From Podarcis bocagei (lineage: Eukaryota), in NCBI GenBank assembly GCA_964188305.1, contig OZ076890.1: a stretch of 64,000 bases of DNA, one strand, 5' to 3'. The position numbers were made by a program, and so were the translations under genes. The notes beneath the pieces were generated by a model, which saw only the letters and a program-made list of their open reading frames with translations, was not told where the DNA came from and did not search any database. Shown here one piece after another: positions 1-64,000 of this stretch (the first letter of the stretch is position 1; the number at the start of each line of letters is the position of its first letter).

Positions 1-203
1 GAGGGGATGTAAGGGGAGGAGAGGAAGAGAAGCCCTGCTGTACAAGTGAAAGTCCTTGCACAGAAGCAACAACATTCTAAAACAATTGAAACATTCTAAA
101 AAACAATTACAATAATGTATTTGTGTAGCTCCTCTGGCTTTTTAATTAGTTAAATTCTCTAGATATTTAGGATAAGAAACAGATGCAGTGATACACTTAA
201 GTA

Positions 204-420
204 CCGTATGGGGAAATCTGTGTGCGTCTTATGGAGCGAATACAGGCTGCGCAGCTATCCCAGAAGCCAGAACAGCAAGAGGGATTGCTGCTTTCACTGC
301 GTAGCGATCCCTCTTGCTGTTCTGGCTTCTGAGATTCAGAATATATTTTTTCTTGTTTTCCTCCTCCAAAAACTAGGTGCGTCTTGTGGTCTGGTGCGTC
401 TTATAGAGCGAAAAATACGG
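204..420. mobile_element. Tc1/mariner(pogo)-type MITE remnant with an internal hairpin
   Basis: Right end GTGCGTCTTATAGAGCGAAAAATACGG|TA matches the family at 21478; left end reduced to TA|CCGTA; internal inverted repeat at about 263-330. Confidence 0.7.
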
Positions 421-1021
421 TAGTTTTAGATTTTGGACCGAATGATCTTACAATGGGGAATGACTCTGTTTATAGTCAATACGTATTATTCCCCAGTCCT
501 GTTGCATTTGTGGAGTGAGGGACAGCTGCAGCTCATTCTGTTGAGTGGGCCACTGGACTCCTGCCCCAATTGCTGCCTTGATAGCACCACTAAATATATT
601 GTATTGTGGTAAGGAAGCCTGATGCAATTTACAGTGAGACCACAATGTAGGGTGAACTGTAGATTTTAACACATGCTAGTATCACATAATGCAGAGCATT
701 CCAAACTTTTCATGTTGGTGACACACTTTTCAGACGTGCATCATTTCATGACACAGAATTCAGTTTTACTAGCAAACTGAAGGTTAAACTAACCCCTTTC
801 CATCCCCGGGAGGAAGGCGGACAGCGTTCGCACAACACACCTACACACTGCAGCCGACACACTAACGTGCTGCAACACACAGTTTGGAAAGCTCTGATAT
901 AATGGTGTGTGTTTTGGGCGGGAGGCCTTATAAATGCTGTTTTCATTTTTTTATACCAAGAGGGGAAACTATGTATGGTTCAATTTTATTTTTCTGATAA
1001 TGAACAAATAAAATTAGATAC

Positions 1022-1063
1022 CCTGAAGAGAAAAAAGGGTCGGCCCAAGGTATCCAAGCTGTC
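1022..1063 (-). CDS. NMS: NMS exon 9 (DSLDTLGRPFFLFR), core of the mature peptide
   Basis: 42 nt, bounded by tttctttccttttacAG and GTatct. GRPFFLFR is the NMS receptor-binding core; PRN-G is encoded by the next exon, which was not found in the window. Confidence 0.95.
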
Positions 1064-1660
1064 CTGTAAAAGGAAAGAAATAAAGCAGACTTGGCAAAAT
1101 GTTTCTAAACCTATTGTGCACTTTGACATAGGTCAGGAGTTCTGAAATACTGCAGTGTAGTGGGGCCCAATGAGATCCTGCAGCCAGCAGAGCCAAAACT
1201 TTCCTCCCAGCAATATAGGGGGATCAAGTGCAATCTTATGCATGTCTACTCAAAATGGGGATCGCTCCTCGGTAAATATGCATAGGAAGGCAGCTGGTCA
1301 AAGCAATCCAACTCCCCCCCCCATTTAAACTAGACTGGGGAGGGTAGTTGGAATGAGTAGACTTATCCCTCCACCCAGCTCTCCTGACTAAGCTGGCTCC
1401 TGCCACCCATTACCAAGGGAAGTGACACAAGAATCATTCCCTTGGCTCTAACCTCCCGCTTCCACCTGCTGAATGTCTGGATGGGTGGTAGCCAGGAAAA
1501 CACCACAACGAGGTGTTCTGGGGCAAGGAAGAGGCTGGTCCATGATCCATTGGATCCTGAGCTCTGATCTCACTGCTGTTGTGTGACAGGGTCAGGTCCA
1601 GTTGGTGCACTAGCCAGGAGCATGGATCTGGGCGCATCATCCTTTCCTCTGCTTTCCGCA

Positions 1661-1842
1661 CATAGGAGCCAACTCCTAGGAGGCCAAGGTCCCTCCCCCC
1701 CCAATAAAACAGTTGAGGGGGCCAGGCTCCCCAAAGTTGATGGGCGTTGCCATTCAAATCTTGCCCTGCACCGCATCACGTGGTCGATTATGTGGGGCAG
1801 GGTTTACCCCCCCCCAATAATTTAATCAAGTTGGCACTCCTT
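1661..1842. mobile_element. Probable degraded MITE
   Basis: Imperfect inverted termini AGGAGCCAACT / AGTTGGCACTCCT; no clear TSD. Confidence 0.4.
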
Positions 1843-2417
1843 CTTCCACCACAGACTTTCTGAACAGCAGGGCTTCAGATGCATTGGTGGCCCTGCCATT
1901 CCAAAAAAGCCCCACCAGCTGGGTGGTGGTGGATAAGTTAGGACTGCAGCCTTAGTATAGCAACCACCAACAGAGAAATAGGAACAAGGAGAAGAGGAAG
2001 ACAGAGATGACACTGTGGCCCCCATTAAGCATATTAAGAAGGTTAGAGATGCCCCCTGAACAATTTTAGATGGCATTCCGAGGGCTGCTAAGGGAGGACA
2101 AAATTGCCCCAAATTGAGCAAATCTTTGCCTGGTTTGGGGTGATTCCCCCCCTTCCTATTTTTCTTATGAACCATCATAGCTATGTTTGCTTTGAATGTA
2201 TAAAGAGTCTACCCTGTGCTCACTCACAAGGTAGGAGAAGCAAAGGGCAGAGCATTTAAACATTTACTGTGTTGCTGGCATCACCCCTGCCATTCCTTGC
2301 CTTCTGTCTCTTTGATATGCTGACCCAGACAGCTCACAGGGTGGCAAAACAAACTAACTGAGCATTGGGAGCTGTTTGTAACACATATGCACAATAATGC
2401 CAGCATTTTAAGCCTAC

Positions 2418-2450
2418 CTTCTTCCCGAATTCTGCTGCAAGCTGAGATTC
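2418..2450 (-). CDS. NMS: NMS exon 8 (ESQLAAEFGKK)
   Basis: 33 nt, bounded by ttgcAG and GTaggc. Positional and sequence equivalent of human ...AAVDFTKK. Confidence 0.85.
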
Positions 2451-3378
2451 CTGCAAGGTGATAGTGCATGTTAATTTCATCATCTCCTAATGCTGATAGG
2501 TTGATGCGTTTCAGCAGAAGCTAGCAGACTGCTCCAGTACATGACATTAGGCTAAAGCATTCGAAACACAAAACCACAGGCAATGTTGGAAACAGAAAGA
2601 GAATGCTAAACACCTTGAATTCATCTGAGGTTTTTCTTTGGCCAAGCAACGGGTATAGCGCATGCTTCTGTCTCTTAAATGGAAATGGCGTGATCATGCT
2701 CTTGAGCACAACACCAAAGCTCAAATGGAAAGTTAGATCTTAGTACTTATTTTTGAAAGTGCTATTATTTATTCTGTAAAATTGTTCCTAGTACCATTCT
2801 CTACATTTTCACTGAATGTTAAACTAGTCAAATGATGCAGCTGGTAGTTTACATTGCTACAGAGTTTTTGGGGTTTTTTTGTATCTGCTACACCCAGTCT
2901 CCTACAGATGTCAGTCAACAAAAGGTTGCAATTGACTGCAATGGGAATGAATTATTCTACCAGTTAAGGATATTACAGTGCAGTATGTTCCTGCATGTAA
3001 AAGCCCTTTGCAAAGTTGCTTCAGCATTCAGCACCAATACAGGAGTGATACTGGAGATTTTGACCATCCTTTGGGTAGGGATAGTGTATGTGCCTAGCAG
3101 TTCACAAACACTAGAAGAATTAACTAACAGGAATAGTCACATCGACAATGATGGTTGTGACTTACTTTGAATAAACTTTAAAAATGGGGTACAATAAGGA
3201 AATTCATTGGGGGGGGATGATAGAATGTTTTAAGAAAAAGAAAGGGAGATAAGGAGGAAATGAGAGTAGACAAATGCACGCAATTTCACCACCAGTACAA
3301 TGGCTTTTTAAAAGAAAAGGAAAAAGTCAAAATGAAGTGTTTGTGCCACAAAATACTATGGATGAAGCGAGTGCATAC

Positions 3379-3453
3379 AGGATCAAGGAATCTTTTCATT
3401 CTCCTCTCCGAGAGCTTTGGAGCAAGGCTCATTAAAGGATGCACAGGGAAAGA
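3379..3453 (-). CDS. NMS: NMS exon 7 (SFPVHPLMSLAPKLSERRMKRFLDP)
   Basis: 75 nt, bounded by cAG and GTatgc. Contains the VHPLM..LA.KL..RRMKR motif. Lies within ORF 3286..3498. Confidence 0.95.
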
Positions 3454-4594
3454 CTGTAACAAAGAGAGATCATGAACACCAATTTTATGCAAAGACAAAA
3501 ATTAGAAAAATAAATGTGTAAAGCCTAGATGACAGCTATATGGTTCACTGGCAGAGCGACATTCCTAATCTACCAGTAACATCATCTCAACATAGATGAC
3601 TTTATAAGGAACTGGCTTATTCAAAATATGAAGTCCCAAAATAAGTTTATCAAGAAGTTTCAGATGCAGCCAGAAAACCATCTCTTGGGGGCTTTGCCAG
3701 GATTGTAGAGCAGTGCAGAGGTGCTGGGTAATTAGGAGCAGATCCCTCATGCTGTAATCCTAAATGCACTTGCTAGGCATAAAGCTCCATGGAACTAAGT
3801 GGGGTCTGTTCAGGGCAAACATGCATTGGGTCATAATGTGGTTCAGGACACTTCTTGCCATTGTTTTAATGAAGTGAATAACCATTACTAATTATATATG
3901 TATACACACAGATATGCTAATAATAATAATAATAATTCATAAAGTCGTTGCTAAGGCTTTTTGTGGGTAAAGTCATTCACTAACTGTTCAAAAGAGAGGG
4001 TTGTATTAGGCTAATGGATTTTCATCCCTCTTTGATAGATGGTTCCCATGTTACACTGAAGGGAGTGTGTGCCGTTGGTGGCTGTCTAAAACCCTACTGG
4101 GCTCTTATGAATCTAGTTGCAAGATTTTTTCAGATCCTGGTAACTTCCTCACTGTACATTTAAAGCACTTATACCACTTTGACCATCATGACTTCCCTCA
4201 AAGATTACTGGGAACTGTAAGAGTCCTGAGAGTTGTAAAGACACCCCTCACACAGCTACAGTTCCCATGATTCTTTGGGGAAAGCCTGGACTGTTGAAGA
4301 GGTATGAGAGTGCTTTAACTGTATGGTCCAGATGTGAGATAAATCTTATTTGACGTTATTTGCCTGGCTTAAGGTTCAGCCCGCCCTTTGTGAACTTGAG
4401 TTGCAATCCTATGCACGAGTCCTTTGTAATAAGTGCCATTGGTTTCAATGGGTCTTAATTCCAAGCAGACATGCATAGGTTTGCATTGCTAATAAACACA
4501 CTCAAGGCACTTGAGTGATTTTATATATTGTTCTATAGTATTTTGTATGTTGTAATGTATAAAATATAAAATATGCTTATGTTAAAATACTAAC

Positions 4595-4648
4595 CCCGGT
4601 TTTAAGTGGATATGTTGGATCTTGAGCTCTGGAGTAGTGAAATAAAAA
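4595..4648 (-). CDS. NMS: NMS exon 6 (FLFHYSRAQDPTYPLKTG), N-terminal part of NSRP
   Basis: 54 nt, bounded by cAG and GTtagt. FLFHYS is the hallmark of the NMU/NMS precursor-related peptides. Confidence 0.95.
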
Positions 4649-4734
4649 CTGCACAGAAAGAGCTATTTTAGTATGTTGCATTATTTAAAGAAAAACAGGT
4701 ATTATGCATATTATAAAGAAAGGTAAATACTTAC

Positions 4735-4761
4735 TCTTTTATATATTTCCTGATTATTTTC
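4735..4761 (-). CDS. NMS: NMS exon 5 (ENNQEIYKR)
   Basis: 27 nt, bounded by AG and GTaagt. Matches human DNQDIYKR and ends in a dibasic KR cleavage site. Confidence 0.9.
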
Positions 4762-4863
4762 CTAGTGAGGAGAAGCATATTAGATTACATGAGGATTGAT
4801 GATTACGTAACTACATAAATACTGTAACAGAGTTTTCAGAGAAAAGAAAGAATCGGATCATAC

Positions 4864-4923
4864 CTCATCTATCTGCATGCCATTAAACATGGAGTTACAA
4901 AGATCCATAACAGAACGGCAGAT
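4864..4923 (-). CDS. NMS: NMS exon 4 (ICRSVMDLCNSMFNGMQIDE)
   Basis: 60 nt, phase 0-0, open frame, strong pyrimidine tract ctttttgtcttctAG and GTatga donor. Resembles the Cys-containing propeptide exon of NMU and of non-mammalian NMS. Confidence 0.8.
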
Positions 4924-5623
4924 CTAGAAGACAAAAAGAGCTTAAACTAAATATTGATGTGTTTGAAGCAAATAATAAAAAATAGAGGTAATTATACAAA
5001 CATCAATTTAAAAAATTATTCTAATATACATTATTTTCAAACATAGTTAGTCAAGCATTACATATTTTGCAGTTGTTTTGATATAAAATCACCATGTCTG
5101 ATTGTGGCCGTAAAATTAATTTTTATTTAATTTAGAATGCTGCCGCGAGAGTCAAACAAAACATTAAAAGTGCAACTTCTAACAGATCAAGGTGGTCTAG
5201 TGGGCCCATAAAGGATAAGGTGGGGTTTTTTCAAGTAAACTGGTTCCAAGCTAATGAAGCTTTTATAGACTAATAACAACACTTTGAATTTGGCCTGGTA
5301 ACAAATCAGTGGCCAGTGCGAATGTTTGAGCAGAGACACAATGTGCTGACAGGATCACAGTCCAGAGTCTTTATTTAGTTTGAGTAATGGTGAACTATGA
5401 AACTCCCTGCCACCACAAAGAGATTGCTGTGGCAAAGAGTGATAAGGTATCAGAATAAAATTATGTCAGTCGTGTTTATGTCAAACTCTGCTTCCATCCA
5501 CTGCTCACAACACCTCCATTTTGTGACTGGTGGGCCTTGAACCCTTTCATGTCTGCCCCGGGGATAGAAACTTCGAAAACCCCTAATTTATGGCACTAAA
5601 AATTTATTACAACTTATTTTTAC

Positions 5624-5674
5624 ATGGGGTTGATCAGACAGTTCCATCTACTGACAGAAACACCATGCTAGCCT
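5624..5674 (-). CDS. NMS: NMS exon 3 (RLAWCFCQ*MELSDQPH), with an in-frame TAG at 5650-5648
   Basis: 51 nt, phase 0-0, bounded by tttAG and GTaaaa. Aligns to the recalled human QLAYCLSQWAPLSRQPK, with the stop at the Trp position. Confidence 0.85.
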
Positions 5675-5756
5675 CTAAATCAGAAGTGGAGGGAGTGGGG
5701 TAGAGAAATTGGAAAGTTTATTATATTGGCAACATTTTTGAAGAAAAATATATATA

Positions 5757-5998
5757 CAGTGGTACCTCGGGTTTAGTACTTAATTCATTCCGGAGGTCCG
5801 TTCTTAACCTGAAACTGTTCTTAACCTGAAGCACCACTTTAGCCAATGGGGCCTCCCGCTGCTGCTGCGCTGCTGCTGCGCAATTTCTGTTCTCATCCTG
5901 AAGCAAAGTTCTTAACCCAAGGTACTATTTCTGGGTTAGTGGAGTCTGTAACCTGAAGCGTATGTAACCTGAAGTGTATGTAACCCGAGGTACCACTG
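5757..5998 (+). mobile_element. Tc1/mariner-type MITE (family A)
   Basis: TIR CAGTGGTACCTCGGGTT...AACCCGAGGTACCACTG, flanked by TA. Homologous copies at 43933 and 59334. Confidence 0.9.
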
Positions 5999-6325
5999 TA
6001 TAGTGTCTGAAACAGTACAGGAGAGCAATCCTGAAGCCATTTTGACTCTCCCAAATTCACCTCAAATATTTCGGGAAGTTTATTATACTGGCAACATTCT
6101 TGAAGATTTTCTTTAGCTTATATATACACTAGATTAACAGATTTTGTTCCTACAGTGAACATGGGGATGCAGCAACCAATTGCTTTTGTTACATGCATCA
6201 GGCATATACCAGGCTGTCTTCCCTCTATAATAGCAGTAGAATTCACTGTTCCCATGGGATCTCACACACTTTTGGGATAAGTGTTCCAAGCACAGGCATG
6301 GAAATTTATTTAAAAGTTTGCATAC

Positions 6326-6381
6326 CTTGCTTTTAGGAATGTCTGATTCGCTTAGATAGTCATCAAAGGGCTGTGGAAATC
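6326..6381 (-). CDS. NMS: NMS exon 2 (GFPQPFDDYLSESDIPKSK)
   Basis: 56 nt, bounded by ttaacAG and GTatgc. The GFPQP motif follows the signal peptide as in NMS. Lies within ORF 6134..6418. Confidence 0.92.
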
Positions 6382-6841
6382 CTGTTAAAGTGAAACAGTA
6401 AGAAAGCATTAGATACACTACAGCATGGGTTTAATTAACAGACCTTAATTGCATAAAGATCTAAAGAAAGACAGGGCAAGTCCAACAGAAGGCACTTAAG
6501 AGAATTGTAGTACTGTCTTCGGTTGACTCTTTGAGTGTGTATGTGCACATTTAAAAAAACGTATTATACAGTATAGTGATAATTAGCCTCTTTTGATTAG
6601 TTTTTTTTTAAATAGTCCGTAGATCAGAGTGGGATAAATAGATGATGATGAAACTGGACATAGTTTCCTCACAGAGAAAACAGACACACACACACCAACT
6701 TAACATCTATTTATTACCACCCTTCTCACAATTCACACACGCTTAAGTTTTGTTTTAAATCTGTGTCCCGATACCTACGTTTTCTCAGGCTTTGTGCTAA
6801 ATACAACACGTTTTATAAAGAGACGAGACGGTCATCCTCGT

Positions 6842-6862
6842 TTCAGCACCTTGGAGAGCATC
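6842..6862 (+). promoter_or_regulatory. RE1/NRSE (REST-binding) element in NMS intron 1
   Basis: TTCAGCACCTTGGAGAGCATC versus consensus TTCAGCACCNNGGACAGCGCC, with canonical 2-nt half-site spacing. Confidence 0.75.
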
Positions 6863-7527
6863 GCAGGTGCTGCAGCTTCTGAACCGTCTCCGGATCCTTT
6901 TAACTGTACTATTAAAAACAAACCCCCTTGACCACGTTGAGCTTCATTCTAGAGAGGAATTTTGCAGGCTCTACTTCTGCTTCTCCTATTTAAGTGATTG
7001 GCCGCTCTTCCATTTACAACTTTCCTCCTCTTTCAGGAGAAAGACCCCGGTGGAAACCCTAATCCACTGTGGCAAAAGCTCGTAGCCTTTTTACTCTTAG
7101 ATTACTACTAGATTACGAAAACTTCCCAAATGCTCTCCCCTCCACAGGCGAGGATTCTTCCACTTCACGCAAAAACCCTCGTTGAGTTGTGCGCGTGGGG
7201 AAGCTATTGCTCATTTCTTAAAGACTGAGCCAGATTAGTAAAAGTTAAAGGAAGCCCCCCTTTTTTTTTGTTTACTTGCTACAGCAGTAGATTCTGACTC
7301 GCTCATGCACAAGATTCCTGGGCAAGTTTCCTCTTAGAAGTAAGCTTGGCTTACAACCAAGAAACCTCTCGTTAGACGGACAGGAAACCTGCGAAGCATT
7401 TCTTCCTTTCCCCCCCAGTCCTGCTGTAAACTTTCCAGATCGTCCATCCATAGACATAATGAAGGACGCTGTATAAAAAGTCTTCAGTATCTGAAATAAT
7501 GCGCAATGTGGGGAACGCGGCTCCTAC

Positions 7528-7600
7528 CTGAGGTGAATCGTGCGGTGCAAACGCAGTAGATAACGAAGATCAAGGGGAAGGGAGGCGCGTGCCGTTTCAT
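7528..7600 (-). CDS. NMS: Neuromedin S precursor, coding exon 1 (signal peptide MKRHAPPFPLIFVIYCVCTARFTS, phase 1)
   Basis: Manual minus-strand translation from the ATG at 7600 (context gaaaATG) to the GTAGGA donor. Resembles the recalled human NMS N-terminus MKHLRPQFPLILAIYCFC. Joins exon 2 in frame. Confidence 0.9.
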
Positions 7601-7699
7601 TTTCAGCGGCCGAGACAGGCTGGGCTTTCTCTGACACAGTTTCTGCATCTTCAGTCCAAGCCCACGAGGCAGCCGCGTTGCTGCCCGGCCTTTGTCTGA

Positions 7700-7770
7700 C
7701 TCTCCCGAACTCGAGAAGCATCTTTATTTGTAACAAACTTCCCCTCGGAAGAAGAGCCAATCAGCACCTC
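7700..7770 (-). promoter_or_regulatory. Putative NMS proximal promoter (TATA-like AAATAAA at about 7723-7729; CCAAT box at about 7757-7761)
   Basis: Motifs lie about 125-160 bp upstream of the NMS ATG in a locally CpG-enriched patch. The TSS cannot be determined from sequence. Confidence 0.35.
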
Positions 7771-10700
7771 GCAGGCTCCTCGTTTGTCTCATTAAGCGCC
7801 ACGCTGCGCTTTCATTCAGGAAGTAATTGCTCCCTGCTCGGCGCTTGGCGCACAACGATTTCAACTACGCATTAGCCAAGTTTCCGAGAAGAAGAATATA
7901 CAGAACGAACGTTTCTGAAAGATCTTGGGGATGGACGACTAAAGGCGGAAGGAAAATGTCCCTAAAGAAAGCAAGGTAACAGTTGTATATATATTCACCA
8001 TTCTATTGCAAAGTCCCATAAATTCTGCCATGCAGAATTTTTAAAAGTCCTTTATACTCGAAAGCGTTGCAATATGCAACACGCCAGTGCTATAAATCAA
8101 TATGCAGCCCTTTCAGACACATCTCTACTTTAAATAAAATGCGCTGGACATAAAAACCAGTCTCTGTGTAATATCAGTACTCAATTGAAATTCAATAAAG
8201 AATATTAACAGTAAAATGTGTGCCGGATAACAAAAATGCCACCAGTGATCATTCAAAGCTGGTACATAATTATTGATTGTTGAAGTCACTTTTTAAAACT
8301 TATTTTATTTTTTAAAATATATAAAACAACAGGAAGCAAATCATTTTAAATTATTCAAAAGAGGCGGTTCAGAGATGAATGGGAAGGTGTGTGATTTTTG
8401 TACAATTCAACCTCGCTTCTTCCACACCCTCTACACTGTACCCGATACTTTAAGCAACACTTCTGTTTTCTACACCAATACTGTAGAATTTACAGTATAA
8501 TCTCAGATACAGTAAGAAACTTACTTGAAAAATCTGTTCATCCATTTTATGCAGCAGGAGTGGGGACCCATTGGTTCTCCAGCTGTTGTTGAGCTACATT
8601 TTCCGTAATAATCCATGGCCATTGGCCATGCTTGCTAGGGCAGATGGGAGTTGTAGATCATCAATATCTGGCAGGTCAAAAATTCCTCAAACTCGGCTGT
8701 ACAGCTTAGGATCCACTTCCCGGAAGGAATGCTTGATCCTACACCAACCTGACCAGGAACAGAGGTTATGGTGGGTGGTGATCAGTGAGAGAATGTTCTT
8801 TATGTGAAATTCCCTCCCTAGAGAGGTCTACCTGGCACCAACACTGTTTTAATTTCAGTACCAGGCAAATACTTTTGGGTCTCCCAAGCATTTTCATGTA
8901 TTGTTTTCATCTAGTTTTCTTTCTTAACTTGTTATTATATTTTACTTTGTATTTCATCTTGTTGTTATAAACCACTCAGAGTCCTGCTGAAAGGTGGACT
9001 AGACATCTTTTAAATAAATAATATACAAAATATACCTAAATCTTTCTTCAGTCAAGGTTGTACCAATAAACCATTCCTTCTTACGTAAATTGGGACACTG
9101 AGTGATCGAGCCCTCAATAAGTGGTGCCTGTATTGATACCATAACATTTTTTAATATGCTGGACATTACCTAAGCTGGCATATGTCAACTTGGTACAACT
9201 GAGTTACCTAAATGCAATAATTCCATATTGGTTGTAGATCAAACAAGCTATCAATGAATGGAAAGGCAATTTTACATAATGCTTTTATGGTTTAAATCCA
9301 GGGATTACCAACTAGCAGGTCAGGATCTACCAGAAGATCAGAGTGAATCACAGGTCACTATTTAGATTGCCGAAGAACAGAATGCACAATGTACATACAA
9401 GTTGTGCTGGCATCTTGCAAGATACCGATGAGGATTATGAGGGAGAAACTGAATATATAATTGTAGCAGTTTATGATCTGTTAAAGTCCTACCCCCCTTT
9501 TTTTTGCTAGACACAAGATGAATCAAAGTGCTGTGTAAGAGAGTCACCGTGGTGTAGTACTTAGAGTGCTGGATTACAATCTGGGAGATCAGGTTCAAAT
9601 CTCCATTCAGCCATGAAGTCCACTTGGTGATGTTGGATCAGTGACATCAATTGTAATGTGATTACGTGCTCTAGGGTCATGGAATATAGAATAATTCTAC
9701 AGTAGTAGTTCTCAAATTTATTTTATCTTTTGGTAGACCACCACATGAAAATTTCTGGAGGTCTTGGCAGACCACCTGAACTTTTTGTTTTCTTCATCAC
9801 CAGCATTATCATTAAAAAAAAAGCGTTGTATTATGAAAACCAAAAGCCCTAAGGGAAAGATGCTGAAAAGGGTCCTTAAACTGAAAAATTTGTAGTGGAG
9901 AAGAAATAGACCACCACACATATTATGTAAATCATAGGCCTTATGCCAGGGTCTTGTTAGCTTGCTTGGAAAATCCAGTGCTGCTGCCCTTAATCTCCAT
10001 TATTTGGGTGGGGGGGAATAAGTCAGTTTCGTCATTCAAATACAGATTAACCTTTCCATATAGACCACTTGAATGGAACTCGTAGAACACAGTTCTTCTC
10101 TACAGCAGCCTTTGCTACCTGAAGGTGCTGTGTAAGCTGATCTGATTACATCTGGTCCCAGGCATCAAAATAACAGAGTGGGTCCTAAAATATCTATATC
10201 TTAAGTGTCTAAGGTCAGAGTAATGAGATGTGTCTTCAGTATGTGATGCAAACTACATAACGAAGGTCCTCTGTGGGTGCCTTGCCTTTTGCTATCTGCC
10301 TATCTGGATTTTATTAACAACCGGATGTAGCAACCCACTTTACTTCTGCTTTCATACTTTGTGGGACCTGATTCTAGAGGAAAATCGTGATCATTTTGAA
10401 ACCCCTGATAGGGTGCCTCATTTCAGACATAATTTAATGTGCATACACTCAAGAGGAATCATTCCTGGGGCATTTTGTGGATGCAAAATACTGCTTTGAA
10501 ACTGACGCTTTTGTTTTTGATCTTGCTGAACATCCATTAAAAATTAGCTTATGGTTCTTGGAATTTATAAAACCACAATTTAAACAGATAAGACATTTAA
10601 ACTGTTTCCTTTAATCAGAATAGGTTCTTTTCCTCACTTATTCCATTTCAAAGGTGTGTGCTGAGAGTTCAGTATTGTCAATGGCCTCACCAGCACCACA

Positions 10701-11151
10701 TCAGTTTTAATGAGCTGCATTTGCTCTGCAAATGAAATAATGCCTTGAGGAGGTCTTGCACTTCCTGTACTTTCCCTGTGGAGAACATGATGCTGGAAAT
10801 CAGGTTGGTAATTCTGTTGCCCTCAGCCACATGCAACTTGCAAAAGTGAAGAGATTAGATGGAATAGAAAAAGGGGCAACCATTATCACCCTTGGTAGAC
10901 TTCATATAAACTTTCCTCCCTGCTACCTCAACTCTGATTACAGTATCTGATTAGACATAGGAACCATTTTGAAATGGAGGCAGAAGCAAAGGCCGATCCT
11001 CAAGACAATTCAGCAAAAAGGTTAGCATATGCATCACAGAGTTTTCCAGTCATGTGATTCGCAATGGTTTTGGGGCTAGAGAAAGGTGAGGCAGCAAATG
11101 AAGCTTATCCAGAAGTCAAGGTGCATAGTAGCATAGCTGTCAACTTTCAGA

Positions 11152-11297
11152 TTTGAAAATAAGGGATCAGCAGCCTCACCTGTCCTGGAGACAGTCTACA
11201 GGATATCTAAGATTCCAGGATAGCAGCGGGAAGCAGCAGGAAACGGTGCTGGAATAAGGGAATTTCCCGCAAAAAAAGGGGAAGGTTAACAGCTATG
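11152..11297. mobile_element. hAT-type MITE (CATAGCTGTCAAC TIR)
   Basis: TIRs plus 8-bp TSD CATAGTAG (11144-11151 / 11298-11305). A longer relative lies at 30231. Confidence 0.85.
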
Positions 11298-12288
11298 CAT
11301 AGTAGGCATGTGCTTCTGCAGCCAATCTCTCTTTCCTATGAGAAGGGAGACAAATGATGCAAAAGCACTACTGACTCCAGCAGCCAAGGGAACATCAGGG
11401 AGCAATGCTGGCACCAGGCATACTTCCAAGCCTCAGACCTGCTCCTTCAGAGGGAGTACAACCTCATCCAGAACAGGCTGTGCTCCCAATCCTAGATGGT
11501 CCATTGACCATCAGAGTCTCTGATTGTCTGACTCAGGTCTCAACTTGTTGGCCCAAGTGGTGTGGTGGTTAAAGAATTGAAGTTCTATTGAGAAGACTTA
11601 GGCTCAAGTCTTTGCTCATCAGGTTAACCTTCTTCACAGACCAGTTGTAAAGATAAAATTGCAGGGAGCCGAGCACCTTGGAAGAAGAGTGGACAAAAAT
11701 GTTATGAAAGAAAATACTATGGGCCACATGATATATATTTTTAGATTTATACCTAACGGTGCATTCCTATCTCACCTGTAAGGACTAGGAGCATAGTAGA
11801 AACTGTACATAGGGTCAGGTTGTTCAATTTTATCTGTGTACACTTAAGAAATGTAAAGTGGAAGTGAAGTGAGGTCAGCCCATGACACGAGAACCCTGGT
11901 CCATCTCAAGCGGTCAGGGCATGGTGTAAGCTATAATGTACACTGTGACATAGTCCCCTTTGCTGACCCCTCCCTGCCCCATTGCTCTGCCCCTCTTTTC
12001 CACTGACATGAACAGAGGCTCCTGCCACCTAGCAAGAGATTTCATTCTCACTGGGATATGGATGTTCAACAGATATATGATGCAGCAGTCTCTACCAGCT
12101 GCTTGTCACAGAGCAAATAAACATTGGAAAACCTATGCATTATAAAGGTGGAATTACCTGAGACTGGTTGTGGTTCCCTGTTTTGAGTGAGCAAGCCTAG
12201 GTTTCTACTGTGTAAAATGCTTCCAAGAAAGGATATGCTGGAGTTACTATCAGTAATGTCATGGTTACATTTGCTTTACCATACATAT

Positions 12289-12627
12289 GGGACGCGGGTG
12301 GTGCTGTGGTCTAAACCACAGAGCCTAGGGCTTGCCAATCAGAAGGTTGGCGGTTCGAATCCCTGCAATGGGGTGATCTCCTGTTGCTCAGTCCCTGCTC
12401 CTGCCAACCCAAGCATGAAAAAGTGCAAGTAGATAAATAGATACCGCTCCGGCAGGAAGGTAAACGGCGTTTCCATGCGCTGCTCTGGTTCACCAGAAGC
12501 AGCTGAGTCATGCTGGCCACATGACCCGGAAGCTCCCTCAGCCAGTAAAGCGAGATGAGCACCGCAACCCCAGAGTCGTCTGCAACTGGACCTAACGGTC
12601 AGGGGTCCCTTTACCCTTTACCTTTAC
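12289..12627 (+). mobile_element. Sauria SINE
   Basis: GGGACGCGGGTGG tRNA-like head, GGTTCGAATCC B box and (ACCTTT)n tail. Four related copies in the window. Confidence 0.9.
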
Positions 12628-15031
12628 ATGAAGCAGCAACCATCATGTTGCTTCAGACATCTTGTAAAAAATTATCTTTTCCCCCAGGCTTTCACTGACT
12701 CAAAATATTTGACCTTGTTTGATATGTTGAATTTATTTGTTTTTATATGCTTATATTACTCTTAAAAGCTTGGCTTTAGGTTGTATTTTTGTTTTGTGTG
12801 TGTGTGTTGTATTACACTACTTAGATACATTTAAAATATCAAGTGGTTTACTTGTAAACAAGTTACTAAATTTCCTATCATTTCTATTATGTCAATTCAT
12901 ATACTTTAATTAAACCTTACTGCCTAGGCAAAAATATGTAATGTGCATTGGGTTGTATAAAAGCAGCAACCAGAAGAATTGCCTGAAAATAGCCTGCCTT
13001 GGTAATGAAGTTTTCAATTCCAGGCTAGCAGCAAGGCACTGAGCAGAAACAGAGGCTAGTTATTACTTGGAACAGTGGGAAATAGATAGGCTGACAGATG
13101 AAGATGGCAAGAAATTGGCCACAGTGTCCTTGAACATATCCAATTTATTGCTGGAGATTTAATCCAGTGGAACATGATTCAGAACATAGGTTTTCCATGA
13201 GAGTTTGGCTTCATTTGTTATTATTATTTAATTTATATCCTGTCCTTCCTTCCAAAGGAGCCTGTGCGGCAAGCATTCAAATGATAAAACAATTAAAATA
13301 TCTACAAGCTATTTGAGATGCAGACTTGGAATGCTTACTTTCAATATTGCACTTCAAAATGGAAAGTGTAGAAAAAGGAAATGTGGTTTGTCTGGGTTTT
13401 TGCTTGCTTGTTTTAACTTGTAACTGAGCTTTCGATGTGCCCTGGGCTAGTACTTCAGTGATTGCGTTTGATTTCTTTTGCAATGGGTTGCTAGATCTGC
13501 ACTTGTACTCAGCAGAATTCTCCTTGCACAAAAGAGAAGGAAGGAAGGTGATTTTTACTGATTTCCCCCCTCCTGTCTGGCTTCAGCACTCTGTGCCCCC
13601 TACAGATCTGCCAGGGAGAACTGGGGGAACCTTCAAAGCAGCCCAGTGGCAAGGGGCAATCAGCAAAAATCACCTCCCTTCCATCCACCCAGCAGGGAGT
13701 GTCTGTTGGATCTTGGTGCCTTCTGTCAACAGAAGATTATCTTCCATTCCTCTAAGTTAATCAAGTCTGATCTGGGCTAAGGAAAGCAAATAGGTTTAAA
13801 TCAATGATTTTAGTGCAATTAATTTACCTTGGCCAGATCTTTCACTGGATATTTATCAGTTTGTTGTACTAGTTTGGAATCAACAGAACATCAGAGCTGG
13901 GATTTCTGACATTAACCAAACAGAAAATATGCAATATACACATAAACAAGTTCAGAAAATATGCACATACACATGATGCAAGTTCTGCGTAACGTCCACC
14001 TATGGGTGAACCCGAGTATTGCCTAGTTACAAAAAATAACCCTGTGCACAAAGTCCACACAGTAACAAAAGTCAAAAGGCATATATGTCCTGATTTAGGA
14101 TTCAAGAAATTTGCTTAATTAATTGCATTAACAAGTAAACACTAAAGTGTATGGCTAGATAATCTTTCGGGAACCACTTACAGCCACAAAGCGATACTAC
14201 CAAAGAGTGGTGGTGATAGTGAGAAAAACTGTCACAAATTGTTCTTTGTCTTCTGTCTTCCATCCAGGCCAGTGGCCAAACCTTCCAGCTAGGAAGATTT
14301 GAAGAGGCCGGGAACTTCCACTTGACTGCATATGGAGAGCTAAAATGATATGTGCATGCATGCAGAGAACCTAATGCAATTGCACAGATGTTGGCATATC
14401 TCAGATGTCAGCTTTAGTAAAAAAAAATGAAATTTTCTGTCTGTTAAACAATTACGTTTAGCCCAACTTAGAATGAAGCAAAATGAGAATAGGTGGAGGC
14501 TGCCAGCCTTTCAGACCACACACCAGACTCCCAAAGGCCATGGCTGACGGTTCAAGGGCTTAGCTTCTAGTACAGTATGTCTGCCCTTCTTGATCTCAAT
14601 CATGCAAACGTGTACCTCAGAAAAACACCAAAACAATAGCCCCAAATCAAGCAGGGTTGCATCCAATTTTGATTGCTTGGTATATCTGCCATTCAATAGA
14701 GCACTGTGTGAATATGGCCCTCCAGGTCTTGCTATCAGGCCCTCAGGCTCTCCCCAGGCCAAACCCCTCGCTGGCACTGCTATGTACCCTCCTCATGTGC
14801 TTTTGCCTGGCTGGAGTGAAGAACTGGCAAAATGTCTCCATTACCTAAAGCAACAACAACAAGAAGAATAATGTGCACAAAGGGACAGAGACAGGCAGGG
14901 CGTAGTGACATCCATTTTAATCTATCATGGCTGCTCTACCGCGTACATAAAACATAAAACAATTGCTGAGTGCAATGGATATGTAGGCCTAGCAGGGCCC
15001 AGATTAACACACACCTAGCCATATCTACAAA

Positions 15032-15381
15032 GGGACGCGGGTGGCACTGTGGGTTAAACCACAGAGCCTAGGACTTGCTGATCAGAAGGTCAGCGGTTCG
15101 AATCCCTGCGACGGGGTGAGCTCCCGTTGCTCGGTGCCTGCTCCTGCCAACCTAGCAGTTTGAAAGCAACACAGTGCAAGTAGATAAATAGGTATCGCTT
15201 CAGCAGGAAGGTAAACGGCGTTTCCATGCACTGCTCTGGTTTGCCAAAAGCGGCTTAGTCATGCTGGCCACATGACCCGGAAGCTGTACGCCAGCTCCCT
15301 CGGCCAATAAAGCGAGATGAGCGCCGCAACCCCAGTGTCGGTCACAACTGGACCTAATGGTCAGGGGTCCCTTTACCTTTA
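15032..15381 (+). mobile_element. Sauria SINE
   Basis: Same head, body and tail as the 12289 copy; imperfect TSD ag(c/t)catatc(t/c)aca. Confidence 0.9.
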
Positions 15382-15532
15382 GTCATATCCACAGCTCTCC
15401 ATGGACCCACTTGGATGAAAACAGGACTTAGAGGAGCATCTGAATTTGCTGTTTGGGGGCCTCCTCAGTGAGGCCCGCCCCAAATGTGAGGAACCCTACT
15501 CTGCTCCTGATGATTGACTGTTTTATCTGAGG

Positions 15533-15919
15533 CAGGGCTGTCTTAAGCATATCCAGTGCCATGGTACAAAGCTCCCTCCAGCGCCACCCCCCTTCTCCCA
15601 GGGTTTTTTAGGGAGGACGGCACTGCCGGTGGGGCTGGAGGAGGCGGGCAGTAGCTGGAGGGCGGCTCTTATGGCGGGGATGAGGCAGAGGTTGGACACG
15701 GCGCCTCCCGGCTCAGCTGGCTGCTTCGTGCCGCGGTGGCCATGGCAGACGGAGGCTCCAGGCGTGGCACTGCTTCGGTGTGGCATGGCGGAGGCGGGTG
15801 AGGGCAGCGAGCTGATGCCGGGAGGTGCCGTGTCCAGCGTCCACCTTTTCCCTGGTGCCCTCCAGAACTTGGCACCCCGGCGCCCCGCACCACTAGCCTC
15901 TATGGGTAAGATGCCCCTG
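15533..15919. mobile_element. GC-rich hAT-type MITE
   Basis: TIR CAGGGCTGTCTTA / TAAGATGCCCCTG; 8-bp TSD ATCTGAGG / ACCTGAGG (7 of 8 match). Confidence 0.75.
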
Positions 15920-16999
15920 ACCTGAGGACAGCTTTGCAGGGAGAAGACAAGGAGTCAGCAAAGGCAGAGAAGTTAGAGGAGAGTCTCTGAGGCAGAGCTT
16001 AGATTTGGGGCTGGACCACCTGGCAGGAGGACATGGCCCATTTGGAAAAGCTAAGGAGAACAAGGAAGGGATCTCTTTTTGATTGTGGGTGGCAGTGGCC
16101 TACCTCTTTGACTTGACCAGCCCCCTGATTCTAAGATGCTCTGTTCTCCCACAGAACCTGTCATGGAAAATTGGTAGGAGAGACAGCAGGCAAACAGCAG
16201 CTTCCACTTCCTGTTGGCCTATGCTAGGAGGGTCTCTGAGCTACCCATATGAACCTCAGTTTTATTTATTCATTTCTTTGGAATATTTACGTTGCACTTC
16301 ATAGCCCCAAGGGGCTCCCAAAGTGCCCTCTCCCTTCCATCTCTGCCTAGTAGGCTGCAGGGCCCACTGAAGTCCTCTGGGGCAAGGGACCGGGGCCAAA
16401 TAGATGGCACTCAGCCCATAATGGAGGCGTAGCCCACAAGCAGGACATGAGTGCAACAGCACTTTCTAGCTGTTGTTTCCGATCATCTTGTATTCAGAGG
16501 TAGACTGCTCCTAGGCACTGATGCTCTGCTATCACAACAGATCTCCTTAAGAACCTGGTTGCTGGATTAGGCCAGTGTCTCACCTAGTCTTGCAACCTAA
16601 CCAAAAGTATTTTGGCACCTTAAAATAATTCTCGGGGGATGTACTTTTGCATACTAGAGTTTGCTGTTAGGTGTGGCGCTTCACAGGAGAAACGCACAAA
16701 TGCCCTTTATCTGTATTTGTTCTGCGGTAGGTCCTACATCCATTTACCTGGAAGTCTCATTGAACTCAATGGGACCTACTTTTGAGTAGCCATGCACAGG
16801 ACTGCCCTGTGCATAAGCACTCCTTACCCAAAGCTCACTTAATTACCCAGAAAATGCAATATATTTTCTGCTAAAAACATTCCTTTTCAACCACGCTGTC
16901 CCTGAAGCGTGACTAGCTTTGTTGTTACGGCCGTTTTGACTGCTGAAGCCTGCATAGATTTTAATCATTCTGAAGTTTCATACGAGATTCCCTTCTACC

Positions 17000-17950
17000 A
17001 TTCACCGCGTACAGAAGATTGCTTCTTGCGCGGCTCACCATACGTGTAAGACTCACATGCAATTGGCCTGTTCGCCGTGGCGGGCGAGGCTTCCTTTGCA
17101 TCCTCCCTCGGCCGCCCCCTCGGGGGGGGGGCTGAGTCAGCGTCGTGCCCAGGAGGTGCTCTTCCTTCACCCCGGGCCCTCACGCCTCTCCCCACCTCCT
17201 TTCCCCCTTTCCCCCCGCCTCCTCTGTTGCCCGCCTGCTTAGGGAAGGCAGCGCAGCTTGCGCGCCGCGACGGCGCCACCTCCGAGGCGGCGCGCAAACA
17301 TGGAGGAAGAGGCTGCGGAGGCTGCTGCTGCTGCAGGAGCAGCAGGACCGGGCAGCGGAAGCTGAGGAGAATACACGGTCCTACTGCTGTTTGCAGCTGC
17401 GGAGGCAATAATATATCTATATCTATATATCAGAGCGGGGGGAGCAGCAAGCAAAGAAGGCGACGCAGCTGCAGCCCGGGCTGCGCATCTGCGTCGCCTG
17501 CTGAGGGGAGGCGCTTTCCCCGGCTCGCGCTGCTGCTGCACCAGCAGGGCCTGGTGGCGGGTCTGTGGGAGGAGCGGAGCTGTAGGCGGGCAATGCATGA
17601 GAGGAACGCGGCGGCGAGTCGCTGAGCGACTCAGGCCCCCCCAGGGGGGGGGGGGAGAGCCGCCTTTCCCTTTGGGGAGAAGAGGGCGGCGGTGGAGACG
17701 GCGCGCCCGGCCGGCCGGCCGCTTGCTTGCAGCAGTGGCCTCAGCTGGGCTGCAAAAGGGTGAGCACCGGCTTTTGCAAGGAAGGACGCATCTTCCATCA
17801 CAGGAGCCCCGGCCCTTGGCCCTCTTCCCCGGGAGGGAGCGAAGGACTCTGCCCCACCCCGAGAGGGGCTGGCTGTTTCGACGAGTAGCCCCGGGCCCTC
17901 CCCCCCCTCCGGAGTAAGTACCTGGCTTTTCAAGCCGCGTTTGTTAACAG
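17000..17950 (+). promoter_or_regulatory. CHST10: CpG island: CHST10 promoter and non-coding first exon (candidate donors after 17759, GTGAGC, and after 17913, GTAAGT)
   Basis: Very GC- and CpG-rich segment about 7.6 kb upstream of the first coding exon. Contains GC boxes, an AP-1-type site GCTGAGTCAGC at 17131-17141 and two good splice donors. Confidence 0.7.
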
Positions 17951-20900
17951 GGGGGCGGGTCTGTTTGTTTTCATCCAGGGTATGGGCAGCTGTCAGAGCG
18001 GTGGTCCATTCAGGAAGGGGACATTCCCAGGCTCCCAGTCCCCTCTGGAGACGCCACGGATTGAACCTTGCGAAGCATCCCTGAGCCACAGCCCCCTAGG
18101 TGTAGTGAGACCCTAGTCAGTGTTTTCACAAAATCCCCCACAAGGAAGGTACTTTTGATTAGGTGTCTTTAATCCGTATATACGGTCTAAAATTGTGAGG
18201 TAGAAGATGGAGCACTGGTGTATTTTCCTGTATGTGCAGAAGGATTCCTCCCCCCTCCAACTTGGTTGACTGGGCAAGAGAACAGAGGGTGGATTCCTTG
18301 GAGGTGAGGGGCGACAATTTCAGGAAAGAGATCTTGATGTCTTGGTGGAAGGTGCACTGCTTTTGCCTCCCCAGTTTGCTGCTGCAGTAGTATGTATAAA
18401 TAAATAAATAAATAAATAAATAAAGATTCAGGCAATTGTTAGGAAGGGATTTGGAAATAAAACTGTTAGCGTCGTATTGTCATTTTATCTAAATATGTTT
18501 AGCACAGCCACTGTGAGCAATTTTGTCAACCCGACTGAAAAGAGCAATGAGTAGCTGAATCCTATAGAAAGGTCACATGGTTTTTCAGTGGGGCATTCTG
18601 CCTCGTAAGTATGTTTAGGACTGTCACTTGAAATGGTCAGCGGGTTAGAGGAGGGTTATCTTTCTTAGTGAGGCAAAACAAACGTTAAGGCGTGAGTGGC
18701 GTGTGCAGGATATCTAGGTGGACATTTTCCTCTTCTACAGTTCTGGAACTTGGCGCCTCATCCAATGAAACTGACCGGCAGACAGTTTAAAGCGGTTGAA
18801 TGGAAGCATCTTGACATAATGCATGATAAGACACAGAAATTAATTGGATGCAGTGGTGAGCCATGTGCAGGTGCCAGACTGCTACCTTTCAGGATCAGGT
18901 AACCCCTAGCATCAGTTGTACAAGTGATATCTGAACTGGCCTAAAGGCCCTTCACCTGTTAAGAACTTTTGGCTAGGGAGTTTTTGAGCATGATTTCGTC
19001 TGATGAGATGGGGATTGTGGCCGTTAAGGATCTAGGTTCTTTCAGCTGTGTGCCCAAGCACTTGACATGAACTGGAGAAGGTAAAAGAACACACCTCTCA
19101 GTTGTTTTTCAGAAAGAAACCTAAAGGCCATTTGCTAATGCAGGCTTGGAGACGGTGCAAACCTATGCATGTTTACTCAGAAGTAAGTCCCATTTCCTGT
19201 TCAGTGGGGTTTACCCCCAGATAAATGTGCACAGGACCACAGCTTTGGAAAACGTAAGACAACGCTGCAGTAAAATTTAATTATTTTATGACATTTGTTT
19301 ACCCTTTGCTTGCATTTCACTTACAGATAGGTAGAATATGACCATCTTGAACAAACAAATAACATTTATGAGAGCTCAGAAATGTGATCTGCCTAGTTTT
19401 ATACAGGTTGTTATCTTTATAGGTTTGCTTTTTTAATGTATAAAATGAAGAGATAGCAGCTGCTCTTAACCTTAGTTTATTCTCAGCCTGGGTCTCGATG
19501 GTGAGCAATGAGTACCTGCCAGGGAAGGTGATAGAATAGGTTTGAAGCTGAAATTCACTATGTATAGGGAAGGAATTTTGGAGCAGAGAGGCCAATTAAA
19601 AAATGAAGTTTATGAGCTGGTTATCAGGGGTGCTAGGTCTGATGTTGATGAGAAGCAAACATCTGCCTGTGGTTTTTTGTTTGACTGCCCCCTGCTTAAA
19701 AGGCAATCTGGAGTCCAGATGTAGCGATTACCATCTAAAATATTCGACAAAGTCATAGAAAAAAGATAAATTGGTGTCTGCTATCTATCAACAACTTTCC
19801 ATGTTAAGGGACCTGTCAGTGCCAGGTGTTTGGGACAAATAAGAGCAGGAATGGGGAACCTATGAATATCCAGGTGTTGGGCTACGGCTTCTATCATCCC
19901 TGACAATTGGTCATGCCTGGTGGGGCTGATGGAGGGCTTGGGAATGGTTTTTACCCTTGTGTGCTGCTTGTAATGGATACATCTCCCAATGAAATCAGTG
20001 GCAATTACTTCCGGGTAAGTGAGGTTAAGATTGCTGCCAAAGTGTGCAATCCTATAATGCTATAGGAGTAAGACCCAGTGCCCTGTAAACAAAGCAACCT
20101 CCTTGAATATATTAGGAAGATGTCAAACCACAGAGAGGTGAGCACTGAGGATTCAGTGGAATAGAGTGAAATAAAAAATGCTATTTGCAATAACTAGGAT
20201 TTCTGAATGTTTTATTTACATGTTTGTGTATGTAGAAAGAACTTGCTGAGTTCACACTATGATCTCTTCACCATAGACCCACAACTTCAGTTCTCTACTT
20301 GGTCTAGAACACCAATTAATGGGAACACATTTAATGGAGATTCATACTCCATATCAATGTGTGCAAATTGCATTAAATTGGTATGCGTCTTATACCAATT
20401 GTAGAATTGAAAAAAATGGACATATGGTGCAGATTTTATGCTGGGGGTGGGAAGCCCTAAACACCTACTTTTGCAGAATGCAGTATTGCAGTTTTATAGC
20501 TACACTCTGTTTCCTTACTTACCGGTAACCTTGCCCATTTGTATGACTTGTTATTAGTTTTATGAGCATGATTATATTATAAAATGCAACTTGCAGTCTA
20601 CAAGTGTAGCGTTCATAGATGCCATACAACTTCATTACAATCTGACAATTGTTACAGTGTACAAATGGTGAAATCTCACATGTATATGACTTTTTAAATT
20701 CATGTTCTTGGCTGCTACTGCCATCTTCCGCCACTCCCCCCCCCCCCATTGTTAAGAATTCAACTTCATTTTTGCCTTAGCTTATTCTCTGCTACAGAAT
20801 CCCAAAACTAGGTTATCTGCTGCCGTTTTTGTGAGACGGCCTTTGTATCCTGTGTTTTGAGTGGGTTGGGGATTCCCATTTTCATATTTCACTTTGTAAT

Positions 20901-21477
20901 TAGAGATGCAGTGGACTAGGCAAGTGTCAGATTTCAACTTTTCATCTGAGGTCGATGCATCTAAATCCTTTAGGATCCCTTCATCATTTAATAAGTCAGG
21001 AGCAATCCACACTTATCTGTAGCAGCTGCTTTCTCAAAGTGTGATGCTGGGCTGCTTTGGGATTGTGAGTACTCGCAGAAAGAAAGAGTTCTTCCTTGCA
21101 CTAGCTTAGTTTGACGGGAAGGAACCATGAGCCATGCTTACTAAGGGTCAGACTGCTAAAAGGCCTTGTTGACATGTTAACACTGAGCTGGAGAGAACAG
21201 CCAAATGTGCAGAACCCTGGAATGAAAATCATGGCTTCTTCTTTCTTTCATCAGCCCTGCTGTTACTGTGCCATAAAGCTAAGCCATGGTTTGTTTCAGC
21301 ATTATGTGCAAACCCAGGATCATGGTTTGTCTCATGCAAACCATGAGCAAGACTTTCCCCTCTTGTACACTCACAGCTGTTATTTATTAATTAAATTTAT
21401 ATACTGCCCTTCATCCAAGGATCACAGTTTTTACAGTATAAAAACACAAAAATGCCGAACAATACCCCCCCAAACTA

Positions 21478-22354
21478 CCGTATTTTTCGCCCCATAAGAC
21501 GCACCGGCCCATAAGACGCACCTAGATTTTAGGGGGGGAAATAAAGGGGGAAAAAATTATTTCCCCCCCAGGTGCGCTGCGCTAATCCAGAAGCTTGGGG
21601 CAAGCTGAGGTCAGCGCGCCCCAAGCTTCTGCGTGCCGGCAAGCAGTCCGCTGCCGCCCTAAGCCTCCCGCACCCGGCAGGAGGTCCCGCTGGGTGCGCA
21701 AGGCTTGGGGCGGCAGCGGACTGCTTGCGCGCACCTAGAAGCTTGGGGCGTGCTGAGCTCAGCACGCCCCAAGCTTCTGCATGCCGGCAAGCAGTCCGCT
21801 GCCGCCCCAAGCCTCCCGCACCCGGCAGGAGGTCCCGCCGGGTGCGCGAGGCTTGGGGCGGCAGCGGACTGCTTGCGCGCACCTAGAAGCTTGGGGCGTG
21901 CTGAGCTCAGCACGCCCCAAGCTTCTGCATGCCAGCAAGCAGTCCGCTGCCGCCCCAAGCCTCGCGCACCCGGTGGGACCTCCTGCCGGGTGCGGGAGGC
22001 TTGGGGCGGCAGCGGACTGCTTGCGCGCACCGAGAAGCTTGGGGCCAGCTGAGCTCAGCCCGCCCCAAGCTTCTCGGTGCGCGCAAGCAGTCCGCTGCCG
22101 CCCCAAGCCTCCCGCACCCGGTGGGACCTCCTGCCGGGTGCGCGAGGCTTGCAGACACTTGCCCGAAGCAGGGGGAGCCCTCCAGAGGGCTCCCCGTGCT
22201 TCGGGCGACAGGCTGCCGCCCCAAGCCTCGCGCACCCGGTCGGACCTCCTGCCGGGCGCGCGAGGCTTGCAGGCATTCGCCCCATAAGACGCACCCCGAT
22301 TTCCCCTTCATTTTTGGAGGGGAAAAAGTGCGTCTTATGGGGCGAAAAATACGG
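21478..22354. mobile_element. Tc1/mariner(pogo)-type non-autonomous element with an internal palindromic tandem array
   Basis: TA|CCGTATTTTTCGCCCCATAAGACGCAC ... GTGCGTCTTATGGGGCGAAAAATACGG|TA: perfect 27-bp TIRs with TA TSD. Confidence 0.92.
21589..22272. repeat. 148-bp-period array of alternating short and long palindromes
   Basis: A 42-bp palindrome starts at 21589, 21737, 21885 and 22033, separated by imperfect palindromes of about 106 bp. Confidence 0.9.
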
Positions 22355-22447
22355 TATGTGGTTCCCATAAATTTGCCTATGAGGGAATTTGCCTCCCTCA
22401 TAGGCTGAAAAAGTTACCCAACTCGGAGTTAGACCCAGAGTTTCTTC

Positions 22448-22610
22448 AGTGTGGTATAATGATTAGAGTTTTGAACTAGGACTTGGGGGGCAGCAATTCA
22501 TGCCCCCACTCAGTTATGAAGCTCACTGGGTGACTTTGGGCCAGTCACTTTCCCTGTCTGGCCTACCTCGCAGAGTTGTTGTGAAGATAAAATGGAGAGG
22601 AGAACCTAGG
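22448..22610 (+). mobile_element. Old tRNA-derived (MIR/CORE-like) SINE fragment; similar fragments at about 9545-9640, 11558-11700 and 40810-41030 (minus)
   Basis: GTGTGGTATAATG..AGAG head, GAAGCTCACTGGGTGACTTTGGGCCAGTCA core and GTTGTTGTGAAGATAAAATGG. Confidence 0.6.
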
Positions 22611-25549
22611 TGTATATGTGATATCATGGTGCCCAACCAAGTGTATTTTTATAATTGCAGATGCTGAAAAGTTTAAGTGGGTCAAATATTTCTCTGTCTA
22701 TGATTCCACAATCCTATAAGAATGAGCTCAGGGGAAAGAAAGCAGTCTGTCTTGCTGGACCCTGTTATTTTAAAGAAAATATTGCACGAAGGGAGATGTG
22801 TAATCTAGGTCATGGTTTAATGTACAGTACGGTATTTTTTGAGACCCAGCAAATAAAAGCAATATGTTAGTTTCTGGGTTCCTTACTCTTGTCTGCATTC
22901 AGATCATCCTATTGAGCGTGGCAGGAAGTACGGGCAAACTTGGCCAGAAATTTAATGAAAGACATCAGGATTCCTGTCTTAAACTAGGAAGAGTTGAAGG
23001 CAGCTCCATACGTCACACAGCTGATGCACGTGTGTACAGATTTTACACTGGTGTTTCTTCCAGCACACACGTGATAGGTGGAGGGATATGTCTGTCTACA
23101 TCTGGCTCTGGCCCAGAGTCATCAGATGTGCGTACTTGGGGTTTAAATATATGTGCATGCATGCATATATGTATATTCTACAGTGCAGAATTGTGTACCT
23201 GCAGCATGCTTTCCCAAACGTGTTGAGTTGCGGCAGCATTGAGAACAATGAATTGCTTTGTAGGCTCAGTACAATTCCGAAGATTTTTATTTTTTTTAAA
23301 ATTACATAAAATCCACTTTTTGTGGTGTAGATATATTTAGTAGAACTTCTGTGAATGGTTTGTTTTGTTAGAATTTTATGTATGCAGGGGACGCAATTGT
23401 TTGTTCTGTCTTAGACTGGCACCAATTTAAGACTGGCAAGAGCATTTCAGAAGCTTGAAAGAGAACTCGGGTCCAGACTTCTGTGACGCTGTCTTGTTCA
23501 TGGCTTCCGCAAATGTGCTCAAGCGTGATTCTTAAAAGCTTGTACAAAAAGTGCTGTGGCATCTTGGAGAATAACTGGCTTATTGTGGCACGGCTGAGCT
23601 TTCATAGGCTACTGCCCACTTCATAAGATGTTTAAGGCAGCTTTTACAGGCCTTTGCATAGAAAGGGGAAAGACTTGCACAGCTGAATCAAATGTTACAA
23701 AAATACACAGTATTCACAACAAACAGGTTAATCTCCATCTTCGTTCCATTTGTCCTCTTGGTACTGCAGATTAGCACGGTTCCTCTACTAAACTTTTATT
23801 TTACACTGACAAATCTATCCATTCTGAACAAGGGTACATTCCTCTAAAAAGTCTGCAAGCTCATTTAAAAAAAACAACAAAAAAACCACAGCGTATAGTC
23901 CATTTTATATTTACCCTTTGTAATCTGTTGAAATGATTTTGAGACTCGTTGCTTAATTGCTCCAAAATCCACAATTGTGCAGCCTTTATTGGGAGCAACC
24001 AAAATGTCAGAAATAGTGACAAGTCTTATTTTGGGACAGTAAAAGCTTTATATACCCGGATACCCGTGTTCTCTTTGATTTGTGCTCGTGCCAAGCCATA
24101 TTTGTCATATTTCCTTTGGTCCACTAGACACCTTCATAACATGGGTTAACTTTCCCAGGTGGGCAATTTGCTACACCTGTCTGTACCTCCTGTTTAAAGA
24201 AATTCTTTCCATTGTTTCCCAGGCTGAGGCCATCTCTGCATGCGCAACCAGTGAAAAGTGGCTGATCCATTCTTTGTACTTTATACTTCAGGCTGCATCA
24301 ACTGAAGTCAGTAATGTTAACTGGGGTAACTTGGTAATAGCTTTCAGGTTGGCCTTAGTTTCTCGAAACAAAAGGGAACAAAGCTTGTGGGTTTCTTGGC
24401 TTGTGGTTTGCTGCTTCTGGTGAGGCGTGGCATTGAGCAGTGGGGAATCCTGAGCAGTGCGCAGAAGCATGCTATTGGTTCATGGGAAACTATAGTTAAA
24501 CATTTAACTATGGTTTAATGATGTGCAGACTGGGCTATTGTCTTTTACAGTTCCATCCGTTTCTGCATAGTTTTCTTGTTATTTTAATGCATGGGTGGCT
24601 AACATTTTCCAGCCCTACGGCCACATTGACAGCTACCCCTCTGAGGACCGTATGCCAACAACGGATGTGGACCATGCGTGTACGCGCACATGCATGCACG
24701 CTCACTACACATGTGCATTGCCCACATGCAGCGCACACAGAGTCACCGCACATACACTGCCGAACAACGTGCAAGCAAGCATTTAAATATAACACTCTTG
24801 CACACAGGCACACACACAATTACAGTCAGCATTCCCACTCCAGCAGTGGGGCGCCTCAAAATGCTGCCTTTTGCTTTGCACAGATAATTTGCTGATGGTA
24901 CATAGAAAAAGACCCTTCTGGCTGCTCTTTAGAAATCCTCCGCTCAATGGCAGCTGGAGGAATCTCTTTATCTCCTGATTTGGTAGATAAAGTGCTCTCT
25001 CTGCTCTTTAGAGATCTCCATCTACAGAACAGACAAAGAGTTTTAGCGTTGGATCAGAAGATAAAGCTGGCCGGAGCCGGCAGGCCACTTCCTATAGCTT
25101 GGAGGTCTGGATCCGCCAGCCACCTCTCTTAATTTCAACATTTCACCTTTAGTGTGTATGTATTTGTACCGGAATTAGCATGTGGGAGGCAATCTCTTTT
25201 TGAAGATAGCTGTGTAAAATAATGAATTCTAGTAATTCTATAGCTGAGGGTAGTTCAAGGGCTGTACTGTTAATCCTCTTACTGGAGTAGACTGCAATGG
25301 AAGGAGATGCTTCTTTAGTTATAGAAGAGACTACTTCTCGGAAAACAAAAAAAGTACATGTGAAAATTGATACTTGCTTGTTTACGATGCATTTAAATGT
25401 TTTATTTCTTGTTTTACAGCTGCTTTGGATCTGTTACAGATAGACAGGCAGCATAGAAACTCATAAGAACATTTTATTTTTCATTTTTGTTTTGTTTTGG
25501 AAGAGCAGCAGGAACCAACGGACGTTATATGGATCATATCTGAAACATC

Positions 25550-25649
25550 ATGCACCGCCAGTGGCTGCTGTTAGCTGCATGCTTTTGGGTTGTATTCATG
25601 TTCATGGTTGCTAGCAAGTTCATCACATTGACCTTCAAAAATCCTGATG
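25550..25649 (+). CDS. CHST10: Carbohydrate sulfotransferase 10 (HNK-1 ST), coding exon 1 with type II membrane anchor; the exon probably begins at 25420
   Basis: MHRQWLLLAACFWVVFMFMVASKFITLTFKNPD is the recognisable CHST10 N-terminus. Donor G|GTAAGT; upstream acceptor ttgttttacAG ends at 25419. Confidence 0.96.
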
Positions 25650-27380
25650 GTAAGTTCATATATCTTTTTCTTTTTACTGATGCACATTCTGGAACAAAAA
25701 AAAATGGCAGTGTTAACGTCCAGAGAATTATTTTTATATGCTGCTGCTTGTCTTTTCTACAAACATTACAGAATACTACAATGTGCAGTATAAATAATTA
25801 GTAAATGAAAATGCTTTCCCTTTAACAATGTGCTTTCCCACCTATAAATCACATGTTGGAAAAATTACCTGAATTGCGCTTGTTGAAGATGCATATTTTT
25901 CCATGACTTGCTTTCCTTAAGGTAAACGAATCAAATATGCTGTGCAGCAATTGAGGTTTGTGCAGCTTAGAAAAAGTTGAAAGAAATAATACAAATCTCC
26001 CGAATTTCCATTCCTTTCCCCCTGCCTGCTTTTTTTCATTGTGTTTGTTGATTTTAGAACAAGTAACAGCTTGTCTACATGAAAGATAGGTATAAAGCAG
26101 TATACATCTTCAATGCAACTGTATATCTGCAAAAAGAAAGAACTTGTCTAGCTGGCAACCAATATATACCTTTAGAAATTGCCATATCTAAAAAAGTTGT
26201 CATTTGGCAAGTTGCTACAGAATGAACACTTTGACTCTTCCTTGCTCCCATTTGCTAACACTGGGCCATGTGATCTTGGGTTGAAGGTTCCAGGTGGTGA
26301 GAAGTGGACCCCTTTTTTCTGAAATAATAAAAATAAAAATAAATAATTTTATGCCGCCCATCTGACTGGGTTTCCCCAGCCACTCTGGGCATCTTCCAAT
26401 AAATTAAAACACAGTAAGACATGAAACAATACGTGTGATAATGAGAGTTAGATGCAAAAGATTTTGTGTGCAACATGAAAATTTATATGGAAAAGTACAA
26501 ATAGTGTTGTTCTCTACTACATACAGCATTTACATGTTAATCCTGAGTAGTGATTTAAATGCTTGCTTTTCAGGGGCGTGTTTGTAAGGTATTTTTTGGT
26601 GCTTTATCCCAAATTGGCCCTGTATTGCTTCTTATTGATTTCTGTCCTCGGCTGCTTAGTTGAAAAATAACAGCTAGTCTTTTGCTTATCTTAAGTAGCC
26701 CAGATGGTATTAAACTGTTAATGAGTTTAAATCCATTTGATGGCACTGTCTTGTTGTTCGTTCTCTCTCTCTCTCTCTCTCCCTCTCTCTCTCTCTCTCT
26801 GATAAAGTCTTCCATTGGCAGGGGACATAGTGCTTTTTGTGTGTGGATATGTCACGGTGGCAATTTCTGCATTTTCCCATAATAGGCCATTTAGTGGTGA
26901 TCAAATTGATAAAGGAAGTATTATGTACTGCAGTGGCTGAAAGAGGAAGATTAGTGCCAGCAAACTATGAGACTCCTTGCGTGACTTTGCTGCATACACT
27001 TCAGTCGTCTTCACTTAAGATAGAATTATTGTTGAGGGGAGCTACACATTTTCCATACCCTCAGCACACAGTGTTCACTTCCATCCAGTTTTTAAGGTAG
27101 TTAGTGAAAAGTGACATACAAATGCAAACTGAGACCTGCGGGCATACAAATTTAAATAATAATAATAATATAACCTACGATGCATTTGTTTCAACAGGGT
27201 CTTACTCTGAAGTTCTGCTGTTTCCACAAACATTCATTTTCCTCCTGGTTTTAATGCATCTCTGTGGGGGTTTTTTGGTCTGTTTTGTCTGTAAGTCACG
27301 TTGGGTTGACTTGGGCGAGATAAAGTGACGAACAAATAAAAAAAATACAAAAATAAAATCTACATCAGAAGTTCCTAGTC

Positions 27381-27417
<37 letters not shown>

Positions 27418-27814
27418 ACACACGCTTACACACTTATATATACATACACATACACACAAGGAAACAAAGCTAAAATAATTTAATTCTATCAAATATGACT
27501 CAAGGCAAAATTGCATATTTTACAGTAAAGTTGGAAGTAGCCATTTGTTTCTGAATATTCATGGTGATGAATACACAGATTCATGCAGTGACTTCAGACA
27601 CAATGGTTGTATGGCATGTAAAGTATTAACCCTTACCCTAAGCAGATTCATGAACAAGGTTCTCAGACCATAGCTGGGCTTGGTAGTCAGCTATTTTTCC
27701 TTCTAGACATGGAATATGCCAAAAGTGTTTTAGAGTGCATGCAGAGTGCCTCTCTTATTGAGCAAGTGCAGCTGCCCACCCTCAAAGCACGTGATAAATG
27801 ATACCAGAAATTGG

Positions 27815-27818
<4 letters not shown>

Positions 27819-27874
<56 letters not shown>
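27819..27874. repeat. (TA)28 microsatellite
   Basis: Read directly; ends 22 nt before the acceptor AG of CHST10 coding exon 2. Confidence 0.95.
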
Positions 27875-27879
<5 letters not shown>

Positions 27880-27898
27880 CTGTTTTCTTCTTACCTAG

Positions 27899-27996
27899 TG
27901 TATGGTGTCAAGCAAGAGCCGTTAACATTGACAGCTATAACTAAAGAAGAGAAAATTCAAGTGATGAAAGCGAAAAGGTTTTCTGGAGAGATTCAG
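27899..27996 (+). CDS. CHST10: CHST10 coding exon 2 (stem region VYGVKQEPLTLTAITKEEKIQVMKAKRFSGEIQ)
   Basis: 98 nt, bounded by cctAG and GTatgt. Phases 1->0 fit both flanking exons. Confidence 0.88.
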
Positions 27997-28972
27997 GTAT
28001 GTGCTGCTAACACAGAGTAAAAGTTGTATTCTACCCAAATAAGCTTGGTTGGTAGGAAGGAAAAGATAGGACCTCTCTTGAGGCATTTGTAGAATTCCCC
28101 TCAGAGATGCTAGACTTACCCCATCCCTGAGGGATATGAGCTGAACAATACAATACACACATGCAGAAACATCCTATATTTTTAATCGTTCTTAATATGG
28201 AATTGAAAGCCATCACCACAACTTGTTGTAGTGAATTCTGTATATCAGTTACACATTGTCTGAAAAAGAACTTTGTATTTTCTGTGCCAGGTATATGACT
28301 TTATTTTATTTTAATACAATCCCAATTTTCTCCTTGTCTATATGGTACTGCAGAGAAGCTATAAGGTATACTGCTTTTCAGCACAACCTGTAGCAGCTTG
28401 TTTGCTGGATTCTAAAACCCAAACAGCTTTATCTTACAAAGGATTAATCATTAGGCCTGTTCCAACCTTTCTCTTTATTCCGGTAGGAATATTTAGGACA
28501 GAATATATGTCCTAAATATTCTTAATTTCCTCCCGCATCCACGGAATGGAAATTTAGGAGCCCAATGTAACCATAGGCATACACTAACTATTATAATTCT
28601 GAAATCCATTGTGCAATTATATTGTGGAAATAATGTGCATAAATTCAAGGAAGACGAGAAGGTGGGATAATTTTTCTATAAAAAGTTGTGTTCCAGTGCT
28701 TAGTGTGTCATAATTTCAGCATGAGGGCAGGGGGTGGGAGAAGGCTTTCCCCACCACTGCAGTATGTATATAGCCTGGCAACCAACACATGGAAAGGTAT
28801 TGATTTGTTCTTCTGATGAAGGCAAACTGGAAAGTGCGCTGCATGGTTAGTGGAAATCCTGTACTTGGGGCCAATACTGAGTTTTCACAGAGGCTTGCAT
28901 AATCACAGTCACTCAGAAAATGAGCAACTTCAGCTGTGCAAATTGTGTCACACACACACACCCAGTAGAAAC

Positions 28973-29325
28973 GTAAAGGTAAAGGGACCCTTGACCATTA
29001 GGTTCAGTCGTGACCGACTTTGGGGTTGCGGCGCTCATCTCGCTTTATTGGCCAAGGGAGCCGGTATACAGCTTCTGGGACATGTGGCCAGTATGACTAA
29101 GCCACTTCTAGTGAACCAGAGCAGCACACGGAAACTCCGTTTACCTTCCCACCGGAGCGGTACCTATTTATCTACTTGCACTTTGATGTGTTTTCGAACT
29201 GCTAGGTTGGCAGGAGCAGGGACCGAGCAACGGGAGCTCACCCCGTCACAGGGATTCGAACCGCCGACCTTCTGATCGGCAAATCCTAGGCTCTGTGGTT
29301 TAACCCACAGCACCACCCCTGTCCC
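28973..29325 (-). mobile_element. Sauria SINE
   Basis: Reverse complement of the 15032 copy. Confidence 0.9.
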
Positions 29326-29506
29326 ATAGTAGAAGCAAAGGATGCCACAAATGGGTTTTCTGCATGAGACCAGTCCAGAGTAATTGTGCTGTATATGCCT
29401 AATTTCATGTTCCTTTAAAATGTGAACTGGAAAATAAAATTCTTCCTTATGCTCTCCTTCCCCCCTCCCTCTCCCCCTCCCTTCTCTTCTCCCATTTTAT
29501 ACCAAG

Positions 29507-29741
29507 ACAATAGGTAGAGGTCTATCTGAAGACATTATACATCAACCTCTGGTCCATATGGAAAGGCTTGAGCTACTCAGGAATGTGTGCCAAGATGCAT
29601 CGCTGAAAAACCTCACTCACACTACTGTTTCAAAATTTGTTTTGGATCGGATATTTGTATGTGACAAGCACAAGATCCTCTTCTGTCAAACTCCAAAAGT
29701 TGGCAATACTCAGTGGAAGAAAGTCTTGATTGTTTTAAATG
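29507..29741 (+). CDS. CHST10: CHST10 coding exon 3 (contains 5'-PSB motif TPKVGNTQWKK)
   Basis: 235 nt encoding TIGRGLSEDIIHQPLVHMERLELLRNVC...KVLIVLN. AAG acceptor after a long pyrimidine tract; donor G|GTATCT. Confidence 0.93.
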
Positions 29742-30230
29742 GTATCTGTTTACTTCTTAAAGCCCCTGACATGTGTGCTTGGTTGGTTAGAGAAAAAAAT
29801 TAACTAGCATAGTATAAAAATAGGTTGTTTCTGTCCACTGATTTATTTATTTTTTATTCCAGCATTTCACTCCCTCTTCTTTTAAACACTTTTTTTAAAC
29901 ACTTCATTCAAAAATAAAAATCCTGAAGTCTTCCGGTACTCACCTTTGCGCCACCTACATAACCTGTGCCAAAACCATGGCAATATGGTTGGTGCACTGC
30001 TATGGTTATTGGGAGCTAATTGCAACCTGAGCTTTAAAATTAAATCTACTTCTGTGCCCAGTACAGCTTAAGCAACAGAATCAAACTATTCCAAACATAA
30101 GATACCATTCCCCCAAAGTTTTAACTAAAGTTTACTGCAATGTCAAATTAGCATTTCAGTTTGACTTCATTTCATTTAAAAAAATATATAGTCCATAGGC
30201 ATTCCTAGGTTAGAATAAAGTTACATAGTT

Positions 30231-30756
30231 CATAGCTGTCAACTTACAGATTTGAAAATAAGGGACCAGCAGCCTCAAAAATAAGGGACCAGCAGCCAAA
30301 ATAAGGGATTTTCCAGGCACAGGTATGTTCAACTTCTGAGCCCCTCCGAGCCAAAGGCAGATAGCCCAGCCAGCAGCCAAACGAAGCCTCAAGCGGTGGT
30401 TCCCACAGCGCAGCAACCCGGCAAAGGGGATACAGCAAGGAAAATCACTGTCACCTCTCCACTGGGAAGTGCTGAGCAAAGGCGAGTCCCCAGACAACGC
30501 GGCCGATTTGATCGGCACAAGGCATGCAAGCTCCACCCCCCAATCGTTCTTAGACTCCTTATTGGGTGAGCAACGCAGCCAAGCAACTCAGTTGGAGCCT
30601 CCCTCCTCCCTGGCCGGCAGGGAGGGAGGGAGGGAGAGGACCTGCTTCCTTTGAAACCCGAAAAATTTAAGGGACATCATCAATAAGGGACAGCAGCGGG
30701 ACACGGCGCTGGGATAAGGGACTTTCCCGCCAAATAAGGGACAGTTGACAGCTATG
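30231..30756. mobile_element. hAT-type MITE (CATAGCTGTCAAC TIR), long form
   Basis: TIRs, repeated subterminal AATAAGGGA motifs and 8-bp TSD ACATAGTT (30223-30230 / 30757-30764). Confidence 0.88.
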
Positions 30757-30776
30757 ACATAGTTATAAAGCTAATA

Positions 30777-31409
30777 CCGTACTTTTCCGTGTATAAGACT
30801 AGGTTTTTTTACTCAAAAATAATGTTAAAAAATGGGGCTCGTCTTATACACAGGCATTGTATTGTTGGGCCGGGTGATTGGTTGCAGCTGCCAGCTGCAG
30901 CTTGTCAGCAGCGATTTGGTGGGTGATTGTTTGCTGCGGCAAGGGCTGCTGTGGATTGGCTGTCGCTGTGGCAATTGGGCGTTCAATTGCCGGCTGCTGT
31001 AGACGAGCAGGCAGACGCTTGTGTGGTGTAGTGGTTAAGAGCGGTGGACTCGTAATCTGGTGAACTGGGTTTGCGTCTCCGCTCCTCCACATGCAGCTGC
31101 TGGGTGACCTTGGGCTAGTCATACTTCTCTGAAGTCTCTCAGCCTCACTCATCTCACAGAGTGTTTGTTGTGGGGGAGGAAGGGAAAGGAGAATGTTAGC
31201 TGCTTTGAGACTCCTTCGGGTAGTGATAAAGCGGGATATCAAATCCAAACTCCTTTTGCGACGTGATCTTTTATGAGCGTTTGCATTCGGATTAGTGAAT
31301 TTCTGCATTCCTCCCCCCACAAAAGCTCTACAACTCTGGGCATTCCCCCCCATTTTCTTAAATTTGAGTCCCCCAAAATAGGGGGCATCTTATACATGGA
31401 AAAGTACAA
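30777..31409. mobile_element. Tc1/mariner-type MITE interrupted by a SINE
   Basis: TA|CCGTACTTTTCCGTGTATAAGAC ... ATCTTATACATGGAAAAGTACAA|TA. Confidence 0.75.
31012..31254 (+). mobile_element. tRNA-derived squamate SINE (Squam3-like), nested in the MITE
   Basis: GTGGTGTAGTGGTTAAGAGC A-box head, GGGTGACCTTGGGCTAGTCA core and an L2-like 3' end. Confidence 0.7.
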
Positions 31410-31477
31410 TAATTTTCTTTCTTTTTTTAAAGAAAGGTAGCTTTCTAAAAATATGTACTAACTTAACTATTCCCCAG

Positions 31478-31583
31478 GAGCTTTTTCTTCCATTGAGGAG
31501 ATCCCAGAGAACATTGTGCATGACCACGAGAAGAATGGTTTGCCACGCTTATCTTCCTTCAGTGACTCAGAAATTCAAGAGCG
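31478..31583 (+). CDS. CHST10: CHST10 coding exon 4 (GAFSSIEEIPENIVHDHEKNGLPRLSSFSDSEIQER)
   Basis: 106 nt, bounded by cccAG and GTaggt. Manual translation, in frame with both neighbours. Confidence 0.95.
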
Positions 31584-31800
31584 GTAGGTGATAAACTTTA
31601 GCTTAACTTGGTGTCTGAACCAAACAGCTGTTTTGTTTTGAAAAGCCACACTTAACCAAATTAAGTGGCGTGTATGAAAAGTAAGCATGCTGAAAGGAAA
31701 GGTAACCCATGTTGACCTAAGGCAGAACCTTTTTTATGCTAACCCAAATGTCACATGATAGTGCACACGCTTTTGAGTGATCCAGAAAGTTATTAGGCTG

Positions 31801-32190
31801 TAGGGCTGGGTAATATCTGGTTTTCAACATCGTGATATATCACCAGCTAGACATCGCGGCATACCAGTATATCGCGATGTCTGAAAGAAGGATGGAGCTA
31901 TGTAGAGGCATTGGCTGTGGCTTCACAGTTTTCCCTGCATCAGGATTTTGCTGGTGCCTGCTCTTGTGATTCACTGCAGGAGGCTGGGGAGAGCTGAGCC
32001 AGCATAGTTTACAGGGGCTGCAGATATTGAGAGAAGCATTGGCTGGCTTCATGGTTTTTTCCACATTGTGATTTTTGCATTTTTGTGTGCTCGCCCCCCC
32101 CCCCCAATGATTCATGACATATTGCCAGGTCAAAAATTCTGAAACCAGTATCACAAAATGGTCTTCAAACCGGTTTTGGATGATAGTTCC
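31801..32190 (+). mobile_element. hAT-like element, partial (TAGGGCTGGG end); a relative with both termini lies at 39517-39773
   Basis: Shares blocks ATATCTGGTTTTCAACAT, GGATGGAGCTA and CCAGGTCAAAA with the 39.5-kb copy. Confidence 0.65.
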
Positions 32191-32242
32191 AAGTTCATTG
32201 AGCCCCTTGATGAGCTTATAAAGTTGTCATCAACCATACCCT

Positions 32243-33032
32243 GTTGTTGTTGTTTAGTGGTTTAGTCATGTGCGACTCTTCGTGACCCCATGCACCAGAG
32301 CATGCCAGGCACTTCTGTCTTCCACTGCCTCCCGCAGTTTGGTCAACCATCTTGTCCTCTGTTGTCCCCTTCTCCTTGTGCCCTCAATCTTTCCCAACAT
32401 CAGGGGTCTTTTCCAGGGAGTCTTCTCTTCTCATGAGGTGGCCAAAGTATTGGAGCCTCAGCTTCAGGATCTGTCCTTCCAGTGAGCACTCGGGGCTGAT
32501 TTCCTTAAGAATGGATAGGTTTGATCTTCTTGCAGTCCATGGGACTCTCAAGAGTCTCCTCCAGCACCATAATTCAAGAGCATCAATTCTTTGGTGATTG
32601 GCCTTCTTTATGGTCCAGCTCTCACTTCCATACATCACTACTGGGAAAACCATAGCTTTAACTATACGGACCTTTGTTGGAAGGTGATGTCTCTGCTTTT
32701 TAAGATGCTGTCTAGGTTTGTCATTGCTCTTTTCCCAAGAAGCAGGCATCTTTTAATTTCATGACTGCTGTTACCATCTGCAGTGATCATGGAGGCCAAG
32801 AAAGTAAAATCTCTCACTGCCTCCATTTCTTCCCCTTCTATTTGCCAGGAGGTGATGGGCCCAGTGGCCATGATCTTCTTTTTTTGATGTTGAGCTTCAG
32901 ACCATAATTTGCACTCTCCTCTTTCACCCTCATTAAAAGGTTCTTTAATTCCTCCTCACTTTCTGCCATCAAGGTTGTTTCTGAGGTTGTTAATATTTCT
33001 TCCGGCAATCTTAATTCCGGCTTGGGATTCAT
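32243..33032 (-). mobile_element. Bov-B (RTE) LINE, 5'-truncated and decayed
   Basis: Frameshifted ORF2 pieces (MAESEEELKNLLMRVKEES; VFPVVMYGSESWTIKK..ELWCWRRLLRVPWTARRSN), a (CAA)n tail and TSD CCATACCCT at 32234-32242 / 33033-33041. Confidence 0.93.
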
Positions 33033-33334
33033 CCATACCCTAGTGTTCTTAAAATGACAGTTTTGTAGAGCAGCAAGGATTCATCTTGAAGAAGTGTGGG
33101 TGGCTGTTGGTGCTGGCTGATTCTACATCTCTGGAAATACAAAAAAACAAAAACCTTTCTCTGTTTGTAGGCTAAACATTTCATTTAGGTAAAACATAAG
33201 AGCCAAATGTTCTGAGTCTCAGGGCTGGTTCATTCACACCTGTACATCAGTTGTTTTCTCATTGCTTGGTAACTTGAAGAATGCATGGACAGACTTTCGG
33301 TGCGTATGGCTACTACCGCTATGCTGTTGCATTC

Positions 33335-33702
33335 GGGACATGGATGGCACTGCGGTCTAAACCACTGAGGCTCTTGAGCTTGCCGATCGTAAGGTTTGCA
33401 GTTTGAATCCGTGCAATGGGGTGAGCTCCTGTTGCTTTGTCCCAGCTCCTGTCAACTTAGCAGTTCTAAAGAATACCAGTGTGAGTAGATAAATAGGTAC
33501 CGCTGCGGCGGGAAGGTAGACAATGTTTCTGTGTGACCTGGCTTCCGTCACGGTGTCCTGTTGCACCAGGAATGGTTTTGTCATGCTGGCTACATGACCC
33601 GGAAAGCTGTCTGTAGAAAAATACCAGTTCCCTCAGCCTGAAAGCAGAGATGAGCACCGCACCCCATAGTCGAATTCAACTGGACTTAACCGTCCAGGGG
33701 TC
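33335..33702 (+). mobile_element. Sauria SINE, divergent subfamily, tail-less
   Basis: Homologous to the other copies but with an extra internal segment; perfect 13-bp TSD TGCTGTTGCATTC. Confidence 0.85.
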
Positions 33703-33873
33703 TGCTGTTGCATTCACACATGCAAGTTACCATTTGCTGCTGCAGCCATCAAGTGAGGAACATGCATGTGTGGACCATTGCTTATTTTATTTAGCTTTGT
33801 GAATTTCCAGCAGATAACAAATTCTTAAAATTGCCACATACAACTTGTTTCCTCTTTTTCTTACCTATTTCAG

Positions 33874-34411
33874 GCTGAAATTATACTTCAAGTTCCTTAT
33901 CGTAAGAGATCCGTTCGAGAGGCTTATTTCTGCATTCAAAGACAAGTTTGTCCGCAATCCTCGTTTTGAACCTTGGTATAGGCATGAAATTGCTCCCGGC
34001 ATCATTCGAAAATATAGAAAGAATCGCACTGAGACCAGGGGGCTGCAGTTTGAGGACTTCGTGCGCTACTTGGGTGATCCAAATCATCGGTGGCTAGATA
34101 TACAATTTGGAGACCGCATCATTCATTGGGTGACCTATGTGGAACTTTGTGCCCCCTGTGAAATAACATACAGTGTAATTGGACATCATGAAAGCTTGGA
34201 AGAGGATGCACCATACATCTTGAAGGAAGCTGGAATAGACCATCTGGTGTCTTATCCTACTATTCCGCCGGGGATAACACTGTATAACAAAACTAAGGTG
34301 GAACGCTATTTCTCGGGAGTTAGCAAGAGAGACATCCGCCGCCTTTATGCCCGTTTTGAAGGTGATTTTAATCTTTTTGGCTACCCAGAGCCAGATTTCC
34401 TACTCAACTGA
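33874..34411 (+). CDS. CHST10: CHST10 final coding exon (3'-PB motif RDPFERLISAF; ends PDFLLN*)
   Basis: ORF 33845..34411 trimmed to the tttcAG acceptor. Exon total 100+98+235+106+538 = 1077 nt = 358 aa plus stop. Confidence 0.97.
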
Positions 34412-37400
34412 CACCTAGGAACTGTGGATGAATGAGTATAGTTGATTAAAGTGTACAAAATAATATTCTGCGTAACTGAGATGGTACTGTATCTTTTGTA
34501 GGTTTCAGAAACTTGTTCCTTATATCTGTTGGAAGATTTGCTATGTAGGAGCAACTAGGGATTGCAAATTGCTAGCTACTGAAAATAGTTTTTTAATACA
34601 TGGCACTGCAATATGTTAAAAGCAAAACTTGTTAAGATAGAAAATGTCAAACGTTCCTCTTTCCCTTAACCAACAGAGGATGGACCAGTAATCTATAAAT
34701 GAACTTGAAAGTGATTGCATTTATAAAGAACATTTAGAGAGGGAGGCAGCTTTCTCTAGAGTTCATGAGCTAAGGACCTGAATATGAAACTTGGATGTCA
34801 ACATGGGACCAAACATTGGAAAGCATTTTATAGACGAGGAAAAGACGAGGTCTTTTTTCTTGGGTTCCTTTGCAGAGGTCACTGCCTTATGATAGCAGTG
34901 ACTAACCATTCAAGTCAAACAGTCGTGTATTTTTCACTGACAACCTTTGAGGTCATAGGAGATCAGAAATCTTCTGCAAGTGAAGCTACAGATCCCTATT
35001 GTTAAAAATGTGGGGAAATTAAAAACTTGATATTTCTTGTATACGCTTGAGTGACTTGGGTACCATTACTGCTACCAAGCCTACATGTGTCCCTGACCAC
35101 ATGTTCCGTGTGAGCACACAAGCAAGCACCTCAGACGTGAAATTATTCAACAACTTGAGCCAAAGTCACAGTGTGCCGTGGAGACAGTGCCTTGTACTTT
35201 GGCCACAAAGGGGAAATAGCAGTATGTAGATGCACAGAGTCCCTCTTTGGATGAAAGCAGAGGTTGCATTTGGATAGAGAGAACAGCAAGATCAGGGAAA
35301 ACAGCAGAGAAGCTGCAGTGTTGAAGCATTAATAATTACCTGTTACAAAGCCAGGGGAAAGAGTAATTTCCTGTGATTCACAGTGAGTAGAGAGTTTGGG
35401 GTTCTAGATGGATGCCAAGGTTGTTGGGATGATTGACACCCTGGCTCTGAGATAACATGCAAGCAAGCAGGAAAAAGACTATGATGGGGGACCAAAGACG
35501 AAAGGCCTTTGTAGGGTGTGTTGAGTCCCAAATGGTGCAGTACTCAAGCAAGCAATTTGGGTTCTTCTGGAACCTTCCCAAAATGGCTATCCTGACTAGA
35601 TATGAAGACGATGACAAAAATTGAGGAGAGGCAAGGGAACAGGGTGGAGGAGGCAGGGAAGCCAGCAACCCATTGGAATCTGAACCAATTGAACTGTGTG
35701 TCCACTTGGGGACAAGAACTTAAAAGGTTCTGTTTCTTGTGGGTGCGGGGTTACCTGAATCAAATGGGAAGATTGCAAATCTGGCTGAAAGACGGATATG
35801 TTTCCAAAACAAGGTGTATTTGCATGAAATGAGAAGAGGCAGGATGCTTTTAAGTCTGTTCCCTCCACTCCTCAGGGCAATTAGGGGTAAACGTAGAGGT
35901 GTGTGTAAGATTGAATGCCAAGTTTGAAAGTACTGGTTGCAAAAATGCTAAACCAAGGCGATGGACCCCTGTCTTAAGAAATGCAGCATGGACAGTACTT
36001 CTTGGAATTGCACTTTAGTTCCCACCTTGGGCTAATGAACAGCCAAATTGAGCTGCATGCCTGCCTTGGCTGTGTCCAGCCAGAATGAGGCATTTGTAAC
36101 TATTCTGGGCCCTTGTTTCCCATGGTAATGAGATGGAGCCTAAGTTGTGTTAGGGAGGGGAGCTAGTGTACACTTTGTATAATCATTTGTAGAGCAAAGC
36201 TGAAGGAGTCAAAAGTGAGGCTGAACACCTTGGTAAAAGATACCTAATGTGCATTTGCAAGGTTTGGTAAACGTGCATTTTGCCATTCTTAATTTTATAT
36301 ATTTTTAAATGGTGCTGGCTAGCCTAATGATCGCACAAGCTGTGAAACTTATAAGAGTGCTGCCAAAGTAAACTGGATCAATATTCCGTTCAAACCAGGT
36401 ATCTCCTGGGACCAATTCTTAATCTTGGAAATACCCGTGCATGCAATGGGGCAGTGGAACTCCCTTAAGATCTCCACTGCATGTGCAACGCTAACATATT
36501 ATTGCAAGACTTAATGTCCGATATTCATGATCCTTATATTATTTTAAAAAAGGATGGTAAGACTCAGCAATGGATGTTGATGAACGTGTGCATATTTCGT
36601 CACACTGAGTTATATACACAGAGGGGCTGCCCAGGTCCACTGGTGAGGGGAGTGCACTGCCCCTGGCACCATCGAGGAGGGGGGTACCATCGCGGCCGCC
36701 CCCCCTGGACATGCGCTGCGCACCCCCCCACCATGCGCTGCCACGCCTTCGCAGGCAGCGCTCCACACCCCTGCGGGCCACTTGCCACGCCCCTGGGGTG
36801 CGCACCAATCATGCCTCCACCTGCTCTCCGCCCCCGGTTCCAGAGCATGCAGTTTTGCTACTGCCCAGGTGCAAGCATGATATTTCCAGAATGTGTAAAT
36901 TGACCCTTTCAGCAGGCAGATTTGTTGCATTAGAGGAGAGAACCCAAATTCCTAATCTTTCCACAAAAGAGCCCTGTCTGTTTTTTAATATACTTTAGGG
37001 TAACACCCCCCCACCCACTTCCATATGAGTAACTGGCAAAATTCACCGGGAATATAAAGAGATGGTCTGTCTGTGTAATATACATGTACTGAAGTTTAAT
37101 AGCAAATTTTAAATGTCCAGAACAACAATAATACTTCTGATTTGTGCTTGTGTTGTCATTGTTCACAAGAGGCAACTTTTTCATTTTATTTTTAGGTTCA
37201 CCAGCAATAATAATAAGAAAAAACTCCTGTTGATCAGCTTTGCTCCACTGTGATGCCAGAAGAAAGGAATAGTTGCATTTTAGTTTTCAGTGGGTCAAGA
37301 GCTGATTTTGGTCAACACAATTTGGACACTTGACATAAATGTTGAAATCCTGCTATAGTAATGTCTTAACTTGATTGGCCAGGAGTAGTCAGAATGGTGA

Positions 37401-38977
37401 GAAAATTGAGGAAAAACCTCCACGTCTTCTCGTAAGATGTGCTTTGTAAACTTGAAGGAAAAAAATCAGTGCCAAAATTGCTGCTTCCTGTATATTCTGT
37501 TGCCAGTGGGAATCTTTTAAAGACTTGAGAGCCGTTCTATATATTGCACAATGATTGAGATGACAGAGTTCTACACTATATACCACTTCAGACATTAGGT
37601 TGGGAATAGCTATATTTTTCTTTGCGCCCTTGTATAATAATAATAATACTCCCTGAAGGGAGCACGTTTGGAGCCAGGGGATGGTTTAGTTTCACTTCTT
37701 CCTGGTGATAGTTTTCTATAGCCGATAGCTGGCTGGGTTTGATGGGAATTGGAGTCCACGACATCTGGGGGCTGCCATGTTAGTTCCCTCTGTTGTAATG
37801 TGTAGAATGGCTCCAGTTTATTGGAGGAGAATTAAGGGCTCTTTCTGACATGGAAATTTCTCCCACAGAGATCTCTCGCCTGTGTAGGAAAACCATATGC
37901 ACGTTTGTGTGCGCAGTGGGGATGTACATCTATATTGCCATGTTTGTACGTACATGCAGCTTTCCTACGCAGAAGTAATATCCATGCCAGGAAATAATTG
38001 CATGTGAAGCTGCCCTTAGTTACCGTTGATAACAAGAGATATGTCCAAGATGGCAAAGCTTGAAGCGCTCTTGTCATTTTTGGGGGGGTGGGAGTGGGGT
38101 GGGGGGGCACATTTACAAGATCTTCAGTATACAATAGGTCTTAACTGATGTTTAAAAGATGTAACAGCTCAGTTATTTTTATACGTGTTAGAAAATAAAT
38201 TGCAATTCAGGATTAATGAGCTGATCAAGTTACCTTTCTGCTGAATTAAAATGTAACAATGTGAGAAATGTATAGCAAAATAAGGCCTTAAAGCTAATTC
38301 TAATAAAAAACCCCGAAGATGAAGTCTATTTTCCCTCATTCTCTCTGTGATCTGATTGCCCATATTATTGGTGTGTCCTTGTGCAATCTTCGTATAGAAT
38401 CCAGGTGCATTGCAAATTCCATGGTAAATATATTTTTTCCCCTTTTGCTGGTGCTTCTTTCTCTAATAAACTCTGTGTATCTTTTGATAGATTCCCATGT
38501 AGTGATAGGCTAAACTTGAATAGATTCTGGTTTCATAAAGTAATTTTGGTGTCTGATTGTGGTTATTTTCTTCTAGTTTGCAGTTATGTTTGCTCTTATG
38601 AATTTCTTAGCTTTTTATATACTTAAACATTTATTTATTTATCCATCCATCCATCCTATGTTTGGAGTTTTTGTTTTAGGTATTTATTTGGTGTCCATTG
38701 TTAAAGTGCATAGTCCTTCAGAAGGAAAATGGCATACAACTGACAGTCATGACTGAGGTGCATGATACAAAAAGAACAGTGGTTCAGGTAGGTCAGTGGG
38801 CCTTTGGGCCCACAAATGATATTGGACTACAACTCCCATCATCCACATGTAGCTTAGCTAATGGGAGTTGTAGTCCAATGATATCTTGGCACCCAAGATG
38901 GAAGAATGCTGATTTGAGTAACATTAAACTCTGGACATAATGGTCTCACAAGGGGGTGGGGAACAGTCTTATGTTAT

Positions 38978-39413
38978 TGTCAGGAAACTGACATCAGAGC
39001 AACAGGCGAAGGAGAGGCTCTCTGATTCTGCAGGGGAAGGAACAAGCACTAGGGGGAGACGCAGCTTAATGGAGGGGGAAGGAAATCAGCGTAACACCAA
39101 GGAGCCAGGAGAGCAGATGGGAGAAGAGGTGGAAGGGCTCCGGGATTCTTCCTTGGAAGTCAGTGAGGAGAGCCCTGGTTCTCCACTACCCACGCCCTCC
39201 TTGCGCAGGAGACTCCCGCGCAATGAGAGGCGGAGACGATTGGGAGTCAAACAACTCTTATGCTGGCAACGGTTTAAGAAACGCCCACAGACAGACTCTG
39301 CGAGCGACTGAGGCAGCCACACCGAGATGGGCTGTGCAGTCAGGACGGTTTAACCCAGGCAGCCAAGCTCCAAAAGGGGACAGTTTACGCACGAGTAACT
39401 CCAAACCACTACA
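38978..39413. mobile_element. Probable solo LTR (436 bp)
   Basis: Begins TGT and ends ACA, flanked by the 5-bp direct repeat GTTAT (38973-38977 / 39414-39418). Base composition differs from the flanks. Confidence 0.65.
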
Positions 39414-39516
39414 GTTATCATGTATATTATTTCACTTTTTTCACTTTCTTCAAAATATGTTAAGCCCGTTTTGCTGTCTTTGAGGGTCCTCCTGCTCATT
39501 CTGCCCTAGTCTACTG

Positions 39517-39773
39517 TAGGACTGGGCGATATCTGGTTTTCAACATTGTATATATATGATATATATAAATATCACAATGTCTGAAATAAGGATGGAGCTA
39601 CTTGGAGGCATTGGCTGGCTTCATGGTTTTCCCCACACTGATTTTTTGCATACCTCACACACATATATCATGATTCACAATATATTTCCAGGTCAAAAAT
39701 TATGAAACCGCTATCACAATATGGATATCAACAGGATTTTTGATGATATAGTGATATATATCACCCAGCCCTA
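39517..39773. mobile_element. hAT-like MITE
   Basis: TIR TAGGACTGGGCGATAT / ATATCACCCAGCCCTA; TSD not recognisable. Confidence 0.7.
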
Positions 39774-40480
39774 GGCTTTCGTCACAAATTCCTGTCCCGA
39801 TGGCGCCACTAAGTAGGGAAGAGGTAAATAAGCAAATTTAGACATCACTCTTTTTTTGTGGTGTTACATTATGTCACAAAGTAGCAGGAGACGGAACTGG
39901 GAGAGGAGGAGCTAATTACGGTAACTCATTAATGGATTTCAAAGTTCTTTCTGCAAGAGCCCCCATTAAATAGTGCATGGTTCTTTCGATACCTTGACAA
40001 TTTTCATTCTCTTAAATGTTTTGCTGCTTTTAAAACTCCTGCCCTAGCTGAGCACTGCTTATGGCAGCAATTTCTGGTTCTCGTACGGAAGGCCTAGCAG
40101 ACTGCCTTCCTTGCCCTTCTGATGCCTTGCATCAAAATATCAAAAGCATTTATTGTTGGCATGAAAGACGAGCACAAAAAACAGATTTTCAAAAAGGAAG
40201 ATGATGGTGAATTCTGTTGCCCGTGTGCAATTGTGGTAAATTTCATGTCTTTTTTTTCAGTCTACGAGACTGAAAAGTATAGCCCAGTACAACCCTGTCG
40301 ACTGATTTTAGATCCAAGCTACACAATAGTTGTTCAGTATTTCTTTTCCTGTTTAGCAACTTTGCTTTTTGTAGAATGTCCAGGCTTGCAGCATCCTCTG
40401 AATAAATTCAGGATTGCTGATTCCAAGTACAGTATATGACATCCATGCCCTCCATTGCGCTGTTTTGGACAATCACAGGA

Positions 40481-40498
40481 GGGCCCTCTAGTGGCCAA
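40481..40498 (-). promoter_or_regulatory. CTCF core motif between CHST10 and LONRF2
   Basis: The minus strand reads TTGGCCACTAGAGGGCCC, close to the TGGCCASYAGRKGGC consensus. Confidence 0.55.
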
Positions 40499-42251
40499 AA
40501 CATTAATAGAAGACTATTAATATTAATGTTTAATATTAATAATTAATTAATTATTAATTAATATTAATGTTCTATTAATAGAACATTAATAGAAGTACTG
40601 TACTACAGAGCATCAAAATCCAGTTTGTTTGGTGACAACAAATGCAATTTTAATCCTGTTCTTTTATTTTATTGGATGGTGCCTTGCATTAGTCCCATAA
40701 AGTAAGTTTTTCTCTCAGAGAGCTGCCAGGTTTATGGGGGCCCTGGGCACGGTGGAATCTTTTAATTCACAGATGGTATTGCCGGTTACCTCAACTTCCC
40801 ATAATTTTTATTTTATTTAAATTCTTACATTTATATCCAAACTTTCCTCCAAGGAACCCAATGTGGCATACATATTTCTCCTCCCCATTTTATCCTCACA
40901 ACAAACCTGTGCGGTAGGTTGGGCTAAGAGACGGTGACTGGCCTGAGGTCACACAGTGAGCTTCATGGTCAAGTGGGGATTTGAACCCTGCTCTGTCAAA
41001 TCTTAGTCCACCACTCTTAACCACTACACCACCAATGTCATACGAACATCAGCCTACTTTACAGGGTTTCTGTAAGAATGCCTGTGGCAATGTATGTGAG
41101 GCACTATGAAAATTTAGCTACAGTGAAGACTTTATACAGTGATTTTTCTACTAGTATCTTTTCAAGTAGAGGAGCATATTTTAAAATCTCTCAAGCAAAG
41201 CATCACGCTGGTCTGAACGATTCGGGGCACTGCTTAAATTTCAAAGATGTTTAACGTTACACTGTTTTTCGGTAAACGAAATGTGGATTTCTATCACCTC
41301 AGCAATAGCAAATATAACACAATACTGGGCAGTGCTCTCGGTGTTGGGAGGAATGACAAAATAATGACTAATTTACACTTTCCTTTTAGCAGCCAAAAGA
41401 ACTATTTAGTTAACCTCCATTGTTGGCATCCATTTTTGTTTCTCATAGTGGTGTAAGGAGCTTAACAGCTCGAAAAAGCATTCCAACAAATCAGCAAGGC
41501 TGTGAAATCTCAAATCTGCCTAGTGCCCGTAGCTCAGTGCTAGCTTGGCCCCCTCACTGGGCAATGGCTGAGTGTTGGGTGATTCACCCAAATTAGCTGC
41601 CATGTCTGTAGGATTTCTTGGACAAGTGAAATGGCTGCTTACATTCCACCCCTGTGAGTCACATCCAAATTACTGCCTCCTAGATCGGAGAGCTCTGTGT
41701 GTGAGTGAGAGATCACGTTTTGTGTTTAAAGGAAGTGAAAAGGAAATTCTAAATGACAGGGTCATGCTAAATAAGGCTGCTTCTTTTGCTCAGCTTCTTC
41801 ATATGAGTCATGCTTCAAGAGGGTTCGAAGCAAATAGGCAGTGGAAGCCATGTAGATAAGGGGGGGGGGAATAGATAAAATTAGTTGGCACCCCCTGAAC
41901 TGAATATTTGAAAGAGAATGCTTTTACAGATACAGGCATTCTTGTCTGGTTGTGTGTGGGCAGAAAAGATGTTTGCATTCCTGGCTCCATGTCCTTGGCA
42001 GACGCCTTGGTTGCACCAGGCTCACCACTCACTTGCACATCGAGCTGTGTGAAAAAACCTGCAAGGTTTGAGACAGTTTGTGGGGCAGAGGGTGTTTTAG
42101 AAAAGGTGCCGGCTCACAGTCATTATGTTTTAAGTTGGTGGATTTTAACCCTGGACGCTAACTTGCCTCTGTATATTTTAGGCTCAACTCCCCATAATTT
42201 CTTTCGGATATTTATCTGATGATGATGATGATGATGATGAAAGAGGACTAT

Positions 42252-42394
42252 AATAGAATTGTGGAGTTAAAAGGGACCCCGAGGGTCCTCTAGTCCAACC
42301 CCCATTACAGGAATATGCAAGTGACCCTTACGGGGATTGAACCTACAACCTTGGCATTATCAGCACCATGCTTTAACCGACTGAGCTATCCAGA
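42252..42394 (-). mobile_element. SINE with a tRNA-Ile-like head and a CR1-type 3' tail
   Basis: Minus strand reads TAGCTCAGTCGGTTAAAGCATGGTGCTGATAATGCCAAGGTTGTAGGTTCAATCCCC, then GTTGGACTAGA.GACC..GGTCCC..ATTCTA. Confidence 0.65.
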
Positions 42395-43932
42395 CTGAGA
42401 TGCAATACTCAATGCATCACACAGCATTTGCTCCTGAACATGATTCCATCATGTATCTGTAGTAATAATCAGGATGATTTTCTTGTTTATAAAATAACTT
42501 TTTAATTTTTTTTTTATATCTTGCCCACCCGGCTGGTTTTCCCCAGCCACTCTGAGTGGCTTCCAACAAAATGTTACAAATACAATAAAAACTTCCCTAA
42601 AACAGGGCTGCCTTCAGATGTTTGATTGTATCTGTAAGGACAGAATCAGGCATGCAATCTAAGTTAGTGATGGCAAATATAAAACCCAAGGGCTGGCAAG
42701 GAGTCAAAAAGGATAACATCTTGCTTACAGGTCCCAAAACTAAAATGCATTTGGCAGTTGCTTTGCTGCAGGTAATTTTATGATGCCCTTTTTGCTTTCA
42801 CTGCAAAGGATTGTAACATTTGGTACCTCTTTTCTGATCCTGCGGTCTAGTGCCTAGAGAACCGGACATGGATCTTGAAAGCTTGCCTTTAATTACCACC
42901 TTGACCATGGACTCACTGTGGAGCCTTGGAAATGTCAGGATTTAGTAAAAATCCTGTGTTAAGTTAATCAACCCAGAGAGTGATTATGGGTATTGTGCTG
43001 AGAGTTTGCAAGGCCCTGTGTTATGCTAATTGGTCATTAGGATGGTTATGTGTATTTGGGGCTTTGGTATTCAGACAATTGGGAGAAAAGTAGGGAGCCA
43101 AATCTTGGTGCATTGGCAGCTGGGGTTTATGGTTAAACTTCAGGATCTGGGAAGCTTTCCATGGAGAGAGATTTCATAGCACTCAAATCTCAAGAGGAGC
43201 TATGCTTCATTGGATTCCCAGACATTTCTGTGCTTATCTCCAACCTCCCTTCAGGCTCTCGCCAAGAAATGTGCAGCTCTCCCCCTTGTTCCCCAACCTC
43301 TAAATTTCAAGAGGACACATTTTTCCTGTGTGACATCACACCTCCTGTAACATCCCTCTCCCAACTCTGCTATTTACCCAGAGCTCAGGCAGAAGGTCAG
43401 TGACTGGCCATTGTCCTTAATGACACCTTGATGGGCATTCTCCCCAGGTGACTTCCTGGTTTAGTCTGCTTGTTAATCTTAACATCTGGCATCTTCCCTT
43501 CAATACTGCAAATATTATCTAAATTCTGTCATTTATTAATTTCTAACATTTCCTAATTCTAGCAGTTACAGGTGACCTTTCACTCCCAGACTTTTGTTAC
43601 CCCAGATCTGTAAGAATATGCTGAAAGAATAAATTATGTTAAAACATTTTTGGCTTCCTGGACTCGTCATCTTCAATTATCCATATTTGTGCTATTGTTG
43701 GGTACAAATTATGATTATGCCATCACTCTTGTTCTGTAACCAGCTAGAGTAACCTTTTTCAAGATTTACATTCTGAATTGACAAGTCTTTTTTCCAGGTC
43801 AACAAAGAAGTGAGAGCTATTTTGATCCACCACTAGATGTCCCCAGTAAACAACTCTTAAAACAGCTCCAGACCTAGCCAATTCTTTTTACAGTCACATA
43901 TTAATTTAGTGCTTATGAGGCAAAATACAGTA

Positions 43933-44157
43933 CAGTGGTACCTCGGGTAAAGTACTTAATTCGTTCCGGAGGTCCGTTCTTAACCTGAAGCACCACTTTA
44001 GCTAATGGGGCCTCCTGCTGCCACCGCGCCGACGGAGCACGATTTCTGTTCTCATCCTGAAGCAAAGTTCTTAACCCGAAGTACTATTTCTGGGTTAGCG
44101 GAGTCTGTAACCTGAAGCGCATGTAACCTGAAGCGTATGTAACCCGAGGTACCACTG
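43933..44157 (+). mobile_element. Tc1/mariner-type MITE (family A)
   Basis: Same TIR and body as 5757-5998; TA flanks. Confidence 0.9.
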
Positions 44158-44753
44158 TACGTGATTTTATAGTGTATCTTACTACAGGTAACATATGAGC
44201 AACTACTGTCATTGATAATGATTTGTCATGCACCTTAATAACTGTAACCACTGCAAGTATTTTATTTATAAAAGTACATACTGCAATATGAGGGTGCTTA
44301 ATTAAAAACAGCAAGAAGCAATCATTAAAATGACTGGCCAGCCAAAAAAGCTTCAAACAGAGGCATAGGCTCTTCAGCATAAAAAAAAGAAATATTATTG
44401 ACAGTGGGGAAAAAGCAAGGATGTCTGCCAAATCTCTGTTATAAAAGTCTTCCAGACAATATTGGTGCATCTTGGTGTATATAATCAATACTGACTGGTG
44501 GTGTAACAGCAGATGATAGGGAGGGAATTACAGGATCTCTGAAGTCGTCCCAACCCAATTAAAATCAGCCCAGTGGACCATTGTTTCAGTCACTGAGAGC
44601 ATGACCCATGCATAGATATATAGTACAGTATTAGTCAAAAACTGTTATGTTGCCGGACTGCCAATGACTATGGTAACAACCACAAGCACATGAATATGTG
44701 CTAAGCTGAAGCCTATGAAGTTCAACAGTCAAGTTGTTGAGATTCCTGCATGG

Positions 44754-44756
<3 letters not shown>

Positions 44757-44794
<38 letters not shown>
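44757..44794. repeat. (GT)n microsatellite
   Basis: Read directly. Confidence 0.95.
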
Positions 44795-44796
<2 letters not shown>

Positions 44797-44806
44797 GGAC
44801 TTAGAT

Positions 44807-44929
44807 TAAGGTTACCAGATGTCCCCGTTTCCCGGGGACAGTCCCTGGATTTACAAATCAGTCTCCATACAAAATCCATTGAAGTTGAAAAGTGACCCCG
44901 GATTCATTGAAGAAAATCTGGTAACCTTA
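44807..44929. mobile_element. Short hAT-like MITE inserted into a CR1-type 3' end
   Basis: TIR TAAGGTTACCAGAT / ATCTGGTAACCTTA splits GTTGGACT..|..GACCCTCAGGTCCCTTCCAAC. Confidence 0.7.
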
Positions 44930-47149
44930 ACTTAATGACCCTCAGGTCCCTTCCAACTCTACAATTCAATGATTCGAGTAAAAGTATATGAAAGCGAGCG
45001 AGGCATAAACTATGCTTCTGCTGTTTCACACCATAGCAAAGGCTTAATGTCTGTATCTCGTCCAGTTCAATAATGTGGCAAGAAAATTCCTGGGACTGTA
45101 CCATTTCAGACAGCAGGTGGGAGTTATCACATATATTTCTTGAAATCAAAATATTCCTGTGTATGAAAAGTTAGCTTTTCGGCGACAAGACTCCTTGTCC
45201 AACTTCCTTGATACGTCAAGTTTTCCATGTGCAAAGGCATTGTTTAAAATTAGGACATGTAGTCCCCCACTCTTAACTCTGTAACTCTTCATTTGTGTGT
45301 AAATGAATTGGACTTGAAAGGAACTTCCTGTATTCAGGTTTGTCAGAGCTTTATGCAATTGCACATTTACTCAGTTGTTGTCCCACGGCATTCAGTTTTG
45401 CACATTGTTGTTTTGGGTTTACACTTTCGTAAGGGTGTTTATTATTGTAGTCGATGAGTGATTCAGGCAGTGCTTAAGGGCAATTATATAGTTATGCTAT
45501 GGAATTTTATGCCCTGCAGCACACCAGGAAATGAGGTGGCCGGCACTCATCCATCACTTCCCCAATTCCAATGAAGGCTGGTCCATCCAGGCTCAGTTTG
45601 CCCTTAGCCAGCCTCCACCTGCTTATCTCCTTGCTTGCCATCTTCCTCCTACTCCTTAGTCTTGAGCGTTTGCCCTTTTAGAACTCAACAGGGAGGAAGA
45701 TGGGAGACAAAATCAGAATTTGTTGGTTCTGCCTGCCATGGGCTCTGGCTTCCCCTATTGTTGGTCTCCCTGGTGTCCCCTGCGCACCAGCTACCTCTGG
45801 AATCAAAGGTCCACTTTTGCTGCTTCAGGAATGGACCGCACTGTATTTATTATCCTATCCCACTTTTATAACTAATAGCAAAGGCAAAGGGTATATTTCG
45901 CATGGCGAATTGAGGCTCAGATCTCTTTGTTAGCAGTGGAGCTTGCTTCTGTTAAGACTACATAAATACACTTGCCTGGGAGGGAGCAAGTCCTGCTGAA
46001 TTCAGTGGGGCTTAAAACAGCCACAGGAGTGTGCTACAAATCTAATTCATACTAAAACGCCACCTAATCTCACATAAGATACTATTAAGATACTAAAACA
46101 CAGGTTTCCTGTGTTGTTTTACAGCTCCGAGTGTGCAGATTTGCTGGAGATTTACACAAGAGTCCAAACTGTTCTCCTGTAGAACAATTTAATGCAAAAT
46201 CTACCAGTGTAACTGCAAAGTTAATCCTTTTTCACGTTTGACAGAAGCAGGCTATTTAAATGGGTGTGGTGTTGCCTGCAGCTCCTAGCTTCTGGTTTTT
46301 GTCTGCCCCCGTTCCACTACAGCTTCATTTGCAATATTTGCTCATCCTGCATTACTATGGATGGTGCACTCCAAAAAACAGCTTTGCCAGCCTGAAATCT
46401 TCCAGCTGTTTTGGACTATAACTCCCAGCAGCCCCAAGCCAGCCAACATGGCCCATGCTGGCTGGGGTTGATGGGAATTCCAACAGAACTTCAGTAACCC
46501 CAGGACCATCTGGAAACAGAACTTGAAGGTTACCTGTTTTGACCAGGGCTTCACTTGGCCCAAGTGACTTAAACGTGAGGGAGCAGCTTCAGGTGATCAT
46601 TTCCCATAAGTTATGGAGGGAGAGAAGCAGCAGCCCAGTAGAACAGGTGCCATTTTATTGTGTCAGGCAAACGTCAGATCCATCGCAGAGTTCTTGATTT
46701 CTAAATAACCGATTCAAACAGATGGCATTTAGCGTGGGTTTTAAAAAAAGTGATTCTAGCCATACTGTGGATAACAAGGGAAGTTATCTGGGTGTGGAGA
46801 TGAGCTAAGCCTGTCTCACCTGATATGGAAATAGGAACAAGGCTTCGGTTCAAGGTTCCCTTGGTGTAAGCCCCACTGGATGCCTCCTTCTGATCTGACA
46901 TGCATAGGATTGCACTGTGATAGGTTCACAGTGAATGATGGATGATGAGACTTTGTCCAGTCATACCAAGAAGCCGTATGACTTACAACCAGACAGTTGA
47001 GAGGCGTGGAGGATGGGTTATTATATAAATATACGCGCTTCCCGTCTCTTAACCCTCTTTAGATTTCTGCTGGCCTCTCCTTGCACGTGAAACTGCGCTG
47101 AAAAAACACAAAAACGGCCAAAATTACACACAGCGGTCTGTGAAACTTT

Positions 47150-47849
47150 ACAAAAGGGAGCATCGCAAATGCGGAGCTGCCGGCTTAAAAATGAGAGTCA
47201 CGGCCACACGGTTCGCCCTAGTTCTCCTTTGTGGAGAACTGAAAGCCGCCCCTCTCCACGCAGAACTGTGGCTGAAGCAAGGCGGAGACGCAGCCAGTTT
47301 GGAGAGGAACAGAAAACCAGCCGCGCCGCCGCTTCCCGGAAGCCTGCGAGGCGCTGGCCGGCCTCTCCCCCGTCACACACACGTGCGCTGCGGGCGGAGC
47401 GGCTGTCGGAGGGCATGTGCGCTCGGCTCACCAGGCCGGGGACTGGGGCGGGCGCTCGGCGGGGCGGTGCTGCCCTCAGCCGGGGAGAAGGAGTTATACA
47501 ACCGCTCGGCGTTGCATAAGCGCCTGAGCCCGGAATAGTCTCAGCTGCCTGCTGGCGCGCTCCGGGAGTGGGGCCAGCGCCGCCCTGCTCTCCTCCCCTT
47601 GACCCCGACGCGCTCGCTCTCCTCGGGGGACGCCCCAGACGGAGCTGGCGGCGCGCCTCCCCCCCCTTTCATAACGGCGTCCGTCCCAGCCCTGGCGGCC
47701 ACCAGGCTCCTTGAGCAAGGCGCGGCGGCTGCGAGGGGCCGCCTCCCCGCTTTTCTGCTCCTCGATGAGGCGCTGAGCTCGACGATGAAGCCATAGCAGG
47801 AGCGCTCGCCGCCACCACCACACCCACCCAGTCAGCCAACCCGGCGAAA
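47150..47849 (+). promoter_or_regulatory. LONRF2: CpG-island promoter and 5' UTR of LONRF2
   Basis: GC/CpG-rich, with GC boxes at about 47445-47467, a CACGTG E-box at 47380-47385 and a TATA-like TTATAC at about 47494. Confidence 0.75.
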
Positions 47850-48624
47850 ATGGAGCTGGGGGCCGCGCTCGGGCAGCAGGCGCAGCAGCGCGCCCACCAC
47901 CAGCAGGCCCCGTCGGCGGCAGGAGGAGGAGGAGGAGGCGGCGGCGGTCCCTGCGCGGAGATGTTGCAAGTGGCCGAGGAGGCTTTCCGAGGCGGGCAGT
48001 TCGCCCTGGCGGCGGAGATCCTGAGCTCGCAGCTGGCCGAGCTGGCGCAGCCCGAGCGGGGCCTTTGCCTCCGCCAAGGGGACGCGCTGGCCCGCGCGGG
48101 GCGCATGGCCGAGGCTTTGGATGCTTACAGTGCCGCCGCCAGGCTGGCCCGCCTGAGGCCCGAGGAGCTGCGCGAACTGGCCGAGAGCTTCGCGCTCAGC
48201 CTCCGCGACAAAGAGCTGCGCCTGCCGCCGTGGCGGGGGCCTGGCGGCGGCGGCGCAGCTCCGGAGGGAGACGACCCGCTGGCGGACCCGCCTTGCTGCC
48301 GACCCCCGGAGCCGCTGGGCTGCCCGATGTGCCGTCGTCTGCTCTGCGAGCCGGTGACTCTGCACTGCGGGCACACCCACTGCAAGCGCTGCGCCCAGAG
48401 CGGCGGAGGCGAGTGCGCCCGCTGCGCCGCCCGGCGCCCAGCCTCTGCCCCGGCCGCGCAGCCCCCCGCCGGTCTCCGCGTCAACGTGGTCTTGGGCAGC
48501 CTGCTGGAGAAGTGGTTCCCGGCCGAGAGCAAAGCGCGCCGGCTGGGCGCCGAAGGGGACGCGCTGAAGGAGAGGCAGGAGCTGGCGCCCGCCCTGGAGA
48601 AGTACAACCAGGCCCTGGACCTCG
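47850..48624 (+). CDS. LONRF2: LON peptidase N-terminal domain and RING finger protein 2, coding exon 1 (poly-Gly9, TPR-like helices, first RING)
   Basis: LAQPERGLCLRQGDALARAGR..LRPEEL and the RING CPMC..PVTLHCGHTHCKRC..CARC are LONRF features. Donor G|GTGAGT (phase 1). Position downstream of CHST10 supports the LONRF2 paralogue. Exon 2 was not found in the window. Confidence 0.92.
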
Positions 48625-51600
48625 GTGAGTGCTCGCCGTGGCGCACATGCCCGACTCCTCCCCACAGAAGAAAGCTTCCCTGTCGCCTTCGGAAGCAGCA
48701 AGGGCAAACACCTTGTCAATATGCTCGGGGGCGCTGCGCCACAACCCCGACCTGTGTTGCTTTGGCTCACAAGGGGAGAAACAGGCCCAGTCGCGTTCCT
48801 GAGCTCCCTTCCTTATGTGGGAAGCGGATTAGGGATTTCCCGACGGGGAGAAAGCGCAGTGTAATGGGGGCCATTTCCAGGAGTGGGTGTTCCTGCCAAC
48901 GCTGGGCAGCCAGGCCTTGCCTGATACATGGATGAGAAGGAATTCGACAATAAGGGGCCCCTTCTCAACACCTGGGTGGAAAGTGCGTTGTGGCGCTTTC
49001 TGCTCTGCCTGGTGTTTTTTGCAAACTATATGTGAAGTGTAGAAAGTAGGAGGAAGTGTGTCACTTTCTAAAAAAAGAACCCCCCCCCCACTAAGCTTGT
49101 GCTTCCTGGCACTGTGCAATTGGGGATCCCAATATTCTGTTGGGAGGCGCCCCCCTCCCAACTGTTGCAGTTTGTGAAGGAGAACAGGAATCTGTTCAGT
49201 TCTTACAAACTGCTATGTGATCGTGCTTGGGCTGTGTGACAGCCCAATGGTGAAATGATTTCTAGGGGTCAGAAGGGTCTGCGACATAGGCACAGTTGTG
49301 TTTCGGTGCTTGGAAGGCATGTGTATTGGGGCAATAGGCTGTGGAGTTTGGGTAAAGGGTTAATTTGACTTCTCAAGTTATGTGGGAAATGAATTCTGTT
49401 TAGGTGGGTTCCAGCTGCCTTGCCCATTCAGTAAAAAAAAACTGGGTTTTTGTTAACATTGACCAGAAGCAGCCATGGGGTTTATTAGAATGAGGTATGG
49501 TGTGCTCTTGAGGGCTGGCAGTTACAGCCCCAGGATGCTTCCCAGCTGATGCCAGGGCAGGGGTGAGAGCAAATACTGAGAATAGTCGACCTCAGAACAC
49601 ATATTGTATCTTCTGTGCATTGCTTTGTGGAGAATGTTAAGGGCCTTTGCAACTGCGAGAAATCGAGATTTTCATCTGGGAGTTAGAAAAGTTCATACCC
49701 CACATGGTTTTCTCAATCCTGGTGCCTTGTGGCTCAGATTTCTGCTCAAGAGCTTCAAATTAGCTTTCCTGTTCTCTGGCACAACTAAAGCCACTTATTT
49801 TGTATTGGTTTCTGACTTCCATTTGACGGGTCAGGCACCAGTAAGAAAACAGCTTTATGGGAAATAATTCTAGAGAGTTTTTAAATTGTATAATAGTGAA
49901 AGTTGAAACGTAATTGTAGCCTAGGCGTGACAATGCTTTGTGACATTGTCAACACAGAGGTTTGTGGGGCTTTGAGCATCTTGGAAACTCAGAAAGGGTG
50001 TAAGGTGTGCACCTGAAGATACGAGCAAATCCTTCCTTGTCACATACCTTTTCTAATGCAGCAATACATCTTCATCTACTGCCCTGCCAGTACCCAGTAG
50101 GTACATACTATTTTCACTGCCAGCCTTTTGACTAGCCACAAAATAGCTGGGAATATATAAGATGACACTTCCTGCTTGGCAGAATCTCTAAAACATGTGC
50201 AGTGTGGGTTAAGGTCATTGCCAATTGTCTTTACCCAAACCTTGGGAAATTAATAAATGACTTTTCTTACCTCAGGGACTTCCTTACAATTCAAAGCAAA
50301 ACTTGCAGCAGCTACTGTATCCACAGAACTTATGGATACGCAGTTGGGCACCCTGCAGATTATCTGTGTGTTGTTCATTTGTTCATGGTGGGAGATGGAG
50401 GACTTATTTTTTAAAAAAACAAAGAATTTACAACGTTCCATTTTCATCTACAAATTAGCGAGAATTTGGGAATAGATTCTGTGTATTTGCTGGGAGCAAC
50501 AGCAGAATTGCATAATATTGTTTCCCTGAATACTCATCATTACAACACAGTGTAAGAGAGTGTGACTTCTCTAAACACATTCGGAACCTTATACCTAAGA
50601 TGTTGACATGCTTACTGTGAGACCACCAGAACTGATTGCATAATATAGATGGATTTCAAAACCTTTTTGCTATCTATGTGACTAAGAAAAGGAAGCCATG
50701 TCTCCAGAAACATCAAATAGGTGCATTTGGACAGGCAGAGTGAAAGTTTCACTGTTGCTGGTTGTTGTTAAAATTTCAGAAATATGGGTGTGTGTGAATT
50801 ATTACATGAATCAGAGGGTCTGGAACACTCTGGAATGCTATAGTTCCAGGTTTGGCTGTGTATGCTTGATGTAGTGTAAATTTTCACAGGTCATCCTGAC
50901 CTTTTGAAATGCCAGTAGGGAGGCGTACTGTTGGTTCTCTTCTGATAGGCTGTTTCAAAGTTTTTGGAGCTGGGCCTTTCTTGGTGACTTCAATGGGCTG
51001 GGAACTGAGCTTGTATATAGGGAAATATGTTTTTCCTTCCTTTTTCAGTCGTTATTTTGCTATCGTTACATGCAACTGTTTAGACATAACAAACGAAAAC
51101 CTTCCCAAGTAGAGCAGGTGTTGGCAACCTTCGGCTCTGCAGATGTTGCTGACCTCTGCAGCTCCCATCATTCTTGACCATTGGCTGTGCTTACTGGGAC
51201 CAATGGGTGTTGTAGTTCAGCAACATTTGGACGGCCAGAGGCTTCCCATACCTGTAATAATAGAGAGAACCATTGGAGCTGAAATTGTCTTCCTTTTGTC
51301 ATGTCAAGCAGCAAAACTACATTTGTTTCATGCCTCATTGTTTCATTGGAAAACACATCCTGATATGAGGAAAGTTTCTGTAATTGTACGTTTCTGCATC
51401 TTGAATTATCTCTTTATTGTGATACCAAAGTGCCCTCTTTTTAACCCAGTAAAACAAATCAGTGGAATTGATTTACCTAGCTGTGCCTCCTTTGTCATTG
51501 TCAACTTAACCATGGAGAAGTTCTTTCTCTCGCAAGCGTTAAAGCAATGCTGCATTTTTCAGTTTTGTAATGAGTTGTGGGGTTGTTTTTTTTAAGAATA

Positions 51601-52479
51601 AAACTTTTGGGATGAATTTTTGAAAAGTACTTGGTTAAAACCTAACACAGATCATTATCCCCCAAATAGAATTTCCCCTGGGAAAGCTTGATTTCTGTGG
51701 TCCTTCTTGGGCCCATCTCAAACTGGAAAGCATTTAGCTCAGGTTTAGGGAGATTTTTAAAAACTCGTATTCTCACTCTCCCAGTGCTTATATGGACAGT
51801 GAAACAGTACCTAAATACTTGCAGTCATAATGCACAATGGGTTGTTAAAGGGTTTTAAAATATTAATACTTAATGTTTAAAATATTAATATTAAAAAAAT
51901 TAAAATATTGTTTTGCCAGAGGATTGATAACACACCTAAGGCTACTTGGATCTGTATTTTTAATATTGAGTGGCGTGTTCAGCACATAAATGCAGCTGAG
52001 AGTTTGATTCTGGAACTACGAAAATGCTTTGGTTATTTTAGTAGTTCTTACTGTAGTTTGAGGCTGCGCTAGAAGTATGGAGCCATAACAGCTTTTTTGC
52101 TAGAAGTGTTTGTAAAAGTGAGGAAGATACCAGAGCTTGCCAGGGAACTGGCTCTGGCAGGGAAAATGCTCACACACCCCTTATTTTCCTGTGTGTAGAT
52201 CATGTATAGTCTGTAAAATGACTCAACTGTAAAATGACTCAACACATTCAAAGTTCGGAAGAGATCATAAAATTATATAAATGTAGAGCTGGAAGGGACC
52301 CCAAGGTTCATCTATTCCATCTGATTCTCTTCCTCAGCTTCCTGCCCCTCCCTCCAGAATTTCTTTCTCAAACCTGAGCAAACCCACACGGGATCCTATC
52401 TTCTGCTTCACTGGGGAGAGCCACACAGCCTCTTCAGATTTTCCAACTCTCCCTTTCCCTGCAGTGTGTTGTAAATGAG

Positions 52480-52887
52480 CCTTCTACGTTTCCAAGCACA
52501 ATTCAAAGTGTTGGTGCTGACCTTTAAAGCCCTAAACGGCCTCGGTCCTGTATACCTGAAGGAGCGTCTCCACCCCCATCCTTCAGCCCGGACACTGAGG
52601 TCCAGCGCCGAGGGCCTTCTGGCGGTTTCCCTCATTGCGAGAAGTGAGGTTACAGGGAACCAGACAGAGGGCCTCCTCGGTAGTGGCGCCCGCCCTGTGG
52701 AACACCCTCCCTTCAGATGTGAAGGAAATAAGCAGCTATCTTCTCTTTAAAAGACATCTGAAGGCAGCCCTGTTTAAGGAAGTTTTTTATATTTAATTCT
52801 GTATTGTTTTTAACACTTGATTGGGAGCCACCCAGAGTGGCTGGGGAAACTCAGCCAGATGGGTGGGGTATAAATAATAAATTATCT
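52480..52887 (+). mobile_element. L2-clade LINE 3' fragment, followed by (TTAA)n to 52927
   Basis: Translation QFKVLVLTFKALNGLGPVYLKERL..RTLRS is typical of an L2 ORF2 C-terminus; tail GGGGTATAAATAATAAA. Confidence 0.82.
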
Positions 52888-55464
52888 TAATTAATTAATT
52901 AATTAATTAATTAATTAATTAATTAATCAGCTTCATGGGTAAAGGGGAAGGAAGGCTGCCATCACTTTTTCATCTTCCTGTCTGGCTGAAGCCCAGACAT
53001 GCTGGGAGCCTCAATGGCACCCCTCTGGCAGCTTCACCCAGAGGTTTAAACCCTGGCTAGACACCCCACCCCACCCCTAGCTATGGCTCTGCAGAGACCA
53101 TCATCAGTAGGAACGACCACAAAATTGCAGTTGCCTTCCAGTAGTCGAGTTCTCTTCTGCGAGTATGTTGAACAAGCTGTAAATAAGTATTTGCAAAGGG
53201 TAAAGAGGGTAAAACAGGAAGTTAGTCACTGGAACTCCAGTGGGGAAAGATGGATTTCAGGGAAGCTGGTGAGATTTTGACCTCTAACTGAAGTTACGCC
53301 TTTCCTAAACATAGGTCAGTTAGACAAGGTGAATAAGCTCTCTCTCTGTGTGTCTTACACAGCATTGACTATCATAAGATTAGAGCTATCTTGTGTACAG
53401 AAGGTCAGTGACATACATAAACAACTTCCTACTACACATACATAGCCTAGCTGCATCTCAGACAAGCCTATACTTTAAAATGGGCGAGATAGCAGCCTGG
53501 TAAATGGAACAAAAAGGAAAACAAAGCCTGGCTTAATCACACTGCATCAAGTTATCAACAGTGAAATGCTTTACTGCCTTGCAGTTTATGACTCATCCTG
53601 CAGCATTTCTAGAAAAGCCTTTTCCCTGGTCTGTGACGAAAAGAGCCTTATGTAAAATGTGTTGATGTTTCTACTCTGAGACAATAGGCAGTCAGAGGCA
53701 CATTAGAACCATTCCTTCACATTTCTGCATGGCAAAATGGTGGCTTGATCACTAAAATAACTTGCAGTGGTTTAAATCAAAGCTGCCAACCTTTGCTGGC
53801 TTGTGGGCAACAAATCGCAATATGGAACAAGCTTCAGACAGCTTGGATAAGCTAACAAGAATCATACATTGCTTTCCCCCCCCCCTTCGTTTTGAGGGGC
53901 GGGGGAGCTTTATGTCAGACTGTATGCTGGTGGCTAGATCGGGGTTCCACACATTGTGCACAAGCGAAGTGGAGTGTGTCATCAAGTGTACACTCAACAG
54001 GGGGTGGCAATTGGTCTCAGCTTGCTTAACACGTGTACCTGCACAACACCTCTGTGTTTGCAGAGATACATCTGTTATGTTGCCTGCCACCCACCCCATT
54101 ACAAATTTAGGTGCACACTTAAACACATTAGGAATATATCTAGAAATGCAATGTAGCACCTGGAAAAGGACCCAAAATGAAAACTGTATCAGTGCGCAGA
54201 AGTGGTGTCATTCTTAATCCTTCTTCTTTGCAAGCTCAGAACACAGGGAGGCCTCTTTAGTTGAAGAATAGTCCAGTTTCTGGCCTGCTTCAAAATTCAC
54301 TTAAGGAGTTGGGTCAGCACTCCTTGCAAGCGATGTGGCATTGCTTTTGTGGTAACACAATTAAGCATTTTGTGGGGAATTGGAAAAATTGAAGTCTGAG
54401 AAAACCAGTGGTGACAGCCCTTTACCAACCAACCAAGTGGCAGTTTATCGCTAGGTGTGTGGCAAGCTCTTGGTTTGCATTTCTTTGTGAAGTGGGGAGC
54501 AGAAGCCTTCCACTTCTACCTTTGGATTTCAGAACAGGCACAGAAGTGTGGAATAAAAGTTTTCCCAGCACTTGGCAGGAAAATGCAAGCTTACTTTGGG
54601 GTTATATGCACCCTGCGTAAGGCCATTTTTATTAGCATTGTACATGCCTGTACAAGCACCATAAGGTCTTTCTGTTGCAAAAAGATTTAAATACAGCTGG
54701 TGATAAGAGGATGTTTACCTCCAAGGATAGTTTCTCCTCCTTTCGGGGGGGGGGGTTCTTCTAAGCCATACTCCTTGTAAGAGTTCTGTTCTGCTCAAAT
54801 CTTCATCTTAATAGAAACCAATGAGGTTATGAAAGCCCATTCCCAGGGTTCTGCATTCAAAGAGAAAAACATAAAGAGATGTTAGGGGAAATCATGCAAG
54901 TGTCGTGCTGTTCTGTACTACAGTATTTTAGTTCTTAAGCTCTTGCATCCTATTTGGTGCTGTTTGGACCATCAAGGTGGAGAGATCCAGTCCTGGAAAT
55001 AAGGACAGGGCTTCACAAAACGATAGGGAAAGGAGTACGAATGAATATTGGGGTGATGATTTGGTTGCACTGATCCTAAACATGCTCTGTTTTGCAGGGA
55101 AGGGGGATTTGTAGTGGGAAGCATTAGACTGATGGAATAACTGGAATTCAGTTCCATGTATGACAGGAAACACCAAGGTGAGAAAGGAAACAAGAGGGTT
55201 GGAATGAGCAAATGAGAAAGTGGAGGTTGTAAAAGAAATCCAGGTAGGGATTGCTGGAAATTAAAGGCCAGCATCCTGAAGATGATCTTGGTGCAAAAAC
55301 TATAGAAAGAGAAAAATCCTCATAGCAACAGAGATTATCTAAGTTGAGGCATCCCTAAATGACTGGCAAGTAGAGAGAGCTTCAGCAACTAGTTGCATAC
55401 TGTTTACCAATGTTTGAACGAGTTCTTAAGTGGGATTTAGTAGGGTGACTTAGTAATTCTAGAT

Positions 55465-55693
55465 CAGGGGTCAGCAACCTTTTCAGCCGTGGGCTAGTCC
55501 ACCGTCCCTCAGACCATGTGGTGGGCCGGACTATATTTTTTTGGGGGGGGGAACATGAACGAATTCCTATGCCCCACAAATAACCCAGAGATGTGTTTTA
55601 AATAAAAGCACACATTCTACTCATGTAAAAAACGCGGGCCGGATTGAGAATTGGACCGCATCCGGCTTCCGGGCCTTAAGTTGCCTACCCCTG
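55465..55693. mobile_element. hAT-Charlie-type MITE
   Basis: TIR CAGGGGTCAGCAAC / GTTGCCTACCCCTG; perfect 8-bp TSD TTCTAGAT (NTCTAGAN target type). Confidence 0.9.
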
Positions 55694-58537
55694 TTCTAGA
55701 TTGTCCCAGAAGCACCAGCAGTTCTTTCTTTCTTTTTCTGTCTTTCTGTTCTTTTCTGTCTTTCTGTTTCTTTTCCTGTGTAATTTGTGACAGGCTACTA
55801 TTGTACAGTGATATATTTTTTTTTGTAGAACTCCTCCCAAATGGCATTTCCTTCCAGTATTAACCTTTATGTAATTTTGAGTAATGTGGGGCAGTAAAAA
55901 AAAAAAGAGAGAGCCATTTTTATTTTAGAAAAAGAGAACAGAAATGACACCTGATTGAAGGTAGTTCTTAGATGCTGGGTTTTAAAATCCAAAATAAATC
56001 AAAGAGGGTGGGGGTGGGGAAATGGTGTAATGAGAGGGAAAAAAGGACTGAAGCGCAGTATAATGAGGCTTCTCTCCTCCTCCCCCAACAATGCTAGACA
56101 ACAAAAGAACAGGCCCTGCTTTTAGAATTTGAAATAAGATAATGCCAGTTCTGCAGGGACACTCCTGGCATTGTAACTGGCATGATTCACAGAAGTTATT
56201 TGAATGGATAAATGTACTAGGATTGCCTGATAGTACAAGGGAAATTGCTGAGTGTTTTTTTTTTAAAAAAGATTTTTTTTGCCCAACTTAAATTGCTATA
56301 AATAGGCCCCCTGCTATTATATTCCTAGATAGCTTTTTGTAGCTTGGACCTTCATTGTGTGTCTCAGCAGGCATTCCTGTGCCGCAGTAGCAAATAACTC
56401 TGTTTTCTTAGATTCCACCCCCCCGCAACCCAGTTTGGTTTAAGTGTCTCAGTGTGTGAACTACTTTAGGAGGTGACTTTTGACTGTAACTTTGCTTTTA
56501 TATTGTTGACACCATTATTTGAGGTAAGAAGAGCACCAAGAGTAGCTAAGGAACATGCAAAGCCAAATTTAATTAATACCACCCGGAAGCTCTGAAATAT
56601 ATTGGACTAAAGGTGCATGTGTAATATAGTTCAGAAGCGACATTTCCTTTCCTCTCTTCCTGTGTGTTTTTGGGGAAATGTGTGCGTAGATTATGCTCTG
56701 TTTGGAGCGCTTGCTAAAAATAGTAGTGGAGGTAGACAGGAGAAAATTAGAGGTGCAAGCAAGTGGTTGGTTTCTTTCTTAATGTGAACAAAGAGACATT
56801 CAACTCAATGTACTCTTCACTGGATTGCCTTGTCGATTTTGCTCAGATGTTAAAGGTTGAGCTAAAATTGGCTGGATGCTGGGTGTTCAGTGCAGAGTGG
56901 TGGTTCTGCATAAGGTGACTTTCCAATTTCAGCTGTCAGTTCATTTTCCTTCTGACAGTAATAAATAAACATTTCCCTGCATAGTCGAGCACGGTGGTAC
57001 CCATATGGATGCTACTATGTTTTTCCCATATAATGACCTTTTTTTAATAAATAAAAAGGCCAACACAAGCATGTGGTACGGTGCAATCTCTGGAGCTCGA
57101 AAAACTCTGTTCAGTTTTTTTTAAAGCGGCGGGGGGGGGGGGGAATTGCTGAAATGTTTTGGAAGGTTGAGCTATTGTAGCTTCATGGCTAAATTTGTGA
57201 ATTGGAAAGTCCTTGCTTGAAATTTCACCTCTGCAATGAATTCACCAGGTGGCAATATTGCAGCTTTCGCTCTCAGCCCCTTTCAGGATGGCAATAGCAA
57301 GCCTACCTTGCAGGACTGTGTAACAGTTGAAATAACACTATCTAAATTCTGTGCACTAATAGCAAGGAAGTCATAACCCTAGCTTATTCAGTATTGAACT
57401 CTTATGATTTTATGACTACATGCAGAAGTGGGAAGAAGCTATCTCTACCAGCTAATGCCATGCAATTTTCTCAGCGTTGCATTGTGTTATGTGCCTAAGT
57501 TTAAGTCAACCACTATTGCGCCTTTTCTCTCTCTTCCTCTTCTTCCTGAATATGGTCTTTTTCTTCTTCTTTTGTGTTAACTGCTTGGTTCGCTTCCTAC
57601 ATGTTGCTTCTAAAGCTAGGAACACACTAAAGCTGCAATCCTACACACACTTTCTTGGAGGTAGAAGTATATGGGATAAAGGAATGTAATGTTGGTTTTC
57701 TTGAAGGTTTTGTTCCTTTCAGCTCTTGTTAGCTCTCAGCAACTTCGTGACCTCTTTTAATATGCCCATTGCTGGTTTGCACTAAGCTGCCAGCTTCCTG
57801 CAGATCACGTGCAGCTGAATAAACGGTTTATTGCAGCTGTTTGGTAATTAATACAGATACAAAAACAAAACTCCGTGTCAAGCCATTTGGAATAGAGTGT
57901 TTCAATTACCATTGGAAAGAGACTTATTGTTAAATACATGATAGAGCTGGCATGTCCCAGAGATAATGTGCCCATCACTATTGCTGATAGCAGGAAAAGT
58001 TCTGCTACATTTCCACATTGTCTAATTTTTGTCTTCTTTGGTGATCACTTGTTGTCGAGAAAAATGTCTTCCATGAATATTGTCTTAACAGTGTGTCCGT
58101 AAGGTGACTATCTTTGTAATATTATATGAACACGTGTTTTACCTAGGTTAGAGTGATGGGGAGATTTATGTGACCTTGTGTGGTTTTATTTCAATCATTT
58201 GTTAGTCATGGGAAGGTGGGATATAAATGTGTTAAAATAAATGGTTGGTAATTTTCAGTGATGGCAGGTATCAAAGCCATCAAAGCAAGTATGATTCAAA
58301 ACAATTTGTTCTACCCAGTGCTTTTTTTCTACCAAAAAAAAAATGTTTAGAGGAGAATCACCATTTTATAGTTCAAATCGGGGAAAATAAATACAGTAAA
58401 TGGACAAAAGTACAAAGATTCACAAAATGTTTAGGGGTAGAAAACCCTCTAGAGCTACCGCATAATACAAATACTGCTTTTTCCAAAATGGGGATCCCTT
58501 AGGATTTTGTTCCTTAAGCCCATGAGTCAGTGTCGTT

Positions 58538-58586
<49 letters not shown>

Positions 58587-58900
58587 TATTTGCATTCCAC
58601 CCATCTGACCAGGTTGTCCCAGCCACTCTGGGCAGCTTCCAACAGATACAAAAACATAATAAAACATTACACATTTTAAAAAAGTCCCTATACAGGGCTG
58701 CTTTCAGATGTCTTCTAAAAGTCAGATAGTTGATTATTTCCTTGACATCTGATGGGAGGGCGTTCCACAGGGCGGGTGCCACTACCCAGAAGGCCCTCTG
58801 CCTGGTTCCCTGTAACCTCACAGTGAGGGAAACCACCAGAAGGCCCTTGGAGCTGGGCCTCAGCACATGGAGATGCTTCTTCAGGTATATAGGGCCGAGG
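58538..58900 (-). mobile_element. L2-clade LINE 3' fragment with (CAA)n tail
   Basis: Reverse-complement homologue of 52480-52887; RAFWVVAPALWNALP..FRRHLK in ORF 58420..58905. Confidence 0.82.
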
Positions 58901-58929
58901 TACAAGAACTAAGCCCCGGGAACCATTGG

Positions 58930-59135
58930 TGGAGGCAGCATAGTTCAGTGGGTAGAGCATGTGTATTGCATGCAGAATGTCCCAGGTTCAGCCCCTGCTG
59001 TCGCCAGTTAAAGGAATCAGGGAGCAGGGGATAGGAAACACTCCTCTCCCTATGCCAGCGGAGAGCTGCTGGTAGTCCAAGTAGACAATGTCAGACCGAC
59101 AGACAAATACTTTGACTGGAATTATGCAGCTTCCC
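58930..59135 (+). mobile_element. Old tRNA-derived SINE
   Basis: CATAGTTCAGTGGGTAGAGCA..TTGCATGCAGAA.GTCCCAGGTTCA head; GAGAGCTGCTG..AGTC..AGTAGACAAT body. Confidence 0.6.
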
Positions 59136-59333
59136 AGCTGAAGTTAATGGTGTGGAGTCTTCTTTTCCAGTAGACAGCCTGCGCCATATGTTCTCACATG
59201 TTGTTGGGCCAGAAACTTCGTTGGCACGCTTCAAAACTGAGGGTTGAAAAAAGCAAATCACTGTGCCACTGCCCTATCGTTGTGAATGGTTTCTGCTGTT
59301 TCACGATTGGGGCATGGATGGAAAATTATATTA

Positions 59334-59556
59334 CACTGGTACCTCAGGTTGCATACGCTTCAGGTTACAGACTCCGCTAACCCAGAAATAGTGCTTCAGG
59401 TTAAGAACTTTGCTTCAGGATAAGAACAGAAATCGTGCTCCGGCGGCGCAGCAGCAGGAGGCCCCATTAAGTAAAGTGGTGCTTCAGGTTAAGAATAGTT
59501 TCAGGTTACGAACGGACCTCCGGAACAAAATAAGTACTTAACCCGAGGTACCACTG
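59334..59556 (-). mobile_element. Tc1/mariner-type MITE (family A), inverted
   Basis: Reverse complement of the 5757 body; TA flanks. Confidence 0.88.
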
Positions 59557-60046
59557 TATATTCACAGCGTTTTAATCTGGCCATCTCTCCCTTTTCCTCC
59601 TTCCTCTTTCTTTTTCACAACAAAACAGAGCAAGGATAACTGAAAGAGCGTTTTGGGGGTTTTTTTTGGTTTTCCCTTAAATAATTGGTTAAAATATAAC
59701 TCAGAAGCTGGAAGTGCTTATGTAAGTTTGTTTTTCTTTCCCTAGCTTCCCTTGATAACGTGTATGCAAACATGGTTCACGTGGCAATGAAAAGATGTCC
59801 CACATGCCTTTTGGACTACAGGCATTCACTGAGCCAGCAAGCATGTTGTGTCTTTTCCTAGGTCTTAGTTCAGGCTTTCGTAATCTTTTCAGGGTCAGGC
59901 CTACAGATGCTGTCTTCAGCGCTGCTTGTCCAACTGGCTGGAGCAATCCACTTTGAACAAAATATTTAATTTCTGCTTTAATACAAGGTAGGTTTAGGTA
60001 GACAATTGGGGGTTTGCCTCTCGCTCATTCCTCCTCTGCCTCACAA

Positions 60047-60099
<53 letters not shown>
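60047..60099. repeat. (AAT)n microsatellite
   Basis: Read directly. Confidence 0.95.
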
Positions 60100-61327
60100 G
60101 CCTGCCAGATTTCACATAAAAAAGAAGTGATAATCAGATCTTAAAATGTTTTGTTATACTGCCTCAACGTGACCGAGAAGCAGACAAATGTGTCTGGTGT
60201 TTTAAAACGCGGTTGAGGCAACCTTTAGAAAAAGGATTGATCATCCCACTCCTTTTCAAAAGCATCACATTTGCCATCTCTGAAATCCGCTCTTCCACTG
60301 AGTACACGTGCACAGAAGAAATATCATGCAGTGGGAGTTGTGGTTACCTAGAGACTGTCAGTAGCTCTGATCTTTATGAAGCTGTATTGCATTTTTATGT
60401 TGGTTTAAAATAAAATAAAATTGTACGCATATGGCTCAACCGTCATCTGTTAAAGGTAGCTAGGAATGTTGCCACTCATTTAAATGGGAAATAGATTCCA
60501 CACTCGATGAATCTACTACAATAATTAGGTAATGTTTCTATGAAATCCAAGAGAAGTATATCCCAAAGCCTTGACATGACTTCAATGCACCCCAGGTGAA
60601 TTTCTTTTATCTTGCTCACATAGAAGGTTAGCCATTTCCTACTGTACTTCCCATCCTGACTTAAGTGATAGGCTGTTATTTCTGGACAGACATGTGCCTT
60701 TGTGGAAGCATTTGGCAGATAGAGAACATGTTTGATGGCTGGCTTTCTAGTTTGCAGCTCCTGAGTTCTGTGCTTCTAATTTTATGTTTCCCTTTGTTTT
60801 GCTATTATAAGATTGTAGCCAGCATTTAGCAGAATTTTTAGCAGTTGATAAATACTGCTGAAAAAACATGTTTGCTTCTGGGACAGGAGAAGGTTAATGT
60901 AGGGCAGACAGGAATGGACTATACAGAATGAACTTAGAGAGCAGCTCTAGAATGACTGTTCTCCTGTTAACAGCAGAGGCTGGTTGTGCAACATATAATT
61001 AAAGGACTCCCAATGATGCTTTAACCACAAGTAAACACTACATGTGAAGGAAATGCAACTGGCCACCTGATTATATATTACTGAACTATTTATTCTTTCT
61101 GGTTACAAAAGACATTCCATTAGAGGGGAAGCTTGGGACAGAATAGGCCTTCCAGTCAGTGTACTGATTGCCTCGTGGTCTCCCTGATGGAGCTTGACAG
61201 AACATTGCTGCATATGTCCCAGGTTGTGGATATGGGGAGACTTCTATCTCCATTTGAGACCTCCTTAACTGGTGAGTCTCAACAAACCCAGGAACCCCAT
61301 GACAAGTGTGGGCTTTGTCCCAATATA

Positions 61328-61620
61328 CCGTATTTTTCGCCCTATAGGACGCACCGGCCCATAGGACACACCTAGATTGGGGGGGGGGGAAATAAAGGGG
61401 GAAAAATATTTTTCCCCCCCAGGCGCAGGGCTGGGGAAGCCCGAGCTTCCCCCGACCCCAGCCCCCAGAACAGGCAGCTCTCCGCAAGCCGTGGGAGCCC
61501 AGCGTGAAGTCGCGCCGGGCTCCCACAGCTTGCCGAGAGCTGCGTGAAGCATGCTCTGGGAGCTTGCGCGGCTGGGGGAGGGTGAAGCCCGAGCTTCCCC
61601 CGACCCCAGCCCCCAGAAAG
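61328..61620 (+). mobile_element. Left part of a pogo-type element related to 21478-22354
   Basis: The first ~100 bp nearly match 21478-21575. The GC-rich internal repeats differ and no right TIR is seen. Confidence 0.8.
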
Positions 61621-63568
61621 GGTCCCAGAGCGATGCCAAAGCTGCGCTGGATGGGATTTTTCTGTATCGGGTGAGATGGGATTATCTGGAGTTAGCAAGC
61701 CTTTATTACTCCTTTATCGTAGGTGGATTACTACTACCTGCTTGAGTGGGGGAAAGCTGATTACTTTTGATCTCTGCTTTTGATATCAGTGGCAGTGATT
61801 GTCTTTCTGGAATGTTGAGGATTGCTAAGAGGTGGCACTCGGTTGCAATGTTTCTGTACCTACCTTGCAGGGCAGTTCCTGAAGGTGGTATTTCCATTTC
61901 TTGTGGGAGACAATCCTGTGCCGTTTCTCAAGGTTCTGCCTGTGCACTCAAGTGAGACAGCTTCATGGAGTCTTCTAGGGATTTCCTTCTATATCCAGGC
62001 TGGCAGGGCCTTCCATGAATAAGATTCATAATGAACTGAATAAAAGTGGGAAAACTAAAGTTCAGTCAGATAAGATGGACCTGTTGATGCTGGGCGGCGG
62101 GCCTTTTCTTAAATGGGAGTCTCCTTTCAATTAAATAAAGAACAAACATATCGGTGGAACGAGGCTTCAGAATCAGAGTCCTCAGATTCCTCGAATCTTG
62201 ATTTCCTGTAGTCCTGTAACATGTCCGAATAAATTCAACTTCGTTATTCAAAAAAATAAAAATAAAGAACAAATGTGCACCTTGGGAACCTGTAGCTGTT
62301 TCATGATGCCCAAATGGCAGCCATGACCAGTAATGTGTTCTTCCAGCTTTTGAGTAGCACACAGCTGTCTGCATCACATCGACCTAGATACTACACAACT
62401 AGATGTTTGGCATGTCCCTGGTAGCAACACCTCTGGGCTGTAATGCAGTGCTCTTCAACCTAGCCTTGAACTAGTTTTCAAGCTCCAGCTGATTTGAAGT
62501 GTGGCAGCTCTACTTCCATCAGAAGTTGCTGAGCTCATATAAAAGTTATTCTTGCTGGTTCTAATTCTCCCTTAAAAAATTAAAAAATGATGTCCTTGGA
62601 AGTTACTTATTGAACTCCTGGTCCTTCAAAGGACTTGATTCCCTCTTTCCCATCCTGCTAATAATGGCCTGCCCAGTGAAGGGATCCCTTAATTGAGAGA
62701 AGTCTGCAGTGTTTTTTCTAGTATGAGGGAAAGACTATGGCAAGGCATGGATGTTGCTAATTTCTTTTTTATGCTGGGAATAGTGGGAAGTTGTAGTTCA
62801 ACCCCTATGATTCCATGGAGGAAAAGGACACTAGCCTAACATTTTGGACTTCTACCATAAAGTGAGCCCTCCATCACCTAGCATTCCCCTGGGTGAGCAG
62901 GGTGCAAACAGAATCATGTTGGGAAAGTTTCCTTGCAGCAGGCTGTGCTCACCTTAATTCTGTCTATCGTGGTTAAACACCCCTGCTTTGAATTTTTGCC
63001 CTATTCCAAGTGTTACGATGATGTCACCTATACTTTTAATTATTTCACTGTAAGCTGCAGTAATGTTTTTTTATTTGCATTCCTGCTATAACAGACAACA
63101 TTCATTTTTAGTTGCACTTAGATGTACCTTGCAGATGCATAAACTGGTATATTTTTGCAACTCCCTTTTATAACTCTGAAAATTTGTAGTGGTGGTGAAG
63201 ATTATTCAACACTGGCAATATTTTAGGGATAAATGCAGTACTTTTTTAGGCTGAATGCAGTAAAAATGAAATGTTAAATTTACTTCACTCTGTTCTGCAT
63301 TAATAATTAGTAATACCATTCCCTGAATAAGCCTTGCACCAGTTTTATTGGTTCTTAAATCTAGTTTTCTTCTTGCGCTGTAGTAATGGGAATTAAATAG
63401 AGTTCTATTTAAAGATGCCCTTGAAATGTTGTGAAAACATTCCTTACTTATTCTAGAAAGTCACAGTGCAATCATGAATCCCAGTAGATCCACTGTATCC
63501 TCTACATCAGTAATATCCTATACACTGGAACTAATTCCAGTAAGAGAGAACAAAACTGTCAACCAATT

Positions 63569-63943
63569 TGTTGTTGTTTAGTCGTGTCCGACTCTTCGTG
63601 ACCCCATGGACCAGAGCACGCCAGGCACTCCTGTCTTCCACTGCCTCCCGCAGTTTGGTCAAACTCATGCTGGTAGCTTCGAGAACACTGTCCAACCATC
63701 TCGCCCTCTGTCGTCCCCTTCTCCTTGTGCCCTCCATCTTTCCCAACATCAGGGTCTTTTCCAGGGAGTCTTCTCTTCTCATGAGGTGGCCAAAGTATTG
63801 GAGTCTCAGCTTCAGGATCTGTCCTTCCAGTGAGCACTCAGGGCTGATTTCCTTAAGAATGGATAGGTTTGATCTTCTTGCAGTTGATGGGACTCTCAAG
63901 AGTCTCCTCCAGAACCATAATTCAAAAGCATCAATTCTTCGGC
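63569..63943 (-). mobile_element. Bov-B (RTE) LINE 3' fragment
   Basis: ORF 63531..63989 gives RRIDAFELWFWRRLLRVP..LRLQYFGHLMRREDSLEKTLMLGK..RWLD; (CAA)n tail. Confidence 0.93.
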
Positions 63944-64000
63944 AAGCGAAGTCAAACTCACAATAATAGCTGCATCGTTCTGTGAACATGCAGAGGTCTT

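Follow-up and report, generated by a model that had tools for sequence, protein, structure and literature searches.

A stop codon in exon 3 of the neuromedin S gene of Podarcis bocagei, a probable dead and skipped exon of lacertid lizards

The stretch of DNA analysed here, called the window, spans 64,000 nucleotides of contig OZ076890.1 from Podarcis bocagei (assembly GCA_964188305.1). It carries on the minus strand a gene that an earlier note, made from the sequence alone, took for neuromedin S (NMS). One small exon of this gene, exon 3, contains an in-frame stop codon upstream of both peptide regions. Has this lizard lost a circadian and feeding neuropeptide, is the stop an error of the assembly, or is the codon bypassed by splicing? 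All three options had been left standing by the note.

Structure and identity of the gene

The NMS exons in the window are as follows.

7528-7600, minus strand: coding part of exon 1, MKRHAPPFPLIFVIYCVCTARFTS, ending in phase 1
6326-6381, minus strand: exon 2, GFPQPFDDYLSESDIPKSK, donor AAG/gtatgc, ending in phase 0
5624-5674, minus strand: exon 3, a putative relic, orthologue of the RLALCFSQWTELSDQPQ exon in other squamates, omitted from all lacertid models
4864-4923, minus strand: exon 4, ICRSVMDLCNSMFNGMQIDE, phase 0-0, following exon 2 directly in lacertid models
4735-4761, minus strand: exon 5, ENNQEIYKR, with a dibasic site
4595-4648, minus strand: exon 6, FLFHYSRAQDPTYPLKTG
3379-3453, minus strand: exon 7, SFPVHPLMSLAPKLSERRMKRFLDP
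2418-2450, minus strand: exon 8, ESQLAAEFGKK, one Glu codon fewer than in other lacertids (in-frame deletion)
1022-1063, minus strand: exon 9, DSLDTLGRPFFLFR, core of the mature peptide, containing GRPFFLFR

The eight exons other than exon 3 all have open frames and AG/GT borders, and the KR, RRMKR and KK cleavage sites are present, as the earlier note had described. An in-frame ATG located at 7648, upstream of that at 7600, is the start in the RefSeq models of relatives, 16 codons earlier. Exon 10 (PRNGR...) falls outside the window, about 545 nt beyond position 1 as judged by collinearity with P. raffonei. The PRNGR end, which is the amidation signal, is intact in P. muralis and P. raffonei; the window covers only the GRPFFLFR part.

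Sequence comparisons assign the gene to the NMU/NMS family, as a neuromedin S precursor. A 30-residue piece around exon 7 gave three neuromedin-S matches in an exhaustive search (Lacerta agilis, Crotalus adamanteus, Caretta caretta), and 50 NMS proteins of lizards, snakes, turtles, amphibians and mammals were collected by a word search started from the Lacerta protein. Every exon in the window aligns to the NMS genes of P. muralis and P. raffonei. The RefSeq NMS entries of P. muralis (XP_077783718.1), P. raffonei (XP_053240179.1) and L. agilis (XP_033001760.1) represent the same gene with the same exon set, and the window is 93-95% identical to these lacertid loci at the DNA level (BLAST). The precursor layout is also that of NMS in Hemicordylus capensis (X1), Sceloporus undulatus (X1), Eublepharis macularius, turtles, newt and primates, and includes in all a signal peptide, GFPQP, the FLFHYSR peptide region, RRMKR, KK and GRPFFLFRPRNGR. 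Single-exon pieces gave no match to the Pfam NMU domain, a result expected for fragments of 14-25 residues that lack the PRN end, and hence uninformative. In a word search, a 98-residue open stretch around exon 2 had no words in common with any candidate, although the proteins identified afterwards do contain them.

Two further genes are found on the plus strand of the window. Exons of a Sulfotransfer_2 gene, CHST10-like, lie at 29438-34408 (29.4-34.4 kb), and a LONRF-like first exon, rich in GC and matching RING and TPR domains, at 47769-48932 (47.8-48.9 kb). In human, NMS is located head-to-head with CHST10, followed by LONRF2. By family names, the neighbours in the window would fit this order.

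The stop codon and the ancestral exon

Exon 3 is 51 nt long, in phase 0-0, and reads AGG CTA GCA TGG TGT TTC TGT CAG TAG ATG GAA CTG TCT GAT CAA CCC CAT. It is bordered by gatttag on the acceptor side and gtaaaa on the donor side, corresponding to an AG acceptor and a GTAAAA donor, and its translation is RLAWCFCQ, stop, MELSDQPH. Length, phase, borders and stop are all as the earlier note had them, the stop being codon 52 when numbered from the ATG at 7600. Two features matter for what follows.

5648-5650, minus strand: in-frame TAG at the site of an invariant Trp, TGG in outgroups and TAT in Lacerta agilis
5618-5624, minus strand: crippled donor of exon 3, T/gtaaaa, compared with G/gtaaa in outgroups

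The TAG is genuine DNA and not an assembly error. Run X3, from another sample and another study, represents a second P. bocagei individual, and one of its contigs, 1241 nt long, spans 4539-5779. This contig differs from the window at six positions (4598, 4828, 5319, 5360, 5444 and 5598), and is identical to it at 5648-5650. The same TAG is present in the genome assemblies of P. raffonei and P. muralis. In two related species (runs X9 and X11) the contigs end close to the high-copy repeat beside exon 3, and none of the listed pieces reaches 5649. Because the second individual matches the window and the assemblies of two other species carry the codon, an assembly or sequencing error at 5649, one of the options of the earlier note, is refuted. 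Only the general prior that single-base errors occur speaks for it, and its probability is practically nil. One of the six differences, at 4598, falls in exon 6, and is a synonymous G>A change (ACC>ACT, Thr) in the second individual, to be regarded as ordinary polymorphism.

The codon interrupted by the stop is deeply conserved. All 44 non-lacertid NMS proteins bearing the C[FL]SQ motif continue with W, and the statement in the earlier note that orthologues have Trp at this position is borne out also at the DNA level. The genomes of the three outgroups analysed (H. capensis, S. undulatus and E. macularius) have a 51-nt exon in the corresponding position, with the translation RLALCFSQW(T/I)E..., TGG as the ninth codon and CAG/gtaaa at the exon end. 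Exon 3 accounts for 17 residues of the pro-region, which are near-invariant from newts to primates. Non-lacertids retain the 17-residue exon, the invariant Trp and the CAG/gtaaa donor; lacertids do not. The three outgroup genomes and the protein alignment both identify exon 3 of the window as the orthologue of the outgroup coding exon, and settle in the affirmative the question of orthology that the earlier note had raised.

Gene models skipping exon 3 are not confined to lacertids. They are found also in Salvator merianae (tegu), Natator depressus (flatback turtle), Equus quagga and Erethizon dorsatum (porcupine). The exon is therefore dispensable elsewhere too, and seems to be labile in several lineages. 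Models of Equus asinus feature an altered exon 3.

Decay of exon 3 and constraint on the other exons

The comparison covered four lacertids, represented by the window and by the genomes of P. raffonei, P. muralis and L. agilis. Four amino acid replacements in exon 3 (L>W, S>C, T>M and Q>H) are common to all. The last one results from a G>T change at the last base of the exon, corresponding to position -1 of the donor, where the four lacertids have T and the three outgroups G. The codon of the invariant Trp, which the earlier note had suggested be looked at in other lacertid assemblies, is TAG in the window, P. raffonei and P. muralis, and TAT in L. agilis. In P. muralis exon 3 has suffered a further loss of 6 nt, and the GT of the donor is replaced by GC. 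The acceptor and the polypyrimidine tract are still perfect in all four. Amino acid changes assigned to the lacertid stem, counted by eye, hit 5 of the 17 residues of exon 3 and 8 of 129 elsewhere (Fisher p = 0.0085).

The shortest history of the codon has TGG changed to TAG before the split of Lacerta and Podarcis, and TAG subsequently changed to TAT in Lacerta. An independent change in two steps in Lacerta is an alternative compatible with the same data. By these comparisons the decay of exon 3 predates the Lacerta/Podarcis split; the TAG is not recent, and a null allele is not supported.

The earlier note had remarked on the weakness of the GTAAAA donor. The remark is apt. By a rough position-weight estimate, exons 7 and 9 have donors that look about equally weak, and a weak donor was accordingly discarded as a peculiarity of exon 3. 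The informative feature is not GTAAAA as such but the lineage-specific G>T at position -1, which sets the four lacertids apart from the outgroups and is the decisive change.

Total exon and intron rates were compared, as the 3-12 differences found per pair are too few for dN/dS. Counting substitutions only, introns diverge by 3.9-7.1% in pairwise comparisons among lacertids. The other eight exons in the window diverge by 0.7-2.8% (one-sided binomial p 1.5e-3 to 1e-6), and feature no frameshift, stop or loss of splice sites in any of the four lacertids. The rates point to clear constraint on these exons. Exon 3 diverges by 3.9-6.7% in five of the six lacertid pairs and is indistinguishable from introns, the comparison having little power alone at 51 nt (Fisher p 0.08-0.2 per pair).

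These data bear directly on the view, listed first in the earlier note, that the stop marks a recent null allele or a young unitary pseudogene, with exon 3 constitutive, both peptides abolished by the TAG, and the gene decaying. The position of the stop, upstream of both peptide regions and in an exon with a coding role in other squamates, is what such a view would have. However, the TAG is common to three Podarcis lineages that are about 4% apart at neutral sites, the decay of the exon is older than the split from Lacerta, and the other exons keep frames, splice sites and cleavage sites, changing three to six times more slowly than introns. Moreover, full precursors lacking exon 3 are encoded by gene models in four lacertid species. 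The view is disfavoured on these grounds, and is held to be highly improbable. As in unitary pseudogenes, an in-frame stop interrupts sequence that codes for protein in relatives. Unlike in these, the remaining exons of the window are intact and constrained, and full-length models exist; the features that define a unitary pseudogene are absent.

Skipping of exon 3 in gene models, RNA data and a possible mechanism

In all 21 lacertid NMS proteins (L. agilis isoforms X1-X3, P. muralis in two annotation releases, P. raffonei isoforms X1-X5, and two of P. lilfordi) the sequence ...DIPKSK runs straight into IC(R/H)SVMDLCNSMF..., corresponding to the junction, in frame, of exon 2 to exon 4. Skipping preserves the frame, exon 3 being 51 nt long, exon 2 ending in phase 0 and exon 4 beginning in phase 0. 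Compared with P. muralis X1, the precursor that the window would encode without exon 3 has two residues changed and one Glu missing. Skipping in the Podarcis models could be a necessity of modelling, since RefSeq models bar in-frame stops. Exon 3 is, however, absent even from the models of L. agilis, where it is open; this is an indirect sign that the skip reflects transcripts, and not only the avoidance of a stop.

In the single-cell RNA run X21, from the species of the window, about two 90-nt reads each were found on exon 6 and exon 8, on the strand of the gene and with no junction listed, suggesting that NMS is transcribed in the tissue sampled. At exon 3 the run offers nothing interpretable, as a high-copy repeat reaches into the bin with its edge and contaminates it. 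X21 coverage amounts exactly to the lengths of exons 6 and 8 (54 and 33 nt out of the 90 nt of a read), and exon 7 is empty. The reads fit an isoform skipping exon 7, like P. muralis X4, and are too few for a junction to be listed. As for the L. agilis models, the genome hosts an intact exon 9 (8597-8638 of the L. agilis sequence; DSLDTLGRPFFLFR), yet all three RefSeq isoforms end earlier, since the donor of either exon 7 or exon 8 is read through. The L. agilis RefSeq NMS models look truncated.

Taken together, these data make it probable that in Lacertidae exon 3 is dead and skipped, that the TAG lies outside the working frame, and that the gene works. Of the options of the earlier note, the bypass of the stop by skipping of a frame-neutral exon is therefore the one favoured. 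The features found at the locus are those of a dead cassette exon, and include orthology to an outgroup exon, frame-neutral skipping, a donor lesion extended to the whole clade, and divergence at the rate of introns. Within the sample seen, including Lacerta and Podarcis, the loss appears to be family-wide. Some inclusion of exon 3 is possible, given the perfect acceptor and polypyrimidine tract.

A plausible course of events may be outlined from the rules of splice sites. Donor sites pair with U1 snRNA, and position +5 is usually G. The ancestral donor of exon 3, CAG/GTAAA(A/G), is without the usual +5 G, and leaned on the exon side because this G is missing; the lacertid donor is CAT/GTAAAA. 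In the lacertid lineage the last base of exon 3 would have changed from G to T. By textbook rules the uninterrupted match to U1 snRNA, seven base pairs long (-3 to +4), would have shrunk to four, and the spliceosome would have joined exon 2 to exon 4, the frame being kept because exon 3 measures 51 nt and is in phase 0-0. The resulting product would retain the signal peptide, all the cleavage sites and both peptide regions. Exon 3, once unused, would have been free to drift, accumulating the four shared replacements and the TGG>TAG change (TAT in Lacerta), and decay would have proceeded later in P. muralis with the 6-nt deletion and GT>GC. Both the constitutive skipping in the window species and the role of the -1 G>T as its cause are what we infer from these data.

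Two other ways in which exon 3 might still be used have been considered. It may be a poison exon, included in part of the transcripts, which would end at the TAG and be degraded or give a 51-residue stub, lowering NMS output. A low level of inclusion is compatible with the RNA data seen, and acceptor, polypyrimidine tract and exon length are kept in the window, P. raffonei and L. agilis. There is, however, no sign of a conserved poison function in a set of species where P. muralis is without a GT donor and 6 nt, and L. agilis is without the stop. The exon moreover evolves at the rate of introns, and is found in none of the 21 lacertid models. A poison exon is accordingly regarded as unlikely.

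Alternatively, the gene may rescue itself by means of the CAGTAG motif, a tandem acceptor of the NAGNAG type. If the AG within the stop served as acceptor, the exon would shrink to 24 nt, encode MELSDQPH and stay in frame. The sequence CAGTAG is found in the window, with a pyrimidine-rich stretch in front and the next codon in phase, and also in P. raffonei. In L. agilis, however, it is replaced by CAGTAT, with no second AG, and in P. muralis the deletion falls right behind the motif and the donor is GC. Strong AGs are present upstream, at the regular acceptor, and the same crippled donor would still be required. None of the lacertid models contains KSKM, MELS or MSEQ. This rescue is deemed most improbable.

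The preferred reading, that of a dead and skipped exon, finds a close parallel in the loss of symmetrical cassette exons by mutation of the 5' splice site, with which the locus shares the frame-neutral length and the clade-wide donor lesion. It shares as well the later neutral decay, including a stop, in a gene otherwise constrained; in the present case the -1 G>T is the presumed cause. In these terms exon 3 is a relic carried by a functional gene, and its loss is of an ordinary kind, though neat. Its omission is already reflected in public annotation. The lacertid RefSeq records leave out exon 3 with no visible mention of the decayed, stop-bearing copy in intron 2, and no paper describing the loss of NMS exon 3 was found in a literature search.

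If exon 3 is dead and skipped, a false alarm is removed, as the lizard would not have lost its circadian and feeding neuropeptide. The locus would also provide a cleanly datable case of the death of a small, deeply conserved exon, with a legible order of decay: G>T at the donor, dropping of the exon, stop in Podarcis, deletion and donor loss in P. muralis, second hit in Lacerta. A part of the NMS pro-region that is invariant from amphibians to primates would yet be dispensable in at least one large family of lizards. For annotation, the lesson is that an in-frame stop in a homologous symmetrical exon need not mean a pseudogene.

The loss may on the other hand not have been neutral. A role of the pro-region dependent on disulfides could have been rescued by a Cys of exon 4, or the relic, carrying a stop and being regulated, could tune NMS output in Podarcis. 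We hold either with little confidence.

Minor features were observed near exon 3. Intron 2 is 651 nt long in the window, and its length in P. raffonei, P. muralis and L. agilis is 261-295 nt. The additional sequence (5745-6073, core 5757-5999) contains an element of about 243 bp with perfect 17-nt terminal inverted repeats (CAGTGGTACCTCGGGTT) and TA-rich flanks. In three lizard DNA runs the summed word depth of this element reaches the millions. The element has no match in Rfam. It resembles a MITE that has inserted some 80 nt ahead of the acceptor of the dead exon.

Two more observations concern exons downstream. The Glu codon missing in exon 8 of the window is missing also in the second individual (run X3), both reading AAEFGKK, as against AAEEFGKK in P. 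raffonei, P. muralis and L. agilis. This deletion, specific to the lineage of the window, leaves the frame intact. Run X9 (organism E) features a 3-nt insertion relative to the window at the same site. At the start of exon 4 (4917-4920) lacertids have ICR or ICH, compared with ISS, ISG or ISN in all other tetrapods with exon 4. This Cys was gained in the lineage losing the Cys of exon 3 (LALCFSQW), and the pro-region keeps two Cys.
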